From positions 21,866 to 85,865 of the IMG/VR virus record IMGVR_UViG_3300031730_000002: 64,000 bases of DNA; one strand, given 5' to 3'. How positions within the stretch are numbered: position 1 is the first letter of the stretch; the number at the start of each line of letters is the position of its first letter. The notes beneath the pieces were generated by a model, which did not search any database, was not told the DNA's origin, and saw only the letters and a program-made list of their open reading frames with translations. Both the position numbers and the translations under genes were made by a program. Source of the stretch: a virus. This document shows positions 1 through 64,000 of the stretch, one piece after another.

Positions 1-1
1 C

Positions 2-3000
2 GAGATCGAGGCGGCGTGGGCCGCCTACTCGAAGTCGACTGCTGACAGCGTTGCTGCCAGCAAGGCCTCCGCGTGGGTGCGCGCCGAGAGTGCGGCCAAC
101 ACCGAGATCTCGGCAGCGATGGTGCAGTCCGACAGGGGCTTTGCTGAGCTGGCCAAGCAGTCAGCCGCGCGGCGTGTCGCTGCGGCTGAAGCGGCAGCTG
201 CGGTGGAATCCAAGGGCATCGCTGCGGCAGAGGCGTTCGCCACCAAGCAGATCCTTGCCGATCGAGCTGAGGCCGACGCGCGGTACGCCGCCGGCCTGAA
301 GGCGTCGAGCGACATCCGGCAGGCTGCGCAGACCAAGGCCCGTCAGGAGGACGCCGCGTGGGCCAGCCGTGCCCCGAAGTCGGGCATCAACGATGCGTGG
401 GACAAGATCGAGAAGGATCGGGCCACGCAGCAGGTCTCCAGCTTCAAGCAGGCCAACCAGGGCTTCAAGGCTATCGAGATGGCTGCCGCGGCCGAGCGCG
501 TCGCCGCGCACGAGAGCAGCGTTGCTGCTGAGGTGGCTGGCATCAAGGCAGCCGACGCCTTCGCCCATGCCGACATGCAGCGCCGGCACGCCAACAACGT
601 GAAGGCAGCGAAAGAGTACGCCGACACCCAAGCTGAGGTGCAGGCGCTGCGTGAGCGCGATCAGAAGCTCGATGCCGCCTTCGCAGCATCGAACGAGCGG
701 GCTCGCGCCCGCACGTTGGTGGGTGCGCGGGCCCAGCTCGACCAAGGCCTGCCGGTGGCCACGGTGCAGCAGAACTTCGGTGGGCAGGCCACGGGCCTTG
801 CCCAAGCTGCAACAAGCCTGAAGAGCCTGCAGGCCGAGCTTGCGACGGCGCCCACCAAGACCAAGATCATGTCCGCGGCGCTCAACGACCTGCACAGCGC
901 GGCGCGCGGGGTTGCATCGGGCTTTGGCGCCATGTTCCTGACGTGGGGCAACATCGCCCCGCTGCTGGCCGGCGCGGCGCTGTCCAACGCCTTCGTGCAG
1001 ACCGTCAAGCTGGGCTCGGCGGTCCAGCAGACCCTCGCGATCATCAAGGAGCTGGGCGGCAATACTGTGGCCGAGGTTGGCCAGGTGAAGGCCACGTTGC
1101 TCGACCTCGCTGCAGCGGGTCCGTATGGGCCGCGCGAGATCGCGGAAGCGTTCAAGACGCTGTCACTCGCTGGTCTCGATGCGAAGCAGCAAGTTGCGGC
1201 AATCAAGGATGTCTTGAACTTCTCGGTTGCTGGTGACCTCGGGATCGAGAAGGCCGCCGAGTCTTTGGTGACCATCGGTACTGCCTTCAAGTACACCGCA
1301 GACAACTACAACCGAGTTGGCGATGTCATCGCCAAGACTGCGGCTGTGTCTGTGGCCAGCGTTGAAGGCACGGCCAAGGCATTCGCCACTGCATCACCAC
1401 TTGCGGAACAGTATGGCATCTCGCTTGAAGATGTTGCTGTGCAGGTTGCACTGCTGAGCAACATCGGCATCAAGAACACTGCGGCCGGTACTTCGATTCG
1501 TAACTTCTACCAGCAGATCTTGGCCGAGACGCCCAAGGTCGTGAACGCGCTCAAGCAGTTGAAGTTTGATCCGCGCGACGCACAAGGCAATGTGAAGGAG
1601 TCTGTCCAGCTTGTGACCGAGCTGGCAGCTGCACTGAACAAGCTGGATAACCGCGGTCGGCAGAATGCCATTGCGCAGATCACCAACGAGCGAGGCAATA
1701 AGGATGTCGCCTCGTTGCTCGATGCTGTCAACAAGACAGTTGAGGTGAAGCAAGCAGACGGTACTGTCCAGATTTTGTCTGGCCTTCAGGCCGCCAAGCG
1801 AGCGATCGTTGATGCTGCAGGCTTCGCTTCGATCGCAGCAGCGAACATGTCGTTGACGACATCCAATCAGATTAAGGGCGTCTTCTCCGCTTTGCAGGGC
1901 TCGTTGCTGACTGCCTTCGATGAGATCGAGCCCTCGGTCCTGAAGGTTGCAGTTACTCTCAAGCAAGCGTTCAACTCCGACGACTTCAAATCGGCAGTGC
2001 AGGGTCTGGCCAGCACGGTGGCCAACCTGACGGTGTTCCTTGTTGAGCACGCTGCGGCTATTGGTGGGGTGATCGCCGCCTACATCGCCTTCAAGGGTGC
2101 GATGGCGGGTGTGGCAATCGCCACTGGTGTGCTCGCAGGTGTCACTACGCTGACCACCGCATACCGCGCAATGAAGGTTGAGGTGGCTGCCACCGCGCTG
2201 ATCTGGCCTGTGCTCAGTACCGGAATGGCTGCGACTACCGGTGTGACTGTGGCGAACACTGCAGCGACTGCCGGCAACACCATCGCGCAAGAGGCATCGG
2301 CCATTGCTACCACAGCAGCAGGTGTTGCTTCGCGCGGAGCAGCTACCGGATTTGCGCTGATGCGTGCTGCACTCGGCCCGATCGCCTTCCTGCTTGGCGG
2401 CATCGTGACCCTGTGGATGCTCTACAAGAGCACGACCGCGAGCGCTAACGTGACTTCGGCTGAGGCCGCGGACATCACCGGACGCTTGCAGGTGGAGGCG
2501 CTGGAGAAGGAGCACAAGCGCCTCAAAGAGCGCAACGACATGATCGAGGCCGGCACGGAAGCGCGCAAGGCCGACATGAACATTCAGAACGCGCAGGTGC
2601 TGGCTGAGCTGAGTGCTCAGCAGATCCGCGCGAAGAATGATGTGCAGAGCCAGGCTGATGCGGCGAAGAAGCGGCTCACTCAGGCTGAGGGTCTGAGCAA
2701 CGTTCCAGGCGCAGGGCCGGAGGCCGAGTACCTTGCGCAGAACGACATCAACAAGGCCGCAGAAGACTACCGGAAGGCACAAGCCGCGGTGCTGGCACTT
2801 GAGCAGCAACAGACTGCCCAGCTTGGGCTGGTTCGTGCTGCTCAGCGCGGCATCATGGAAGAGAGCCAGCGCCAGGAAGATCGTCGGCTGAAGGAAGCTG
2901 CGGACTCTCGCCGCACGCCAGGGACAACTCCCTTCGTTAAGGTCAAGCCAGATCTGACTGCTTTTTCTGGCGCCAAGCGTGAGTTCCAAGAAGAAGAGCA

Positions 3001-4645
3001 GATGATCGCTAAGCGCTTTGGCGATCAGCAGAAGCTGCTCGACCTGAGCAACAAGAACAAGCTGATCAGCGATGCGGCTTACGCATTTCAGTCGGAGCAG
3101 ATCGCTGACGCGCAGTACAAGGCGCAGGTCGCCGCGCTCGAACGCTATATCAGCGAGTCCGAAGGACTCATTGCAGCAATGCGCGCCAAGAACAAGGGCG
3201 GCAAGGCTGACGCAGAAGAGACCAGTCAATCGAACCTGTCGAAGAAGTACAAGGAACAGCTTGAGTTCTTGAAGGCTGAGGCCGCGCTGAAGAAGCAAGG
3301 TGGCGAGCGCAAGATCGATGACTCCTTTGACAAGGAGACTGCCAAGATCGATCAAGCTGTGACCTTGGCAAAAGCTCAGCAGCAGATCGCGCAAGATACA
3401 GCCAACTTGACCGAGCGGCAGGTCGCCTACTACACGGCTGAGAACGCCGCACTTGCGACGAGCAATGAGTTTTTGCGCGAGAAGCGCACGATCCTGACAC
3501 AGTTGCAGGATGAGATCGCTCGCGCATCTGACACCAGTCAAGGCCCGGTCGATGACCCTTATGTTGCTTATCTTCAGAAGCGTGCTGACACACTGCAGGA
3601 GCAAGTGGACAAATTCACTGTCGCCCGCAACAAGGACGCCGCCGCTCTCGGCCAGATCGCGGCTGACAACGCACAGCCCAACTGGGAGAAGATGCTCAAC
3701 GGGTTCAAGAACGTTGTGCAGCAGATGGAGTCGGCCTACAACGAAGTGGTCGAAGGCTTCGTCACGAAGGGGCAGGACATCTTCGCGGATATCGTGAAGA
3801 ACGGGAAGTTCTCATTGAAGAGTCTTCTCGATGTGATCGAGAACGCGCTGATCAAAGAGGTCTATCAGACTCAGATCGCGCCGCTCTTCGCTGACATGGG
3901 TAAGGCAGTGGCTGGTGCGATCTTTCCGCAAGGCGGCAAGAACCCCAACTACAGCAACGAAGGCAACAACTACAAGATCGGCAGTGTTGACACGGCAGCG
4001 TCTAACACATCAAGCGCGTTCACGTCTCTGCAGACCACTGGCATCACGCCCACGACCTCAGCTTTCGGCACACTCAAGCTGGCTCTCGATGCCGCGGCTG
4101 CGGCTGCCTACCGCTTGGCGAATAGCGGCGGTGGCGGTGGCTATGGTGGGTTGGGCAAAGTCACCGGTAGTGGCGGCAGCAGCGGTGGTGGAGTTGATCC
4201 TGGTGGTGATGGCGGCTACACGGACTACTACTCTGCGAAGGGGAATGTCTTTGGCTTTGCCAGGGGCGGAGCCTTCACCAACTCGATCGTGACCGAGCGC
4301 ACGCCGTTCCATTTTGCTCGCGGAGGCAAGTTTAGTCGCGGCGAGATGGGCGAAGCTGGCCCCGAGGCTGTCATGCCTCTGAAGCGAGGCGCCAACGGTG
4401 CGCTCGGCGTGGCGATGATGGGTGGTGGTGGCGGCAACAACACGTCGGTCGAGGTGCACAACTACGGCGACAGCAAGGCACGCACCGAAGAGAAGAAGAA
4501 TCCGGATGGCAGCAAGATCATTCGGGTGATCATCGATCAGACGAAGCGCGAGGTTGCAGGTGACATTCAGCGCGGGGGGCAGATTGGTGACGCGGTCGAG
4601 ACCCAGTACGGCATGAATCGGGCTAACGGCTTGCCGCGTCGCTGA
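2..4645 (+). CDS. Tail tape measure protein (5' partial, >1540 aa)
   Basis: Frame is open from the window edge; long Ala-rich helical protein with PhageMin_Tail-like core (EIAEAFKTLSLAGL...GIKNTAAGTSIRN) and lambda-type C-terminus (FARGG...GEAGPEAVMPL). Confidence 0.93.
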   Translation, partial: EIEAAWAAYSKSTADSVAASKASAWVRAESAANTEISAAMVQSDRGFAELAKQSAARRVAAAEAAAAVESKGIAAAEAFATKQILADRAEADARYAAGLKASSDIRQAAQTKARQEDAAWASRAPKSGINDAWDKIEKDRATQQVSSFKQANQGFKAIEMAAAAERVAAHESSVAAEVAGIKAADAFAHADMQRRHANNVKAAKEYADTQAEVQALRERDQKLDAAFAASNERARARTLVGARAQLDQGLPVATVQQNFGGQATGLAQAATSLKSLQAELATAPTKTKIMSAALNDLHSAARGVASGFGAMFLTWGNIAPLLAGAALSNAFVQTVKLGSAVQQTLAIIKELGGNTVAEVGQVKATLLDLAAAGPYGPREIAEAFKTLSLAGLDAKQQVAAIKDVLNFSVAGDLGIEKAAESLVTIGTAFKYTADNYNRVGDVIAKTAAVSVASVEGTAKAFATASPLAEQYGISLEDVAVQVALLSNIGIKNTAAGTSIRNFYQQILAETPKVVNALKQLKFDPRDAQGNVKESVQLVTELAAALNKLDNRGRQNAIAQITNERGNKDVASLLDAVNKTVEVKQADGTVQILSGLQAAKRAIVDAAGFASIAAANMSLTTSNQIKGVFSALQGSLLTAFDEIEPSVLKVAVTLKQAFNSDDFKSAVQGLASTVANLTVFLVEHAAAIGGVIAAYIAFKGAMAGVAIATGVLAGVTTLTTAYRAMKVEVAATALIWPVLSTGMAATTGVTVANTAATAGNTIAQEASAIATTAAGVASRGAATGFALMRAALGPIAFLLGGIVTLWMLYKSTTASANVTSAEAADITGRLQVEALEKEHKRLKERNDMIEAGTEARKADMNIQNAQVLAELSAQQIRAKNDVQSQADAAKKRLTQAEGLSNVPGAGPEAEYLAQNDINKAAEDYRKAQAAVLALEQQQTAQLGLVRAAQRGIMEESQRQEDRRLKEAADSRRTPGTTPFVKVKPDLTAFSGAKREFQEEEQMIAKRFGDQQKLLDLSNKNKLISDAAYAFQSEQIADAQYKAQVAALERYISESEGLIAAMRAKNKGGKADAEETSQSNLSKKYKEQLEFLKAEAALKKQGGERKIDDSFDKETAKIDQAVTLAKAQQQIAQDTANLTERQVAYYTAENAALATSNEFLREKRTILTQLQDEIARASDTSQGPVDDPYVAYLQKRADTLQEQVDKFTVARNKDAAALGQIAADNAQPNWEKMLNGFKNVVQQMESAYNEVVEGFVTKGQDIFADIVKNGKFSLKSLLDVIENALIKEVYQTQIAPLFADMGKAVAGAIFPQGGKNPNYSNEGNNYKIGSVDTAASNTSSAFTSLQTTGITPTTSAFGTLKLALDAAAAAAYRLANSGGGGGYGGLGKVTGSGGSSGGGVDPGGDGGYTDYYSAKGNVFGFARGGAFTNSIVTERTPFHFARGGKFSRGEMGEAGPEAVMPLKRGANGALGVAMMGGGGGNNTSVEVHNYGDSKARTEEKKNPDGSKIIRVIIDQTKREVAGDIQRGGQIGDAVETQYGMNRANGLPRR

Positions 4646-5505
4646 TGGCACTCCCGCAAATCCTTTTGCCCTACGGGACGCCACCGTTCCTGCGGGATAC
4701 GCACGAGCTTGAGACGATCTCGCTCTATGCGAACACACAGGTGCAGACCGGTGCGGCGATCCGTCGTCGCATGTGGGTCAGCGCACCGCGGTATGCCAAT
4801 GTGGTGCTTGAGCTGAGCACGCCGCTGATGGAGGACTTCGATGAGTTCTACGAAGAGACGCTGGGCGGTGGTGTCAAGAAGTTCTCTGCGCAGGTCCAGA
4901 ACCAGGGACCAGGTCTTCTGTGGTGGTCGTGCCGTTTCTTCGAGCCTTACACGGTCGAGTATCTCGGCGGCCTTTGGTGGCGTGTCTCGGCCAAGCTGAT
5001 CTTGTTCGATGAGGGCAGCGAGGATGGTCCGGAACCTACAACGCTGGTTGGTAGTGTTCGTGTTGATCTACAGGCTACTGCTTTGCTGGTGGTCGAGCAG
5101 CCGTTGAGCGGTAGCGTGACGATCGCACTTGAGTTCAATCCAAACATAACTGCCTTGTCAGGTTCGGTCGTCGCTGCGCTGGAATATGCAACCTACTTTG
5201 GACCGGCACCTGTCGGATCTGCTGCAGGTACATCGACAGTGTTGGGTGTCAAAGCTGGTCCTTTGGTTGCTGCGGCTGCAGGCACATCGACTGCATCTGC
5301 AGTCGGTCGAGGTGTTGCTTCGACGGTGGGGTCTTCGGCAGGTGCTGCCGTGGCCAGTGGGGTTGGGGGCAGCAATGTTGGTGTTGGATCTGCGGCAGGC
5401 ACATCGACTGCCAACGCTGTTGGGCCGGCTGAGTACTTGCTGCTCGAAGACGGAGTTAGCTACTTGCTGCTCGAAGACGGCGTTTCAAAACTGATTTTGG
5501 GGTAA
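4645..5505 (+). CDS. Distal tail (gpM/Dit-like) protein with C-terminal repeat extension
   Basis: Directly after the tape measure gene (TGATG overlap); FDEFYEETLGGG..F...RF..P...WRVSAKL pattern, followed by low-complexity repeats. Confidence 0.7.
   Translation: MALPQILLPYGTPPFLRDTHELETISLYANTQVQTGAAIRRRMWVSAPRYANVVLELSTPLMEDFDEFYEETLGGGVKKFSAQVQNQGPGLLWWSCRFFEPYTVEYLGGLWWRVSAKLILFDEGSEDGPEPTTLVGSVRVDLQATALLVVEQPLSGSVTIALEFNPNITALSGSVVAALEYATYFGPAPVGSAAGTSTVLGVKAGPLVAAAAGTSTASAVGRGVASTVGSSAGAAVASGVGGSNVGVGSAAGTSTANAVGPAEYLLLEDGVSYLLLEDGVSKLILG
5212..5412 (+). repeat. Intragenic GSAAGTST-type repeats (about 4 copies)
   Basis: GC(T/G)GCAGG(T/C)ACATCGAC recurs near 5221, 5275 and 5392. Confidence 0.8.
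5434..5480 (+). repeat. Tandem repeat encoding YLLLEDGVS x2
   Basis: TACTTGCTGCTCGAAGACGG at 5434-5453 and 5461-5480 (27-bp period). Confidence 0.95.
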
Positions 5506-5508
5506 GCA

Positions 5509-6054
5509 ATGGCTGATACGAAACTCACAGACCTGACCGCGATCACCAGCACGGACGGCTCTGAAGCTCTGTATGCGGTGAAGGGTGGAGTACCAGGGTC
5601 GCTCAATATCGATGTGATCTGCAATCGTGCAGTAGCGCTTGTGCCTGCAGCGCCTGAGAGCATGTACTACTTCGGCACTACGACTGATGCCACACCAACT
5701 GACCTGACAAACGACGGCACAGGCAGTTTTTCCGGCTCTAACGGTCTGCTTTTGGATTTTGGTGCTGGCCCCGGTGTCGTTGGGTATGAGGCGATGCTGG
5801 TCGCGCACTCGACAAGTGGTGAGCATCTCTTCTCGACCACGAAGAATGTGGCCAGCTATGACCTGAGCGGGCCTACGGCAGCCTTGCTTGGAACGGACAC
5901 CTTCACGGTCGTTGATGATTCTGCCGGGGCGTCTGCTTGGGTCGTGACTACGGTCGTCGACCCCACCACGATGTATCTGTACTTCCAGGTGACCGGAGAC
6001 ATTGGCACCACGATCACATGGGGCCTGCGCCTCACGCCTGTGCGCCTGCAATGA
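5509..6054 (+). CDS. Putative tail fibre/adaptor protein
   Basis: Starts with MADTKLTDLT, a motif type seen in phage fibre proteins; beta-rich; tail module context. Confidence 0.55.
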   Translation: MADTKLTDLTAITSTDGSEALYAVKGGVPGSLNIDVICNRAVALVPAAPESMYYFGTTTDATPTDLTNDGTGSFSGSNGLLLDFGAGPGVVGYEAMLVAHSTSGEHLFSTTKNVASYDLSGPTAALLGTDTFTVVDDSAGASAWVVTTVVDPTTMYLYFQVTGDIGTTITWGLRLTPVRLQ

Positions 6055-6899
6055 ACCAGTACCCTCTGACCCTGCCAGGGCCATCTAAGATCCTGCTGAA
6101 GCCGGCCGAGCGCCGCCGTGTGTCTTCGCTCAGCGAGGGCTTGCAGCAGGTGTTGGGGCGTCAGCGTGACTTCCTCGGTGTCGAGGAAGTCGAGTGGGAG
6201 TTCGTGGCATCGTACGCCGAGATCTTCGACACCTGGTGGAAGGATGAGCTGGTCTATGGTGGGGGCTGGTTCTCTGCAGGTTGGCCGTCTTCTCGCTTGC
6301 TGACTGGAGGCAACCGACGCTTCATTACAGTGCCGAAATGGACGCTGATCGGGCACGAATACTGGCGTGTGTCTGCGGACCTTGAGCTGCGCGGTGGTGC
6401 TGTGCCTATGGAGCCGGGCGGCACACGGCCCTACGATATGTATGCCTCCTTTCCGAGCCAGGCAGGGAACAACCGACTGATGTACGGCGGGTTCTCTGAA
6501 CTTACCTACCCATGGACTCTGCACGTCACTACGCACAACACTGCGGTTGATATTGCGGCAGGGCCTGTAGTTGAGTTCACTTTTACTGTGGTCAATGTGG
6601 ACACGGTGAACTTCTCAGCCCCAAGTTTCTCTCCGGTCACAAGCACAACAACCCGAACAGTCTCTCTTCGTGACTTCGATACCAACAGTGCGACCATCCG
6701 GGCGCTTAATACGCTTCCAGGCAACTTCTACACGACGCAGACCATCACAGTGCATGCGACGGTTGATGGCGTGGATATCGGGCAGGCTTTCCAACTTATC
6801 TGCAATCCGGATGAGACGACCAACTCCGGCACTGCTGTCGTCACCGGCTATCCAGGCGGGCGCACCACCTACGCTGATTACACCTGGAGCACTTTCTAA
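6051..6899 (+). CDS. Second distal-tail (gpM/Dit-like) paralogue with beta-rich C-terminal domain
   Basis: ATGA overlap at 6051; FDTWWKDELVYGGGWF...RRF..P.W...WRVSADL parallels the 4645 gene. Confidence 0.65.
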   Translation: MNQYPLTLPGPSKILLKPAERRRVSSLSEGLQQVLGRQRDFLGVEEVEWEFVASYAEIFDTWWKDELVYGGGWFSAGWPSSRLLTGGNRRFITVPKWTLIGHEYWRVSADLELRGGAVPMEPGGTRPYDMYASFPSQAGNNRLMYGGFSELTYPWTLHVTTHNTAVDIAAGPVVEFTFTVVNVDTVNFSAPSFSPVTSTTTRTVSLRDFDTNSATIRALNTLPGNFYTTQTITVHATVDGVDIGQAFQLICNPDETTNSGTAVVTGYPGGRTTYADYTWSTF

Positions 6900-7469
6900 A
6901 TGCCTGTCTACCTGCCAGCAATCAACGGCCTCAAAGTGAGCCAAGCCTACGCTGAAGCCATGTCTTCAGAGCTGATCACGCGCGTGATGGTCTTGTGCTA
7001 CGAGTTCAATCATCCCGAGTTCGTCGATGAGAACGGAGACCAGGAAGCCATCCGCATCGTCAACGAGTATCTCGACATGACGATGACGCTCGAACCTGGA
7101 GCGCCAATGAACGGAGGCGAAGCTGTGCTGTTTACCGCGCTGCCGTGCCGTGTCTCCGGGCCGAACGAAGGAGACAGCGGAGAGGCGCAAGGCATCTCAC
7201 TCGAAGTCGACGGAGTCAGCGGCGAGCTGGTCGAACGCTTGCGACTTGCACTCAACTCATCGGCGCCGGTGACAGTCATGGAGCGTATTTACGCGAGCGA
7301 TGATTTGAGCGGTCCGGCGCAGTTGCCTGTATTGCAGATGATCTTGCGCAATGTCTCGGTTGGTGATGTGACAGTCACTGCCAACCCAACGTTCTTTGAC
7401 GCGTCGAACAACCCGTTCCCTCGCACTGAGTACTCGAAAGAGGAATACGCAGGACTGGCATCGCGATGA
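6900..7469 (+). CDS. DUF1833-family tail tip assembly protein
   Basis: EFNHPEF...IRIVN...FTALP...ERIYASDDLSGP...FPRTEY; precedes NlpC gene. Confidence 0.75.
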   Translation: MPVYLPAINGLKVSQAYAEAMSSELITRVMVLCYEFNHPEFVDENGDQEAIRIVNEYLDMTMTLEPGAPMNGGEAVLFTALPCRVSGPNEGDSGEAQGISLEVDGVSGELVERLRLALNSSAPVTVMERIYASDDLSGPAQLPVLQMILRNVSVGDVTVTANPTFFDASNNPFPRTEYSKEEYAGLASR

Positions 7470-7894
7470 AACACTGGGCCTACGAACATATCGGCAAGCC
7501 TTACACGGATGGCAACGACGGCTTGCCTATGGACGGTCCTGACACGTTCAACTGTTGGGGTTTTGTGCGCTTCATCTTTCGCACGGTGCGCGGCATTGAG
7601 ATGCCGTTGGTGCACATCGATCGCTTCTTGTCTGATGATGCAGCGAATCGAGTGGCGATCCGGGAAGTCTTCTCCAAGAGCGGCTGGCGTCCAGTGAGAG
7701 ACTCGATCCCGCAGGAGTTCGACATTGCGCTGACATCGAATGTGAACGGTAGACACGTAGGCATCGCCAGTCACGTGAATGACCGTATGCATTTGATCCA
7801 TGCGATCGAGCGTGAGGGGGTGTCTGCGATCTCATTCGCGGATCTGTGGATGCTTGGATATCGCAAGCCGACTTTCTGGAGATACCAAGCGTGA
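7466..7894 (+). CDS. NlpC/P60-family tail assembly protein (gpK-like)
   Basis: IGKPY...FNCWGFV...HVGI...IHA catalytic pattern. Confidence 0.85.
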   Translation: MKHWAYEHIGKPYTDGNDGLPMDGPDTFNCWGFVRFIFRTVRGIEMPLVHIDRFLSDDAANRVAIREVFSKSGWRPVRDSIPQEFDIALTSNVNGRHVGIASHVNDRMHLIHAIEREGVSAISFADLWMLGYRKPTFWRYQA

Positions 7895-10710
7895 ACACTT
7901 TGCCTGCGCTGTTGCCGACCGCCCGTATTTGGGACATCCCCTTCGACGGTGAAGAGGTTGATCCGCTGTTTGCTTACCACCCTTCGCTCGGCGGCTCTAT
8001 TCGTGACTGGATTCCGCCGGGTTGCGGGCGCGCGATGGTGATCGTCAATGGTGTCGCGCTGATGCAGCGTGAGTGGATCTTCCGTCCAGTGCTTCCAGGA
8101 GACGTGATCGACTGGCACTTGCTGCCGACTGGTGGCGGTGACAACAAGGGCACGTCACGTCAAGTACTGACGATCATTGCGATCATTGTCATCGCCTATT
8201 TTCTTGGGCCTGCAGGCGCAGGTCTGTCAGGCACCGAACTCGCGGTGGCGACAGTAGCTGCAAACCTTGCGGCCACAGTGCTGATCAACGCGATCATTCC
8301 GATCAAGGCACTTGATGTCAGCGCGAACTCGGCATCGTCGGTCTATAACGTCGCGCTGTCTGCCAACTCAGCTCGTCTGAACCAGCCGATCCCGGTCATC
8401 TATGGTCGCATGAAGACCTTTCCGGACTTCGCCGCTCAGCCTTATTCCTACTACGCCAACAACAATCAGTACTACGCCGCGGTCTTCTGCATCGGGCAGG
8501 GCCACTACACCATCGAGCGGGTGATGATCGATGACACGAACATCCGCAACTTTGAAGATGTGAAGTATCGCATCCTGCCTCCAGGCTCATTGCCTACGCT
8601 GGTGCAAACCAATGTGGTGACGGCACCGGAGATCGCAGGCCAAGAGCTGAAGGCTGGGCGCTTCACCGCAGGCTACACAGTCTGTGCTGCAGGCTACGTT
8701 GTTTCGCGCATCGAGATCGATGTGACGATGGATCAAGGCATCGGCTACATGGAGAACGACGGCTCGATCACGCCGTTCCCATTGGATATGCGAGTCGACG
8801 CACGCTACGTCGATGACTTCGGTGTGCCCACCAGCGCGGTGACCGGCTCGGCGTCTTGGTTCAACATCATGCTGCCGAACATCACCGGGGCAACGCGCAC
8901 ACCAATCCGCCGGACCTTTGGTGTGGACATTACGCCGGGTCGGGTCGAGGTGCGGATGACTCGCACAACACTCTTCTACACCGACAACCACTACGTCAAC
9001 ACTGTCAACTGGGCGTCGATGCGTGGCTTCATTGTCGACGCCGATGGGGCAGTTCTGCACGCAGGTGCAACACACATGGAAGTGCTGATGAAGGCCAGCG
9101 AACAGCTGACCGGCTTGAATCAGCGCAAGGTGAATGTGATCGCGCGCCGAAAGCTCAGCGTGCAGACTGCCACAGGCGTGTACGGCCCACTTGCGGAGAC
9201 CCGCAGCATCGCTTGGGCGATTCAGGACATCTGGCTCAACCAAGATTACGGTGCGCGACAGGCATTCAGCACACATGACTACGACACCTTGGTGATCCTG
9301 GATGCCATTTGGGCAGCCCGCCAGGACTACCTCGACATCATCTTCGACAGCCGCATCACTGTGCGTGAGGCGTTGAAGATCGTGACGCAGGCGGGTCGCG
9401 CTATTGCCTATCAGCGCATGGGCATGCTGACCGTGGCACGCGATCAGATGCAGACGCTTCCGATCGCAGGCTTCAGTGGGCGCAACATTGTGGCTGGCAG
9501 CGCGACGATCGGATATGCGCTACCGACACCAGAAACGGCTGACGCAGTTGTTGTTGAGTACTTCGACAATCGCATTTGGGACTGGGTGCCTGTGGTCTGC
9601 CCGGCGCCTGGTGTTGTGACGCCGGTCAACCCAGTGACGCTGCGGCTTGCAGGCATCACGCAGTACTACCAAGCCAAACGCGAGGGTACTTACAAGGCCG
9701 CTGACAACCTCTGGCGCCGCGAGTTCCCTCGGTGGCAGACCGAGCTGCTGGGCCGGCTGCCGACTTACGGAAGTCCGGTACTCTTTGCCCCGGCGATGCC
9801 GGGCTGGGCACAGAGTGGTGATGTGGTTGATGTGAGCGGGCTCAGCATCACGCTCAGCGAGCCCGTAGTCTTCGAGACTGGTGTCGACAACTTCATCAGC
9901 TTCATGGGGCCTTACGGCAACTATGGCGCCGCGATCGTCGCATCTCCAGGCAGCGACTCGAACACAGTTGTGCTCGCATCAGCGCCAGCCTTCGCTCTGG
10001 TCTTCAGCGATTCAGATCGAGCGCGCACGCGCTACATCTTCGGGCCGCAAGGTCACGCAGAGATGATGGTGCGCATCTTGAGCTTGCAGTACAAGGGGCA
10101 CTCGGAGACCGGGCCGATCGTCGAGCTCTCTGGAGTGTCGGAAGACAACCGCGTGCATGCTGCTGACAACGAGTTTTTGCCTGTTGGTGGGGTGGTTCAG
10201 AGCCCAGTGCCTACCAGTGAAGCCGGCGACTTGGACAATCCGCCTGTCGGTGAAGGTGCACCAGGTGACGGCGGCGAGTACTACTACACCGTCGACATTG
10301 GAGATCCTTGGATCACCGAGACCACATCTTTCGCTGCGCCGAAGTCAATCAGCTTCACGTTCAAGAACGATGGCACACTTCTCAGCGACCCGACCTATCC
10401 AGGGTCTGATGTGCACCCGCTCTGGATGCTCTATGGGGCGGTCGAATCGTCGATTGCTGCGCAGTACGAGGTACGAGCAGTCATCACTTCTACTGACCCG
10501 GTTATTCCTACCGATTTTGATTTGGTGGCAACTTTCACAGATGACACCGGGGCTTGGCACAACCTCGGCGCGGATGTGACCTACACACTGAATCTGACAG
10601 CCGGCGAGACCGCCATTGTGCAAGGCTATTTTGAGATTCGGGATGTCGCGACGCATACAGTCCAGGACTCTGGCGGTATGCTCTTTGCGATCTACACCAG
10701 CATCATCTGA
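7891..10710 (+). CDS. Tail tip / host-specificity protein (gpI-gpJ-like fusion)
   Basis: GTGA overlap start; PTGGG followed by a hydrophobic stretch, ARLNQPIPVIYG..PD, CIGQG; about 940 aa. Confidence 0.85.
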   Translation: MNTLPALLPTARIWDIPFDGEEVDPLFAYHPSLGGSIRDWIPPGCGRAMVIVNGVALMQREWIFRPVLPGDVIDWHLLPTGGGDNKGTSRQVLTIIAIIVIAYFLGPAGAGLSGTELAVATVAANLAATVLINAIIPIKALDVSANSASSVYNVALSANSARLNQPIPVIYGRMKTFPDFAAQPYSYYANNNQYYAAVFCIGQGHYTIERVMIDDTNIRNFEDVKYRILPPGSLPTLVQTNVVTAPEIAGQELKAGRFTAGYTVCAAGYVVSRIEIDVTMDQGIGYMENDGSITPFPLDMRVDARYVDDFGVPTSAVTGSASWFNIMLPNITGATRTPIRRTFGVDITPGRVEVRMTRTTLFYTDNHYVNTVNWASMRGFIVDADGAVLHAGATHMEVLMKASEQLTGLNQRKVNVIARRKLSVQTATGVYGPLAETRSIAWAIQDIWLNQDYGARQAFSTHDYDTLVILDAIWAARQDYLDIIFDSRITVREALKIVTQAGRAIAYQRMGMLTVARDQMQTLPIAGFSGRNIVAGSATIGYALPTPETADAVVVEYFDNRIWDWVPVVCPAPGVVTPVNPVTLRLAGITQYYQAKREGTYKAADNLWRREFPRWQTELLGRLPTYGSPVLFAPAMPGWAQSGDVVDVSGLSITLSEPVVFETGVDNFISFMGPYGNYGAAIVASPGSDSNTVVLASAPAFALVFSDSDRARTRYIFGPQGHAEMMVRILSLQYKGHSETGPIVELSGVSEDNRVHAADNEFLPVGGVVQSPVPTSEAGDLDNPPVGEGAPGDGGEYYYTVDIGDPWITETTSFAAPKSISFTFKNDGTLLSDPTYPGSDVHPLWMLYGAVESSIAAQYEVRAVITSTDPVIPTDFDLVATFTDDTGAWHNLGADVTYTLNLTAGETAIVQGYFEIRDVATHTVQDSGGMLFAIYTSII

Positions 10711-10721
10711 CCGAGAAGACC

Positions 10722-11594
10722 ATGAGCCAACTATCCAACTACACCGAGAACGAGCTTGCCGATTTCATTCGAGGGCAGGGAGCGGCGGGCATCAACGCCA
10801 TCTCGCTCTTCTACATCGGGCTTGCGACTGCAGCGAGCGACGGCAGCATCACGGAGTGCTCTGGCACCGGGTATGCACGGCAAGCGTATGGGCGCGGCTT
10901 GACCCAGTGGTGCGGTACTCAAGGCTCTGGCACTACGCTGGCCAGTACTGGGGTCAGCCACGCGATCAGCAACAACAACTCATGCTCCTTTGGCACATCG
11001 GGTGCAGCGTGGGGCACTGCCACACACGCAGTGCTGTACAGCGCAATCACTGGCGGCAATGTCATCGCTTACTGCGAACTGCCCAGTCCGATCTCTATCG
11101 GGTCTGGTGTGCCGGTTAGCTTGGCTGCAGGCGCGATCTCGATGACGTTGGGGTTGACTGGCGGGTTGAGCAACTACCTGTCCAACAAGCTACTCGATTT
11201 TGTGTTTCGCGCCGTGGCCTACACGATGCCGGCCAATCTGTTCTTCGGCCTGTTCACGACCGCGCCGACGAATGCTGGTGGCGGCGTCGAGGTGTCGGGT
11301 GGGGCCTACGCCCGCCAGAGCCTGCCGGCGTCTATGGCTGGCCTCTGCGGTACGCAGGGTGCTGGAACCACAGTGGCCAGCACCGGTACAAGCGGTCGAA
11401 TTGCCAACAACCTGACCCTTGCTTTCCCCACTCCAACGGCCAACTGGGGCACAATCACGCATGAGGCGGTTTTCGATGCTGTGAGCGCTGGGAACCTGCT
11501 CTTCTGGAACGTGCTCGATGTGCCCCGCACGGTGCTCTCAGCCAGCAGCCCGCAGACGCATGCAGCAGACACATGGGAGCTGACCTTTGCCTAA
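10722..11594 (+). CDS. Minor tail/fibre protein with two tandem copies of one domain
   Basis: LSNY...YARQ...CGTQG.GTT.ASTG.S..I.NN...WGT.TH....GN occurs twice. Confidence 0.75.
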   Translation: MSQLSNYTENELADFIRGQGAAGINAISLFYIGLATAASDGSITECSGTGYARQAYGRGLTQWCGTQGSGTTLASTGVSHAISNNNSCSFGTSGAAWGTATHAVLYSAITGGNVIAYCELPSPISIGSGVPVSLAAGAISMTLGLTGGLSNYLSNKLLDFVFRAVAYTMPANLFFGLFTTAPTNAGGGVEVSGGAYARQSLPASMAGLCGTQGAGTTVASTGTSGRIANNLTLAFPTPTANWGTITHEAVFDAVSAGNLLFWNVLDVPRTVLSASSPQTHAADTWELTFA

Positions 11595-11619
11595 CTCTCG
11601 AAATCACCGGGACTTTGCC

Positions 11620-11955
11620 ATGACTGCACCAGACACAGGCTCCATGCCGCTCGACTCTCACGGGCGCCGCAAGTTCTTTCAGTTCAACCCGAACATCGAC
11701 TCAGGCACCTTGCTGAACATCCTGGTGATGGTCGTTGGCGGTTTCATCGCCTACGGAACCTACACCAGCGACAAGGCCTTGCAGACCGCGCGCATCACCG
11801 CGGTCGAGAAGGAGGTGATCGAGAACAAAGGTACTGTCAAGGAGGCTGTGACCGACTTGAAAGGTGAGGTCAAAGACGTGCAGCGCACGCTGCGCGATGT
11901 GAACGAGAGCCTTGCGGTGCTCAAGGCTCGCCCCAGCATTCAACCGAGGCCGTGA
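11620..11955 (+). CDS. Single-TM coiled-coil membrane protein (holin/antiholin-like)
   Basis: One TM segment (LLNILVMVVGGFIAY) plus heptad tail; start of lysis cassette. Confidence 0.5.
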   Translation: MTAPDTGSMPLDSHGRRKFFQFNPNIDSGTLLNILVMVVGGFIAYGTYTSDKALQTARITAVEKEVIENKGTVKEAVTDLKGEVKDVQRTLRDVNESLAVLKARPSIQPRP

Positions 11956-11956
11956 C

Positions 11957-12286
11957 ATGGAAATGCCCAAAGTTCCTCAGGCCTTCATGCAAGGTCTCAT
12001 TGCTTTGCTGCTGATCGGCAACTTCACCTTCATGCTGGTTGCGCCCTCAATCTTCCCCAGCTACAAGCCGCCCGGCGACGCGCTGACGCAGACGCTGGTC
12101 AATCTCGTGATCCTTGCTGTGGGCTACTACCTCGGCAGCTCGCAGGGCTCAGCCCGCAAAGATGAGCTGAACGCCAGCCAGCAGGACAAGGCGATCGTGG
12201 CGCTGACCGGCGCTGCACCTCTTGCTGCGCCCGTGAAGATCGACGACAGCACCCCCATCAAGGTTGAAGAGACTGCACCGAAATGA
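11957..12286 (+). CDS. Putative holin (2 TM)
   Basis: Two TM helices ending in GYYLGSSQGS..K; overlaps endolysin start. Confidence 0.7.
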   Translation: MEMPKVPQAFMQGLIALLLIGNFTFMLVAPSIFPSYKPPGDALTQTLVNLVILAVGYYLGSSQGSARKDELNASQQDKAIVALTGAAPLAAPVKIDDSTPIKVEETAPK

Positions 12287-12927
12287 TCACCGCCTCGCAG
12301 TGGCTGCGCGTGCTGGCCTACTGCGGTGTGAAGTTCACCACCGCGACCAGCTGGGCCAAGGTCTTCGAAGCCAGGGTGCAGCCCGAGCTGTTCTCGCTCG
12401 GGCAGGCCGAGCTGGACGACTTCGTCGGCCAGACCCTGCACGAGTCGGCGATGCTGGAGCATCTGGTCGAGAACCTGAACTACAGCGCGAAGCGAATCCG
12501 CGAGATCGGCAATGAATCCCCGGTTGGCTCGCGCTGGCGCTCGTTGGTGCCGATGGCCGACAGCCTGGCTTACAAGCCTCGCGAATTCGGCAACGCCGTC
12601 TACGGCGGCCGGCTGGGCAACACGCTGCCAGAGTCGGGCTTCAAGTACCGGGGCCGCGGCATCCCGATGATCACCGGCTACGACAACTACGCCTTGGTGC
12701 AGAAGCTCACCGGCTTGCCTATCGTGGCCGTGCCCGAGCTGCTCGAACAGCCGGACATGGCGCTGCGCTGCGCGATCCTTTGGTGGGAGAAGAAGGTGCC
12801 GGACAGCGCGATCGACAGTGTCGAGCGTGTGACAAAGGCGGTGCAGGGCGCCCAGCTCGGGCTCGATGATCGGAGACAGCTTACGCAAAAAGCGTCACAA
12901 GCTCTCAAGGAATGCCTTAAAGTGTGA
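12283..12927 (+). CDS. Endolysin, glycoside hydrolase family 19
   Basis: GQTLHES...ENLNYS...YGGRLGN...YRGRG..ITG.DNY. Confidence 0.92.
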   Translation: MITASQWLRVLAYCGVKFTTATSWAKVFEARVQPELFSLGQAELDDFVGQTLHESAMLEHLVENLNYSAKRIREIGNESPVGSRWRSLVPMADSLAYKPREFGNAVYGGRLGNTLPESGFKYRGRGIPMITGYDNYALVQKLTGLPIVAVPELLEQPDMALRCAILWWEKKVPDSAIDSVERVTKAVQGAQLGLDDRRQLTQKASQALKECLKV

Positions 12928-12957
12928 GTCTCCCTCCACTGCCTTGAAAGGCCTCCC

Positions 12958-13320
12958 ATGCTCAAACGACTCGATCCGCGCGGCTTCATTGCCGCGTTCC
13001 TACTGGTGATGCTGGTTAGCGCTTGCAGCACCTTCGGCGTGCCAACGCCGCAGACCTTCAACCAGAACCTTGCGGTCAGCATTGCTGCGAACACCTCGGT
13101 GCGCGAGACCGCGACCACGCTGCTGCAAGCTGGCAAGATCTCGGCGATCGACGCGCAGAACATCCAGGCTCAGGCTGATGTGGCGCGTGAAGGCTTGAAC
13201 GTCGCGCGAACGCTGTCAGGCACCGACCTTGCGAGTGCGCAGGGTCGACTTGAAGCCACGACTGCGGCGTTGAAGGCGCTGCAGGCCTACCTCGCAACGA
13301 AACAAGGAGCGCCGAAATGA
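12958..13320 (+). CDS. Lipoprotein, candidate spanin-like component
   Basis: Signal II with lipobox LVSAC; helical Ala/Gln-rich body; follows endolysin. Confidence 0.65.
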   Translation: MLKRLDPRGFIAAFLLVMLVSACSTFGVPTPQTFNQNLAVSIAANTSVRETATTLLQAGKISAIDAQNIQAQADVAREGLNVARTLSGTDLASAQGRLEATTAALKALQAYLATKQGAPK

Positions 13321-13505
13321 ACGCACTCGCCATCATCACGCTGCTGCTGCAGTACTCCGACAAAATCGCGCAGATCGGCGGTCTTCTGTCGAAGGCCCAG
13401 TCCGAAGGCCGCGACGTGACCGACGCCGAACTGGACACCCTGTTCGCCGGTGACGACGCTGCTCGCGCAGCGCTGGCCGCGGCAATCGCTGCAGCCCAGC
13501 CGTAA
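13317..13505 (+). CDS. Small amphipathic protein coupled to the lipoprotein gene
   Basis: ATGA overlap; AGGAG RBS. Confidence 0.65.
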   Translation: MNALAIITLLLQYSDKIAQIGGLLSKAQSEGRDVTDAELDTLFAGDDAARAALAAAIAAAQP

Positions 13506-13515
13506 GGGGAGAGCC

Positions 13516-14196
13516 ATGCGTCAGATCTTTCTTTTGGCGCTGGCTCTGCTGTGCGCGCCTGTGCAGGCAGCCATCGGCTGCCTGCCTGTCACGATCTTCA
13601 CGCCTTTTCCCATTGCGATGGGGTCTGTGACGAAGTCTGTGGAGACCGACGCGGCCACTGCTGATGCATGGTGGTGCCCGATCTATCCGGACGGTGTTCT
13701 CAGGTATCAAGTCAACGTGATGTGGAGCCTGAAGAAGACCAAAGCTGCCTACGACTGGGGTGCAGCCTTTATCCGGATCAAGGCAGCTCCCTCCATGCTC
13801 GACGCGCTCAATGGGGAGCTGGCATCGAACAGCGCGGCAACAGCACCTGGCTCGCAGGATGAGTACGAAGTCAACCTTGTGAAGTATCGAGCTTGTCTCG
13901 CACTGGCGACCAAGCCCTATGTTGTGAGCATCCCGGATCTACCGGCCAACTTCTGCGGTGTGGCGCCTACGCCGCCCGGCCCAAGCGCTGTCACATGGCT
14001 GACACCGAGCAGCACTACCTTGAAGGTGTACTCGAACAACAGCGGGAAGCTGGGCCCCGCCATCGCAGGGCGCACTGCACCGCCAAATGCGAAATGCAAC
14101 AGCTCGGTGCCCCAAGTGAAGCTCGGTACGTCTGTTTACTTTCCTCTTCTCACCGGCCCACTCAACGAGCTGGTTTTGTGTAAACTGGTGCAATAA
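13516..14196 (+). CDS. Secreted Cys/Pro-rich hypothetical protein
   Basis: AGGGGAG RBS; signal peptide MRQIFLLALALLCAPVQA. Confidence 0.65.
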   Translation: MRQIFLLALALLCAPVQAAIGCLPVTIFTPFPIAMGSVTKSVETDAATADAWWCPIYPDGVLRYQVNVMWSLKKTKAAYDWGAAFIRIKAAPSMLDALNGELASNSAATAPGSQDEYEVNLVKYRACLALATKPYVVSIPDLPANFCGVAPTPPGPSAVTWLTPSSTTLKVYSNNSGKLGPAIAGRTAPPNAKCNSSVPQVKLGTSVYFPLLTGPLNELVLCKLVQ

Positions 14197-14579
14197 TGCA
14201 CGTCACGATCCAACGTCTCGAAGTTCACATCCACGCCGACTTCTCGGCTCTTCTTCCATCCATCGGAGCAATCATGGCAACCCTCGACGAACTGCAAGCC
14301 AAGGCCACCCAAGCAGCTGAGGCTGTGGCATCCCTCACCGCTGCTGTCACGGCATCGAACGACAAGACCGACGAACTGATCACCGTGGCCGGCGCCACCA
14401 AGGACGCACTGGAAGCGCTGCGCGCCGATGTGGCCAACGGTATCGTGGTCGACCCCGCGCGCCTCGACGCCATCCTGGCGCAGATGGACAGCGTGGTCGT
14501 GGCTGCCGAAGCCTCGAAGGTCGCCGTGGCCGAACAAGACGCGCAGACCGGTGCCGCGGCCGAAGCAAACGTGCCCTGA
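14196..14579 (+). CDS. Acidic Ala-rich coiled-coil protein (alternative start at 14274)
   Basis: TAATG overlap; internal GGAG-N5-ATG at 14274. Confidence 0.65.
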   Translation: MHVTIQRLEVHIHADFSALLPSIGAIMATLDELQAKATQAAEAVASLTAAVTASNDKTDELITVAGATKDALEALRADVANGIVVDPARLDAILAQMDSVVVAAEASKVAVAEQDAQTGAAAEANVP

Positions 14580-14646
14580 GTCTCGGGTGAAGGTGGACTA
14601 CGGCGCGGGAACGCGCCGTGGTTACCTTGTCCCTGGAGAGGCATTC

Positions 14647-14680
14647 AAAGCCGTCGACGACGAGTGCGTTCGACGGCTTT
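14647..14680. terminator. Probable bidirectional terminator between convergent late and replication operons
   Basis: AAAGCCGTCGA / TCGACGGCTTT 11-bp inverted repeat. Confidence 0.6.
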
Positions 14681-14719
14681 CGTCCATTCTGAGCGAACGT
14701 ACAGGCTCAACAGAGCTTG

Positions 14720-14953
14720 TCAAAAGCTCGACGTTGGCACCGGATCTGCTCTACCCTTCCGAAGCGCCCACGCCCGCACACCGTCAAGCAGCACCCACAC
14801 GCCAGCCCCGAAGGGCTTGACGTACTGCTCCCCCTCCAGCCAGAGGCCCTTGTGGATGCGCTGGTAGATCGTGTTGGCGTTCTCTCCCGAGATCTCGCAG
14901 TAGCGCTTGAGCGGCAAGCCGCCCAAGCGCTCGACTGCCTCGTTCGGAGTCAC
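14720..14953 (-). CDS. Excisionase/TorI-like winged-helix DNA-binding protein
   Basis: LKRYCEISGE...TIYQRI.KG.W.EG..Y pattern. Confidence 0.65.
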   Translation of the reverse strand: MTPNEAVERLGGLPLKRYCEISGENANTIYQRIHKGLWLEGEQYVKPFGAGVWVLLDGVRAWALRKGRADPVPTSSF

Positions 14954-17055
14954 AAGGACACCACCTGGCTTGCGAAGGCGTCGACCAGCGGGCTGTGCGT
15001 CACCAGCAGCGTCTGATCGAAGCCGGCCGATGCCACCAAGCCCAGCATGTTGGTCTCGCGCTCATCGTCGCAGGCCGCCCCCGGCTCATCGAGCATGAGG
15101 AAGCGGGCGTTCGGCAGGAAGGTCTTGGTGAGGGCGATTCGGATCGCGAGCCCGAGCGCATCGAGCGTCGAGCCCGAGAGCCCGCCCACGTCCTGCCCAT
15201 CGGCCTTGAAGCCGCCGTCTGTGCGGGTGATCACCGACTGCACGCCACGAACCGACGAGAAGTAGCTGCTCACCGACGCCAGCACGATCGTCCACAGCTT
15301 GTCGGAGATCGCCGGCCGCGCGCCGCGCAGCTTCTTGATAAGCGCGTTGTTCCGGTTCATGGCTGCGAGCCGATCCCGTGCAGTGTCGAGCTGGACCTGC
15401 AGGGTGTGGCGCTGCTGTACCCGCTGGGCGTGCAGCTGCAGCTTGTGCTCCATCTCGACCCGCTTGGCGTCGAGCGCAGCCTTCACGTCGCGGATCTCGT
15501 CGCCCAGCACGCGCACACGGTGCTCCAGCGCGTCGCCAGCGTCGAGCCGAGCCTTGGCCAGCACCGCGGCAGCTTCGAGGCCTTCCTGCGCCGCCTGCAA
15601 GGCCGCCAGCTGCCCTTGCAGTGCTGAGAGCTGCCGTTCGCTGGCCGCCTTGTCCGACGCCGAGCTGAAGTATGCGCGGTGCTCGGCCTCAGCCCTGGCG
15701 ATCAGCTCGGCGTAGGCCGGTCGTTCGCCAGCGGCTTGCGGCACTTCGCCTTTCCACTTCCAGCTGTGTGGCACCTGATCGTCAGCGATCTCTATGTAGG
15801 CACTATGCTTCCCTATTGCCCGCTCGTATGCGGTCGCCTGCTGGTCGAGTAGCAACAGCTCATCATATTCAGCCTTAGTGCCGGCATAGGCTGTCTCACA
15901 AGCCAACACAGCCGTGTCGATCTCAGCCACTTCAGCATTCACTGCGATGTTGCGCTGCACGACTTCAGGCACCGATGCCAGATCCTTGTCACAGAAGGCA
16001 CAGGTCTGTTCTTTGACCAGGCCTGCGACCACAGTAGCGCGGCGAGTAAGCAGGGCGTTGTTCTGGTTGATTAAGTTGTTGACCGTCTGCAGTGAATCCT
16101 TGAGCGCTTCTGCCAATGAGGCACGACTACCAGCCCACACCAGTTCAGGCACAGGCAGGTTGTGCAGCTGGCCATAGGCCGTCAGCGCAGCGTCCTCCTG
16201 CACGCGGCTGAACAGCGCCTTGCGCCAGTCCTCGACCTGCTCCTGCGTGGTGGTCGGCTGGATGAGCAGGCGCACAGTGGCCGGTAGCACTTCGGAGATC
16301 CGTAGCGACACCTGATCGGCGTCGCGCACGCCCGCGGCGGCGTCGACGATGGCCTTCCGCGCGTCGCCGAGCGCCAGGGCATTCAGCTCTGTCGACTTGA
16401 GCTTCTGCTCTTCGTAGGCCGCGCCCATGCGGCTGTTGAGCGCGTCGATCTCGATCTCCATCGCCGCCGTGTCCAGCGGCTCAACCGCCGCAGCTTCGAG
16501 CTGGCCAGCCAGCGTGGCCAGCTGAGTCTCGACATCCTTCGTCGCGCCGGTGGGCAGGTCGTGCTGCACCATCTCCACGATCCGGTCGATGAGGTTGAAG
16601 TCGGCCAACGTCTCGATCAGCGCCGCCGCCTCGCTCGGGCCGCCGGCCAGCGCACCACGCAGCGCACCTTGCGACGCGAGCATCATCTTGCTGGCTGTGT
16701 CGGCAGTGGTGCCCAACAGGTTCTCGCAGAAGCGAGTGACTTCGGTCTGGCCAGTGACCTTGCCGCCAGCGTAGTTCAGCTCGGCACCGGACTTCTTGCG
16801 CACGATCGTGTAGCTCACGCCATCGAAGTGGAATGCAAGCTCGATGCGCAGCGCGCTCTCGGGCTGGCCCCACGTCACGCATCGGTCGAGCGGCTGGCGC
16901 AAGGCGCGGAAGCCGAACAGCGCAGCTGCAAGCGCTTCCTGGACCGTGGTCTTCCCGGCTTCATTCAAGCCGCGGATGGCCACAAGGCCTTGGGCAAAGT
17001 TGATGGTCAGATCTTCGTGCTTGCGGAAGAACTTGAGAGTGAGACGATCAAACAT
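14950..17055 (-). CDS. SbcC/Rad50-like ATPase
   Basis: Walker A GLNEAGKTT, coiled coils with central CAFC zinc hook, LSGS signature, LMLDEP, VTH. Confidence 0.93.
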   Translation of the reverse strand: MFDRLTLKFFRKHEDLTINFAQGLVAIRGLNEAGKTTVQEALAAALFGFRALRQPLDRCVTWGQPESALRIELAFHFDGVSYTIVRKKSGAELNYAGGKVTGQTEVTRFCENLLGTTADTASKMMLASQGALRGALAGGPSEAAALIETLADFNLIDRIVEMVQHDLPTGATKDVETQLATLAGQLEAAAVEPLDTAAMEIEIDALNSRMGAAYEEQKLKSTELNALALGDARKAIVDAAAGVRDADQVSLRISEVLPATVRLLIQPTTTQEQVEDWRKALFSRVQEDAALTAYGQLHNLPVPELVWAGSRASLAEALKDSLQTVNNLINQNNALLTRRATVVAGLVKEQTCAFCDKDLASVPEVVQRNIAVNAEVAEIDTAVLACETAYAGTKAEYDELLLLDQQATAYERAIGKHSAYIEIADDQVPHSWKWKGEVPQAAGERPAYAELIARAEAEHRAYFSSASDKAASERQLSALQGQLAALQAAQEGLEAAAVLAKARLDAGDALEHRVRVLGDEIRDVKAALDAKRVEMEHKLQLHAQRVQQRHTLQVQLDTARDRLAAMNRNNALIKKLRGARPAISDKLWTIVLASVSSYFSSVRGVQSVITRTDGGFKADGQDVGGLSGSTLDALGLAIRIALTKTFLPNARFLMLDEPGAACDDERETNMLGLVASAGFDQTLLVTHSPLVDAFASQVVSL

Positions 17056-18100
17056 TGTTGTGCTTCTCCAGCAGCGCAGTCACGGTGGCGCGCTCTTCTT
17101 CGTTGAGGATCTTCAGCAGCTCTTCGAGCACCGAGAATGAGCGGATCTGTTCGAGCGAGACCTGCAGCGATTCGCCGTCGTTGGTTCCTTCGACTTCGAC
17201 AGCGTTGGTGATGACCAGCGATTCGCTGTGCTTGCGGAAGCTGGAGATCGCGGTGATCACGTCCGAGGCCTGTGCCGCCGTCGCCTTGCCGACCACACGC
17301 ACGAAGTCGGTGATGCCAAGCGGCTGCAGCATCTGCCAGTCCAGCTCAGCGAAGCAGCCTTCGCGAGTCCACGTTGGCAGCCACTCGATGCCAGAGTCCG
17401 TGATGCGCAAGGCGTACTTCATGTCGTTGCCGAGACAGTCGGCCACGCTGCTCGGCACCTGGTTGCCGACGATGAGGACTTTGTTGTCCAGGTACTCTCG
17501 GCGCTGGTGCTCGTGCGCCACGATGATCTTCTCGACCTTCAGCGTGGCAGCCTGCTCCAGCGACAGGTTCAGCGAGTGGTCCGACTTCGCCGCAAAGTTG
17601 TTCGACACGTTGCAGTGCAGGAATAGGTACTTCGTGTCGGCCGGCACCTTGCTCAGCTCCAGCTCGAACAGGTCTTGGTTGGCCACGTGTGGGATGACGT
17701 ACACGCCTTCGTCAATCGTGGTGCCTTCCTTGATCACGACCACTTGGCCAGGGAAGCTCAAGGACAACAACTCGCAGAGGATGTCGAAGCTCGACAGCAC
17801 AGCCGAGTTTTTCGTCATGTCGTGGTTGCCGCGAGAAGCGTAGAGGGTAGGCACCGGCTTGTATGAGCACTCCAGCCACGCTGCGGTGATCTTGTAGATT
17901 TGCAGTAAGTCGCTCAGCGGGATCGCTGCGGTGTCGAGCCAGTCGCCGTTGATCAGCACGTCGTCGGTGCCGGCCATATCGAGCAGACCGCCGTAGTCGG
18001 CGAGCAGGTTGGCTCGTAGTTGCATCGCTGTGGCCGGCGTGGTGCCGCCGGTGCGGATCGCACCGAGGTGCAGATCGTTGATGTGGAAGAGGGGCTTCAC
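17048..18100 (-). CDS. SbcD/Mre11-like metallophosphoesterase nuclease
   Basis: DLHLG, GDWLD, GNHD, AHEH motifs; GTGA overlap start. Confidence 0.9.
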   Translation of the reverse strand: MKPLFHINDLHLGAIRTGGTTPATAMQLRANLLADYGGLLDMAGTDDVLINGDWLDTAAIPLSDLLQIYKITAAWLECSYKPVPTLYASRGNHDMTKNSAVLSSFDILCELLSLSFPGQVVVIKEGTTIDEGVYVIPHVANQDLFELELSKVPADTKYLFLHCNVSNNFAAKSDHSLNLSLEQAATLKVEKIIVAHEHQRREYLDNKVLIVGNQVPSSVADCLGNDMKYALRITDSGIEWLPTWTREGCFAELDWQMLQPLGITDFVRVVGKATAAQASDVITAISSFRKHSESLVITNAVEVEGTNDGESLQVSLEQIRSFSVLEELLKILNEEERATVTALLEKHNNV

Positions 18101-18327
18101 AGATATGACCTTCGGAACATGAGATCCAGAGAGGTTGTGGCGACCTCGACAGGCTTGACGCGCACATCGATAAATTGTGGGTGGCCGTAGTCCCGCCGCA
18201 GCTCGATGCACAGGCGGTTGTTGAGCCTAGCGAGGCCAAAGTCTTTGGCAAGGCCAAGAAGACCTTCGGCTTCGAAGCCTTCGATCTCGGCGATGTCGAC
18301 GCCGTCGATTTGCAGCTTGGCCATCAC
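18097..18327 (-). CDS. Hypothetical protein
   Basis: Translationally coupled ORF. Confidence 0.55.
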   Translation of the reverse strand: MMAKLQIDGVDIAEIEGFEAEGLLGLAKDFGLARLNNRLCIELRRDYGHPQFIDVRVKPVEVATTSLDLMFRRSYL

Positions 18328-18566
18328 TTGAACACCTGCTCTAGACGTGCAGTGACTGCAGCGCGAGCCTCTTGTCGAATGATGTCGGTCACGTTGTAGC
18401 CGCGCACCAACTCCTTCAGCGCGTCAGGCTTGCACATGCTCTCAACTGTGTGCGCCACTGCTTCTCGGATCTCTTCGCGTGTGATGGTCAGCAGGTGCTC
18501 GTTGATGAGCACGCGGACTTGGCCACGCAGCTCTTTGTCGTCGGATGTGTCGAGGGTGATCTTCAA
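18324..18566 (-). CDS. Hypothetical protein
   Basis: GGAG RBS, TTG start, downstream of promoter. Confidence 0.6.
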   Translation of the reverse strand: MKITLDTSDDKELRGQVRVLINEHLLTITREEIREAVAHTVESMCKPDALKELVRGYNVTDIIRQEARAAVTARLEQVFK

Positions 18567-18591
18567 GGTCTTCTCCAGTTAAGGTGTAGAA

Positions 18592-18620
18592 AGAATAACA
18601 CCGCCCTCAGGCGATGTCAA
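18592..18620 (-). promoter_or_regulatory. Sigma70-type promoter for the sbcDC operon
   Basis: TTGACA-N17-TATTCT on the minus strand in an intergenic gap. Confidence 0.75.
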
Positions 18621-18637
18621 CAGAGTCAGGAAATGTG

Positions 18638-19096
18638 TCAGAGATCCAGGATCGGCTGCACGTCTTCCCACTGTACGTAGCCGCTGAGATCCCAGCTACC
18701 GAACGCCGGACCAGGCCGTGTGCGGAACAGCTCCAAAGGTGGGCTGACCCACGTCTTCGTGATCGAGCTGTAGACCAGCACATGCACCACGCCGCCGGCC
18801 ATCTCGCGAATGCGGCACTTGCCCACCTGCGAGTCTTCGAAGTTCTTGTAGGGTAAGCGGTGCTCCTTGTGCGCCACCTCCTTCACCTCGATGATCCCGT
18901 GCCTGCCCGGCATGTACCAGCTGAAGTCTCCGGCGATGCGCTGGAACTTCCCGCCGGCAGATCTGGCGTCGTAGCCGCGGTGCCAGTCGAAGGCTTGGCG
19001 CTGCGAGTGAAGGCCTTCGAGGTAAGCCTTGACGATCGCCTCGGCACTCTTGCCCTGCTGGCCCTTGGCCTTGGTCTTCTTGTCGTCACCGAACAT
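18638..19096 (-). CDS. PD-(D/E)xK nuclease, RecU-like Holliday junction resolvase
   Basis: GKSAE...GDF...IEVKE. Confidence 0.7.
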   Translation of the reverse strand: MFGDDKKTKAKGQQGKSAEAIVKAYLEGLHSQRQAFDWHRGYDARSAGGKFQRIAGDFSWYMPGRHGIIEVKEVAHKEHRLPYKNFEDSQVGKCRIREMAGGVVHVLVYSSITKTWVSPPLELFRTRPGPAFGSWDLSGYVQWEDVQPILDL

Positions 19097-19295
19097 CTTG
19101 ATCTCCAGTCAGTGCAGCTTCATCGTTGGCCGCCTGCACGACCACACCCAATGCCCGCATGTTCTCGCTCTGCACGAACAGGCTGATGGTCTTGGGCACG
19201 ATGCCCGGCAGCTGCTCCCACGTGTAGCCACCTTGCTTGAGATGGCGCTCGAAGATGCCGAGCTTCCAGCTGTCGATGATGATTCCTGCTTTCAC
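19086..19295 (-). CDS. Hypothetical protein
   Basis: AGGAG RBS; coupled ORF. Confidence 0.55.
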   Translation of the reverse strand: MKAGIIIDSWKLGIFERHLKQGGYTWEQLPGIVPKTISLFVQSENMRALGVVVQAANDEAALTGDQDVR

Positions 19296-19322
19296 ATCTG
19301 TCTCCTGAATTTCTGGCGCCAG

Positions 19323-19706
19323 TCAAAACGGGCACACTTTGGTTTCAACGCCGCCAGTCTCCCATGCAAGGTCGACGGACAGCTCCATGATTTGCGATGG
19401 CGTCGCTCCATCGCGTATCGCTCTAAGTAGGTCAGCTCTTTTGGATTGGGAGCAAAACGAGCTTCCCAGTCGATGTGGGAAATGGAAGCCGTGGCAGCGA
19501 CAGGCCACACGACTGACACGTTCGCGATCTGCATAGAAGTGATAGTGCCCGCAATGCCGGCATAGACGACCCCCATTTGCTTTCAACTCCTTCTTCAACG
19601 CTGCACCGGTGAGAGGTGGAAGACCTCTCACCTGCGTGTAGCTCACAACAGCTTTCTTGAACGTGTTCCGCGTGCGGCACTTGCTGCAGCGGTAGATGTA
19701 GCTCAC
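19323..19706 (-). CDS. Cys-rich zinc-ribbon protein
   Basis: CSKC, CRHC and CRC..HFPHR.GS..C. Confidence 0.55.
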   Translation of the reverse strand: MSYIYRCSKCRTRNTFKKAVVSYTQVRGLPPLTGAALKKELKANGGRLCRHCGHYHFYADRERVSRVACRCHGFHFPHRLGSSFCSQSKRADLLRAIRDGATPSQIMELSVDLAWETGGVETKVCPF

Positions 19707-20074
19707 TTGTTCAGATGAGCCAGAGCCCCGTGGAAGCGCGGCTTGCCCATCGTCGCCGTGACGATCTTCTGCTCGATCAGGATGAAGGTCACCACCTCGA
19801 CATCCTGCTTTCTCCGCGTCGGGTCTTTGCGGACCTTGGCCACGTGCTCAGGGTAAGGGTCTTCGGGGCCTTGCTGCACCACCAGCTCCACACGCCCCCG
19901 CAGCCACGAGGCCATAGCGCAGACCGCAGCATGCTTGTTGTGGAACAGCTTTGGCTGCCCAGTCTCGTAGTCGCTGTCGACCATGCCTGGAGTCCAGTGG
20001 CTGCTGCCCTTCTGCTGCTTGCGCTGCGGCATGAAGGCCTGCGTCGGAATGTGGCGAATGGCGAAGACTTCCAT
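19703..20074 (-). CDS. Hypothetical protein
   Basis: Coupled ORF with RBS. Confidence 0.55.
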   Translation of the reverse strand: MEVFAIRHIPTQAFMPQRKQQKGSSHWTPGMVDSDYETGQPKLFHNKHAAVCAMASWLRGRVELVVQQGPEDPYPEHVAKVRKDPTRRKQDVEVVTFILIEQKIVTATMGKPRFHGALAHLNK

Positions 20075-20075
20075 G

Positions 20076-20858
20076 TCAGGCCTCCAGGCGAAACTTGCGG
20101 AACGCGGCCACCGAGTGCGGGCAGATCTGCTCGATCAGGTCGAGCATCGCATCGCTGTACACACGGATCTCGTGCTGCGCATGGTTGTCCGAGCGCAAGC
20201 CGATGAAGTGGAAGAGGTTGTGCAAGTCCACCGTGCCGAACATGCGGCTGTAGGTGGCGAAGGGCAGGTTGTCCCTCGCAAGCTCGCGCGGCATGCCTTC
20301 GTCCATCTGCTTCCTGTAGAGCGCGAAGCCGGCTTCCATGTGGGCGCGCTGCTCTTCCTGCCAGCGCCGATCGCGAGCTTCGATCTCGGGTGTCAGCTCG
20401 GTGCTGTCGTCGCGCATCTGCTTGTTGCTCTTCGACTGCGTGCCGAAGTTGCCGACTTCCGGCACGTAGAACTCTTCCGGCAACGGAGCGTAGCGAGCGC
20501 TCAGCTCGTTGTAGCTCCACATACGATGGCGGTGCCATTGGCGGAACACCATGATCGGAGCCTTCACCTCGAACGTGAAAACCATCGCCTCGAACGGCGA
20601 CGTGTGCCGGTTCTTCATCAGGTAGGCGATGAGCTTGGCGTCCTTCTCGTCTTCACCGACCCGCCAGTCAGCGTCGTAGCTGACCCGAGCGTTGCGCACC
20701 ACTTCGAGATCGCCGGACCAGTCGCCGTGGTCGGCCTTGAGATAGCCGCTGGTGGTGTGCGAGACGGCATCGTGAGTCGCTATGGACTGGGGGATGGGCT
20801 GCATGCAGGAGACGAGACGGACGAAGCCGTGGTCGAGAAGATCAGTTTTGGTTTTCAT
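20076..20858 (-). CDS. thyX: Flavin-dependent thymidylate synthase
   Basis: HTSPFE; RHRMWSYNELSARY ThyX signature; HAQHEIR. Confidence 0.96.
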   Translation of the reverse strand: MKTKTDLLDHGFVRLVSCMQPIPQSIATHDAVSHTTSGYLKADHGDWSGDLEVVRNARVSYDADWRVGEDEKDAKLIAYLMKNRHTSPFEAMVFTFEVKAPIMVFRQWHRHRMWSYNELSARYAPLPEEFYVPEVGNFGTQSKSNKQMRDDSTELTPEIEARDRRWQEEQRAHMEAGFALYRKQMDEGMPRELARDNLPFATYSRMFGTVDLHNLFHFIGLRSDNHAQHEIRVYSDAMLDLIEQICPHSVAAFRKFRLEA

Positions 20859-20948
20859 GTTGTTCCTTTGAAGTTGGGTGAACGTAGGGTGGTAGCGCGT
20901 TGCTCATGCAGGCGCTGAAGATGACGTAGAAGATGCCGGCGAAGAGGA

Positions 20949-21152
20949 TCACGGCGCAGGCTCCCATGAGTGGATGTCTTTCATCGCGAAGTCGCGATCA
21001 GCGTTCTTCTCAATGTCGACAGCAGCGAGCAACCACTGCATCTCTGTATGAAACTGGCTGCTACGGAAGGAGATGAAGTGCGGCTGGATCAGTCGTTTGC
21101 TGCGCTCCCCGCGATAGTTCGTGTAATCGATGACTACTCTGTCATGGATCAT
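20949..21152 (-). CDS. Stand-alone WYL-domain protein
   Basis: IDYTNYRGERSKR.I.P...QWLL.A.D.EKNA.RDF...I. Confidence 0.8.
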   Translation of the reverse strand: MIHDRVVIDYTNYRGERSKRLIQPHFISFRSSQFHTEMQWLLAAVDIEKNADRDFAMKDIHSWEPAP

Positions 21153-24100
21153 GCTGCTTCCTTTTCAAGTTGACGATCTGCCATCGCTTTGTACATCTTG
21201 ACCAAGCCTTCAGCGATGGCTGCTGCTGTAGGCTCTGCACCGATCTCGGTCTGGTTGTAGAAGTCCGGCCCGAACGAGATGCTCGACGTGATCGGGATCT
21301 TCATGTCTGCGAACGTTGCCACCATGCAGGCGTGCATGCGCGGGATGAAGGCCGGCAGGTCTTCGATCAGCACCGACGCCACCACTTCATCGTGAATGGG
21401 GCCGTAGCAGATGGCGTCGAAGTCAAAGAACAGGCCGTCCTTCCACATGCGGCCTTCAGCCAGCTTGGTCATCTCGCCAGCCGAGCCCTGCACCTTGGTG
21501 TTCACGGCTTGCCGCTCGGCCTTGCTCGACACCCAGCGGTCGCCCTTGAAGGCTTCAGCCAGGTGGCGCATCGCGCCCTTCATCGTGCGCACGAAGCCGT
21601 CCTCACGGGCCTTGGCGATCACGCGCTCCTTCCAGAGTGCCACCTCAGCGAACGCAGCTTCTCGCGCGTCGATGAAGGCCTGCGCTGCCTCTTCGCTGAC
21701 CAGCAGCGTTTGCGCGACCTTGGGCGCCATCGCCCCGAACTCGGTGGTGAAGTTGACCTTCTTCCCGAGGTTGCGATCATCCTTTACGAACTGGAACAGC
21801 GGGTGCGACTTGTGCCCGTGCCGGATCTCTTCGAACTGCTCGTAGTTCAGGTCAGGCACTTCAGCGCCCTTGGCCCGGCGCTCTGCTTGCTTGTACTTGT
21901 AGACACCGACACCGGTCAGTGCGTGCACGTCCTTCTTGTTGTCGCCGACATAGCAGGCCACCAAGTTCGGGTCTTCGCTGTAGTCGGCGATGATCTTCAG
22001 CTCTTGCGATTCGAAGTCCATCGACACCACGACGGCGTTGCGCTTGTGTGGCACCACGCACTCGCGGATCTTCGCGGCTTGCCCGTCGATCTTCTGGTGC
22101 TTCGCAAGCTGCTGCTTGTTCGGCGCGCTCTCACTTGCCCGCCGCGTGTTCGTCGCGCACTGGTTGTGCGACGGGTGGATCATGCCGTCCTTCCAGTGCA
22201 CGAAGTACGGGTAGGTTGAGTAGTAAAGCGAGCGGCGGGTGCGCACCATCTGCATCAGCCTGAAGGCTTCGAGCACGCCCTTCTGATCTGGCGTGGCGTC
22301 CATCTGCAAGGCGTACTCGATCGAGAGCTGATCGGTCTTCGGGTTGCCCTCGTAGATGCCGGCCTGCCTCATCGTGTCGGTGGCCTTGTTGCGCACACGC
22401 ACCGGCAAGCCCATCATCTCGTACATGAGCTTGGACATCTTTGTGGGTGAGCCGAGCGGGTTGTCGGGCTCGCCCTTGAAGTGCGATGTCACGTACTTGT
22501 TGAAGAGCGCAAGGCCTTCCGGCCCGCTCGTACCCGCTTGCAGCGCCAGCGCAAACGACGGCTCGTTCTCGATCTCGCGGCAGTGTGTCACCAGCTTCGA
22601 CAGCGTGCGCATCGCTGTGTCCATCTTCTTGCCGGTGCAGATGGTGAAGGCTTCCTTCACGTCGGCTGCGGTCAGCTCGGTGTAGACCGGCGGCTGCGTG
22701 CCTGTGTACTTCTTCTCGATGAGGTAGGCGCTGGCCACCTTCCAGGCATTCGCATACACGATGTCATCGGCCGCGCTCAGCTCGTTGATCTTCTCCACTG
22801 ACACAGCCATGCCGGTCAGGAAGTTGACGGCATGCTGGTAGGCCGCATCGATCTCGACTTCGAGGTAGACCTGCCATGTGTGCTCGATCTCCATCACGAG
22901 CCGGTTGTAGACGTGCAGTGCCGCGGTGCAGATGGTGTCGTCGCAGCCGTAGCCGACCACCTGCTGAGCAGTCAGCTCGTTCATCTTGTAGCGGCGCTCT
23001 TCCCACTCTTCCATCGGGAACTGCACTTCGCTGTCAACAATCTCGCCGATGTTCGAAGCATGCTCGAACACGCGGAGCTGCCGGCCGCCCGGCTGCAGCG
23101 TGCCCACAGGCCCGGCCAGCTTGGTGACTTGGTCGAAGGTCTGCTGCTCGTAGCCCAGCACACGCTTGGAGCGGTCCTTTAGCCCGAGCTTGCTGTTCTC
23201 GTCGACGTAGCTGTTCTCGAACATCGTGTCGAGGACATTGGGCAGGAAGCCGCGGTAGCCGTTGTCCTGCCAGTGCTCGGCGAACTCCTGATAGCACACG
23301 CACAGCTCGAAGGCAGTGTTCTGGATCACCAGATGCATCGTCTTCGGGATCATCTCGATGACCTTGCGCGCCTGCTCCAGCGTGATGTTGTTCGTGTTGG
23401 CATGGTCGACGCTGAAGTACATGGTGTACTGCGTGTTCTTGCCGAGCGTCAGGCTGAAGCCCGTCAGCTCGCTGCCAAGCTGGTCAAGGCGGTCTCCGTC
23501 CTTCTGTGCGGAGATCCACTCGTCGCTTGCGTCGGTTGTCGAGGTCTCGATGTCGAACGTGGCGAACGGCGACTCTTCGATGATGCGCGGCATCCACTCG
23601 ACGAAGCCTTGCAGGTTGTCAGCTGTGACCAGAAAGGTCTCGCCATACCACTTGGACACACGTTCATCGGCTTGTGCAGGCCGCGGCGTCACCATGCCTG
23701 CCTCGATCACCAGCGGCACCTGCGCAGTGTTGACCCACTCAGGGTACAGGCGTGCCACGCGGTAGGAGCGGACGGCGTTCTTCTCTTGGTCGACGATCAT
23801 CTTGATCAGCCTGTCGTCGCCGACCTGTGGGTACAGAGGCCCAAGGTCCGACTTTGCAAGCAGGTCGAGCAGCTCGTGCATACCGTCTTCGCCATAGGCA
23901 AGCAGCATCGCCTGGAATGACTTGACGCCGAAGCCTTCGACGCCGCGGATCTTGTCGGAGGTGTCGCCGACCAGCGACTTGTACAGCGTGATCAGCCGGC
24001 GATCCCACGGGCCGTAGGGATGCTGGCCGAGCGGGTCATGGTTGCGCCGCACGATGATCTTGGCGCCGTGCGCGTTGGTGCCGTGCAGGATGGTCAGGTC

Positions 24101-24547
24101 GCCGTCGCCGGTGGCGATGACGAGATCCTGTTCGGCTTCGCGAGCCAGGTAGGCGAGCACGTCGTCGCCTTCGACGAAGTCCTGCGACATCAGCGTGGAG
24201 CCAAGGCCGCGCCACAGGTTGCGCATCATCTCGCGCAGCTTCTCGAACTCGGCGTAGTTCTCAGGGGCCTTGTCTTCGCCAGCCTTGTAGATCGGGTCGA
24301 ACGCACGCCGCTTCTGCTTCGAGTGCATGCCTTCGAACACGAGGATGGCGTCGATGGGCGCGAGGCCGAACTGGTCGAGAGCACCGACCATCATGTTCAT
24401 CACGTTCTCGTAGCCGTGCTTGGCCGAGTTGATCCAAACCTTCTTGTCGGGGTCCACCGGACTTGCGACTTCGTAGCCGTTCTCGGTGTCCTTACCTGCA
24501 AAGAGTCCTGTCCACATGAAGCTGGACATATCGAATGCGATGCGCAT
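21149..24547 (-). CDS. polA: Family A DNA polymerase with 5'-3' and 3'-5' exonuclease domains
   Basis: FEN motifs (EGDD, TGDGD, GDTSD.I.GV.GFG); exo FDIET and YGCDD; pol motifs DFESQEL, KKVNF...FG, IHDE. Confidence 0.93.
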   Translation of the reverse strand: MRIAFDMSSFMWTGLFAGKDTENGYEVASPVDPDKKVWINSAKHGYENVMNMMVGALDQFGLAPIDAILVFEGMHSKQKRRAFDPIYKAGEDKAPENYAEFEKLREMMRNLWRGLGSTLMSQDFVEGDDVLAYLAREAEQDLVIATGDGDLTILHGTNAHGAKIIVRRNHDPLGQHPYGPWDRRLITLYKSLVGDTSDKIRGVEGFGVKSFQAMLLAYGEDGMHELLDLLAKSDLGPLYPQVGDDRLIKMIVDQEKNAVRSYRVARLYPEWVNTAQVPLVIEAGMVTPRPAQADERVSKWYGETFLVTADNLQGFVEWMPRIIEESPFATFDIETSTTDASDEWISAQKDGDRLDQLGSELTGFSLTLGKNTQYTMYFSVDHANTNNITLEQARKVIEMIPKTMHLVIQNTAFELCVCYQEFAEHWQDNGYRGFLPNVLDTMFENSYVDENSKLGLKDRSKRVLGYEQQTFDQVTKLAGPVGTLQPGGRQLRVFEHASNIGEIVDSEVQFPMEEWEERRYKMNELTAQQVVGYGCDDTICTAALHVYNRLVMEIEHTWQVYLEVEIDAAYQHAVNFLTGMAVSVEKINELSAADDIVYANAWKVASAYLIEKKYTGTQPPVYTELTAADVKEAFTICTGKKMDTAMRTLSKLVTHCREIENEPSFALALQAGTSGPEGLALFNKYVTSHFKGEPDNPLGSPTKMSKLMYEMMGLPVRVRNKATDTMRQAGIYEGNPKTDQLSIEYALQMDATPDQKGVLEAFRLMQMVRTRRSLYYSTYPYFVHWKDGMIHPSHNQCATNTRRASESAPNKQQLAKHQKIDGQAAKIRECVVPHKRNAVVVSMDFESQELKIIADYSEDPNLVACYVGDNKKDVHALTGVGVYKYKQAERRAKGAEVPDLNYEQFEEIRHGHKSHPLFQFVKDDRNLGKKVNFTTEFGAMAPKVAQTLLVSEEAAQAFIDAREAAFAEVALWKERVIAKAREDGFVRTMKGAMRHLAEAFKGDRWVSSKAERQAVNTKVQGSAGEMTKLAEGRMWKDGLFFDFDAICYGPIHDEVVASVLIEDLPAFIPRMHACMVATFADMKIPITSSISFGPDFYNQTEIGAEPTAAAIAEGLVKMYKAMADRQLEKEAA

Positions 24548-24786
24548 CAGTCTTCTTCTTTCTTTGCGAAGCGGAAGTTTTCGAAAATGTCCATCTGCAC
24601 ATCCAGCACCTCAGAGGCGATGAAGTAGAGCCACTTGCAGAAGATGTAGGCCCAAAGAATGCAAACCACCAGAACAGGCATCGTGTACAGGTCAGTCAGC
24701 ATCCAGGCAACGACCGTCCAAAGAAGCGGGATGCTGGTGGGCAAGCACTTTGTCGAGAGCACAAGGTGCTCGTTCGGGTTCTTCAT
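24547..24786 (-). CDS. Small 2-TM membrane protein
   Basis: Hydrophobic; ATGA overlap with the TraR gene. Confidence 0.55.
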   Translation of the reverse strand: MKNPNEHLVLSTKCLPTSIPLLWTVVAWMLTDLYTMPVLVVCILWAYIFCKWLYFIASEVLDVQMDIFENFRFAKKEED

Positions 24787-25022
24787 CTTGCGATCAACCT
24801 TTGAAGTTTTTCTTTGCTCGTCTGGCAATGCACGCAACGTATGCGACAGAGAGCAAGCCGAGCGGGAGGAATGTCACCGTCGCAATCAAGACAGTGAGCA
24901 CCGTCGAAGTCAGGGTGAGACTCAGGTGCAGTAAGTGCACGAATCTTTTCCAGAGCTGAGTCGTTGTAGATCTGCTGAAGCTCAGCAGCGCGGTCCAGAT
25001 TGTCACTATGCCCGCCTTGCAT
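24783..25022 (-). CDS. TraR/DksA C4 zinc-finger protein
   Basis: SDNLDRA (DxxDxA) plus CLDC...IP.AR...CVHCQ. Confidence 0.88.
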   Translation of the reverse strand: MQGGHSDNLDRAAELQQIYNDSALEKIRALTAPESHPDFDGAHCLDCDGDIPPARLALCRIRCVHCQTSKEKLQRLIAR

Positions 25023-25551
25023 CACAGGCCGCGTTGATGTACTGCTGCAACTGAAGCACGTCGACGCGAAGCTGGTCGAGACTGCCGATGTTGTTGATGA
25101 TGTAGTCCTTCTCGTCAGGGATCAGACCGTGTTCGCTCGCATGCTTGCGGTCATCTTCCTTGATCGTGGTCTCGCGACCCTTGACGTGCACCAGCAGACC
25201 GCGCTCGCGCACCCAGTCGGCTTCGTTGTGGAACCGAACATCGGTGATCGTCACGCGCGCCCACATCGAGTGCTCGACGCGCGACTTGGTGATGGCCAGC
25301 CAGATGTCGGGCTGCAGCGCGCGGCCCCACTCGGTGCCCAGCGTCTGCGCCGCTTGCCGCCAGGAGAACTTGTAGCCGGGGATCGGCGCTTCCTTGTCCA
25401 CCCTGTTCGGCGGCTCCGGGAAACCCATCGCGATGAGACCTTGCTTCAGCGGGCCTGCAAAAGCGATCATGTGGTAGCCAAGCAGTTGGCCGACTGTGTC
25501 TTTGCCGGCACCGCCAGCGCCTGTGATGCCGATGACGAATGTGTCTTTCAT
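25006..25551 (-). CDS. Deoxynucleoside monophosphate kinase
   Basis: GITG..GAGKDT, FA.PLK, Q.LGTEWGR, ITDVRF.NE. Confidence 0.9.
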   Translation of the reverse strand: MKDTFVIGITGAGGAGKDTVGQLLGYHMIAFAGPLKQGLIAMGFPEPPNRVDKEAPIPGYKFSWRQAAQTLGTEWGRALQPDIWLAITKSRVEHSMWARVTITDVRFHNEADWVRERGLLVHVKGRETTIKEDDRKHASEHGLIPDEKDYIINNIGSLDQLRVDVLQLQQYINAACDARRA

Positions 25552-26612
25552 TCTTGGTCCTTGTTGTAGATGGAACGTTCTGCTTCGGGAAGAGTGTCAA
25601 TCAGATCTTGCCTTAACTGCGTAAGGCTTTCCCTGATCTTCTTGCTGGAACTCTCGCGCATCACCAGCGGCGGGTCGCGCTGGAAATTCCAGATCTTCGC
25701 AGCGAAGTCATGCTTGTTCAGTACCTCGGGCACAAGCCTCTCGCTCAGCTGCAGCAGCTTGACCCTGTCGTTGGCCATCCACTCCTGCAAGATCTCCACG
25801 CAGTCCTGGACGATACCGATCTGCCGCTGCACGCTACGCACTTGCGGAACGGCTGCGAGGATTGCTTCAGGCAGCGGATCATTAAGCTCCCCACCTTGCA
25901 GGAAGTAGAGCATCTGCAGTGCGGAGTCGAGCGCCTCGGCCTCGTGGAAGCGACTGTCGTTTTCGAAGACCAGTGAACGCATGCGTGCGAGCGGGTCATG
26001 GCGGTATGACGTGATGGCTGCGCCGCGCGGCGACGTTGCCAGCGCCTCTATCAGACCGGTCACCGGCACATCCCAAGGCGAGTCAGGAGCGAAGGGAATG
26101 CCGGCGACAACGCCGACCGGACCACGTTCGGGAGTCTCGACGTAGAAGTCCGAAGCCGTCTGCACGAGTGGAGCGCCGCGGGACATAGAGATCGTGTAGG
26201 CCACCTCCATGCTGAACATCGCGCCGGCATACTCTGCCAGGTTGTTAGGGAAGCCTTCAGGGATACAGAAGCGCAGATGCCGATCGCCGATGGTTGTGTT
26301 GTGCAGCAGCCTGGAGGTGCGCTTCCAGCCGAAGGCACCGATGACCTTGTCCGGCTTGCGGAACATGTCGTGCAAGCTGTTGATCCAGAACTCGTACAGC
26401 AGATCGAACGTGATGCCTTCGCGCCGATCGATGAACTCCTGCAGGCCCAGCCCTTCGAGCACGAGCGTAGAGCCGGTCAGTGGTGGAACCTGCCACGGCA
26501 GATCGAGGTGTTTGATCTCGCCTTGCAGAAGGTCCACAGAGCCGAAGCCGGCCCTGTGGAATGCTTGGACGATGGCCCGAACCAGCGGGCCGCGGCGGTC
26601 AGCTCGCGCCAC
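25548..26612 (-). CDS. Hypothetical protein (354 aa) in the nucleotide-metabolism cluster
   Basis: Overlaps both neighbours; GGAGG RBS; no motif recognised. Confidence 0.65.
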   Translation of the reverse strand: MARADRRGPLVRAIVQAFHRAGFGSVDLLQGEIKHLDLPWQVPPLTGSTLVLEGLGLQEFIDRREGITFDLLYEFWINSLHDMFRKPDKVIGAFGWKRTSRLLHNTTIGDRHLRFCIPEGFPNNLAEYAGAMFSMEVAYTISMSRGAPLVQTASDFYVETPERGPVGVVAGIPFAPDSPWDVPVTGLIEALATSPRGAAITSYRHDPLARMRSLVFENDSRFHEAEALDSALQMLYFLQGGELNDPLPEAILAAVPQVRSVQRQIGIVQDCVEILQEWMANDRVKLLQLSERLVPEVLNKHDFAAKIWNFQRDPPLVMRESSSKKIRESLTQLRQDLIDTLPEAERSIYNKDQE

Positions 26613-27180
26613 CTTCGAGCACCTTGCGCTCGGCGCCGGTGTCGCGATTGAGCGCCATGTAGTCGCTGTACTTGTCGCCGTAGCGCAGCGCCAGCTTGTC
26701 GATGTTCTTGGTCAGCGCTGCGTCGAGCGTGTAGCCTGCGTAGACCAGATAACCGCACAGGCCTGTAGCGATGCCGACAACCATCTCTCGGTTGGAGACG
26801 CCACGCTCCTTCTCAGGGACAGCCACGCCGCCCACAAGTGCAGCCGACATCAGCGCCATGTCAACGAGATCCCACAGGTCCGTTGACAGACCCTTGCCCG
26901 CCAAGAACCCGACCTTCGTCTCTTCCCAAATGTCATCGACCAGCTTGCCGCCGAGATGCATCTCGTGCATGTACAGGTTCAGATACCAGCAGCAGTCGGC
27001 CACTTCTTCCATCATGTTGACGGCGTCGAAGGGCTTGCCATAGATGGCGAAACGCTTGACGTTGTCGGCAAGTTCGCCGATCTCGGTGACCAGACCGAGC
27101 AGCGCGTGCTTGACTTGCTGTTCGTGAGGGAAGGGCTTCGCGGTGCGAAGAGCGAGGGGCATGTATTCAGAGAAGTTCAC
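26599..27180 (-). CDS. MazG-like NTP pyrophosphohydrolase
   Basis: GLVTEIGELAD..K...EEVAD..WY...NI.KL..RY. Confidence 0.85.
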   Translation of the reverse strand: MNFSEYMPLALRTAKPFPHEQQVKHALLGLVTEIGELADNVKRFAIYGKPFDAVNMMEEVADCCWYLNLYMHEMHLGGKLVDDIWEETKVGFLAGKGLSTDLWDLVDMALMSAALVGGVAVPEKERGVSNREMVVGIATGLCGYLVYAGYTLDAALTKNIDKLALRYGDKYSDYMALNRDTGAERKVLEGGAS

Positions 27181-27860
27181 AGGCGTGCCTTTCGGAGAGT
27201 TTCGAGGGTGTACTTGAGGTTGGGGTCGATGTCCTGCTGCAGAAGCCAGTTGCGGTAGTCGTTGGGGATGTCGGTGATCTTCTTTCCTTTGTGTTCGCCG
27301 AAGGGCATCTCGTACAGCATGCTCGGCTTGTCGCCCATGCCAATCAGCTGGGCGAAGCTGCGGCCGGTGAGGGGCACTAGTGCTTTGAGCACATCGAGCA
27401 CGGTCAGGATGTCGCCCATCGCCTCGTGCGCCGGCCGCTCGGGGCAGCCCAGCTCAGTGCGCAAGGTGCCGAGCCGGTGGTTGGGTGCCGCCGGCATGTG
27501 CTTGCGCGCCATCTCCAAGGTGCAGACCTGAGCCACGATGTTCATGTGCGGACCGAAGAAGCGACGATCAAACCGGGCGTTGTGCGCGATGAAGATGACT
27601 GGCGGTTTCTCACCCGAGAAGATGAAGCCCATGGCCTCGGCCATCGTCGGCGCGCCGCGGACATCGGCGTCGGAGATCCCGTGGATCGCTTGCGCACCAG
27701 GCTCGATCTCGACGCCAGGGTTGATCAGCGACTCCCACTGATTCAAGACATTCAGGTCGATGTCGAGTTCGAGTAGCGCGATCTCGCAAGCGCCGGCCAG
27801 TGCGCTCAGCCCAGTCGTCTCACAGTCGCCCAACACTATCCGGGGTGTCACATCATCCAT
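27177..27860 (-). CDS. DEDDh 3'-5' exonuclease (ExoX-like) with C-terminal DUF3820-like domain
   Basis: DCETTG, AHNARFD, HEAMGD, MPFGEHKG...Y..WL. Confidence 0.88.
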   Translation of the reverse strand: MDDVTPRIVLGDCETTGLSALAGACEIALLELDIDLNVLNQWESLINPGVEIEPGAQAIHGISDADVRGAPTMAEAMGFIFSGEKPPVIFIAHNARFDRRFFGPHMNIVAQVCTLEMARKHMPAAPNHRLGTLRTELGCPERPAHEAMGDILTVLDVLKALVPLTGRSFAQLIGMGDKPSMLYEMPFGEHKGKKITDIPNDYRNWLLQQDIDPNLKYTLETLRKARL

Positions 27861-27879
27861 GCCTGTCTTTCGTAGGTGG

Positions 27880-27906
27880 AAAAAGACCCGGCACTGCCGG
27901 GTCTTT
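27880..27906 (-). terminator. Rho-independent terminator
   Basis: AAAGACCCGGC/GCCGGGTCTTT stem followed by a T-tract on the minus strand. Confidence 0.8.
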
Positions 27907-27920
27907 CGGGGCGCTGCAGG

Positions 27921-28229
27921 TTAAGCAGCCGGTGCGGCGTTGTCGGCGAAGGTCAAGGTGAGCTTGGCCGGCGTCGAGACCGTGGCAGCCGTGTAGACGA
28001 CATCAGCGGTGACAAACAGCTGGTCGGGCGTGGACACGGTCAGCACACCGCTTGCGCTGACGGCTTCGTCGGCCGGTGCCAGATTGGCGCTGAGCGTGTC
28101 GGCAGATGCCACCACGACAAAGCCTTCGGTCACCGACCAGATGGCCGGCGTGTTCGGAGCAACGTCGAGGCCGGCGGCATCGACTGCGCGGAGGGTCACG
28201 GTCGCACCTTGTTTGAGAATGACTGTCAT
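27921..28229 (-). CDS. Ig-like all-beta protein (possible longer form from 28397)
   Basis: AAAGGTGA RBS; VTLRAVDAAG....P.WSV pattern. Confidence 0.55.
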   Translation of the reverse strand: MTVILKQGATVTLRAVDAAGLDVAPNTPAIWSVTEGFVVVASADTLSANLAPADEAVSASGVLTVSTPDQLFVTADVVYTAATVSTPAKLTLTFADNAAPAA

Positions 28230-28401
28230 GATCTTTTCACCTTTCAAAGTGAGTGATGTGGTGGGAGAGAAGACGAGGTAGAGCAGCTGTGGGCCGCTGG
28301 GAACAGGGAAGTAGAACTCTAGCAGCCCTGCGAGATAGTGCAGAACAATCTGCACTGCCCTCGCAAGGCGCCGCCACAGCCTCTTCAGCGGCGCCACTGG
28401 G

Positions 28402-29247
28402 TCAACCCTCAGCGAACTCGGCCGGGCCGACCTGCAGCAAGGTCCAGTTGTTCGTGCCGGTCTTCTTGGGCACCGCCTTGATGCTCAGGATGTTCGAGCC
28501 TTCGGCCGGCTGCTTGCCTGCAGCCACGTCGAACGTGCGGTCGAAGTTGAAGCGGTCGAACGTCTTGCGGGCCTGCGACGACAGGCTGACCTGCACCGTG
28601 CGATCGAGCAGGTTGGTGGGGTTCTCGGAGGCCAGCAGCACACCGACAAGCACCATCTTCTGTGCGACCTTGGCATTCGGAAATAGTGGGCGAACTTCTT
28701 CGAGGTAGTCGGCGATGGTCTGGCCTGAATCGCTGAGCGTCACGCCGTCGTTCGAGTAGCGCACGTACTCCTTGGCCTTGGCCGAGTCGTCACCCATGCC
28801 GATGTCCCAGGCGTGTTGCCACGAGCGCAGCTCGATCGCGATCTCGCGCCCGAGGCTGTTGCCGCTGTTGTCCTGGATGTCACCAGCGCCAGCCTTCAGT
28901 CGCTCGAAGGTGTCGTACTCGACGGTGAAAGCGTCCTTGAAGGCGTTCAAGATCGGCTCGGGCATCGCCTTCACGGCGGCGGTCAGGGCGCCCGGAGGAC
29001 GCACCAGCACGGCGCGTTGGGTGCTGGCAGGCTGCTGCTGCACGGCGGGCTTGACGGGGATCTGCACGGCGGCCGGCGCTGTGGTTGACGCAGGCGTCTG
29101 CGCTGCCCCGAGCTGTGCGGTCTGCGGCGTGGTGCCGGCTGCGGGGTTGTCGGCGGGAGCCACGGTCTGCTGCACGGGGGTCTGTGCGGCGGTCTCCACT
29201 GCGGGAGCAGCTTCGGCGGTGGCGTTGGGATTGCGGCGAATCAGCAT
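28402..29247 (-). CDS. Putative ssDNA-binding/replication protein with disordered Ala/Pro N-terminus
   Basis: Follows the primase gene, has its own promoter, acidic-aromatic end (EFAEG); function inferred from context. Confidence 0.45.
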   Translation of the reverse strand: MLIRRNPNATAEAAPAVETAAQTPVQQTVAPADNPAAGTTPQTAQLGAAQTPASTTAPAAVQIPVKPAVQQQPASTQRAVLVRPPGALTAAVKAMPEPILNAFKDAFTVEYDTFERLKAGAGDIQDNSGNSLGREIAIELRSWQHAWDIGMGDDSAKAKEYVRYSNDGVTLSDSGQTIADYLEEVRPLFPNAKVAQKMVLVGVLLASENPTNLLDRTVQVSLSSQARKTFDRFNFDRTFDVAAGKQPAEGSNILSIKAVPKKTGTNNWTLLQVGPAEFAEG

Positions 29248-29306
29248 GGTGTCATTTCCTATTCAGGTTGGTAGTCACATAGTGGTCAAGAGAAGACCAC
29301 GAGAGA

Positions 29307-29334
29307 AGTCTAGCGAGTTCAGTAGAAGTGTCAA
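29307..29334 (-). promoter_or_regulatory. Sigma70-type promoter
   Basis: TTGACA-N16-TAGACT. Confidence 0.6.
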
Positions 29335-32279
29335 GTGCCTTTGAAGTTATCCACCCCCAGTTTGCGAAGTTCATTCATGTCGAAGACGAACGTGCCGCCC
29401 GGCGCCACCAGCTTGTGCGATGCGCCTTGCTCCAGCAGAGCAGTCGAGTCACGCATGGCGTGCAGGAAAGCAGGGTCGCCGGAGAAGAGCGGCTTGTAGC
29501 TGATGTTCTTGCAGTGCACGCGGTACTTGTGATAGCAGCGACGCATCGAGAACTCGATCGCTTCCTTGCCGCCGAAGTCGAAGACTGCGAAGTCCTGGCC
29601 TTTGACCAACTTCGATGGCGAGTCCTCTTCCTCGTAGCTCATCGAGGCAAAGGTGTTGAGCACCTTCAGGTACTCGGCTTGCGTGGCCGGCAACAGATCC
29701 TGCATGCGGGAGTAGATCGCATCGTCGAGCACTGCGAACTGCTCGGCAAACTCTGCCTCACCGTACACCAGATCGATGATCCGCTTGAACTGCCGCAAGC
29801 CGAACTTGCTGACGGTGAAGTTGTAGACCGAGCGCTGCTTCGCGCCCTGCTTGCGCCGCATCTCTTCGTCGGTGATGCCATCGGTCAAGTCCTGCGCGGT
29901 CAGCATGTAGTGCGCCTGCGCCGCGTTGTACATCACATCGAACTCGGTCTTCAACTGCTCCAGGCTGTAGTTGTGGACGATGTCGGCCGCAAGGTGGCGA
30001 CCGATCACCGCCATGCTCTGCTTCTCGGCCACGAAGTGCATGAAGCGTGCGTACCAGGTCAAAGCCACCGACGACGGCGGTCGCACCACCGTGACCAGGA
30101 CAACACGCTCCATCGTCGCCGGCTCTTCTTCCATCACCTCACCGACAAAGCAGACCGGCGCCGAGATCTGCGTCTGGTTCAGAGAGCGGAAATCCTCGCT
30201 GTCCCGGTTGCCGCCACCCTTCGTGATCTCGCGGTTGTTGTAGGCATCGCGCCAGAGCAGCTTGAGTTTGCTGTGCAGATCCGGCGGCATCTCGTGCGGC
30301 TTGTACTCGTCGATCAGCAGCGGGATGCTTGCCGATGCGGCCATGTGCTGCTGCAGAGCGAACAGGCTGGACTGCGGTGTCAGCTCTTTCGGCTCCTGGT
30401 TGAAGTAGAAGAGCGACAACATCGCCCGGTTCTGCTCGGTCTTGCCTGCACCAGCTGACCCATTCACATGCAGCAACGGGAACTTCTGGTAGACCTTGTT
30501 GAACATCATCCGGTAGAAGCATGACGTGTACCAGCCCAAATAATTCCCGATCACGTCGGGCTTCTGGCAGCCGATGAACGAGTGCAAGGCCTTGCGGAAA
30601 GACTCTTTACTTTCCGTGGCTGCCCAGTCCGCAAGCTCGGGCGCGTCGCTGAGATCCGTGCGGTAGATGCCGCGTGTGTCGGGGTAGCCTTGGAAGGACA
30701 TCGTGATGCCGGTGGCTGCAGCACGCGGCTCCATCATCACGCCGCGGTTGTCTGCCCACACCATGAAAGGTTTGTGCAGCTCGGTCTGCTCGTGGCCGGG
30801 GATGTTGAGTACGTCGAGGCCTTCGCGCTTGGCGACGTAACGGACCTTGTCGTTGCTCATAGCTTTCTGCGCTACTCGCATGTGAAGTGATCGAACATGA
30901 GCATCGCTCCCTTGCATGATGTGGGCGTAGCGCCCGGCGAATTTGTTGAAGGCCTGCAGACCAGAGAAGGTGTCCAGCTCAAGGGTCTGCGTGCCGACGC
31001 TCTTGCCGTTGACGAAGACCGTGGCTTGGTAGCATGACACCGCACTCTTCTCGGTGTCACGCAGGATCACCACGTCATCGAATGACAGAGCGCAGATGCG
31101 CTTCTTTCCGTCCTCGGTGTTGATGTAGACCCCGTACTTGGTCATGTCGAGACCAGCGGCGATGTCGTTGTACGCATCGCTGACCGGCACCTCGGTGCTG
31201 GCTTCAGCCGGTGCATTCGCAGCCGCTTCGATGTTCGCCGCGACTTCAGCCTCGGTGACTGGGATGCCGTCAAGGTCTGGTGCATCGTGGCTGAGCAAGG
31301 TCTTGATCGCACCGATCGAGAACTCGTAGCACGGGTTGTCGTGCGTGTAGCGGTGCATGCGCACCAGCTCGGTCGCACGCTTGTCCGGCGTGTTGTAACG
31401 GTTGCCGTCGCCACCATGAGTCTCGATCAAGCCAGCGGCCTTGGCCACCAACGTCTCTTCATTCCAGCCCATCGCATCGGCCACGATGCCGAGCTGCAGT
31501 GACAGCTGATGGAAGCCGACATCGGCCTTGATGCCTTGGCCAGCCAGCATGTAATCGAGCGAGGGCAGCTTGGTCTGGCGCAGCTTGCTGTTGTCGGTCA
31601 TCGCCTTCTTGCGACGCTTGGCCAGCTTGGCGTCAACCGCCTGCACGGCCTTGTCGTAGAGCAAGGTCAAGTCGATCGACTGTGCGGCCGGCTCGGGCTG
31701 GATCAGCGGGCGCGGCGCCGAGGTCAGCTCGGTGTACTGCTCGGTGGTCATGGCCTTCAGCTCGGACCAGGTGATCGCCACCTTGTAGCGCCCGTTCTCG
31801 CGCTGCACGTTCGTCGAGCGCCACATGCGCCCCTTGCGCGCCGAGTAGACCCGAAGGTCAAGGTGGTCGACTGCAACAGCCAGCGCCATCTCACGGTAGA
31901 AGAGCGGCAGGTTGACGACGCCGAGCTTCGGTGCCTTGGGCATGAAGACTTCCATCGGGATCTCGCAGTGGTAGCCGCGCCCGCCGGTAGCGAAGAGCTT
32001 CACCGTGCTCATCTTCAGGCCGCGCTCCTCCATGCCCGACAGCAGCTTGACGGCTTGCGTGGTCGCCGTGTCGATGTCGTTGCAGTCCCAGTCGAGGTAC
32101 ATCGGACCCTCGTACTTGAGCTTGTCGATCTCTTCGCGCGATAGGTCGTCGACCATCTGCGACACAGCGAGCACGGTCGAATAGCGTGGTCGTTTCTCGG
32201 CGCAGAAGGCAGGCCACATCGGCAGCGGAATGGGCTGCCATGTTTCTTCGCCCCCAACGATTTGCACGTACTTGTACAT
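29331..32279 (-). CDS. AEP primase-polymerase fused to a P-loop helicase domain
   Basis: YLDWD, TGGRGYH, GRMWR; GSAGAGKT, LIDEYK; TGATG overlap start at 32279. Confidence 0.85.
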   Translation of the reverse strand: MYKYVQIVGGEETWQPIPLPMWPAFCAEKRPRYSTVLAVSQMVDDLSREEIDKLKYEGPMYLDWDCNDIDTATTQAVKLLSGMEERGLKMSTVKLFATGGRGYHCEIPMEVFMPKAPKLGVVNLPLFYREMALAVAVDHLDLRVYSARKGRMWRSTNVQRENGRYKVAITWSELKAMTTEQYTELTSAPRPLIQPEPAAQSIDLTLLYDKAVQAVDAKLAKRRKKAMTDNSKLRQTKLPSLDYMLAGQGIKADVGFHQLSLQLGIVADAMGWNEETLVAKAAGLIETHGGDGNRYNTPDKRATELVRMHRYTHDNPCYEFSIGAIKTLLSHDAPDLDGIPVTEAEVAANIEAAANAPAEASTEVPVSDAYNDIAAGLDMTKYGVYINTEDGKKRICALSFDDVVILRDTEKSAVSCYQATVFVNGKSVGTQTLELDTFSGLQAFNKFAGRYAHIMQGSDAHVRSLHMRVAQKAMSNDKVRYVAKREGLDVLNIPGHEQTELHKPFMVWADNRGVMMEPRAAATGITMSFQGYPDTRGIYRTDLSDAPELADWAATESKESFRKALHSFIGCQKPDVIGNYLGWYTSCFYRMMFNKVYQKFPLLHVNGSAGAGKTEQNRAMLSLFYFNQEPKELTPQSSLFALQQHMAASASIPLLIDEYKPHEMPPDLHSKLKLLWRDAYNNREITKGGGNRDSEDFRSLNQTQISAPVCFVGEVMEEEPATMERVVLVTVVRPPSSVALTWYARFMHFVAEKQSMAVIGRHLAADIVHNYSLEQLKTEFDVMYNAAQAHYMLTAQDLTDGITDEEMRRKQGAKQRSVYNFTVSKFGLRQFKRIIDLVYGEAEFAEQFAVLDDAIYSRMQDLLPATQAEYLKVLNTFASMSYEEEDSPSKLVKGQDFAVFDFGGKEAIEFSMRRCYHKYRVHCKNISYKPLFSGDPAFLHAMRDSTALLEQGASHKLVAPGGTFVFDMNELRKLGVDNFKGT

Positions 32280-32773
32280 CAGAACCTCGTGTTTGCGAAC
32301 TGCGGCCACTTGTGCCGGAACTCGCCGACTGGGGTCAGGTACGTGTCTCCTGCTACCCAGTGCGTCGGGTGACTTCTCATCTTCATCGCAAGGCTTAAAC
32401 GCAGTACGCTGCGGCCGGGCACCTTGGTGTTCGGCAGCCAGCGCACATCGTTGTGGTACGGGCACCAGACGAAGACATCAGGGTGTAGCTCTGTCGGGCG
32501 CTGAGCAACAAGAGTGCTGCCTTCTTCTTTGCTGGTCAGGCAAAGCTCAACGCCGTGCGTGAAGTCAACGTGCAGACCAGTCAACTCGAACGAGTCCATC
32601 ACCTCTGGCGACCCATCTGCCTTCGCCTTCCACAGCACCAGGACCAAGCCCTCGTGCACAGAAATCCGGTGCGAGATCCGCAAGCGTTGCCACTTGGCGT
32701 ACTGGTGCAAGGGCAGCAGCGCTGCCGCCGCCTCGACCAGTGTCACCTCTTCGGTCTGTCGATCACTTGCCAT
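32279..32773 (-). CDS. Hypothetical protein
   Basis: Coupled between helicase and primase genes. Confidence 0.6.
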   Translation of the reverse strand: MASDRQTEEVTLVEAAAALLPLHQYAKWQRLRISHRISVHEGLVLVLWKAKADGSPEVMDSFELTGLHVDFTHGVELCLTSKEEGSTLVAQRPTELHPDVFVWCPYHNDVRWLPNTKVPGRSVLRLSLAMKMRSHPTHWVAGDTYLTPVGEFRHKWPQFANTRF

Positions 32774-34193
32774 ATACCGCATCCCTTAGATCTTGAAAGC
32801 CGCCTTGCACTCGGTTGAGCAGCTGGTCGTTGTGGAGAAGATTCTCGAAGAGATGCTTCTGAATGGTGCCGCTTGCGATGCCGATGTGAATGTTCGGCAC
32901 GTTGGGCTGGCCGTCGCGATAGACGCGGCCGACGACCTGGTTGAAGTGCAGCGGCATGCGCGGAGCTTCGGCGAACAGCACCTCGGAGCAGACGTGCTGA
33001 TAGTCGCTACCGAACCCACCCGATGCGGGCTGGATCACTGCGATACGGCAAGTCGGATCGAACTTGAATCGCTCGCTGTTGATCTCCTGCTTCTTCTGCG
33101 AGATCGCGCCGTACATTCCAACAGCGCCGAACTCTTGCAGGTACTGCAGGATCTTTGCGGAAGTGATCTGGTAGTAGCTGCCGATGATCAGTTTGGACTT
33201 GGCGGGGTTCATCACATCAGCCGAGTCCATGACGTGATCGATCAGATCGAACGTGGTGGACCGCGCATCTTCATTGCCGGAGAAGTAGTCCCAGTTGACG
33301 ATGATCTGCTGCAGCGCGTTGTACAGCTTGCTTGCGGATGTGGCGTCGATCTTGCCACCGCTTTCGAGCAGCAAGATCTGCTCTTCGGCAAGTACGTCGT
33401 ACAGCGCCTTGTGCTCTTTCTCAAGCTCGTACTCGATCGGTATGTAGTTAGGCTTCTTGAGCCCCTTGAGCACGTTCTCTTTGAGCAGCCTCGCGCTGTG
33501 CATCATCAAGTTGCTCTGCATCAGCTCAAGGTTCTTCCACTCCGTGACCTTCTCGAAGAAGTCACGCTCGGCGACGTGGATGTTTTCGAACTGGGTCTTG
33601 CTCCGGTAGATGCCCGGCGTGATCAGCTTGACGTATGCGTAGGCATCGTGGGGAGTACTGAGCGGTGTCCCTGTGAGAAGGGCAAGGTTCGAATCCTCGG
33701 CCAGACTCGCCACCGCTTTGTGGTTAGCGGACGCCGGATTCTTGACTGACGTGGCTTCATCCACGTCGATGGTCTTTGTCTTGCCAGCAAATGCATTGTG
33801 GATTCGCTTGTAGTCGTTCTTCAGGATGCCGATCGACATCAAGATCCACTTCGGTTTGGTCAGGTCCATCGCAGCGCGCTGCTTGAGCGTGCCGCGATAG
33901 ATCAGCACGTCGCCGATACCAGGGATCGAGGTGAGCCAGCGATGCCACTGCTTGAACAGGATGGGCGGCATGATCACCACGTTCACGTCGGCGTTCCAGC
34001 ACAGCGTGAGATAGGTGGCCATGACCGTCTTCCCCGTGCCGACCTCAGCATAGAGGCCCGCACGCGGGTAGTCGATCTTGTCTTCGATGACCTCGATCTG
34101 GTCAGGCCGGAGCGTGAACGGAGGCGGGTGGTCCTTCAGCACCGACAGGAGATCCCGGAGCGCCGGGGCGCTCGGTGCGAGCTGCGCGCTCAC
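32763..34193 (-). CDS. SNF2-like SF2 helicase
   Basis: EVGTGKT, DEAT, LTGTP, Q..GRVYRDGQ. Confidence 0.9.
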   Translation of the reverse strand: MSAQLAPSAPALRDLLSVLKDHPPPFTLRPDQIEVIEDKIDYPRAGLYAEVGTGKTVMATYLTLCWNADVNVVIMPPILFKQWHRWLTSIPGIGDVLIYRGTLKQRAAMDLTKPKWILMSIGILKNDYKRIHNAFAGKTKTIDVDEATSVKNPASANHKAVASLAEDSNLALLTGTPLSTPHDAYAYVKLITPGIYRSKTQFENIHVAERDFFEKVTEWKNLELMQSNLMMHSARLLKENVLKGLKKPNYIPIEYELEKEHKALYDVLAEEQILLLESGGKIDATSASKLYNALQQIIVNWDYFSGNEDARSTTFDLIDHVMDSADVMNPAKSKLIIGSYYQITSAKILQYLQEFGAVGMYGAISQKKQEINSERFKFDPTCRIAVIQPASGGFGSDYQHVCSEVLFAEAPRMPLHFNQVVGRVYRDGQPNVPNIHIGIASGTIQKHLFENLLHNDQLLNRVQGGFQDLRDAVYGK

Positions 34194-34194
34194 C

Positions 34195-34560
34195 TCAGAC
34201 CTTCAGGCGCAAGGCGTCTTTGAGGGGTTCGAACAGAACAGTCTGCTGCGGGTGCGCGTCGAGGAAGGCGCTGAAGCGCTTGATGGGCATCGTTGCAGCG
34301 GCGATGCCGAGAGTGAGACGACCGAGCGGGAAGTTGGAGTAGCCACACACCCACAGCGCCTCGCGGCTGTACCGCACATAGTCGTCAGGCGGGCCACCTG
34401 CACCAGACATGAGCCACATCAAATTGAATGCGCCGATGTCTTCGGGATAGCACAAACCCCAGCCTACCAAGTGCTTGCCTTCGCGCTGGATGTAGTAGGT
34501 GGGGTGCACCGGCGACCAGTACGGTCGGGTGATTTGCAAGAGGAAGTCGGAGAATTCCAT
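34195..34560 (-). CDS. Hypothetical protein
   Basis: AAAGGA RBS; first gene of the replication operon. Confidence 0.6.
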   Translation of the reverse strand: MEFSDFLLQITRPYWSPVHPTYYIQREGKHLVGWGLCYPEDIGAFNLMWLMSGAGGPPDDYVRYSREALWVCGYSNFPLGRLTLGIAAATMPIKRFSAFLDAHPQQTVLFEPLKDALRLKV

Positions 34561-34587
34561 GCGCGTGATCCTTTCTAAGAGGGGATG

Positions 34588-34616
34588 ATTCTGTCGTAAA
34601 GTGAGGGCCGGATCAA
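34588..34616 (-). promoter_or_regulatory. Putative promoter of the helicase/primase operon
   Basis: TTGATC-N17-CAGAAT, overlapped by repeats. Confidence 0.5.
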
Positions 34617-34636
34617 GCCCTCGTAAACGTGAATTT

Positions 34637-34861
34637 TTAGCGGAAGCGTGGGTAGTCTTCGTTGTGGGTTGGGTCGTCTTCCTCAGCCTCGACGCAGGCG
34701 TTGTACAGCACCTTGCTGCACGGCTGGTTGTCGAACTCGTGGTACATCCAGATCACGTACTTCGGATCGATCTCGGCGATCTCACTCGGCGTCTTGCCGT
34801 TGTGCTTGCCGAAGTCGAGTGGTGTATGGTCAAGCTCTTCATCGCGTGTCTTGAACTTCAC
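34637..34861 (-). CDS. Stand-alone DUF3820-like protein
   Basis: LDFGKHNGK...I...DPKYVIW. Confidence 0.7.
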   Translation of the reverse strand: MKFKTRDEELDHTPLDFGKHNGKTPSEIAEIDPKYVIWMYHEFDNQPCSKVLYNACVEAEEDDPTHNEDYPRFR

Positions 34862-34873
34862 TGTCTTCTCCTG

Positions 34874-34902
34874 TTGACAAACTTACTAACTCTGTCTACT
34901 AT
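34874..34902 (+). promoter_or_regulatory. Near-consensus sigma70 promoter of the H-NS-like gene
   Basis: TTGACA-N17-TACTAT. Confidence 0.8.
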
Positions 34903-34914
34903 TCGCATGCGCTG

Positions 34915-34930
34915 TGAGTAGCGCTACTCA
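34915..34930. promoter_or_regulatory. Perfect 16-bp palindrome, candidate operator
   Basis: TGAGTAGCGCTACTCA just downstream of the predicted +1. Confidence 0.55.
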
Positions 34931-34958
34931 ACCCACTTACTGAACAAGGAACAATGTC

Positions 34959-35282
34959 ATGTCCATTCTCGACGAAATCGCAACCCTGAAGAAGCAGCTC
35001 GATGAAAAGATGGCTGCGGCCGAAGTCGAACTCCGTGCGCAGAAGTCCGGCGTCATCGCCGAGATCCTGGCGCACATGAAAGAGAACGGCGTCTCGCTCA
35101 AGGATCTGAACGCTGCGGCTCTCGTCGCCGCCAGCAAGTACAGCTCGGGCACGAAGACCTGGTCGGGCAAAGGCAAGCAGCCGGCTTGGCTGGTCGCGGG
35201 CATCGCTGCCGGCGCCACGCTCGACTCGTTCCTGACGCACAAGGTGGCCAACGCCGCCGCTGCCGAACCGGCCTCAGCGTAA
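34959..35282 (+). CDS. H-NS-family nucleoid-associated protein
   Basis: N-terminal coiled coil, M.E.GVSL.DL, KY...TWSGKGKQPAWL...L..FL. Confidence 0.88.
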   Translation: MSILDEIATLKKQLDEKMAAAEVELRAQKSGVIAEILAHMKENGVSLKDLNAAALVAASKYSSGTKTWSGKGKQPAWLVAGIAAGATLDSFLTHKVANAAAAEPASA

Positions 35283-35283
35283 G

Positions 35284-35541
35284 CTACGCCGCTCGCTGCA
35301 AGGCCGCCTCCGGGCGGCCTTTTTCGTGTCTGAAACGATCCCACATCAGCAGGTGCCGGAACTGGCTGCGGTCGTTGATGCCCATGCGCTTGCGAATCCG
35401 CAGCATGTGGGCCTCCGCAGTCTTCACTGCCATGCCCAGCTCTCGGGCCGCGGCCTTGCTGCCGCCCCACAGGATCACCGTGTCCATCAGCTGCTCTTCG
35501 CGTGGGGTCAAGCCCCAAGGGTTACTCTTCTTCTTGGTCAT
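35284..35541 (-). CDS. LuxR/GerE-type HTH protein (DNA-binding domain only)
   Basis: LTPREEQ...K.AAREL.MAVKT.EAH..RI.KRMG. Confidence 0.85.
   Translation of the reverse strand: MTKKKSNPWGLTPREEQLMDTVILWGGSKAAARELGMAVKTAEAHMLRIRKRMGINDRSQFRHLLMWDRFRHEKGRPEAALQRAA
35300..35324 (+). terminator. Rho-independent terminator of the H-NS-like gene
   Basis: AAGGCCGCC-TCCG-GGCGGCCTT-TTT. Confidence 0.85.
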
Positions 35542-36430
35542 TCATCCACTCCGCGGCGTCAGCGATCTTCGCCTTGCCTTCTTCGATTTCCTGCTCGCGG
35601 GCTTCCCAAGCGTCTCGATCGATCAGCTCTTCAAGATGCTCGACAATCATGCCGTCCATCTCGACAGGTGACAGAGCATCAAGCTCCCACGACTCGTCGC
35701 CGTGGACCTGCTCGTACTCCTTGAAGCGTGAGTCGGTCTGTTTGGCTGGGTTGGGTGGCAAGTCGCGCTCGTCGACCTGCTCGCGGTTAAGCGCGATGCG
35801 ACGAAAATCGATGCTCAGGTTCGGCGTGTCGTGGTTGGCGAAGAGGTTGAAGCGCTGCTCCAGGTCTCGGCTCATGTCGATGCCACTGGGGTCATGGTCA
35901 CCGAGGTGCAGGATCACCAGCTCTTGCTTCGCCTTCGACGCCTTGTAGAAGTAGCTCTGCACGATCTCACGCAAGATCGTGACGCTGGGGTAACCACGCG
36001 CCGCGAGGTAGGGCACGTCCCACTTCGTGCAGGTACGGTCGATCACGCCGGCGAGAGCTTCCTTCTCCACCACGACCAGCACGCGCATCTTCTGCGTGGC
36101 CCACATGTCCATGTGAAACTGATCGGCGCAAGCCTCGACGATGCTCGATGCTGAAGACCACGATGCCTGCTGCACCAGATCTCGGGTGCGGTCTTCGATC
36201 GCCTCCCAGTCCAGCAGACCGGCCAGCCGGGCGTTGTTGCCCAGCATCGTGATGCGCTTGTAGCTCTCGACCGTATTGGGTATCCAGTCCTTCGCGACCA
36301 ACTGGTAGTAGAGCTGGCGCATCGTCAGCCGATAGCCTTGCTTCTGGTAGGTGTCGATAATCGCCGTCATGCGCGAGATCATTGCTAGCGACTCGGGCTT
36401 GAATTTCGTGTGTTCGTAGGCTTGCTTCAA
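35522..36430 (-). CDS. Topoisomerase VI-A/Spo11-like protein (WHD + TOPRIM)
   Basis: TMRQLYYQL, VVEK, RGYPS, GDHDPSG..M, ELDAL. Confidence 0.8.
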   Translation of the reverse strand: MKQAYEHTKFKPESLAMISRMTAIIDTYQKQGYRLTMRQLYYQLVAKDWIPNTVESYKRITMLGNNARLAGLLDWEAIEDRTRDLVQQASWSSASSIVEACADQFHMDMWATQKMRVLVVVEKEALAGVIDRTCTKWDVPYLAARGYPSVTILREIVQSYFYKASKAKQELVILHLGDHDPSGIDMSRDLEQRFNLFANHDTPNLSIDFRRIALNREQVDERDLPPNPAKQTDSRFKEYEQVHGDESWELDALSPVEMDGMIVEHLEELIDRDAWEAREQEIEEGKAKIADAAEWMNDQEEE

Positions 36431-36810
36431 GTGGAGATCCTTTCAAAGAGTTCAGCCTGTGTCTCAGGCATGTCGGGCCACCAGCGGTTGCCCTTCAGTA
36501 CGTTCGCCTCAAGTGGGCTGAGTGTGAGATTGGCGGGACAGTGCAGGCCGCAGACCAGTGGGTGCCGCAGCGGCACGATGTGTTCCACCGACCAGCGCAC
36601 TCCCGTGGCAGCGGTGGCAATGCGCGCGAGCCGGTAGAACTGACCGAGATCAGGCTTGTCGACCCAGCGCGGAACAGCGCGTCTCTCATGGCGACGGCGA
36701 TGAGTTCCTGGTAGACGGGAACCAAAGACCTTCGGGCCTTTTCGTATAGCAAGCTGTCCGAAAAGTGGGCCTCTACAGTGCCCGTCACTGAGATCAAAGC
36801 TGGCCTGCAT
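36427..36810 (-). CDS. HNH endonuclease
   Basis: VEHIVPL...VCGLH.P.NL......N..KGN; true start may be further downstream. Confidence 0.8.
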   Translation of the reverse strand: MQASFDLSDGHCRGPLFGQLAIRKGPKVFGSRLPGTHRRRHERRAVPRWVDKPDLGQFYRLARIATAATGVRWSVEHIVPLRHPLVCGLHCPANLTLSPLEANVLKGNRWWPDMPETQAELFERIST

Positions 36811-37063
36811 CTTCGTGGCGCACGCAACCGAAGGCTTCTCCAGTGCAGAGCACTGCGTAATACCCGCTGGCGTCCGTCATACCAAATCCGTTGGGCTCCA
36901 CCACGGCTTCGGCGAAGGTCTGCGTCGGCATCTTGCAGATGCGGACTTCAAAGCCGCGGCTCATTGGAATGTACGTATCCGGGTCTACCGGCTCGCACAA
37001 GTCATTGGCACGGAAGTCACCGCCGGCCGGCACCCAGTGTTTGCAGGTCTTGCAGGTCTTCAT
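36794..37063 (-). CDS. Cys-rich hypothetical protein
   Basis: CKTCKHW...FGCVRH. Confidence 0.55.
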   Translation of the reverse strand: MKTCKTCKHWVPAGGDFRANDLCEPVDPDTYIPMSRGFEVRICKMPTQTFAEAVVEPNGFGMTDASGYYAVLCTGEAFGCVRHEDAGQL

Positions 37064-37895
37064 GTCAGTGCACCTGCCCGTTGTTCGCAGCCCCAGTCAC
37101 GGTGTCTCTCGCCTGCTTGCGCATCGTCGCCACGAGATCTTCGTTGACTTGAGCGAACAGATGTTGCATCTGCTCTTCCGTGCCTCCGATGCGAGTGTCA
37201 ACGAACTGGCCGTCGTTGCCGATCGTCAGACCCATGAACATCCACTCGCCGGTGCTTGGGTCTTTGCCACACAGGAACGCTACCTGGTTGCCGTCTGCGT
37301 CACGCAGAACCTTGATGAAGTCTTTCACGCTTTGCTTTCTCTCGGCCATCGGCCAGTTGAATGGTGCCAATGTAGACACCCTTGAGGGTCACGGCCACAA
37401 GTCGGCCGTTCTTGACCATGTCGTGCTGAGCCACGGCTGCACCGAAGACCGCACGGAACGACACACCCCAGTGGGGAATGTCGACCGTGCTGTCCTTGTA
37501 GGTGATGTTTGAGTTGACCGCGGGGTACAGCATGGTCAGCGGCTACCAGCGACGTGCTGATAGGTCTCCAGTTGGCCTTGGGCGTTCTGACGAAGGTGAG
37601 GCTTGCCCTCAACCTTCGTCAAGCATTTGGATTGGTCCTGGTCGTTCTTGGGCGGGTCCGTCAAACGCTTGGGGCTTCCAAGGGGTGACAAGGGTTCGGT
37701 TATCTCGTGTACCGGGCGCATAGCGGCTCCTTGCTGACCTGACGTTGATATGCGAGCCGTAGTTTCCCATGGCGAGGGGGGTGTTGGGAATCAGGTCGAT
37801 CGTGACGACGTAGCCGAGATACTCCAACTCCGTCACGATCAGCGTGAGGGTGCTCATCAGCTCTTCGACCCGCCAATTGGTTTGCTTCCACATGG

Positions 37896-38423
37896 TCAGT
37901 CGCTTGAGCTGGAGCTGCTGTCCGAACTGCTGCTGTCGGAGCTGCTGTCGGAGCTGCAGCTCGACGGCGGCTCGTAGCGCTCGATCGGCGTGCTGTCGAT
38001 GCGGATGTCCTTGCAGACGCTGGCCTTGGCCACATCGACCGGATTCGGTGCTTCCCACCCGCCGCTCGCGCCGCCACCATCGAACTCGCCGCCCTTGCCG
38101 GACTCGAACACAGCCGGCGCCGTGTCAAGCGGCGGCCATGCTGAGGGACGGTCAAGGCTGCGCTCGATCGGGTGACCGTAGAAGTAGACCACCTCTCCGC
38201 CCTTTGGCAGCACAAGAATCTCATCGTCCCTTATGGGCTTACGAGAAACTCCCTCGGCCTTGAAGCGAACGTTGGGCGGCCCCGGCGGTGCCGGAGGCTT
38301 GGGGTAGGTGGGTCTCGGGTTGTGCCCGTAGATCTGCGGCATCGGAGGGATGCGCCTTGGCTCAGGCAGTGCAACATTGCCGCCACCGCCGAACAGTCTC
38401 TTCAACCAGTTGAAGTTGAACAT
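37896..38423 (-). CDS. Disordered Pro/Ser-rich protein with GGGASGGW motif
   Basis: AAAGGA RBS; FESGKGGEFDGGGASGGW; poly-Ser/Asp tail. Confidence 0.65.
   Translation of the reverse strand: MFNFNWLKRLFGGGGNVALPEPRRIPPMPQIYGHNPRPTYPKPPAPPGPPNVRFKAEGVSRKPIRDDEILVLPKGGEVVYFYGHPIERSLDRPSAWPPLDTAPAVFESGKGGEFDGGGASGGWEAPNPVDVAKASVCKDIRIDSTPIERYEPPSSCSSDSSSDSSSSDSSSSSSD
37905..37965. repeat. Short tandem repeats encoding SDSS
   Basis: (GGAGCTGCTGTC)n, imperfect. Confidence 0.7.
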
Positions 38424-38676
38424 GGTCTTCCTTTCAAGTAGAGTAGGCCCGCCGACTCAGCAGGCCCCTGTTTCATGTGAGAGTGTCGGGAGCCCTAAGC
38501 CCCAAGCCCTGAGTCGGCACCCTCTAAACGCACCAGCTCCAGCAGCACTTTCTGTAGCGCCTGTTCCAGCGCGTCATACGCAAGTCGTCTGATGAGCTTG
38601 GTGTCCGTGACTGCACCCGGCTGCTGTACCAACTTCAGGTGAACAATCACAGAGTGGTCATCTGTGCATCTGCACA

Positions 38677-39300
38677 TTACCCACCCTCGACGCTGTTGCC
38701 AACGATCTTCACGCTGCAGCCAACGCGGTCGCTCACCTCGTTGAACTTGTCGCGCACCGCGGCGCCAAGATCGACGCCGGTAGGGTGAGCCTTGTCAAAG
38801 CAGCCTGGAAGTCTTCGAGCGTCAAGGCAACGTCGCGCCAAGATGTCGAGGTAGCACTGCACGTCGGCCAGCTCCTTGCGCGCCTCGATCTCGTACTCAT
38901 CGAAGCTCAAGTCGCCCCGCTCGTACTTCTTGCGGATGTTCGCGAACTCGCCCAGCTCACCGACCAGCGCTTGCAGCCACTGAGCAGGAGACCAGTCGCT
39001 GCCGTCCGGCTCGCTGTGCGCGATGACGCCGTGCTTGTTCTTGAACTGCGGCAAGCGTGCGATGTTCGCCTTGCGCAAGGTGTCGAAGCTCAGCCCCTGC
39101 TCGGGCTCCTTCATCTCGTGCGCGCCGATGTTGCGCCCTGTGGCCGGCTCCAGCGCAATGCTCGGCTTGTACCCCAGCAACACGTGCGCCATGCCGCTCT
39201 CCAGATTCCGCAGCACGTTAAAGACTAGTGCCCAGCGTTGCTCCAGCGAGCAGTCGCGCGGATCGAACGTGCCCTGCGTGGGGTCGACGCCGCGGGTCAT
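38677..39300 (-). CDS. Second MazG-like NTP pyrophosphohydrolase
   Basis: GELGEFANIRKK...ELADV..YL...DL..AV..KFN. Confidence 0.8.
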   Translation of the reverse strand: MTRGVDPTQGTFDPRDCSLEQRWALVFNVLRNLESGMAHVLLGYKPSIALEPATGRNIGAHEMKEPEQGLSFDTLRKANIARLPQFKNKHGVIAHSEPDGSDWSPAQWLQALVGELGEFANIRKKYERGDLSFDEYEIEARKELADVQCYLDILARRCLDARRLPGCFDKAHPTGVDLGAAVRDKFNEVSDRVGCSVKIVGNSVEGG

Positions 39301-39692
39301 ACCGGCAACTCCACAGTCGAGCCGTGGTACTGGTAGGCACGCATGCGCATCGCAGCTTCGAGCCTGGTGTCGCTCAACGCTATCACCAGATCGACGGTCG
39401 AGCCAACCGTTGCCATCCAGCCAGAGCCTTCCGGGAACGTGCTGATCTTCTCCCGATCGATGATCGGCCCTGCGTGCCGGTCTTCCGAGCTGTAGCGCCG
39501 GATGTTCACGCCCCACTGCTCGGTGGCCACGTCCCAGCCAACAGCAGTGAGGTACTCGCTACCGGGGATCGAGAGCGGGAACAAGATCCCCGCCGCGGTG
39601 CGCGGCTGGCCAGTGCCCAGCTTGTAGCCTTCGGCCAGCGCGACCGCAAGGTCAAGGCGTGCGCCGCGTAATTCCGTGGTCTTGTACAGCAT
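39297..39692 (-). CDS. DUF2591/NinX-like protein
   Basis: EL.GA.LD.AVA.AEG...YS.....GPIIDRE.I...L.AAMR. Confidence 0.7.
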   Translation of the reverse strand: MLYKTTELRGARLDLAVALAEGYKLGTGQPRTAAGILFPLSIPGSEYLTAVGWDVATEQWGVNIRRYSSEDRHAGPIIDREKISTFPEGSGWMATVGSTVDLVIALSDTRLEAAMRMRAYQYHGSTVELPV

Positions 39693-39993
39693 TGGTGAAT
39701 CCTTGAAGTTGTGCGATGGTGAGTTCGTAGGCGAAGGTCTCCAGCATGCCGGTGTCCTTGTTCCAGGCTGAACCGAAGACCGTGGCGATTGCGTTGCAGG
39801 CGCAGCTGAGGTTGAAGCTCTTCGTGTACTTGGGCAGGCCGAGTGCGTCGAGCAGTGCCTGCGGGAAGTTGACGCCATGCAGCGCAGGCGGCTGCTGCGC
39901 CGCTGCCATGTAGGCTTCGCTGATCTGCTGTGGGCTGTCTACCGGCTCCGGCTTGACCGCTTGGTCCTTGAACCAACGTCCAAAGTCCTTCAT
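39652..39993 (-). CDS. Hypothetical protein
   Basis: ORF in operon. Confidence 0.5.
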   Translation of the reverse strand: MKDFGRWFKDQAVKPEPVDSPQQISEAYMAAAQQPPALHGVNFPQALLDALGLPKYTKSFNLSCACNAIATVFGSAWNKDTGMLETFAYELTIAQLQGFTNAVQDHGITRRTP

Positions 39994-39996
39994 GGC

Positions 39997-40173
39997 TCAG
40001 ACCCGCTTGAGCTGCGACGGCCGAGCCTTGATGACGCCGAGCATGCCGCAGTCGATGAAGCACCAGGTGCCGTTGGCCATCTCTTCGGTCTTGGTGACCT
40101 TGCCCTTGGCGGTCTCGCCGTTGCGACGGGTGAACTTGACGGCGGTGCCCTTGGCGAATTTCATGGAAGTCAT
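39997..40173 (-). CDS. Small basic SH3-like protein
   Basis: G..VKF...G...GKV pattern; highly biased codons. Confidence 0.5.
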   Translation of the reverse strand: MTSMKFAKGTAVKFTRRNGETAKGKVTKTEEMANGTWCFIDCGMLGVIKARPSQLKRV

Positions 40174-40231
40174 TTGTGTGTCTCGTGAAGTTGAAGAAGT
40201 TGTCAGTCTAACGGAGTGTGTGGTCTGCTGT

Positions 40232-40834
40232 CTAGCCGGCTGTGAAGTTCCCTCCATGCCAGAAGACTGTGCCGGAAGGCTCCGGCGGATTCGTGTTCTC
40301 GGCATCATGTGCACGCAGCATCTCGAACGCCAGCTCATAGGCCGCAGAGATCCGCGCACCTTCAGCACGAACTCGCGGCAGTGGTTCCAGGCGCTGCTCG
40401 ATAACGCGGTGCGCAAGGTTGGGCTTGCCGTCCTTGACCTGCACCTTCGCCTTCAGCGCCAGGAACTTCTTCTCGATCTCGTCAACCTTCTCCATGTTGC
40501 GTCGATGCTGTGCGTACTTGCCCTGCAGCATCACCGTGGCGTTGGTCACCACGTCACCTGCCGGTGTGTCGAGCACCGCGGCCATCGCCTCCATCACGAA
40601 GCCTGCAGCCTCCTGCTCGACTGGCGACTTCTCCTGCGCGCTGCCGGTCTCGTCATACTCCTTGCGTCGCTCAGGCACTGACAGCACGGCGTAGGCGTCG
40701 TTGACCTGCTGCATCTTCTCGGCGCTCCCGCCTTCACGGTCGGGGTGCGCCTTTGAAGACGCCTTGCGGTACGCCTTCTTGATGGTGTCTTCGTCGGCGT
40801 CTTTGGGGACACCGAGGGTTTCGTAGAGGTTCAC
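40232..40834 (-). CDS. J-domain (DnaJ N-terminal) co-chaperone protein
   Basis: LYETLGV...IKKAYRK...HPDR.GG...AYAVLS..RRKEYD. Confidence 0.92.
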   Translation of the reverse strand: MNLYETLGVPKDADEDTIKKAYRKASSKAHPDREGGSAEKMQQVNDAYAVLSVPERRKEYDETGSAQEKSPVEQEAAGFVMEAMAAVLDTPAGDVVTNATVMLQGKYAQHRRNMEKVDEIEKKFLALKAKVQVKDGKPNLAHRVIEQRLEPLPRVRAEGARISAAYELAFEMLRAHDAENTNPPEPSGTVFWHGGNFTAG

Positions 40835-41232
40835 CGTTTGATCTCCACCACCGGGCACATCTTCTCCTTCCACCCTCGGTAGGCCTCGCGCAGAAGACTC
40901 CCGCTCGTTGTTGAGGCTGTGCGCTCGCTCAGCATGTGCAGGCCCCCGACAAGCAGGCCAAAGGCCAGCAGGATCAGCGCGACTCCAGGCACCACGAAGA
41001 AGCCTGACTCGAACTCACCGAGGCCGATCCAGAAAAGAAGACCGAAGGCCGGCAGCACGACTGCACCACCGATGACGATAAAGCCTAAAAAGACCACCCC
41101 GATGAACTTGAGCGGGGCCACCAGCACGGAGCGCCAGAAGATCTCGCACAAGGTTTGCGTGCGTTGGTAGGGACTGAGCCCGCCGAACTCGGCCCACTTG
41201 ATGAGGGCGCTTTGTCTGTTGATTGTGATCAC
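40831..41232 (-). CDS. 2-TM membrane protein
   Basis: Two hydrophobic helices; GTGA overlap with the J-domain gene. Confidence 0.6.
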   Translation of the reverse strand: MITINRQSALIKWAEFGGLSPYQRTQTLCEIFWRSVLVAPLKFIGVVFLGFIVIGGAVVLPAFGLLFWIGLGEFESGFFVVPGVALILLAFGLLVGGLHMLSERTASTTSGSLLREAYRGWKEKMCPVVEIKR

Positions 41233-41401
41233 ACTGGCTCCGTTCTGATCTGTTTGCCGTCCGCGTCCTTGACGCAGACATGATGGGTACGATGCTCGGT
41301 GCCGCCGGGGTCAAGCACGACTGCGCAAGTCTGCGGTGTCTTCGTGTTGAAGTGGGCACCGAGCTTGCGCCCGCAGACCCAGCAGATGCTGGGTCTGGTC
41401 T

Positions 41402-41797
41402 TCACAGCGAGTCGGCGATGGTGCGCAGCTCGTCGAGCGACTTGCTGGTGAGCACTTCGTTTTCCTTGTGCTCAATGATGCCCAGCAGGCGCTGCTTGCG
41501 CTCCTTGTTCTCGCGCGCCGTCGCCGCTGCAGCGTTCTCTTCCAGGCGCACCGCGATGATGTGCTTGACGATGTCGAACGCAAGCTCGGCCGTCTTGTCT
41601 GCCGCCGCCGGCTTGGTCACGAAGGAGATGGTGTTCTCTTCCTTCAGTTGGCTGTAGAAGCCGCGGGCGATGTCGTCCAGGTTGGCCGCGCTGTTGGCGC
41701 TGGTCAGCGGCAGCTCCCACAGGTCTTCCACCGTGAGCATGCCTTTGGTGGTGTTGAAGCGGAGCTTGAGACGAGTGGCTTGTTCGAAGATGTTCAT
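41402..41797 (-). CDS. Helical hypothetical phage protein
   Basis: MNIFEQATRLKLRF...EDLWELPL; AAGGA RBS. Confidence 0.75.
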   Translation of the reverse strand: MNIFEQATRLKLRFNTTKGMLTVEDLWELPLTSANSAANLDDIARGFYSQLKEENTISFVTKPAAADKTAELAFDIVKHIIAVRLEENAAAATARENKERKQRLLGIIEHKENEVLTSKSLDELRTIADSL

Positions 41798-41819
41798 GTT
41801 GATTTCCTTGAAGTGAAGG

Positions 41820-43823
41820 TCAGAAGACCAGGTTGATGATTCGAGAGAAGCTGCCCTTGACTCGGCAGCGCACGCTGTTGCGTTGGGTGGATGAGAAGCC
41901 GAGGCCGGACAGCTGACGATCGCTCTCGTCAGTGCGCATCTTGCTTCCCACGAGTTCGAGTGTTTTGCGGTGCGGGGTGAGTTCCTCCTTCAAAAATTCG
42001 TTGTAGAAGCCGCGGGCCTGTCCCTCATTACGGCAAGCCTCCAGCATGAAGAAGTAGTGGCGGTTGCCGGTCTCTTCGCCATCCCAGTGGTTCGGGCTCA
42101 TCATCATCACGTTGACCGGCTGGAAGGTCTGCGTGGTGATGCCCCACATCTGCTTCGACGACTGCGTGCTGGGCAGGGACTCGATGATCTCAATACCCCT
42201 GGCCTTGCTGTACAGAATGTTGGCCACGCCAATCGTGTCCTTGGTGCGCAGCACCTTGTCGTAGACGATGTTGAGCTTTTGCCCGCCGAACTCGATCTCG
42301 ACTTCGAAGCCCACGCCTTCAGAGCGGCGGCTGTAGTTGTTGACCTGCAGCGCATACACGCCTTCACGCATCGTCTTCGCGTCGGCGTAGAAGATGTTCT
42401 CGACCGGCTTGGCCATCATGCCGCTGCCGCCGTTAGCATCGACATCCAGCTTGCCGCCGCACGAACTCTTCATGCTGCGGTTGCCGTAGTAGATGTGGCC
42501 ACCGCCCGGCTCGATCATGTGGAAGTCCAGATCGTCCGTGTAGTCCCATGCAAGGCGGCAGCACAGGTCACCAGTGACGTTGCCGCCGGCTGCCTTGACA
42601 CGCTCCTTGATCGAGTCGGCCACGCCGCCGTTGTATTCCCAGCTGAAGCGGTTGCCCCACTTGAACAACGGCTTCGCAGTCGGGTCTGCCGGCGCCACCA
42701 GCGACATCAGATTGCCGGCGTGACGGTTCTCGAACAGCAGCTCGATCGACTCGGCACGCGGCAGGATGTCGCGGATGAAGGTCTCGATGCCCACGTCCTC
42801 GACCTTGTCGAGCGACTTCTCCTTGACAGCCACCTTGGCCGCCAGATCATCGAACACATCGGCGTTCAGCTTCTTCTTGGCGTTGCGATTGGCGAAGAGG
42901 ATGTTGTTGACCGTGATGTCTTCGATGGTGGCGTAGCGACGCTCCAGCGCCGAGCCCAAGCCGAGTTCGTTGATGGCTTCCTTGGCCTTCTCGATCATCG
43001 CCTTCGTCACCAGCGCAGTCGGCCGCTTGTAGTTGGCCGGTGCGACCTTGTCCTCGAACGCCTTCACCGCCTTCTCCAGATCGACGCCTTCGGACAGGTC
43101 GACTAGCAGCGTGCCGATGACCGTGTTGCGGATCATGCCCTTCGGCGTGAGGTTGGCCCACACGAAGTTGTACTGATGCTCATGCTTGAGAGCGGAAAAC
43201 TTGACCTTCATGTCGGCGAAGTTGGTGACAGCGGCCTTGTGCTCTTCACCACGGTACAGCGCGTTCTGCGAGATCAAGTCGAGCACGGTGTTGATCGCCT
43301 CGTTGGTGATCTCCTGCAAGCCGCGGAGCATCACGTCGTAGTTCGCGCGCCGCTTGCTCAGCTCGGTCGCGATGTCGGCACCCGGCAGCACGAACTGGCT
43401 TGGGATGTTCACGAAGAAGTGCGGCCACGTGTGCACACCGTCGAGCGTGTCGACCAGCGTCTTGTCCGTGCCGGCCTTGGCTTCGTAGTGCAGGAAGGAG
43501 TTCTCGATCGGGTGCGACTTGACCAGCGCGGCCAGCTTGTCGCAGACCGCCTGGTAGTTCGCGTCTTCACAGAGCGCGTCCCAAATCGACACCACCTTGC
43601 CGTCGATGATCGCGACGACATCGCCGACTGCGCGGATGAAGCCCTTGCAGCAGTTGCAGTCGTGTTCGGTGTTCGTCTTGTAGATCGGGTTCGTGCCGGC
43701 CGGGAACGAAGACAGATAGCGTTCCCACATGGCGTCCTTGGAGACGGTGGTGCGGAACATCGGGTACTTCGCCATCGTGGCGAACTGGGCCGCTACAGCG
43801 ACCTTGATGTGTTTGAAGTCCAT
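41820..43823 (-). CDS. 667-aa protein with N-terminal HDCNCC motif and YfaP/DUF2135-like C-terminal domain
   Basis: LAW...DDLD.H..EP.G..IYY.N.....GKLDVD...PVENI...G.Y...VNNY. Confidence 0.7.
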   Translation of the reverse strand: MDFKHIKVAVAAQFATMAKYPMFRTTVSKDAMWERYLSSFPAGTNPIYKTNTEHDCNCCKGFIRAVGDVVAIIDGKVVSIWDALCEDANYQAVCDKLAALVKSHPIENSFLHYEAKAGTDKTLVDTLDGVHTWPHFFVNIPSQFVLPGADIATELSKRRANYDVMLRGLQEITNEAINTVLDLISQNALYRGEEHKAAVTNFADMKVKFSALKHEHQYNFVWANLTPKGMIRNTVIGTLLVDLSEGVDLEKAVKAFEDKVAPANYKRPTALVTKAMIEKAKEAINELGLGSALERRYATIEDITVNNILFANRNAKKKLNADVFDDLAAKVAVKEKSLDKVEDVGIETFIRDILPRAESIELLFENRHAGNLMSLVAPADPTAKPLFKWGNRFSWEYNGGVADSIKERVKAAGGNVTGDLCCRLAWDYTDDLDFHMIEPGGGHIYYGNRSMKSSCGGKLDVDANGGSGMMAKPVENIFYADAKTMREGVYALQVNNYSRRSEGVGFEVEIEFGGQKLNIVYDKVLRTKDTIGVANILYSKARGIEIIESLPSTQSSKQMWGITTQTFQPVNVMMMSPNHWDGEETGNRHYFFMLEACRNEGQARGFYNEFLKEELTPHRKTLELVGSKMRTDESDRQLSGLGFSSTQRNSVRCRVKGSFSRIINLVF

Positions 43824-44350
43824 GTGTTTCCTTTGAAGTGTTGGGCAGATCAGATGATGTCGCGCTTGAAGAACGGCACCGGCGGCTTCAGCAGCAAGGC
43901 GGTCTGCACCTTGCGCATGTCGTCGCAGTTGATGTTGTACTGGGGCTGCAGCTTGCCGATCTTCGGCGGCTTGACCTTGGTCAGGATGACGCCGGTCTTG
44001 GTGACTTTGAGCATTGGAGATCTCCTTCGAGGTTGGGGATGGTAGTTGTGTCTTCTCGGTGGGTCAAGTCTTCTCGTTCACGTACCTGAACAGCACTTCA
44101 CCCATCGGACCTTCGTACTCTTCGACGCCGGTCGCCGCCAGTGTGGCGTCGATCGCGTCCTGCAGATCACCGCCGACCAGCGGGCGCAGCCGCGCTGCGT
44201 TGCGCAGGTGCACCAGGATCGAGATGGTGGCCGCCGTGGCGCGCAGGTTTACATCGCTGCCGCTGAGCCCTAGGTTGCCCAGCCGCTTGGCCTCGTGTGC
44301 AACAGCACCGCGCATTTGCGCGATCTGCACAGCTTGCAAGGTTGAGATTT

Positions 44351-44623
44351 TCATACGATCTCCTTGAGTTTGAGTTTCATCTTCTCTTTGCGAGGCTTCT
44401 TCAGCACATGCTCGGGCAGCACCGCCACCGCAAGTCGTGACACACGGACAGTGGGGCCTCCACGGTTCACACACACCTCGCGGTGCTCGGCGCGAAGCAC
44501 GCCGTTCTCGTCCTGGAATACCCGAGGCAGGTCATCGTGATCTTCGACCGGCACCAGCGGCGTGTACTTGCCGTCGCTCAGCCCCCACGCAAAGGGCTTG
44601 GTGCAGAACTTGCAGATGGGCAT
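44351..44623 (-). CDS. Zinc-ribbon hypothetical protein
   Basis: CKFC...H...C. Confidence 0.5.
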   Translation of the reverse strand: MPICKFCTKPFAWGLSDGKYTPLVPVEDHDDLPRVFQDENGVLRAEHREVCVNRGGPTVRVSRLAVAVLPEHVLKKPRKEKMKLKLKEIV

Positions 44624-44825
44624 GTCAAGCTGTCGTCACCCCGCAGGCCGCGAGGAACTTGCTGCGGTCGAAGCGGGGGTTGTCGTAGTACAGCTCGGTC
44701 GCCAGCGACTCGGCTGTGCGCTGAACTGCGACCGGGCCGGCGCAAGCGGTGTCCGGACTTGCGAGCATGCGTTTGAACACCTCGGCGATGATGATGTAGT
44801 CTTTGCGGGTCATGTGTCTTTCCTC

Positions 44826-45137
44826 TCAAGTTGTTTCGGGCATGATGATGATCTCACCCACCTTCACACCCACCTCGACCTTGTCAGCGCCTCGCAAGCC
44901 CTCCATCAGCGACTTGCCGTTCAGGTCGATGATCGACAGCACGCGGCCGTTGACGGTCTTCTTGCAGACTGCGCGCCTGCCTTCGGGATGCAGCTTCAGG
45001 GTGATGCGCCCGTCGCTGTACGCTTCGGCGTCGTAGCGAGCACCCGGCACGAAGCCGTACTCGTTCAGGTCGAGCGTCTGAAAGTACAGGCGCGGAGCTT
45101 CGCGGTGGTAGCCCACCGCCTTCTTGAAAATCAGCAA
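44826..45137 (-). CDS. AbrB/SymE-like beta-barrel protein
   Basis: PRLYF...L..YGF.PG.RY...ITL; duplicated swapped-hairpin-like pattern. Confidence 0.45.
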   Translation of the reverse strand: MLIFKKAVGYHREAPRLYFQTLDLNEYGFVPGARYDAEAYSDGRITLKLHPEGRRAVCKKTVNGRVLSIIDLNGKSLMEGLRGADKVEVGVKVGEIIIMPETT

Positions 45138-45383
45138 GTCACTCTCCTTTAAAGTTTGTTTCGGCGGCTTAGCCGATGCTCTGGCTTTGTGTCTCGCGCA
45201 ACTTCCGCGCGATCAGCAGCGCTGCTACAGCTTCCTGCTTTTCGCGGAATGATGCGATTGCTCCGGCTGCGCCGAGCTTCTCCAGTTGCTCGATCAAGCC
45301 CTGCGAAACCGCAGCTTCGTGTTCGAGCCACGAGGCGAAGCGCTCGCGCTCCTGCTCTGTCAGTAACAGATCCATCTTCCCTC

Positions 45384-46298
45384 CTAGAGTTGCGCCTGCA
45401 GAGCAGACAAGACATCTCGCGCCACGGTCGGGCAGACCGCGTTGCCGAGCATATGGGTAGCCTCACGTTTGACCTTCGGCAGCACGATGTGATCGCCGAA
45501 GGACATGATCGCGCGGTTCTCGCTGGGCTGCAACACACGCATGTGCTTGCCGCGGATCACAGCCCAGCGATCGATCGTGGTCACGGTGCCGATGGGCCGC
45601 GACACGCTGCGACCCGTGGTGCCGCTGCCGCTGCCGTAGAAGGGCGCGACGAAGCGCTCGCCATAGCGCTCGCGCCCGCTGCGAATTCGCTCCAGCGTGG
45701 CAGCGCTGCGGCCTGGCTTGTCGATCTCCGTCCACGAGTGGGTGTCGTCCCACTTGATAAAGCCCTCGACCGCGACGTGCTCGCGCTTGGGCAAGCGAAG
45801 CTGCAGCGGGTGCTTGGTCTTCGTGATGACGATGAACACCCGCTCGCGGTGCTGCGGCACGCCGTGGTCTGCCGCGTCGACGATGTGTGGCGAGAGCTGG
45901 TAGCCGGCGATTTCCAGCGCCAGCTTCCACGCAGGGTACAGATCCCAGTCCAGGAACTCGGGCACGTTCTCGATCACGATCGGCTTGGCGTGGAACTCTG
46001 CGTAGTCGACGACAGCCCAAGCCGTCGAGCGCATCGCATCGTGCCGCGGCTTGTCGACGCCGCGCGCCTTCGAGTGGCCCTGGCAAGCCGGGGAGAAGAC
46101 GCCAATGTCGTGGGCAGGGAGCGAAGACCAGTCCAGGATGTGTGCGTCCTGGCACTCGACATGGGTGGCAGGGTGATTGACCTTGTGGTAGTGGCAGGCC
46201 TTGTCCCAGTGGTTGAAGGCGAAGACAGGCTCCATGCCTGCAAGGCGTGCGCCCTCACTGAATCCGCCGATGCCGGCGAAACCGTCGATGACTTTCAT
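45384..46298 (-). CDS. C5-cytosine DNA methyltransferase
   Basis: FAGIGG, SPACQGHS, ENV, Q.RERVF, LGNAV. Confidence 0.93.
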   Translation of the reverse strand: MKVIDGFAGIGGFSEGARLAGMEPVFAFNHWDKACHYHKVNHPATHVECQDAHILDWSSLPAHDIGVFSPACQGHSKARGVDKPRHDAMRSTAWAVVDYAEFHAKPIVIENVPEFLDWDLYPAWKLALEIAGYQLSPHIVDAADHGVPQHRERVFIVITKTKHPLQLRLPKREHVAVEGFIKWDDTHSWTEIDKPGRSAATLERIRSGRERYGERFVAPFYGSGSGTTGRSVSRPIGTVTTIDRWAVIRGKHMRVLQPSENRAIMSFGDHIVLPKVKREATHMLGNAVCPTVARDVLSALQAQL

Positions 46299-46323
46299 TG
46301 ATGTGTCCTTTCTAAGTTTTAGA

Positions 46324-48540
46324 TCACTTCTCGGCAGCGGCTCGATCCCACACATCGCGGTCAAACACCGCCCCGATGGTCGAGCGATGCTTGCGCAGCT
46401 CCAGGTAGGCTGCGTCCAGCTCGGCGCGCAGTGCTTCAGGGTATGCGTACTCGATCTCGCCGGCCACACGATGTCCTGGCGGCGGCGGCATGTCCTGCCA
46501 GTCCTTGCGCAGACCTGGAAGATGGGCGTAGTGGGTCGATGACCAGCGCCACGCCACCGGCTCTGCTCCCGCATCGGCTAGTGGGGCTGGCTGTGCCTTC
46601 GGCGCGGTCAGGGCCGCGCGAATCCACGCCTTCAGTTCGCTGCGCAGGATCTTCTTTCCGAAGACCGAAACGCGCGGCTCTTGCTGGTGCTCCATCATGT
46701 AGAGCGCTGCCGACAAAAGCTCTGGCAATTGGTCGGTGGGCGGCTCTGGCTGTGCTGGTGCGGAGGTGAGGGCGGCACGCAGGCGTTCGATTTCGTTTGC
46801 AGCCTCTTCGCACAACGCGATGCGATTCAAGCCGAATACCCCGCCACGAAGCCTTGCAACGATATCGCTCGGCTCCCCGACGTTGGTAGCGGTCATGTTG
46901 TCTGTTCCTTCATTCGGCGGATATTTGCCGATGGCCTTGCGGCAAATTTCGATGCAACCCTGGGTACGGCATTCGCCGCAGTCAACGAGGCTCACGGTGT
47001 CTGCTCCTTCGGTGTTGTTTGTTGCGAGGGGGTGGGCTTTCTCGGCCAGTCTGGGTGCGTGTAGACCCAGGCATACGCGACTGCCGAGTAAATGAAGTCC
47101 AGAGCATTTGGGTCGTGCCCAGACAGGATTCGTCCGGCTGGCAAAACACAGGCGACAAACACGGAAGCCAACCAACGCAACGCGCTCATGACTTCACCTC
47201 TGGAACTGCGAGGGTGGCCGCAAGAAGTCTGTGCGCCTCGCACTTGTGTTCGTGACTCGCGCCGCCGTAGACCTTGCTGTGCCAGCACCCGCACGCTGCC
47301 ACGCCCATTTCGCCCATCGTCTGCGGAAGGCTTTCTCTCGTCGCCGCAGCGAGCGCATCACGCAGCCGTTCAACCTCGCTGTCGTGGCCGGCTGCCTTGA
47401 GCAACGCTCGCGCGAATTGCCGGTAACCCCAAGACTTCAAGAAGCCTTGAGCGCCATCGGGCATCGCGTTGAAAACCACATCGATCTGGTCATCGCTCAC
47501 TACTTCTTCTCCTGCTCTGGTGCGGGTGGGGCGGGAGGCAGGGGCCATTCGTGCTCGGTGACGGTGATGCTTCGCTGGCGGTCGGTATTGCCGCTCAAGC
47601 CTTCCACAGCAAGAAGGTGCAACCGCATGCGCTCGCCGTCTTCCTTGCGAGAGAACCAAATGGCGTTGTTGGCGTCGGAGCACCAACTGGCGTGGCGGCC
47701 CGGCTCATAGTTGAAGCCCCACCACTGTGGCCCATAGCCGTGTGCCTGCCACTCGATCAGCCATGCGCGCTCGCCCGCCTGCTCTGGCACGGTGGGCCAG
47801 CCCATAGCAGCGGCAATGGCGGTGCGGGCAGTTGCGATCCAGTGCGTAGGGCCGGTCTTCGATTCGTCCAGCCCGTCGTACTCAATGCTCTGGTGGATGG
47901 CTTCTTGAAGCGCGGTCACCAACTGCTTCACGAGCGCAGCCGCCTCGAACCTCTCCCGCTCGGTTTGCGCTGCGTGTGCGGCAATACCAGCACGCCGAAA
48001 CTCGCGCATCTGGTCGGCGGTGAACAACTCGACCGGCCACCATTGAGGCGGCACGGGGAATAGGTCGATGCAGAAATCACCGTTGCTGTGCATGTGCCCG
48101 ACACGCGCAGGCAACGGTGGCAGCGCAGCCACCTCGAACTCTGCGGGGGTGGCTGCGCGCTCTTGGGCGGCTTGGTTCATTGCTCTCTCCTTGGTCATAG
48201 TCCTTGGTCCGCCAGATACTCGGCACACATCAGCGCAAAGCAGTCACAGTCAAAATCGGGCGTGAGATCGAACAGCAGCCCGAACTCCTGCTCGATCCAG
48301 CACTGCGCAGTGAGCAGCATGGTCGAGTGCTCGTACTCCATCCGCAATGCCTGCTCGCGCAGTGCCGATGACAGCGGGCCGTACTCCAGATGCGCGTCGT
48401 CGGGGTGAATGCGGAACGAGGTGTGGCCTGGATAGCCCAACCACGAGATAGAACAAACCCACCACTGTTGCCCGTCATGGGCGTCGTGAAAGCCATAGTG
48501 TTGAATTCGCGCACCGCGTGCCCACGCAAACTTAAGTCGT
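46324..48540 (-). other. Cluster of mosaic ead/ea22-like small genes
   Basis: EAANEIERLR, AEPVAW, LFTADQMR modules; codon usage differs from flanks. Confidence 0.5.
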
Positions 48541-49839
48541 TCGATGTTCACAGTACGTAGTCCGCGGTGATGTTCTCGTCCTGCGTCCAGCCCGCCTCGA
48601 ACATGTAGTCGTTGGCGATCTCTTCGGCCTCGTGCTCGTCTAACCGCAGGCCGGGGATGTGCGACCAGACCGCGCACCAGACGATGTTGAAGCCAACGGC
48701 ATAGCCCACGAAGCGGGCATTTTCCGGCGCCTCGTCCGGCCGGCGCGGGCTCAGCGCGTCGTCGACCGCCCACGTTGCCTTGATCTTCTCTCGCATCAGT
48801 TCCATGTGATTTCCTTCCAGTCTTCGGGGTCGTCGAACTTGGCCTTGGCGTTGTCAGCCTGCACCAGCCAGCTCTGCTTGAACTCGTTGCTCTGGTACAG
48901 CTTGAAAGGTACGCCGTTGGCCAAGCAGTACTCGACCAAGACCCAAAACTGCCCGCCTGTCCAGCTGCCGTAGACCCCGGTGTGCCGGAAGGTCTCGATC
49001 AGCCGATTAGCTCCTGTGTACGTGGGCCGGGCCAGCACCTTGTGCGGTAGGTTGGCCAGCGTGCGCTGCGACGGCTCGGCGCGCGTCCTGCCGTCACCGA
49101 TGAACGGCGCGAACTGCGGCGGCTTCTTCCATGCCATTGTTCATGCCCAAGTAAAGGTGAGCAACTCGCAGAGCTGCCCGTTGAAGTTGCCGAACGAGAC
49201 GTTCTCGCAGGCTCGTGGTTTCGCGTCGATGTGGTTGGCCTGCCAGTCTTTGACGATGGCCAGCTCTTCGGGAGTCAGGCCGGTGGCGTCGGAGTACATC
49301 AAAAATCCGCACCAGAAGGCGGGGAGCTTGTGCTGGACGAGGGCGGTCACGTGTAGAACCCTCGCTCTTTCAGCAGCAAGTAGATCTCCATGAAGGCCTT
49401 CACCTCCTGCTTGGCCAAGTCGATCTCCTGGATCGGCGTGCCGGGCACCTGGTTGTAGGGTTGACCGCCGCGCTGGTAGCAAAGCGCCTCCGCGATCATG
49501 TGGACATCACTTTCTGAGACGTAGATCATTTAGCTCTCCTGTCGTTCATCTCCATGCCAGCCAGCATACCGCCCGCCATCGCAAGCATCGCGCCGAAGCG
49601 GTAGCGGCTGACCGTCATCGCATGTTGCTGCTTCTCCATCAACTCGCGCGCTGCCGGCGGCAGTGCCTCGATCTCAGCGCGGCGCCGTGCCTGCTCTTCC
49701 TCGATCGCTGCCTTCTGCAGCGCAGCGTGCGTGGCGATGCGGGCCTTCGCATTCGCGACACGCTCATCCCGCTTCAGGATGTTGCGCATCATCGCCAGCC
49801 GCTCACGCTCAGCGTGGGACAGTTTGTGTTTCTTGGTCA

Positions 49840-50064
49840 TCAGAAGTGTTCCTCGTTGGGTTTGCGGGCGGCCTCGACCAAGTCGCGGACCTGCTGTTCG
49901 AGCGTGGCGACACGCTGCTCAAGCGTGGGGCGGGTGCGCAGCCACTCCAACGCCTTGTCGACATCGCCGTCACTGTGCACCAGCGCCCGTTTGCACTCCA
50001 TCAGCGGCTCGCTGGTGATCTCCTGCAGGTCGCGACACATTTGCGCCGTGATGTGGGCGGGCAT
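49840..50064 (-). CDS. EF-Ts N-terminal (UBA-like) domain protein with coiled-coil tail
   Basis: ITAQMCRDLQEITSEPLMECKRALVHSDGDVDKALEWLR; TGATG overlap start. Confidence 0.8.
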   Translation of the reverse strand: MPAHITAQMCRDLQEITSEPLMECKRALVHSDGDVDKALEWLRTRPTLEQRVATLEQQVRDLVEAARKPNEEHF

Positions 50065-51831
50065 CACGGCAGCGTCTCCGCGTCGGCGAGTTCCTTGGCC
50101 CTTTCGACCAGGGTAGCGAGAACATGCGCATGATCGAAGCGCGGCGAAGGCATCTGCGCTAGCTCGCGCACGAAGTCCTTGTACTCGTGGAAGCCTGGTG
50201 CAGGCGCCGACAGCAGCAGAGGGAACGCCTTGTTCAGCCTTGCTTGGTTGGTACTGTCGGCCACCAGCCATGCGTCGGCCAGCTTGGCAGCGAAGCCGCC
50301 TTGGCCGCCGCGAGCAAGGCGGCAGACGTGGTCGTGAAGTCGTGAGTTCATGGGGTCTCCTGGTCAGGTAAGCGTCCAGTCTTCTCGAACTGCGCGTCGT
50401 AGGCTTGACGCAGCTCGAAAGCCATGTAGCCGGTCTTCACAGCGATCTTGCACACGGCGTCGGGAAACTCCATGCCTGACGTGATCAGATCGTTGAGCTG
50501 TCGCAGCGCGGAGCGCAAGCCGGGGCTGTACTCAGAACTCGTCATCGGGCATCTCCTTGTCGCAGATGGCACACACGAAGCGGCCTTCGCCGTAGTGCTG
50601 GTAGTCGTGGCCAGCCCAGCCGCACAGCGTCTGGTTGATCCAGGTGAGGAAGCGCATGATCACAGGTGTTTCTCCAGAACGATTCGCGCCTTTTCGCTGC
50701 CGCCCTTCTTGTCGAAGAGGCTCTTCAGCTCGGGCGTGCAGCGAAGAGAGATGCGGGCCGAGTGCTCGGGCTTGCCGTGTGGCGCTCGGGTCTTGGGTCG
50801 GTGTTGGGTTTGTTTCAAAGCAGCATCTCCTTTGCGTCACGACCGACACTCAACAGAATCAGGATGCCTTCGCGGAACGGCACACCAGCGGCCTTGGCCG
50901 CGGTGCAGCAGCCCATGAAGAACTCCATCTGCGCCTTGGCGTGAGTCACGGTGCCGGGCTTGAAGCCCTGCGTCTTGCGCCGCGTCAGCCACTGCTCGAT
51001 GCAGGCGTTGGTGATGTCAGCCGGCATCTTTGATCGCTCCCAACTCGTCCACGATATTCGCGAAGATCATGTGCTGACCTTGAAGAAAGTACTCAAAGCC
51101 TTCCTCGAAGATCTCGACCAGTACTAGACGCTGGCCGACCATGAAGCACTCGATCTTCACGATGCTGGTGTTCTCTGGTCCAGGCATGCTCCACATGCAG
51201 CGAGCATCAAGCATGTTGAGCATGCCATTCAGCGCCGCTAGGCGGCGGGTTTGGGTGGGGCTCATTGGTTACCTCGAAAAGAGTTGGCAAGGACTGACAG
51301 CGCAACAGCCACAAGGCCCGACGCGACCACCTTGGCGATGTCAGGCGTTGCGGCGCTGGCCATGTACAGACAGATCACCGTCTGCACGACAGACGCGCAG
51401 GTAAAGCCGGCGTGTGCTGGTCTCATTTGGTCTCCTTGAAAGCCACCGCGAGGATGGCAAAAGTAACGCCTGCGAGAGCGCAGGCCTCCACCTTCTCTAT
51501 CTCAGGCATCTCACCTCCTGTGAAGCCGTAGGCCGCGATCGTCGAGAGCAGCGCTGCGAGAGCGTAGATCGTTCGTATCGGGAAGGTCATAGCAGCCCCA
51601 TCTCTTTCAACGCTTCCCTGGTTGTGATGTAGTCCTGGTTGAGTGTTCCAATCGCGAGATGATCAGCGTGCATGCGCTGAAGCGCCGCGATAGCGATATT
51701 GCCTTTGTCGTAGCTGTTCAGCCTGTCGGCCAGAAACTCAAGCGCCTCTCTCGGCATGCCACGAATCTGAATCAGCAGCCCTGAGTCGGTCTCCACCTCA
51801 AGTCTGCTCGAATCGACAACGATCGCAGCCT

Positions 51832-52638
51832 TCATTGCTGTGCCTTTCTCAATGCCAGCTTCTCAGCCAGCGTCAGGGGGCGTCCATAGACGCGGGTGTT
51901 GTCGGCGGCCACGTCACCCACCACCGGCGCTGCCTTGGCCACCAGCACGCCGTGGTTGAGCGCGTCGACAGGGGCAGGGATGGGATCGGGCGGTCTCAGA
52001 TCGAGCGTCTGCATCGGTCCTGCGGCCTTGAAGACCCCCACCTGTGCTGGCACAGTCTTGACCGGCTCTCGTGGATACTCCTTGAACTCGGCATCGACCC
52101 GCAGCGGCGGGTTGTTGACGGTCACGAGCGGGCGGCGCACCAGCAGGCTCTTGCGTGGTGGCGCGATCTCGACATCGGTCTTGATGACCTGCGGCAAGTC
52201 GCTGATCTTGGTGGGCGGCATGTCGCCGATCTGCACGCCTCCTTCCGGCACTAGCTGGATGACTGCCTTGATCAGCTCCTTTGTTGCGCCTGCAGGCGCT
52301 GCTGCGGGCTCGGGCACCACCTCGCGCGCCAGCTGCCGATCGGTCGCTGACGTGCCGGCGCTGATGACCTGGTCGACAGCTTGCTCGTGCCCTGTCTTCG
52401 GGCCGGGCGGCCACTTGATTCGAGACCATGGCGGCGTCTTGTGTCGCGTCGCATCGTGGCTGTGGTCCTCGTCAGCCCAGCGCCTGACCGTGTGGCCAGG
52501 ATAGCCGTGCTCCGCAAGGCTACCGGCCGTGTGCTCCGACATGCACAGGCTGATGGTCGGACAAAGCACGCCGTCGCTGATGAGGCCCCAGCCGTGCTCG
52601 CCCTTGTATTCGACGAGACAGGTTTCAATGATTGCCAT
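51832..52638 (-). CDS. Hypothetical protein with Pro-rich disordered C-terminus
   Basis: GAGG RBS; 268-aa ORF. Confidence 0.6.
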   Translation of the reverse strand: MAIIETCLVEYKGEHGWGLISDGVLCPTISLCMSEHTAGSLAEHGYPGHTVRRWADEDHSHDATRHKTPPWSRIKWPPGPKTGHEQAVDQVISAGTSATDRQLAREVVPEPAAAPAGATKELIKAVIQLVPEGGVQIGDMPPTKISDLPQVIKTDVEIAPPRKSLLVRRPLVTVNNPPLRVDAEFKEYPREPVKTVPAQVGVFKAAGPMQTLDLRPPDPIPAPVDALNHGVLVAKAAPVVGDVAADNTRVYGRPLTLAEKLALRKAQQ

Positions 52639-52641
52639 CGC

Positions 52642-52869
52642 TCAGCCCTCTGCGACAACCGCGACCAGCGTGATCTTGCCTTGCTGCACTTCTGTGGTGG
52701 TCGTGCTGTGCGGGCAGCGTGCGACAGTCATCGTGTAGCCTCCTGAATTCTCAACACGGAAGACCTTGCAGTCAGCAAGCTCGGGCGGCATCGCCAAGAA
52801 CTTGATCTCTCGTGAGGTTTCGCTGCACGCAGCCAGCAAACCGCACAGCAGCAGGATGAGCAGCTTCAC
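52642..52869 (-). CDS. Small lipoprotein
   Basis: MKLLILLLCGLLAAC lipobox; two further Cys. Confidence 0.75.
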   Translation of the reverse strand: MKLLILLLCGLLAACSETSREIKFLAMPPELADCKVFRVENSGGYTMTVARCPHSTTTTEVQQGKITLVAVVAEG

Positions 52870-53198
52870 AGCGTCGGCTCCTTCGGTGCTTGCACGCGAG
52901 CGCCGGCCGTCAGGCGCAACACTGCGTTGATGAAGTCGGGGCGCAGGCCTTGCTTGCGCATCTGCTGCACCGTGGCCACGGTGCCCTTCTGCGCCTCGCG
53001 GGTCTGCCAGTGCCGCGCCGTCACGGCGCCGATCAGCGCAAGGCTGCGCACCTCGTCGAGCGTCAGGGTGGTGGGGATGCCGTTGTCGCGGCGGGTGAAG
53101 GTGATCTGCGGTTTGGGCGTGCTGAAGTCGCGCGGCGTCTTCAGCAGGGTCACGAATGCTTGCGGGGTCATTGGAGTGTTCCTTTAAAGTGAGAGAAG

Positions 53199-53228
53199 AC
53201 TTTACAGGTCTTCTCGGTCAGATGTCAA
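53199..53228 (-). promoter_or_regulatory. Putative promoter with -10 enclosed by an inverted repeat
   Basis: TTGACA-N18-TAAAGT; GAGAAGAC/GTCTTCTC arms at 53193 and 53208. Confidence 0.5.
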
Positions 53229-53474
53229 ACTTCTCGCCGAAGATTTCCTTCCAGTCTTTGCGCAGTGTGTCGGCCGAAGCGACCACGAAGATGCCGGAGA
53301 TGTTCTGCAGCATGAGGTGGTGCTTGAAGGATGGGTAGTCCTTGGTCGGCACGGTCTTCACATCACGCTCATAGCCCATCCGCGGCAAGTCGTTGCCTTC
53401 ACCGATCAGCTTCTGCGCTGCGGCTTTGGAGATGCGGGCTTCGTACTCGACGCCGAAGCCGGTGATAGATCGCG

Positions 53475-54110
53475 TCACACCAGCACCCCGCTCTCGGTGA
53501 ACTCGTGGCCGTTGCTTTCGCAGATCTCCTTGAAGTTCTCGAACGAAGTCAGGAACTCGTGCTCCTTCTCCAGTTGACGGTACAGCCAGTTCGCAAGGTC
53601 GCGCAGCAAGCGCTGCACGTCTAACTCGTCAGTGGCGGTGACGCTCGGCGGATCGATCAGCCCCACGCTCATCGTGTTCGAGTGGCAGTACATGCTGCCC
53701 AAGCTCGTGATCTCGGCAACAACTTTGTAGAAGTGCTTCTTCTGAATGTCGAACAGCGCGTCGGTGATGCGGTGCAGCTCGGCGTCTTCTGGAGCATGCT
53801 CGCGGATCTTCTTCTTGCTCTCCTTACCGTAGCGATAGTGGCCGAAGAAGCTGGCGCCGTCGCCCTGGCTCCAGAAGCCGGAGAAGTAGATCTTCGGCTC
53901 TCTGCGCTCCTTGCCGTTCATCAGCTTGACGCTCTTGCTGGCGAGATCGATACCGATGATCTCGCAGATGGTCTCGAAGTCGTTGTAGGTGTACTCCCAC
54001 CAATCGTAGCCCGGCTCATCTACCATGTACTTCTCGCAGGCCTTCTGCTGCACGGCCTCGGGCAGTTCGTGCAGGAGGTAGACGGTGCGGGTGCGGGTCT
54101 CAGTTCTCAT
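53475..54110 (-). CDS. Acidic mobile-element protein (IYFSGFWSQGDGASF family)
   Basis: Recognisable motif; ATGA overlap start. Confidence 0.65.
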   Translation of the reverse strand: MRTETRTRTVYLLHELPEAVQQKACEKYMVDEPGYDWWEYTYNDFETICEIIGIDLASKSVKLMNGKERREPKIYFSGFWSQGDGASFFGHYRYGKESKKKIREHAPEDAELHRITDALFDIQKKHFYKVVAEITSLGSMYCHSNTMSVGLIDPPSVTATDELDVQRLLRDLANWLYRQLEKEHEFLTSFENFKEICESNGHEFTESGVLV

Positions 54111-54551
54111 TGGCAGTCCTCGCAGTAGCGCTGGCGCGCAGGGATGATGTTGCAGCAGCCGTTGCACTCGTGCATGGCCTCGCTGCAACCGGTCTCGTGG
54201 CATGGCGTGCCGTTGATGACACAAGCCTCGCAGCTGTGGCAGCGAACGCGGTACTGCTTCGTGAAGGGGATGTGCGTGGAGTCGGCGAAGCCGAGCACAC
54301 GCAGGTCGGTGAGGTTCATGCTTTTCTCCAGTGAGCGCGCTCGAACCAAATTCTGTAGTCTTGATCGGACGCGGGTTTGATGTTGTCGTGGCTGACGAAG
54401 ACCGTGCCGCCCATGCACTGCGTGCCGTGGTAGCCCTTGGCGCCTTCATGCAGCGACGTGATCATCACGAGCGCTGTCGAGCCGGACTCGTAGCGCCAAA
54501 GCGTGTTCATCGGCAGCGGGTACGGCTCGGGGTTGGTTCCATAGCGGTAGC

Positions 54552-55193
54552 TCACGCTGCTGTCCTCCATTTGCGGTTCTCACGATCCCGAAGATAGCTG
54601 CTGATCTTGCACAGCCGTTCGAGCTTGTCGTTGTAGACCATGTTCTCGAACTCGCCGTTGCCGCGGTCGCTCTCCATCAGGCTCAGCTCAGCCCAGCTGT
54701 CGAAGCCATCAGAAGTGTCGGTCTCCTGCTCGGCGTAGGCCGACAGCAGACAGTAGAGCTGGTTGTGGTCCCACTCCGCGATGTCGCCCCATGTGTCGAT
54801 GTCGGGGCTGTAGAAGGAGCAGAAGCCGGAGCGACTGGTGAACATCTCGCGAGCTTGATCGCGCAGATTCTTGTCGTTGGTCTCGCCGAGGATGCGTCGC
54901 GCCTCAGCCTCGGTCATCTCGATCCAGACCCTGTCCGTTTCGAAGTTGTACTCACGCGGGCTGGTCATCGACTCGAAGACACCGGCGATCTTGAAGTGAT
55001 GGCAGAAGTTCTCGGCGTAGGCCTTGGCGTAGTCCTTGTGCGCCTGGCTCCAGTCGACGAGATCGAAGGCGCGTTCGATGAGGGGGCCGTTCGGGTTGCC
55101 TGACTCGTCGCTGAGCATCATGTTGAGCGCGTCATCGAGTTCGTGGTCGTGCACCGAGTGGTAGAAGCCTGCGAAGGGGATTCGAGCGATCAT
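54552..55193 (-). CDS. Acidic hypothetical phage protein
   Basis: IPF.GFY, SPREYNF.TD, FTSRSGF.SFY. Confidence 0.65.
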   Translation of the reverse strand: MIARIPFAGFYHSVHDHELDDALNMMLSDESGNPNGPLIERAFDLVDWSQAHKDYAKAYAENFCHHFKIAGVFESMTSPREYNFETDRVWIEMTEAEARRILGETNDKNLRDQAREMFTSRSGFCSFYSPDIDTWGDIAEWDHNQLYCLLSAYAEQETDTSDGFDSWAELSLMESDRGNGEFENMVYNDKLERLCKISSYLRDRENRKWRTAA

Positions 55194-55322
55194 GTGAGGT
55201 TCTCCCTTGCGCAATGTGCGCAGGTTTGTGGTTCAACTTCTTCAGTGTCGTCAGACTGGTTCAACCGGCGCAGGCAGAAGTAGCAGTACAGCAGATACTG
55301 AAACTCTTCGGGGCCGTCGTCA

Positions 55323-55631
55323 TCAGGCATCAACGTCATCGTCGTCACCGTACATCTCCTTGAGGTAGAAGATTGCCGCTTCCTCGCTCTCGTGAGCAGA
55401 CCAGTCGGTGCAGTCCATGAAGCCCGGCGCCGACATGCGAGCGACCCAGCCTTCCTTCACAGGCACCAACTCGTCTTCATCATTCGGCGTGCCTTCCAGG
55501 TAGTCGAGGAAGGCCGACACGTCGGTGGCGCAAGTGCGGCCGATCACGCCTGCCGGCACGATCTCGGTGCCGATGCTCGTCTCGATCTCGAAGTAGTGGT
55601 CGTGGTAGACCTGCGGTTGCATGAATGCCAT
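55323..55631 (-). CDS. Very acidic small protein
   Basis: SAPGFMDCTDW; D/E-rich. Confidence 0.6.
   Translation of the reverse strand: MAFMQPQVYHDHYFEIETSIGTEIVPAGVIGRTCATDVSAFLDYLEGTPNDEDELVPVKEGWVARMSAPGFMDCTDWSAHESEEAAIFYLKEMYGDDDDVDA

Positions 55632-64000: not shown

Follow-up and report, generated by a model that had tools for sequence, protein, structure and literature searches.

A small phage gene for a stand-alone EF-Ts N-terminal domain followed by a conserved heptad tail

EF-Tu is the most abundant bacterial protein. It is also a hub of phage-host conflict, as a target of cleavage by Lit and type IV Thoeris, a component of Avs7, and a factor recruited by Qbeta replicase (PMC13581612). 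Phage-borne pieces of its partner EF-Ts have been described in the Caulobacter phage Colossus (gp247) and in Lactococcus Ceduovirus (gp21), and both were proposed to be translation modulators (PMC3556154, PMC7150918). In the Mycobacterium tuberculosis complex, R13 in helix 1 of EF-Ts bonds with P114/E155 of EF-Tu, K24 in helix 2 forms salt bridges with D144/D145, and the substitution R13A disrupts the complex (PMC9529903). [quoted passage not shown] Our literature searches found no experimental study of a phage protein built on the N-terminal (TS-N) domain of EF-Ts alone.

Stand-alone phage TS-N proteins are nevertheless a recurrent kind, known from automatic annotation. The Bacillus phage Kirov gp210 ("putative translation elongation factor") consists of a zinc ribbon and TS-N. 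The Sinorhizobium phage phiN3 encodes a 59-aa "Elongation factor Ts-like protein", listed in BFVD. In the Ralstonia phage RSP15, an unannotated 70-aa ORF between ORF136 and ORF137 (LC121084.1, 110782-110994) encodes TS-N with a C-terminal CxxC. A 132-aa protein with zinc ribbons and TS-N is present on a 77-kb IMG/VR contig, and in the 485-kb uncultured megaphage LR745208.1 an ORF of about 75 aa (at about 81.6-81.8 kb) encodes an N-terminal heptad helix and then TS-N. The recurrence of the domain in unrelated phages with differing add-ons suggests that the module itself is selected.

The window, i.e., the whole 64,000-nucleotide stretch of DNA analyzed in this study, covers bases 21866-85865 of a single 85,865-bp contig of an uncultured phage. 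The only sequencing run listed as containing the stretch is a root metagenome (DNA), which may be the source sample; no RNA run is listed. The plus-strand arm of the genome encodes the large terminase, portal, protease, and major head protein. Further along this arm are a 1547-codon open frame that enters at the start of the window, which we read as the tape-measure gene from its position and length, and a tip-attachment J-like protein. The minus-strand arm, approximately 49 kb long, starts at the right end of the genome with dozens of small orphan ORFs, followed by genes for a C5 methyltransferase, a J-domain protein, an SNF2 helicase, PolA, and SbcCD-like proteins. Within the window, and all on the minus strand, the C5 cytosine methyltransferase gene lies at 45384-46574, the SbcC/SbcD-like pair at 14950-18211, and the gene of the 1132-aa PolA, which has a 5'-3' exonuclease domain, at 21149-24547. 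The best phage match of PolA, to Vibrio phages, is only 28% identical. A 667-aa protein (41820-43823, minus strand) had no Pfam match and aligned end to end with phrog_1735 (E 1.7e-275), a family widely conserved in phages. The megablast search of the phage against INPHARED returned no DNA match. Because of this and the distant PolA match, we regard the phage as a taxonomic singleton in the collections searched. The IMG/VR scans with the 74-aa protein studied here, with P0154, and with the phage PolA also returned no relatives.

The gene of interest, located among the small orphan ORFs approximately 14 kb from the right end, is upstream of the replication genes. The first-pass annotation had placed it in an early region. 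This label is a positional one, from the place of the gene on the leftward arm; the promoter and terminator scan did not rise above the shuffled expectation and was uninformative. The 74-aa ORF that had been proposed there is real and its coordinates are exact. It is read from the minus strand, with the ATG at 50064-50062 and the TGA at 49842-49840. The peptide first quoted for it corresponds to residues 1-43, and the quoted heptad stretch to residues 48-62. The features of the locus are as follows.

49840-50064, minus strand: 74-aa coding sequence, a stand-alone EF-Ts N-domain with a heptad tail (from the sequence and the conserved family)
49930-50058, minus strand: residues 3-45, TS-N (UBA-like) three-helix bundle with helices at residues 7-17, 21-30, and 35-44 (TIGR00116, phmmer against the PDB, AlphaFold2, Foldseek)
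49864-49923, minus strand: residues 48-67, amphipathic tail helix (AlphaFold2 helix at pLDDT 85-96; column statistics of 12 family members)
50076-50079, minus strand: GGAG, Shine-Dalgarno-like, 11 nt 5' of the ATG (read from the sequence)
50062-50066, minus strand: TGATG stop/start overlap with the upstream 95-aa ORF (read from the sequence)
49838-49842, minus strand: TGATG stop/start overlap with the downstream 104-aa ORF (read from the sequence)
50064-50351, minus strand: upstream coupled ORF, 95 aa, an orphan with only a weak match to phrog_15317
49526-49840, minus strand: downstream coupled ORF, 104 aa, an orphan with a charged helix and a Gly/Met-rich hydrophobic C-terminus

The GC3 of the 74-aa gene is 0.85, and the GC content of the window is 61%. 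PHROGs contains no family for the 74-aa protein, and both coupled neighbors are orphans. The downstream orphan has a highly charged helical body, and its Gly/Met/Ala-rich hydrophobic C-terminus resembles a membrane anchor.

Residues 3-45 reproduce specifically the N-terminal (TS-N, UBA-like) domain of EF-Ts. The NCBIfam model TIGR00116 (tsf) aligned residues 4-45 with profile positions 3-44 of 293, at 36.9 bits and E 2.3e-9. This score is below the curated whole-protein cut-off of the equivalog model, 104.05 bits. The Pfam model PF00627 (UBA/TS-N) gave a borderline 22.0 bits against a gathering cut-off of 22.4, and PF25025 (EF-Ts_N), which is a mitochondrial model, gave 19.4 bits against 33.2. 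All five significant phmmer matches in the PDB were EF-Ts (7vmx_A, 1efu_B, and Qbeta-replicase fusions; E 8.7e-6 to 3.1e-4). These alignments run from N-terminus to N-terminus: phage residue 3 falls on EF-Ts residue 1-2, and EF-Ts residues 1-46 are covered. Among 1.8 billion representative proteins, phmmer returned 964 matches at E<=1e-3, nearly all of them EF-Ts N-termini, and the ESM Atlas returned only sub-threshold EF-Ts and UBA clusters. The AlphaFold2 model, built from a 48-sequence alignment, had a pLDDT of 88.3 and placed a fourth helix at residues 48-67, after the three of the bundle. When this model was compared with the PDB by Foldseek, ranks 1-14 were EF-Ts N-domains with 26-51% identity and an rmsd of 0.5-1.7 A over 36-42 columns; UBA domains of the generic type, CUE, and NAC domains appeared only below rank 14. 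L7/L12 was absent from the Pfam, NCBIfam, PDB sequence, and Foldseek lists. The domain had been described from the letters alone as an EF-Ts N-domain mimic, and these searches bear that out against the two competing assignments, ribosomal L7/L12 and a generic UBA domain.

The exchange-catalyzing core, reported missing at first reading, is indeed absent. PF00889 (EF_TS core) gave no match, the TDFV/Phe81 segment, which expels GDP, has no counterpart, nothing past residue 45 is related to EF-Ts, and the protein ends at residue 74. Since both the core and the Phe81 segment are lacking, the 74-aa protein cannot catalyze nucleotide exchange.

The stretch that follows the domain had been noted as a heptad tail, and both AlphaFold2 and the column statistics of the family agree on a conserved heptad helix. 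Across the 12 family members, the seam positions 48/52/55/59/62, in 4-3-4-3 spacing, are occupied by I/L/V/M/F in 83-100% of cases, and the positions between them are polar. Arg51 and Glu56, spaced i/i+5, are invariant. From the sequence pattern we infer that R51 and E56 occupy g and e', the classic spacing of an inter-helix salt bridge in a parallel coiled coil. The tail thus has the conserved hydrophobic a/d seam and the g-e' charge pair of such coils, and its approximately 20 residues probably pair with themselves in this way. As the tail spans only about 2.5 heptads, self-association is not assured.

The profile search of 5.8 billion proteins found 12 clusters with both domain and tail, at 93-121 bits, while EF-Ts fragments scored <=69 bits. 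A few short proteins with both parts were already among the phmmer matches. Within the 5.8 billion proteins, TS-N with this C-terminal tail defines a rare family, whose other members share 43-78% identity with the phage protein and sit on contigs of up to 160 kb. Twelve positions are invariant in the family (L13, P20, M22, C24, A27, L28, A38, R43, P46, R51, L55, and E56), and the tail pattern R-x-P-P-x-L-E-x-R-V-x-x-L-E is confined to these 12 clusters. Add-ons also occur inside the family: two TS-N-like domains in tandem in one member, a zinc ribbon at the N-terminus of another, and an additional Cys-rich module at the C-terminus of a third. In this last member (P0010) the Cys-rich module covers residues 60-100, and tblastn found the module without TS-N on nine other viral IMG/VR contigs; P0010 therefore resembles two phage modules fused into one protein. 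The megaphage LR745208 ORF was related to the family by hhalign at 97% probability, with the architecture reversed. What is new here is TS-N joined to a probable C-terminal coiled coil, as an architectural variant of a recurrent kind of phage mini-protein.

The family has proline in all members at the position of E. coli EF-Ts Gly18. The motif D-A-P-M-M-E-C-K is native to betaproteobacterial EF-Ts, as in the rpsB-tsf-pyrH-frr locus of Accumulibacter. Over residues 3-43, the phage protein shares 24/41 identities with Accumulibacter EF-Ts versus 19/41 with Pseudomonas EF-Ts, and the best named matches of the family profile are Ramlibacter, Accumulibacter, Hylemonella, Rhodoferax, and Burkholderiales. 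By these comparisons the closest cellular relatives are betaproteobacterial EF-Ts. Most likely, the domain was captured from the tsf gene of a betaproteobacterial host, which is the simplest reading and fits the GC content and the root source. The scans of GTDB and of metagenomes, dominated by genuine tsf genes, found no stand-alone form; the GTDB motif check and the stop-to-stop ORF check of metagenomes gave only tsf genes or pieces of them. In the IMG/VR alignment scan, the only matches were a bacterial rpsB-tsf contig and a stretch resembling UBA in a 2458-aa protein. Two matches were rejected as phage genes. "Pseudomonas phage Y1" (OQ572403.1, unverified) is ordinary host rpsB-tsf DNA at the matching place, and IMGVR_UViG_3300029215_000002 contains an ordinary bacterial rpsB-tsf locus (host DNA or contamination).

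What the domain does now was considered from its contact residues. A total of 205 distinct EF-Ts N-domains were compared with 12 family representatives, anchored on M-x-C-K-x-A-L. The family retains most of the positions that are nearly invariant in EF-Ts: L13, T17, M22, C24, K25, A27, L28, G33, D34, A38, and R43 are kept in 83-100% of the family, and V10 is kept in 75%. In the alignment with the PDB matches, Mtb K24 (E. coli K23) corresponds to Lys25 of the phage protein, and this lysine is kept in 92% of the family. Mtb R13 (E. coli R12) corresponds to Gln14. The family keeps the helix-1 arginine in 50% of members, against 100% of EF-Ts. For the first Met of the MM pair (E. coli Met19), which is Leu21 in the phage protein, the figures are 42% and 98%, and for the Glu at the position of residue 30, which the phage protein lacks, they are 8% and 86%. 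Nothing in the phage protein corresponds to K51 and G54 of E. coli EF-Ts, since its tail departs from EF-Ts after Arg43.

We tentatively believe that the 74-aa protein may be a non-catalytic, probably dimeric EF-Tu docking protein, and we hold this at somewhat less than an even chance. The TS-N module would dock where the N-domain of EF-Ts normally binds, on the G domain of host EF-Tu. This surface is helix D, which the C-terminal domain of L7/L12 uses as well; Kothe et al. in 2004 reportedly described contact of the L7/L12 C-terminal domain with helix D of EF-Tu. The docked protein could at most occupy or tether EF-Tu, without exchange. It might compete with EF-Ts and the ribosomal stalk, act as a shield, or serve as an adaptor between EF-Tu and a phage partner, and the tail would make it bivalent. 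The higher score of the tsf model (36.9 bits, against 22 bits for the Pfam UBA model) argues for docking, as it marks the domain as EF-Ts-specific and not generic UBA. So does the EF-Ts signature, which is mostly retained in the family including the polar surface positions T17, M22, C24, K25, G33, D34, K37, E40, and R43; among these, K25 matches the residue of Mtb EF-Ts that forms the salt bridge to EF-Tu. That so much of the EF-Ts surface is kept over deep divergence favors the original partner. However, the helix-1 Arg, the first Met, and the residue-30 Glu are relaxed in the family, and replacement of this arginine by alanine disrupts the Mtb complex. Constraint lost at the best-documented contact points to weaker or altered binding, especially in this protein with its Gln14 and Leu21. 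The isolated N-domain may also bind EF-Tu only weakly.

A second explanation is possible, though we are inclined to doubt it. The TS-N domain from tsf may have been exapted as a scaffold that now binds another phage or host partner, with no meaningful binding of EF-Tu; the tail would then be the main element or a second binding site. The relaxation falls on the positions that are most invariant in EF-Ts, and the family has invariant residues that are foreign to EF-Ts (Pro46, Arg51, Leu55, and Glu56) together with a frequent Cys31, all of which suits a changed partner. The tight coupling to two orphan neighbors, which are possible partners, points the same way. No search indicated an alternative partner. 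The conservation of many polar EF-Ts surface positions over deep divergence, K25 included, also speaks against an exapted scaffold. Moreover, other phage TS-N proteins (RSP15 and the IMG/VR zinc-ribbon form) keep both the helix-1 arginine and the MM pair.

It is more speculative, and in our opinion very unlikely, that the protein imitates the exposed EF-Ts N-domain towards a toxin or defense effector that needs EF-Tu/EF-Ts. The surface of EF-Ts is closely mimicked, and toxins that need EF-Tu/EF-Ts do exist (PMC9071432); the CdiA-CT tRNases need them as cofactors. Nevertheless, the literature searches found no defense system that reads the EF-Ts N-domain. Finally, some "phage" records do contain host rpsB-tsf DNA, as in Pseudomonas phage Y1 and an IMG/VR contig, but a decaying, functionless fragment of a transduced host tsf is hardly credible for an ORF that is intact, coupled to its neighbors, and high in GC3, and whose tail, foreign to EF-Ts, is conserved in 12 clusters at >=93 bits versus <=69 bits for tsf fragments.

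Docking on EF-Tu, our preferred reading, has a parallel on the same arm of the genome. A 213-aa protein (40232-40873, minus strand) has an N-terminal DnaJ (J) domain (Pfam E 4e-20) and a remainder with no assignment. The J domain is the minimal DnaK-docking module of DnaJ, and the protein is a second case in the same phage of the docking domain of a host cofactor carried alone. It offers a parallel for a phage that borrows the docking domain of a cofactor.

If docking on EF-Tu is true, a minimal phage-encoded EF-Tu docking module would represent a new class of host-takeover or counter-defense factor, and a compact tool for the perturbation of EF-Tu. If EF-Tu is not bound, the protein would instead illustrate how a domain of a host translation factor is exapted as a neutral scaffold. 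Cultured phages (Ralstonia RSP15, Sinorhizobium phiN3, and Bacillus Kirov) carry versions of the module, so the question is directly testable. A broader proposal, which we consider unlikely as a whole, is that phages have repeatedly taken the EF-Tu-gripping domain from host EF-Ts and joined it to oligomerizing or zinc-ribbon modules, yielding a soluble clamp that holds the G domain of EF-Tu without catalysis. In the present phage, the clamp would be a dimeric decoy for EF-Ts and the ribosomal stalk that throttles early host translation or hides EF-Tu from Lit, type IV Thoeris, and Avs7.

Compared with known systems, the phage protein is closest to the N-domain of EF-Ts itself (E. coli residues 1-54, 1EFU chain B; Mtb 7VMX). 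The two share the three-helix bundle (rmsd 0.5-1.0 A, 41-51% identity), the extreme N-terminal position, and the signature T..(G/P)MM(D/E)CK(K/R)AL....GD...A...LR. Unlike EF-Ts, the phage protein has no core, dimerization, or C-terminal modules, its contact Arg is replaced by Gln, and its linker is replaced by a heptad helix. L7/L12 likewise carries its EF-Tu-contacting C-terminal domain, which meets helix D, on a dimerizing module, and the sequence and fold searches made here gave no match between it and the phage protein. The phage-borne pieces of the Colossus gp247 and Ceduovirus gp21 type contain core subdomain N with the Phe81 equivalent, or the C-terminal part of EF-Ts, whereas the present protein contains the N-terminal domain only. 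The proteins of RSP15, Kirov, phiN3, and the megaphage are like it in holding an isolated TS-N in a small phage protein. They differ in the add-on, which in these phages is a zinc ribbon, a coiled coil at the N-terminus, or absent, whereas the tail described here occurs only in the 12 clusters of the family.
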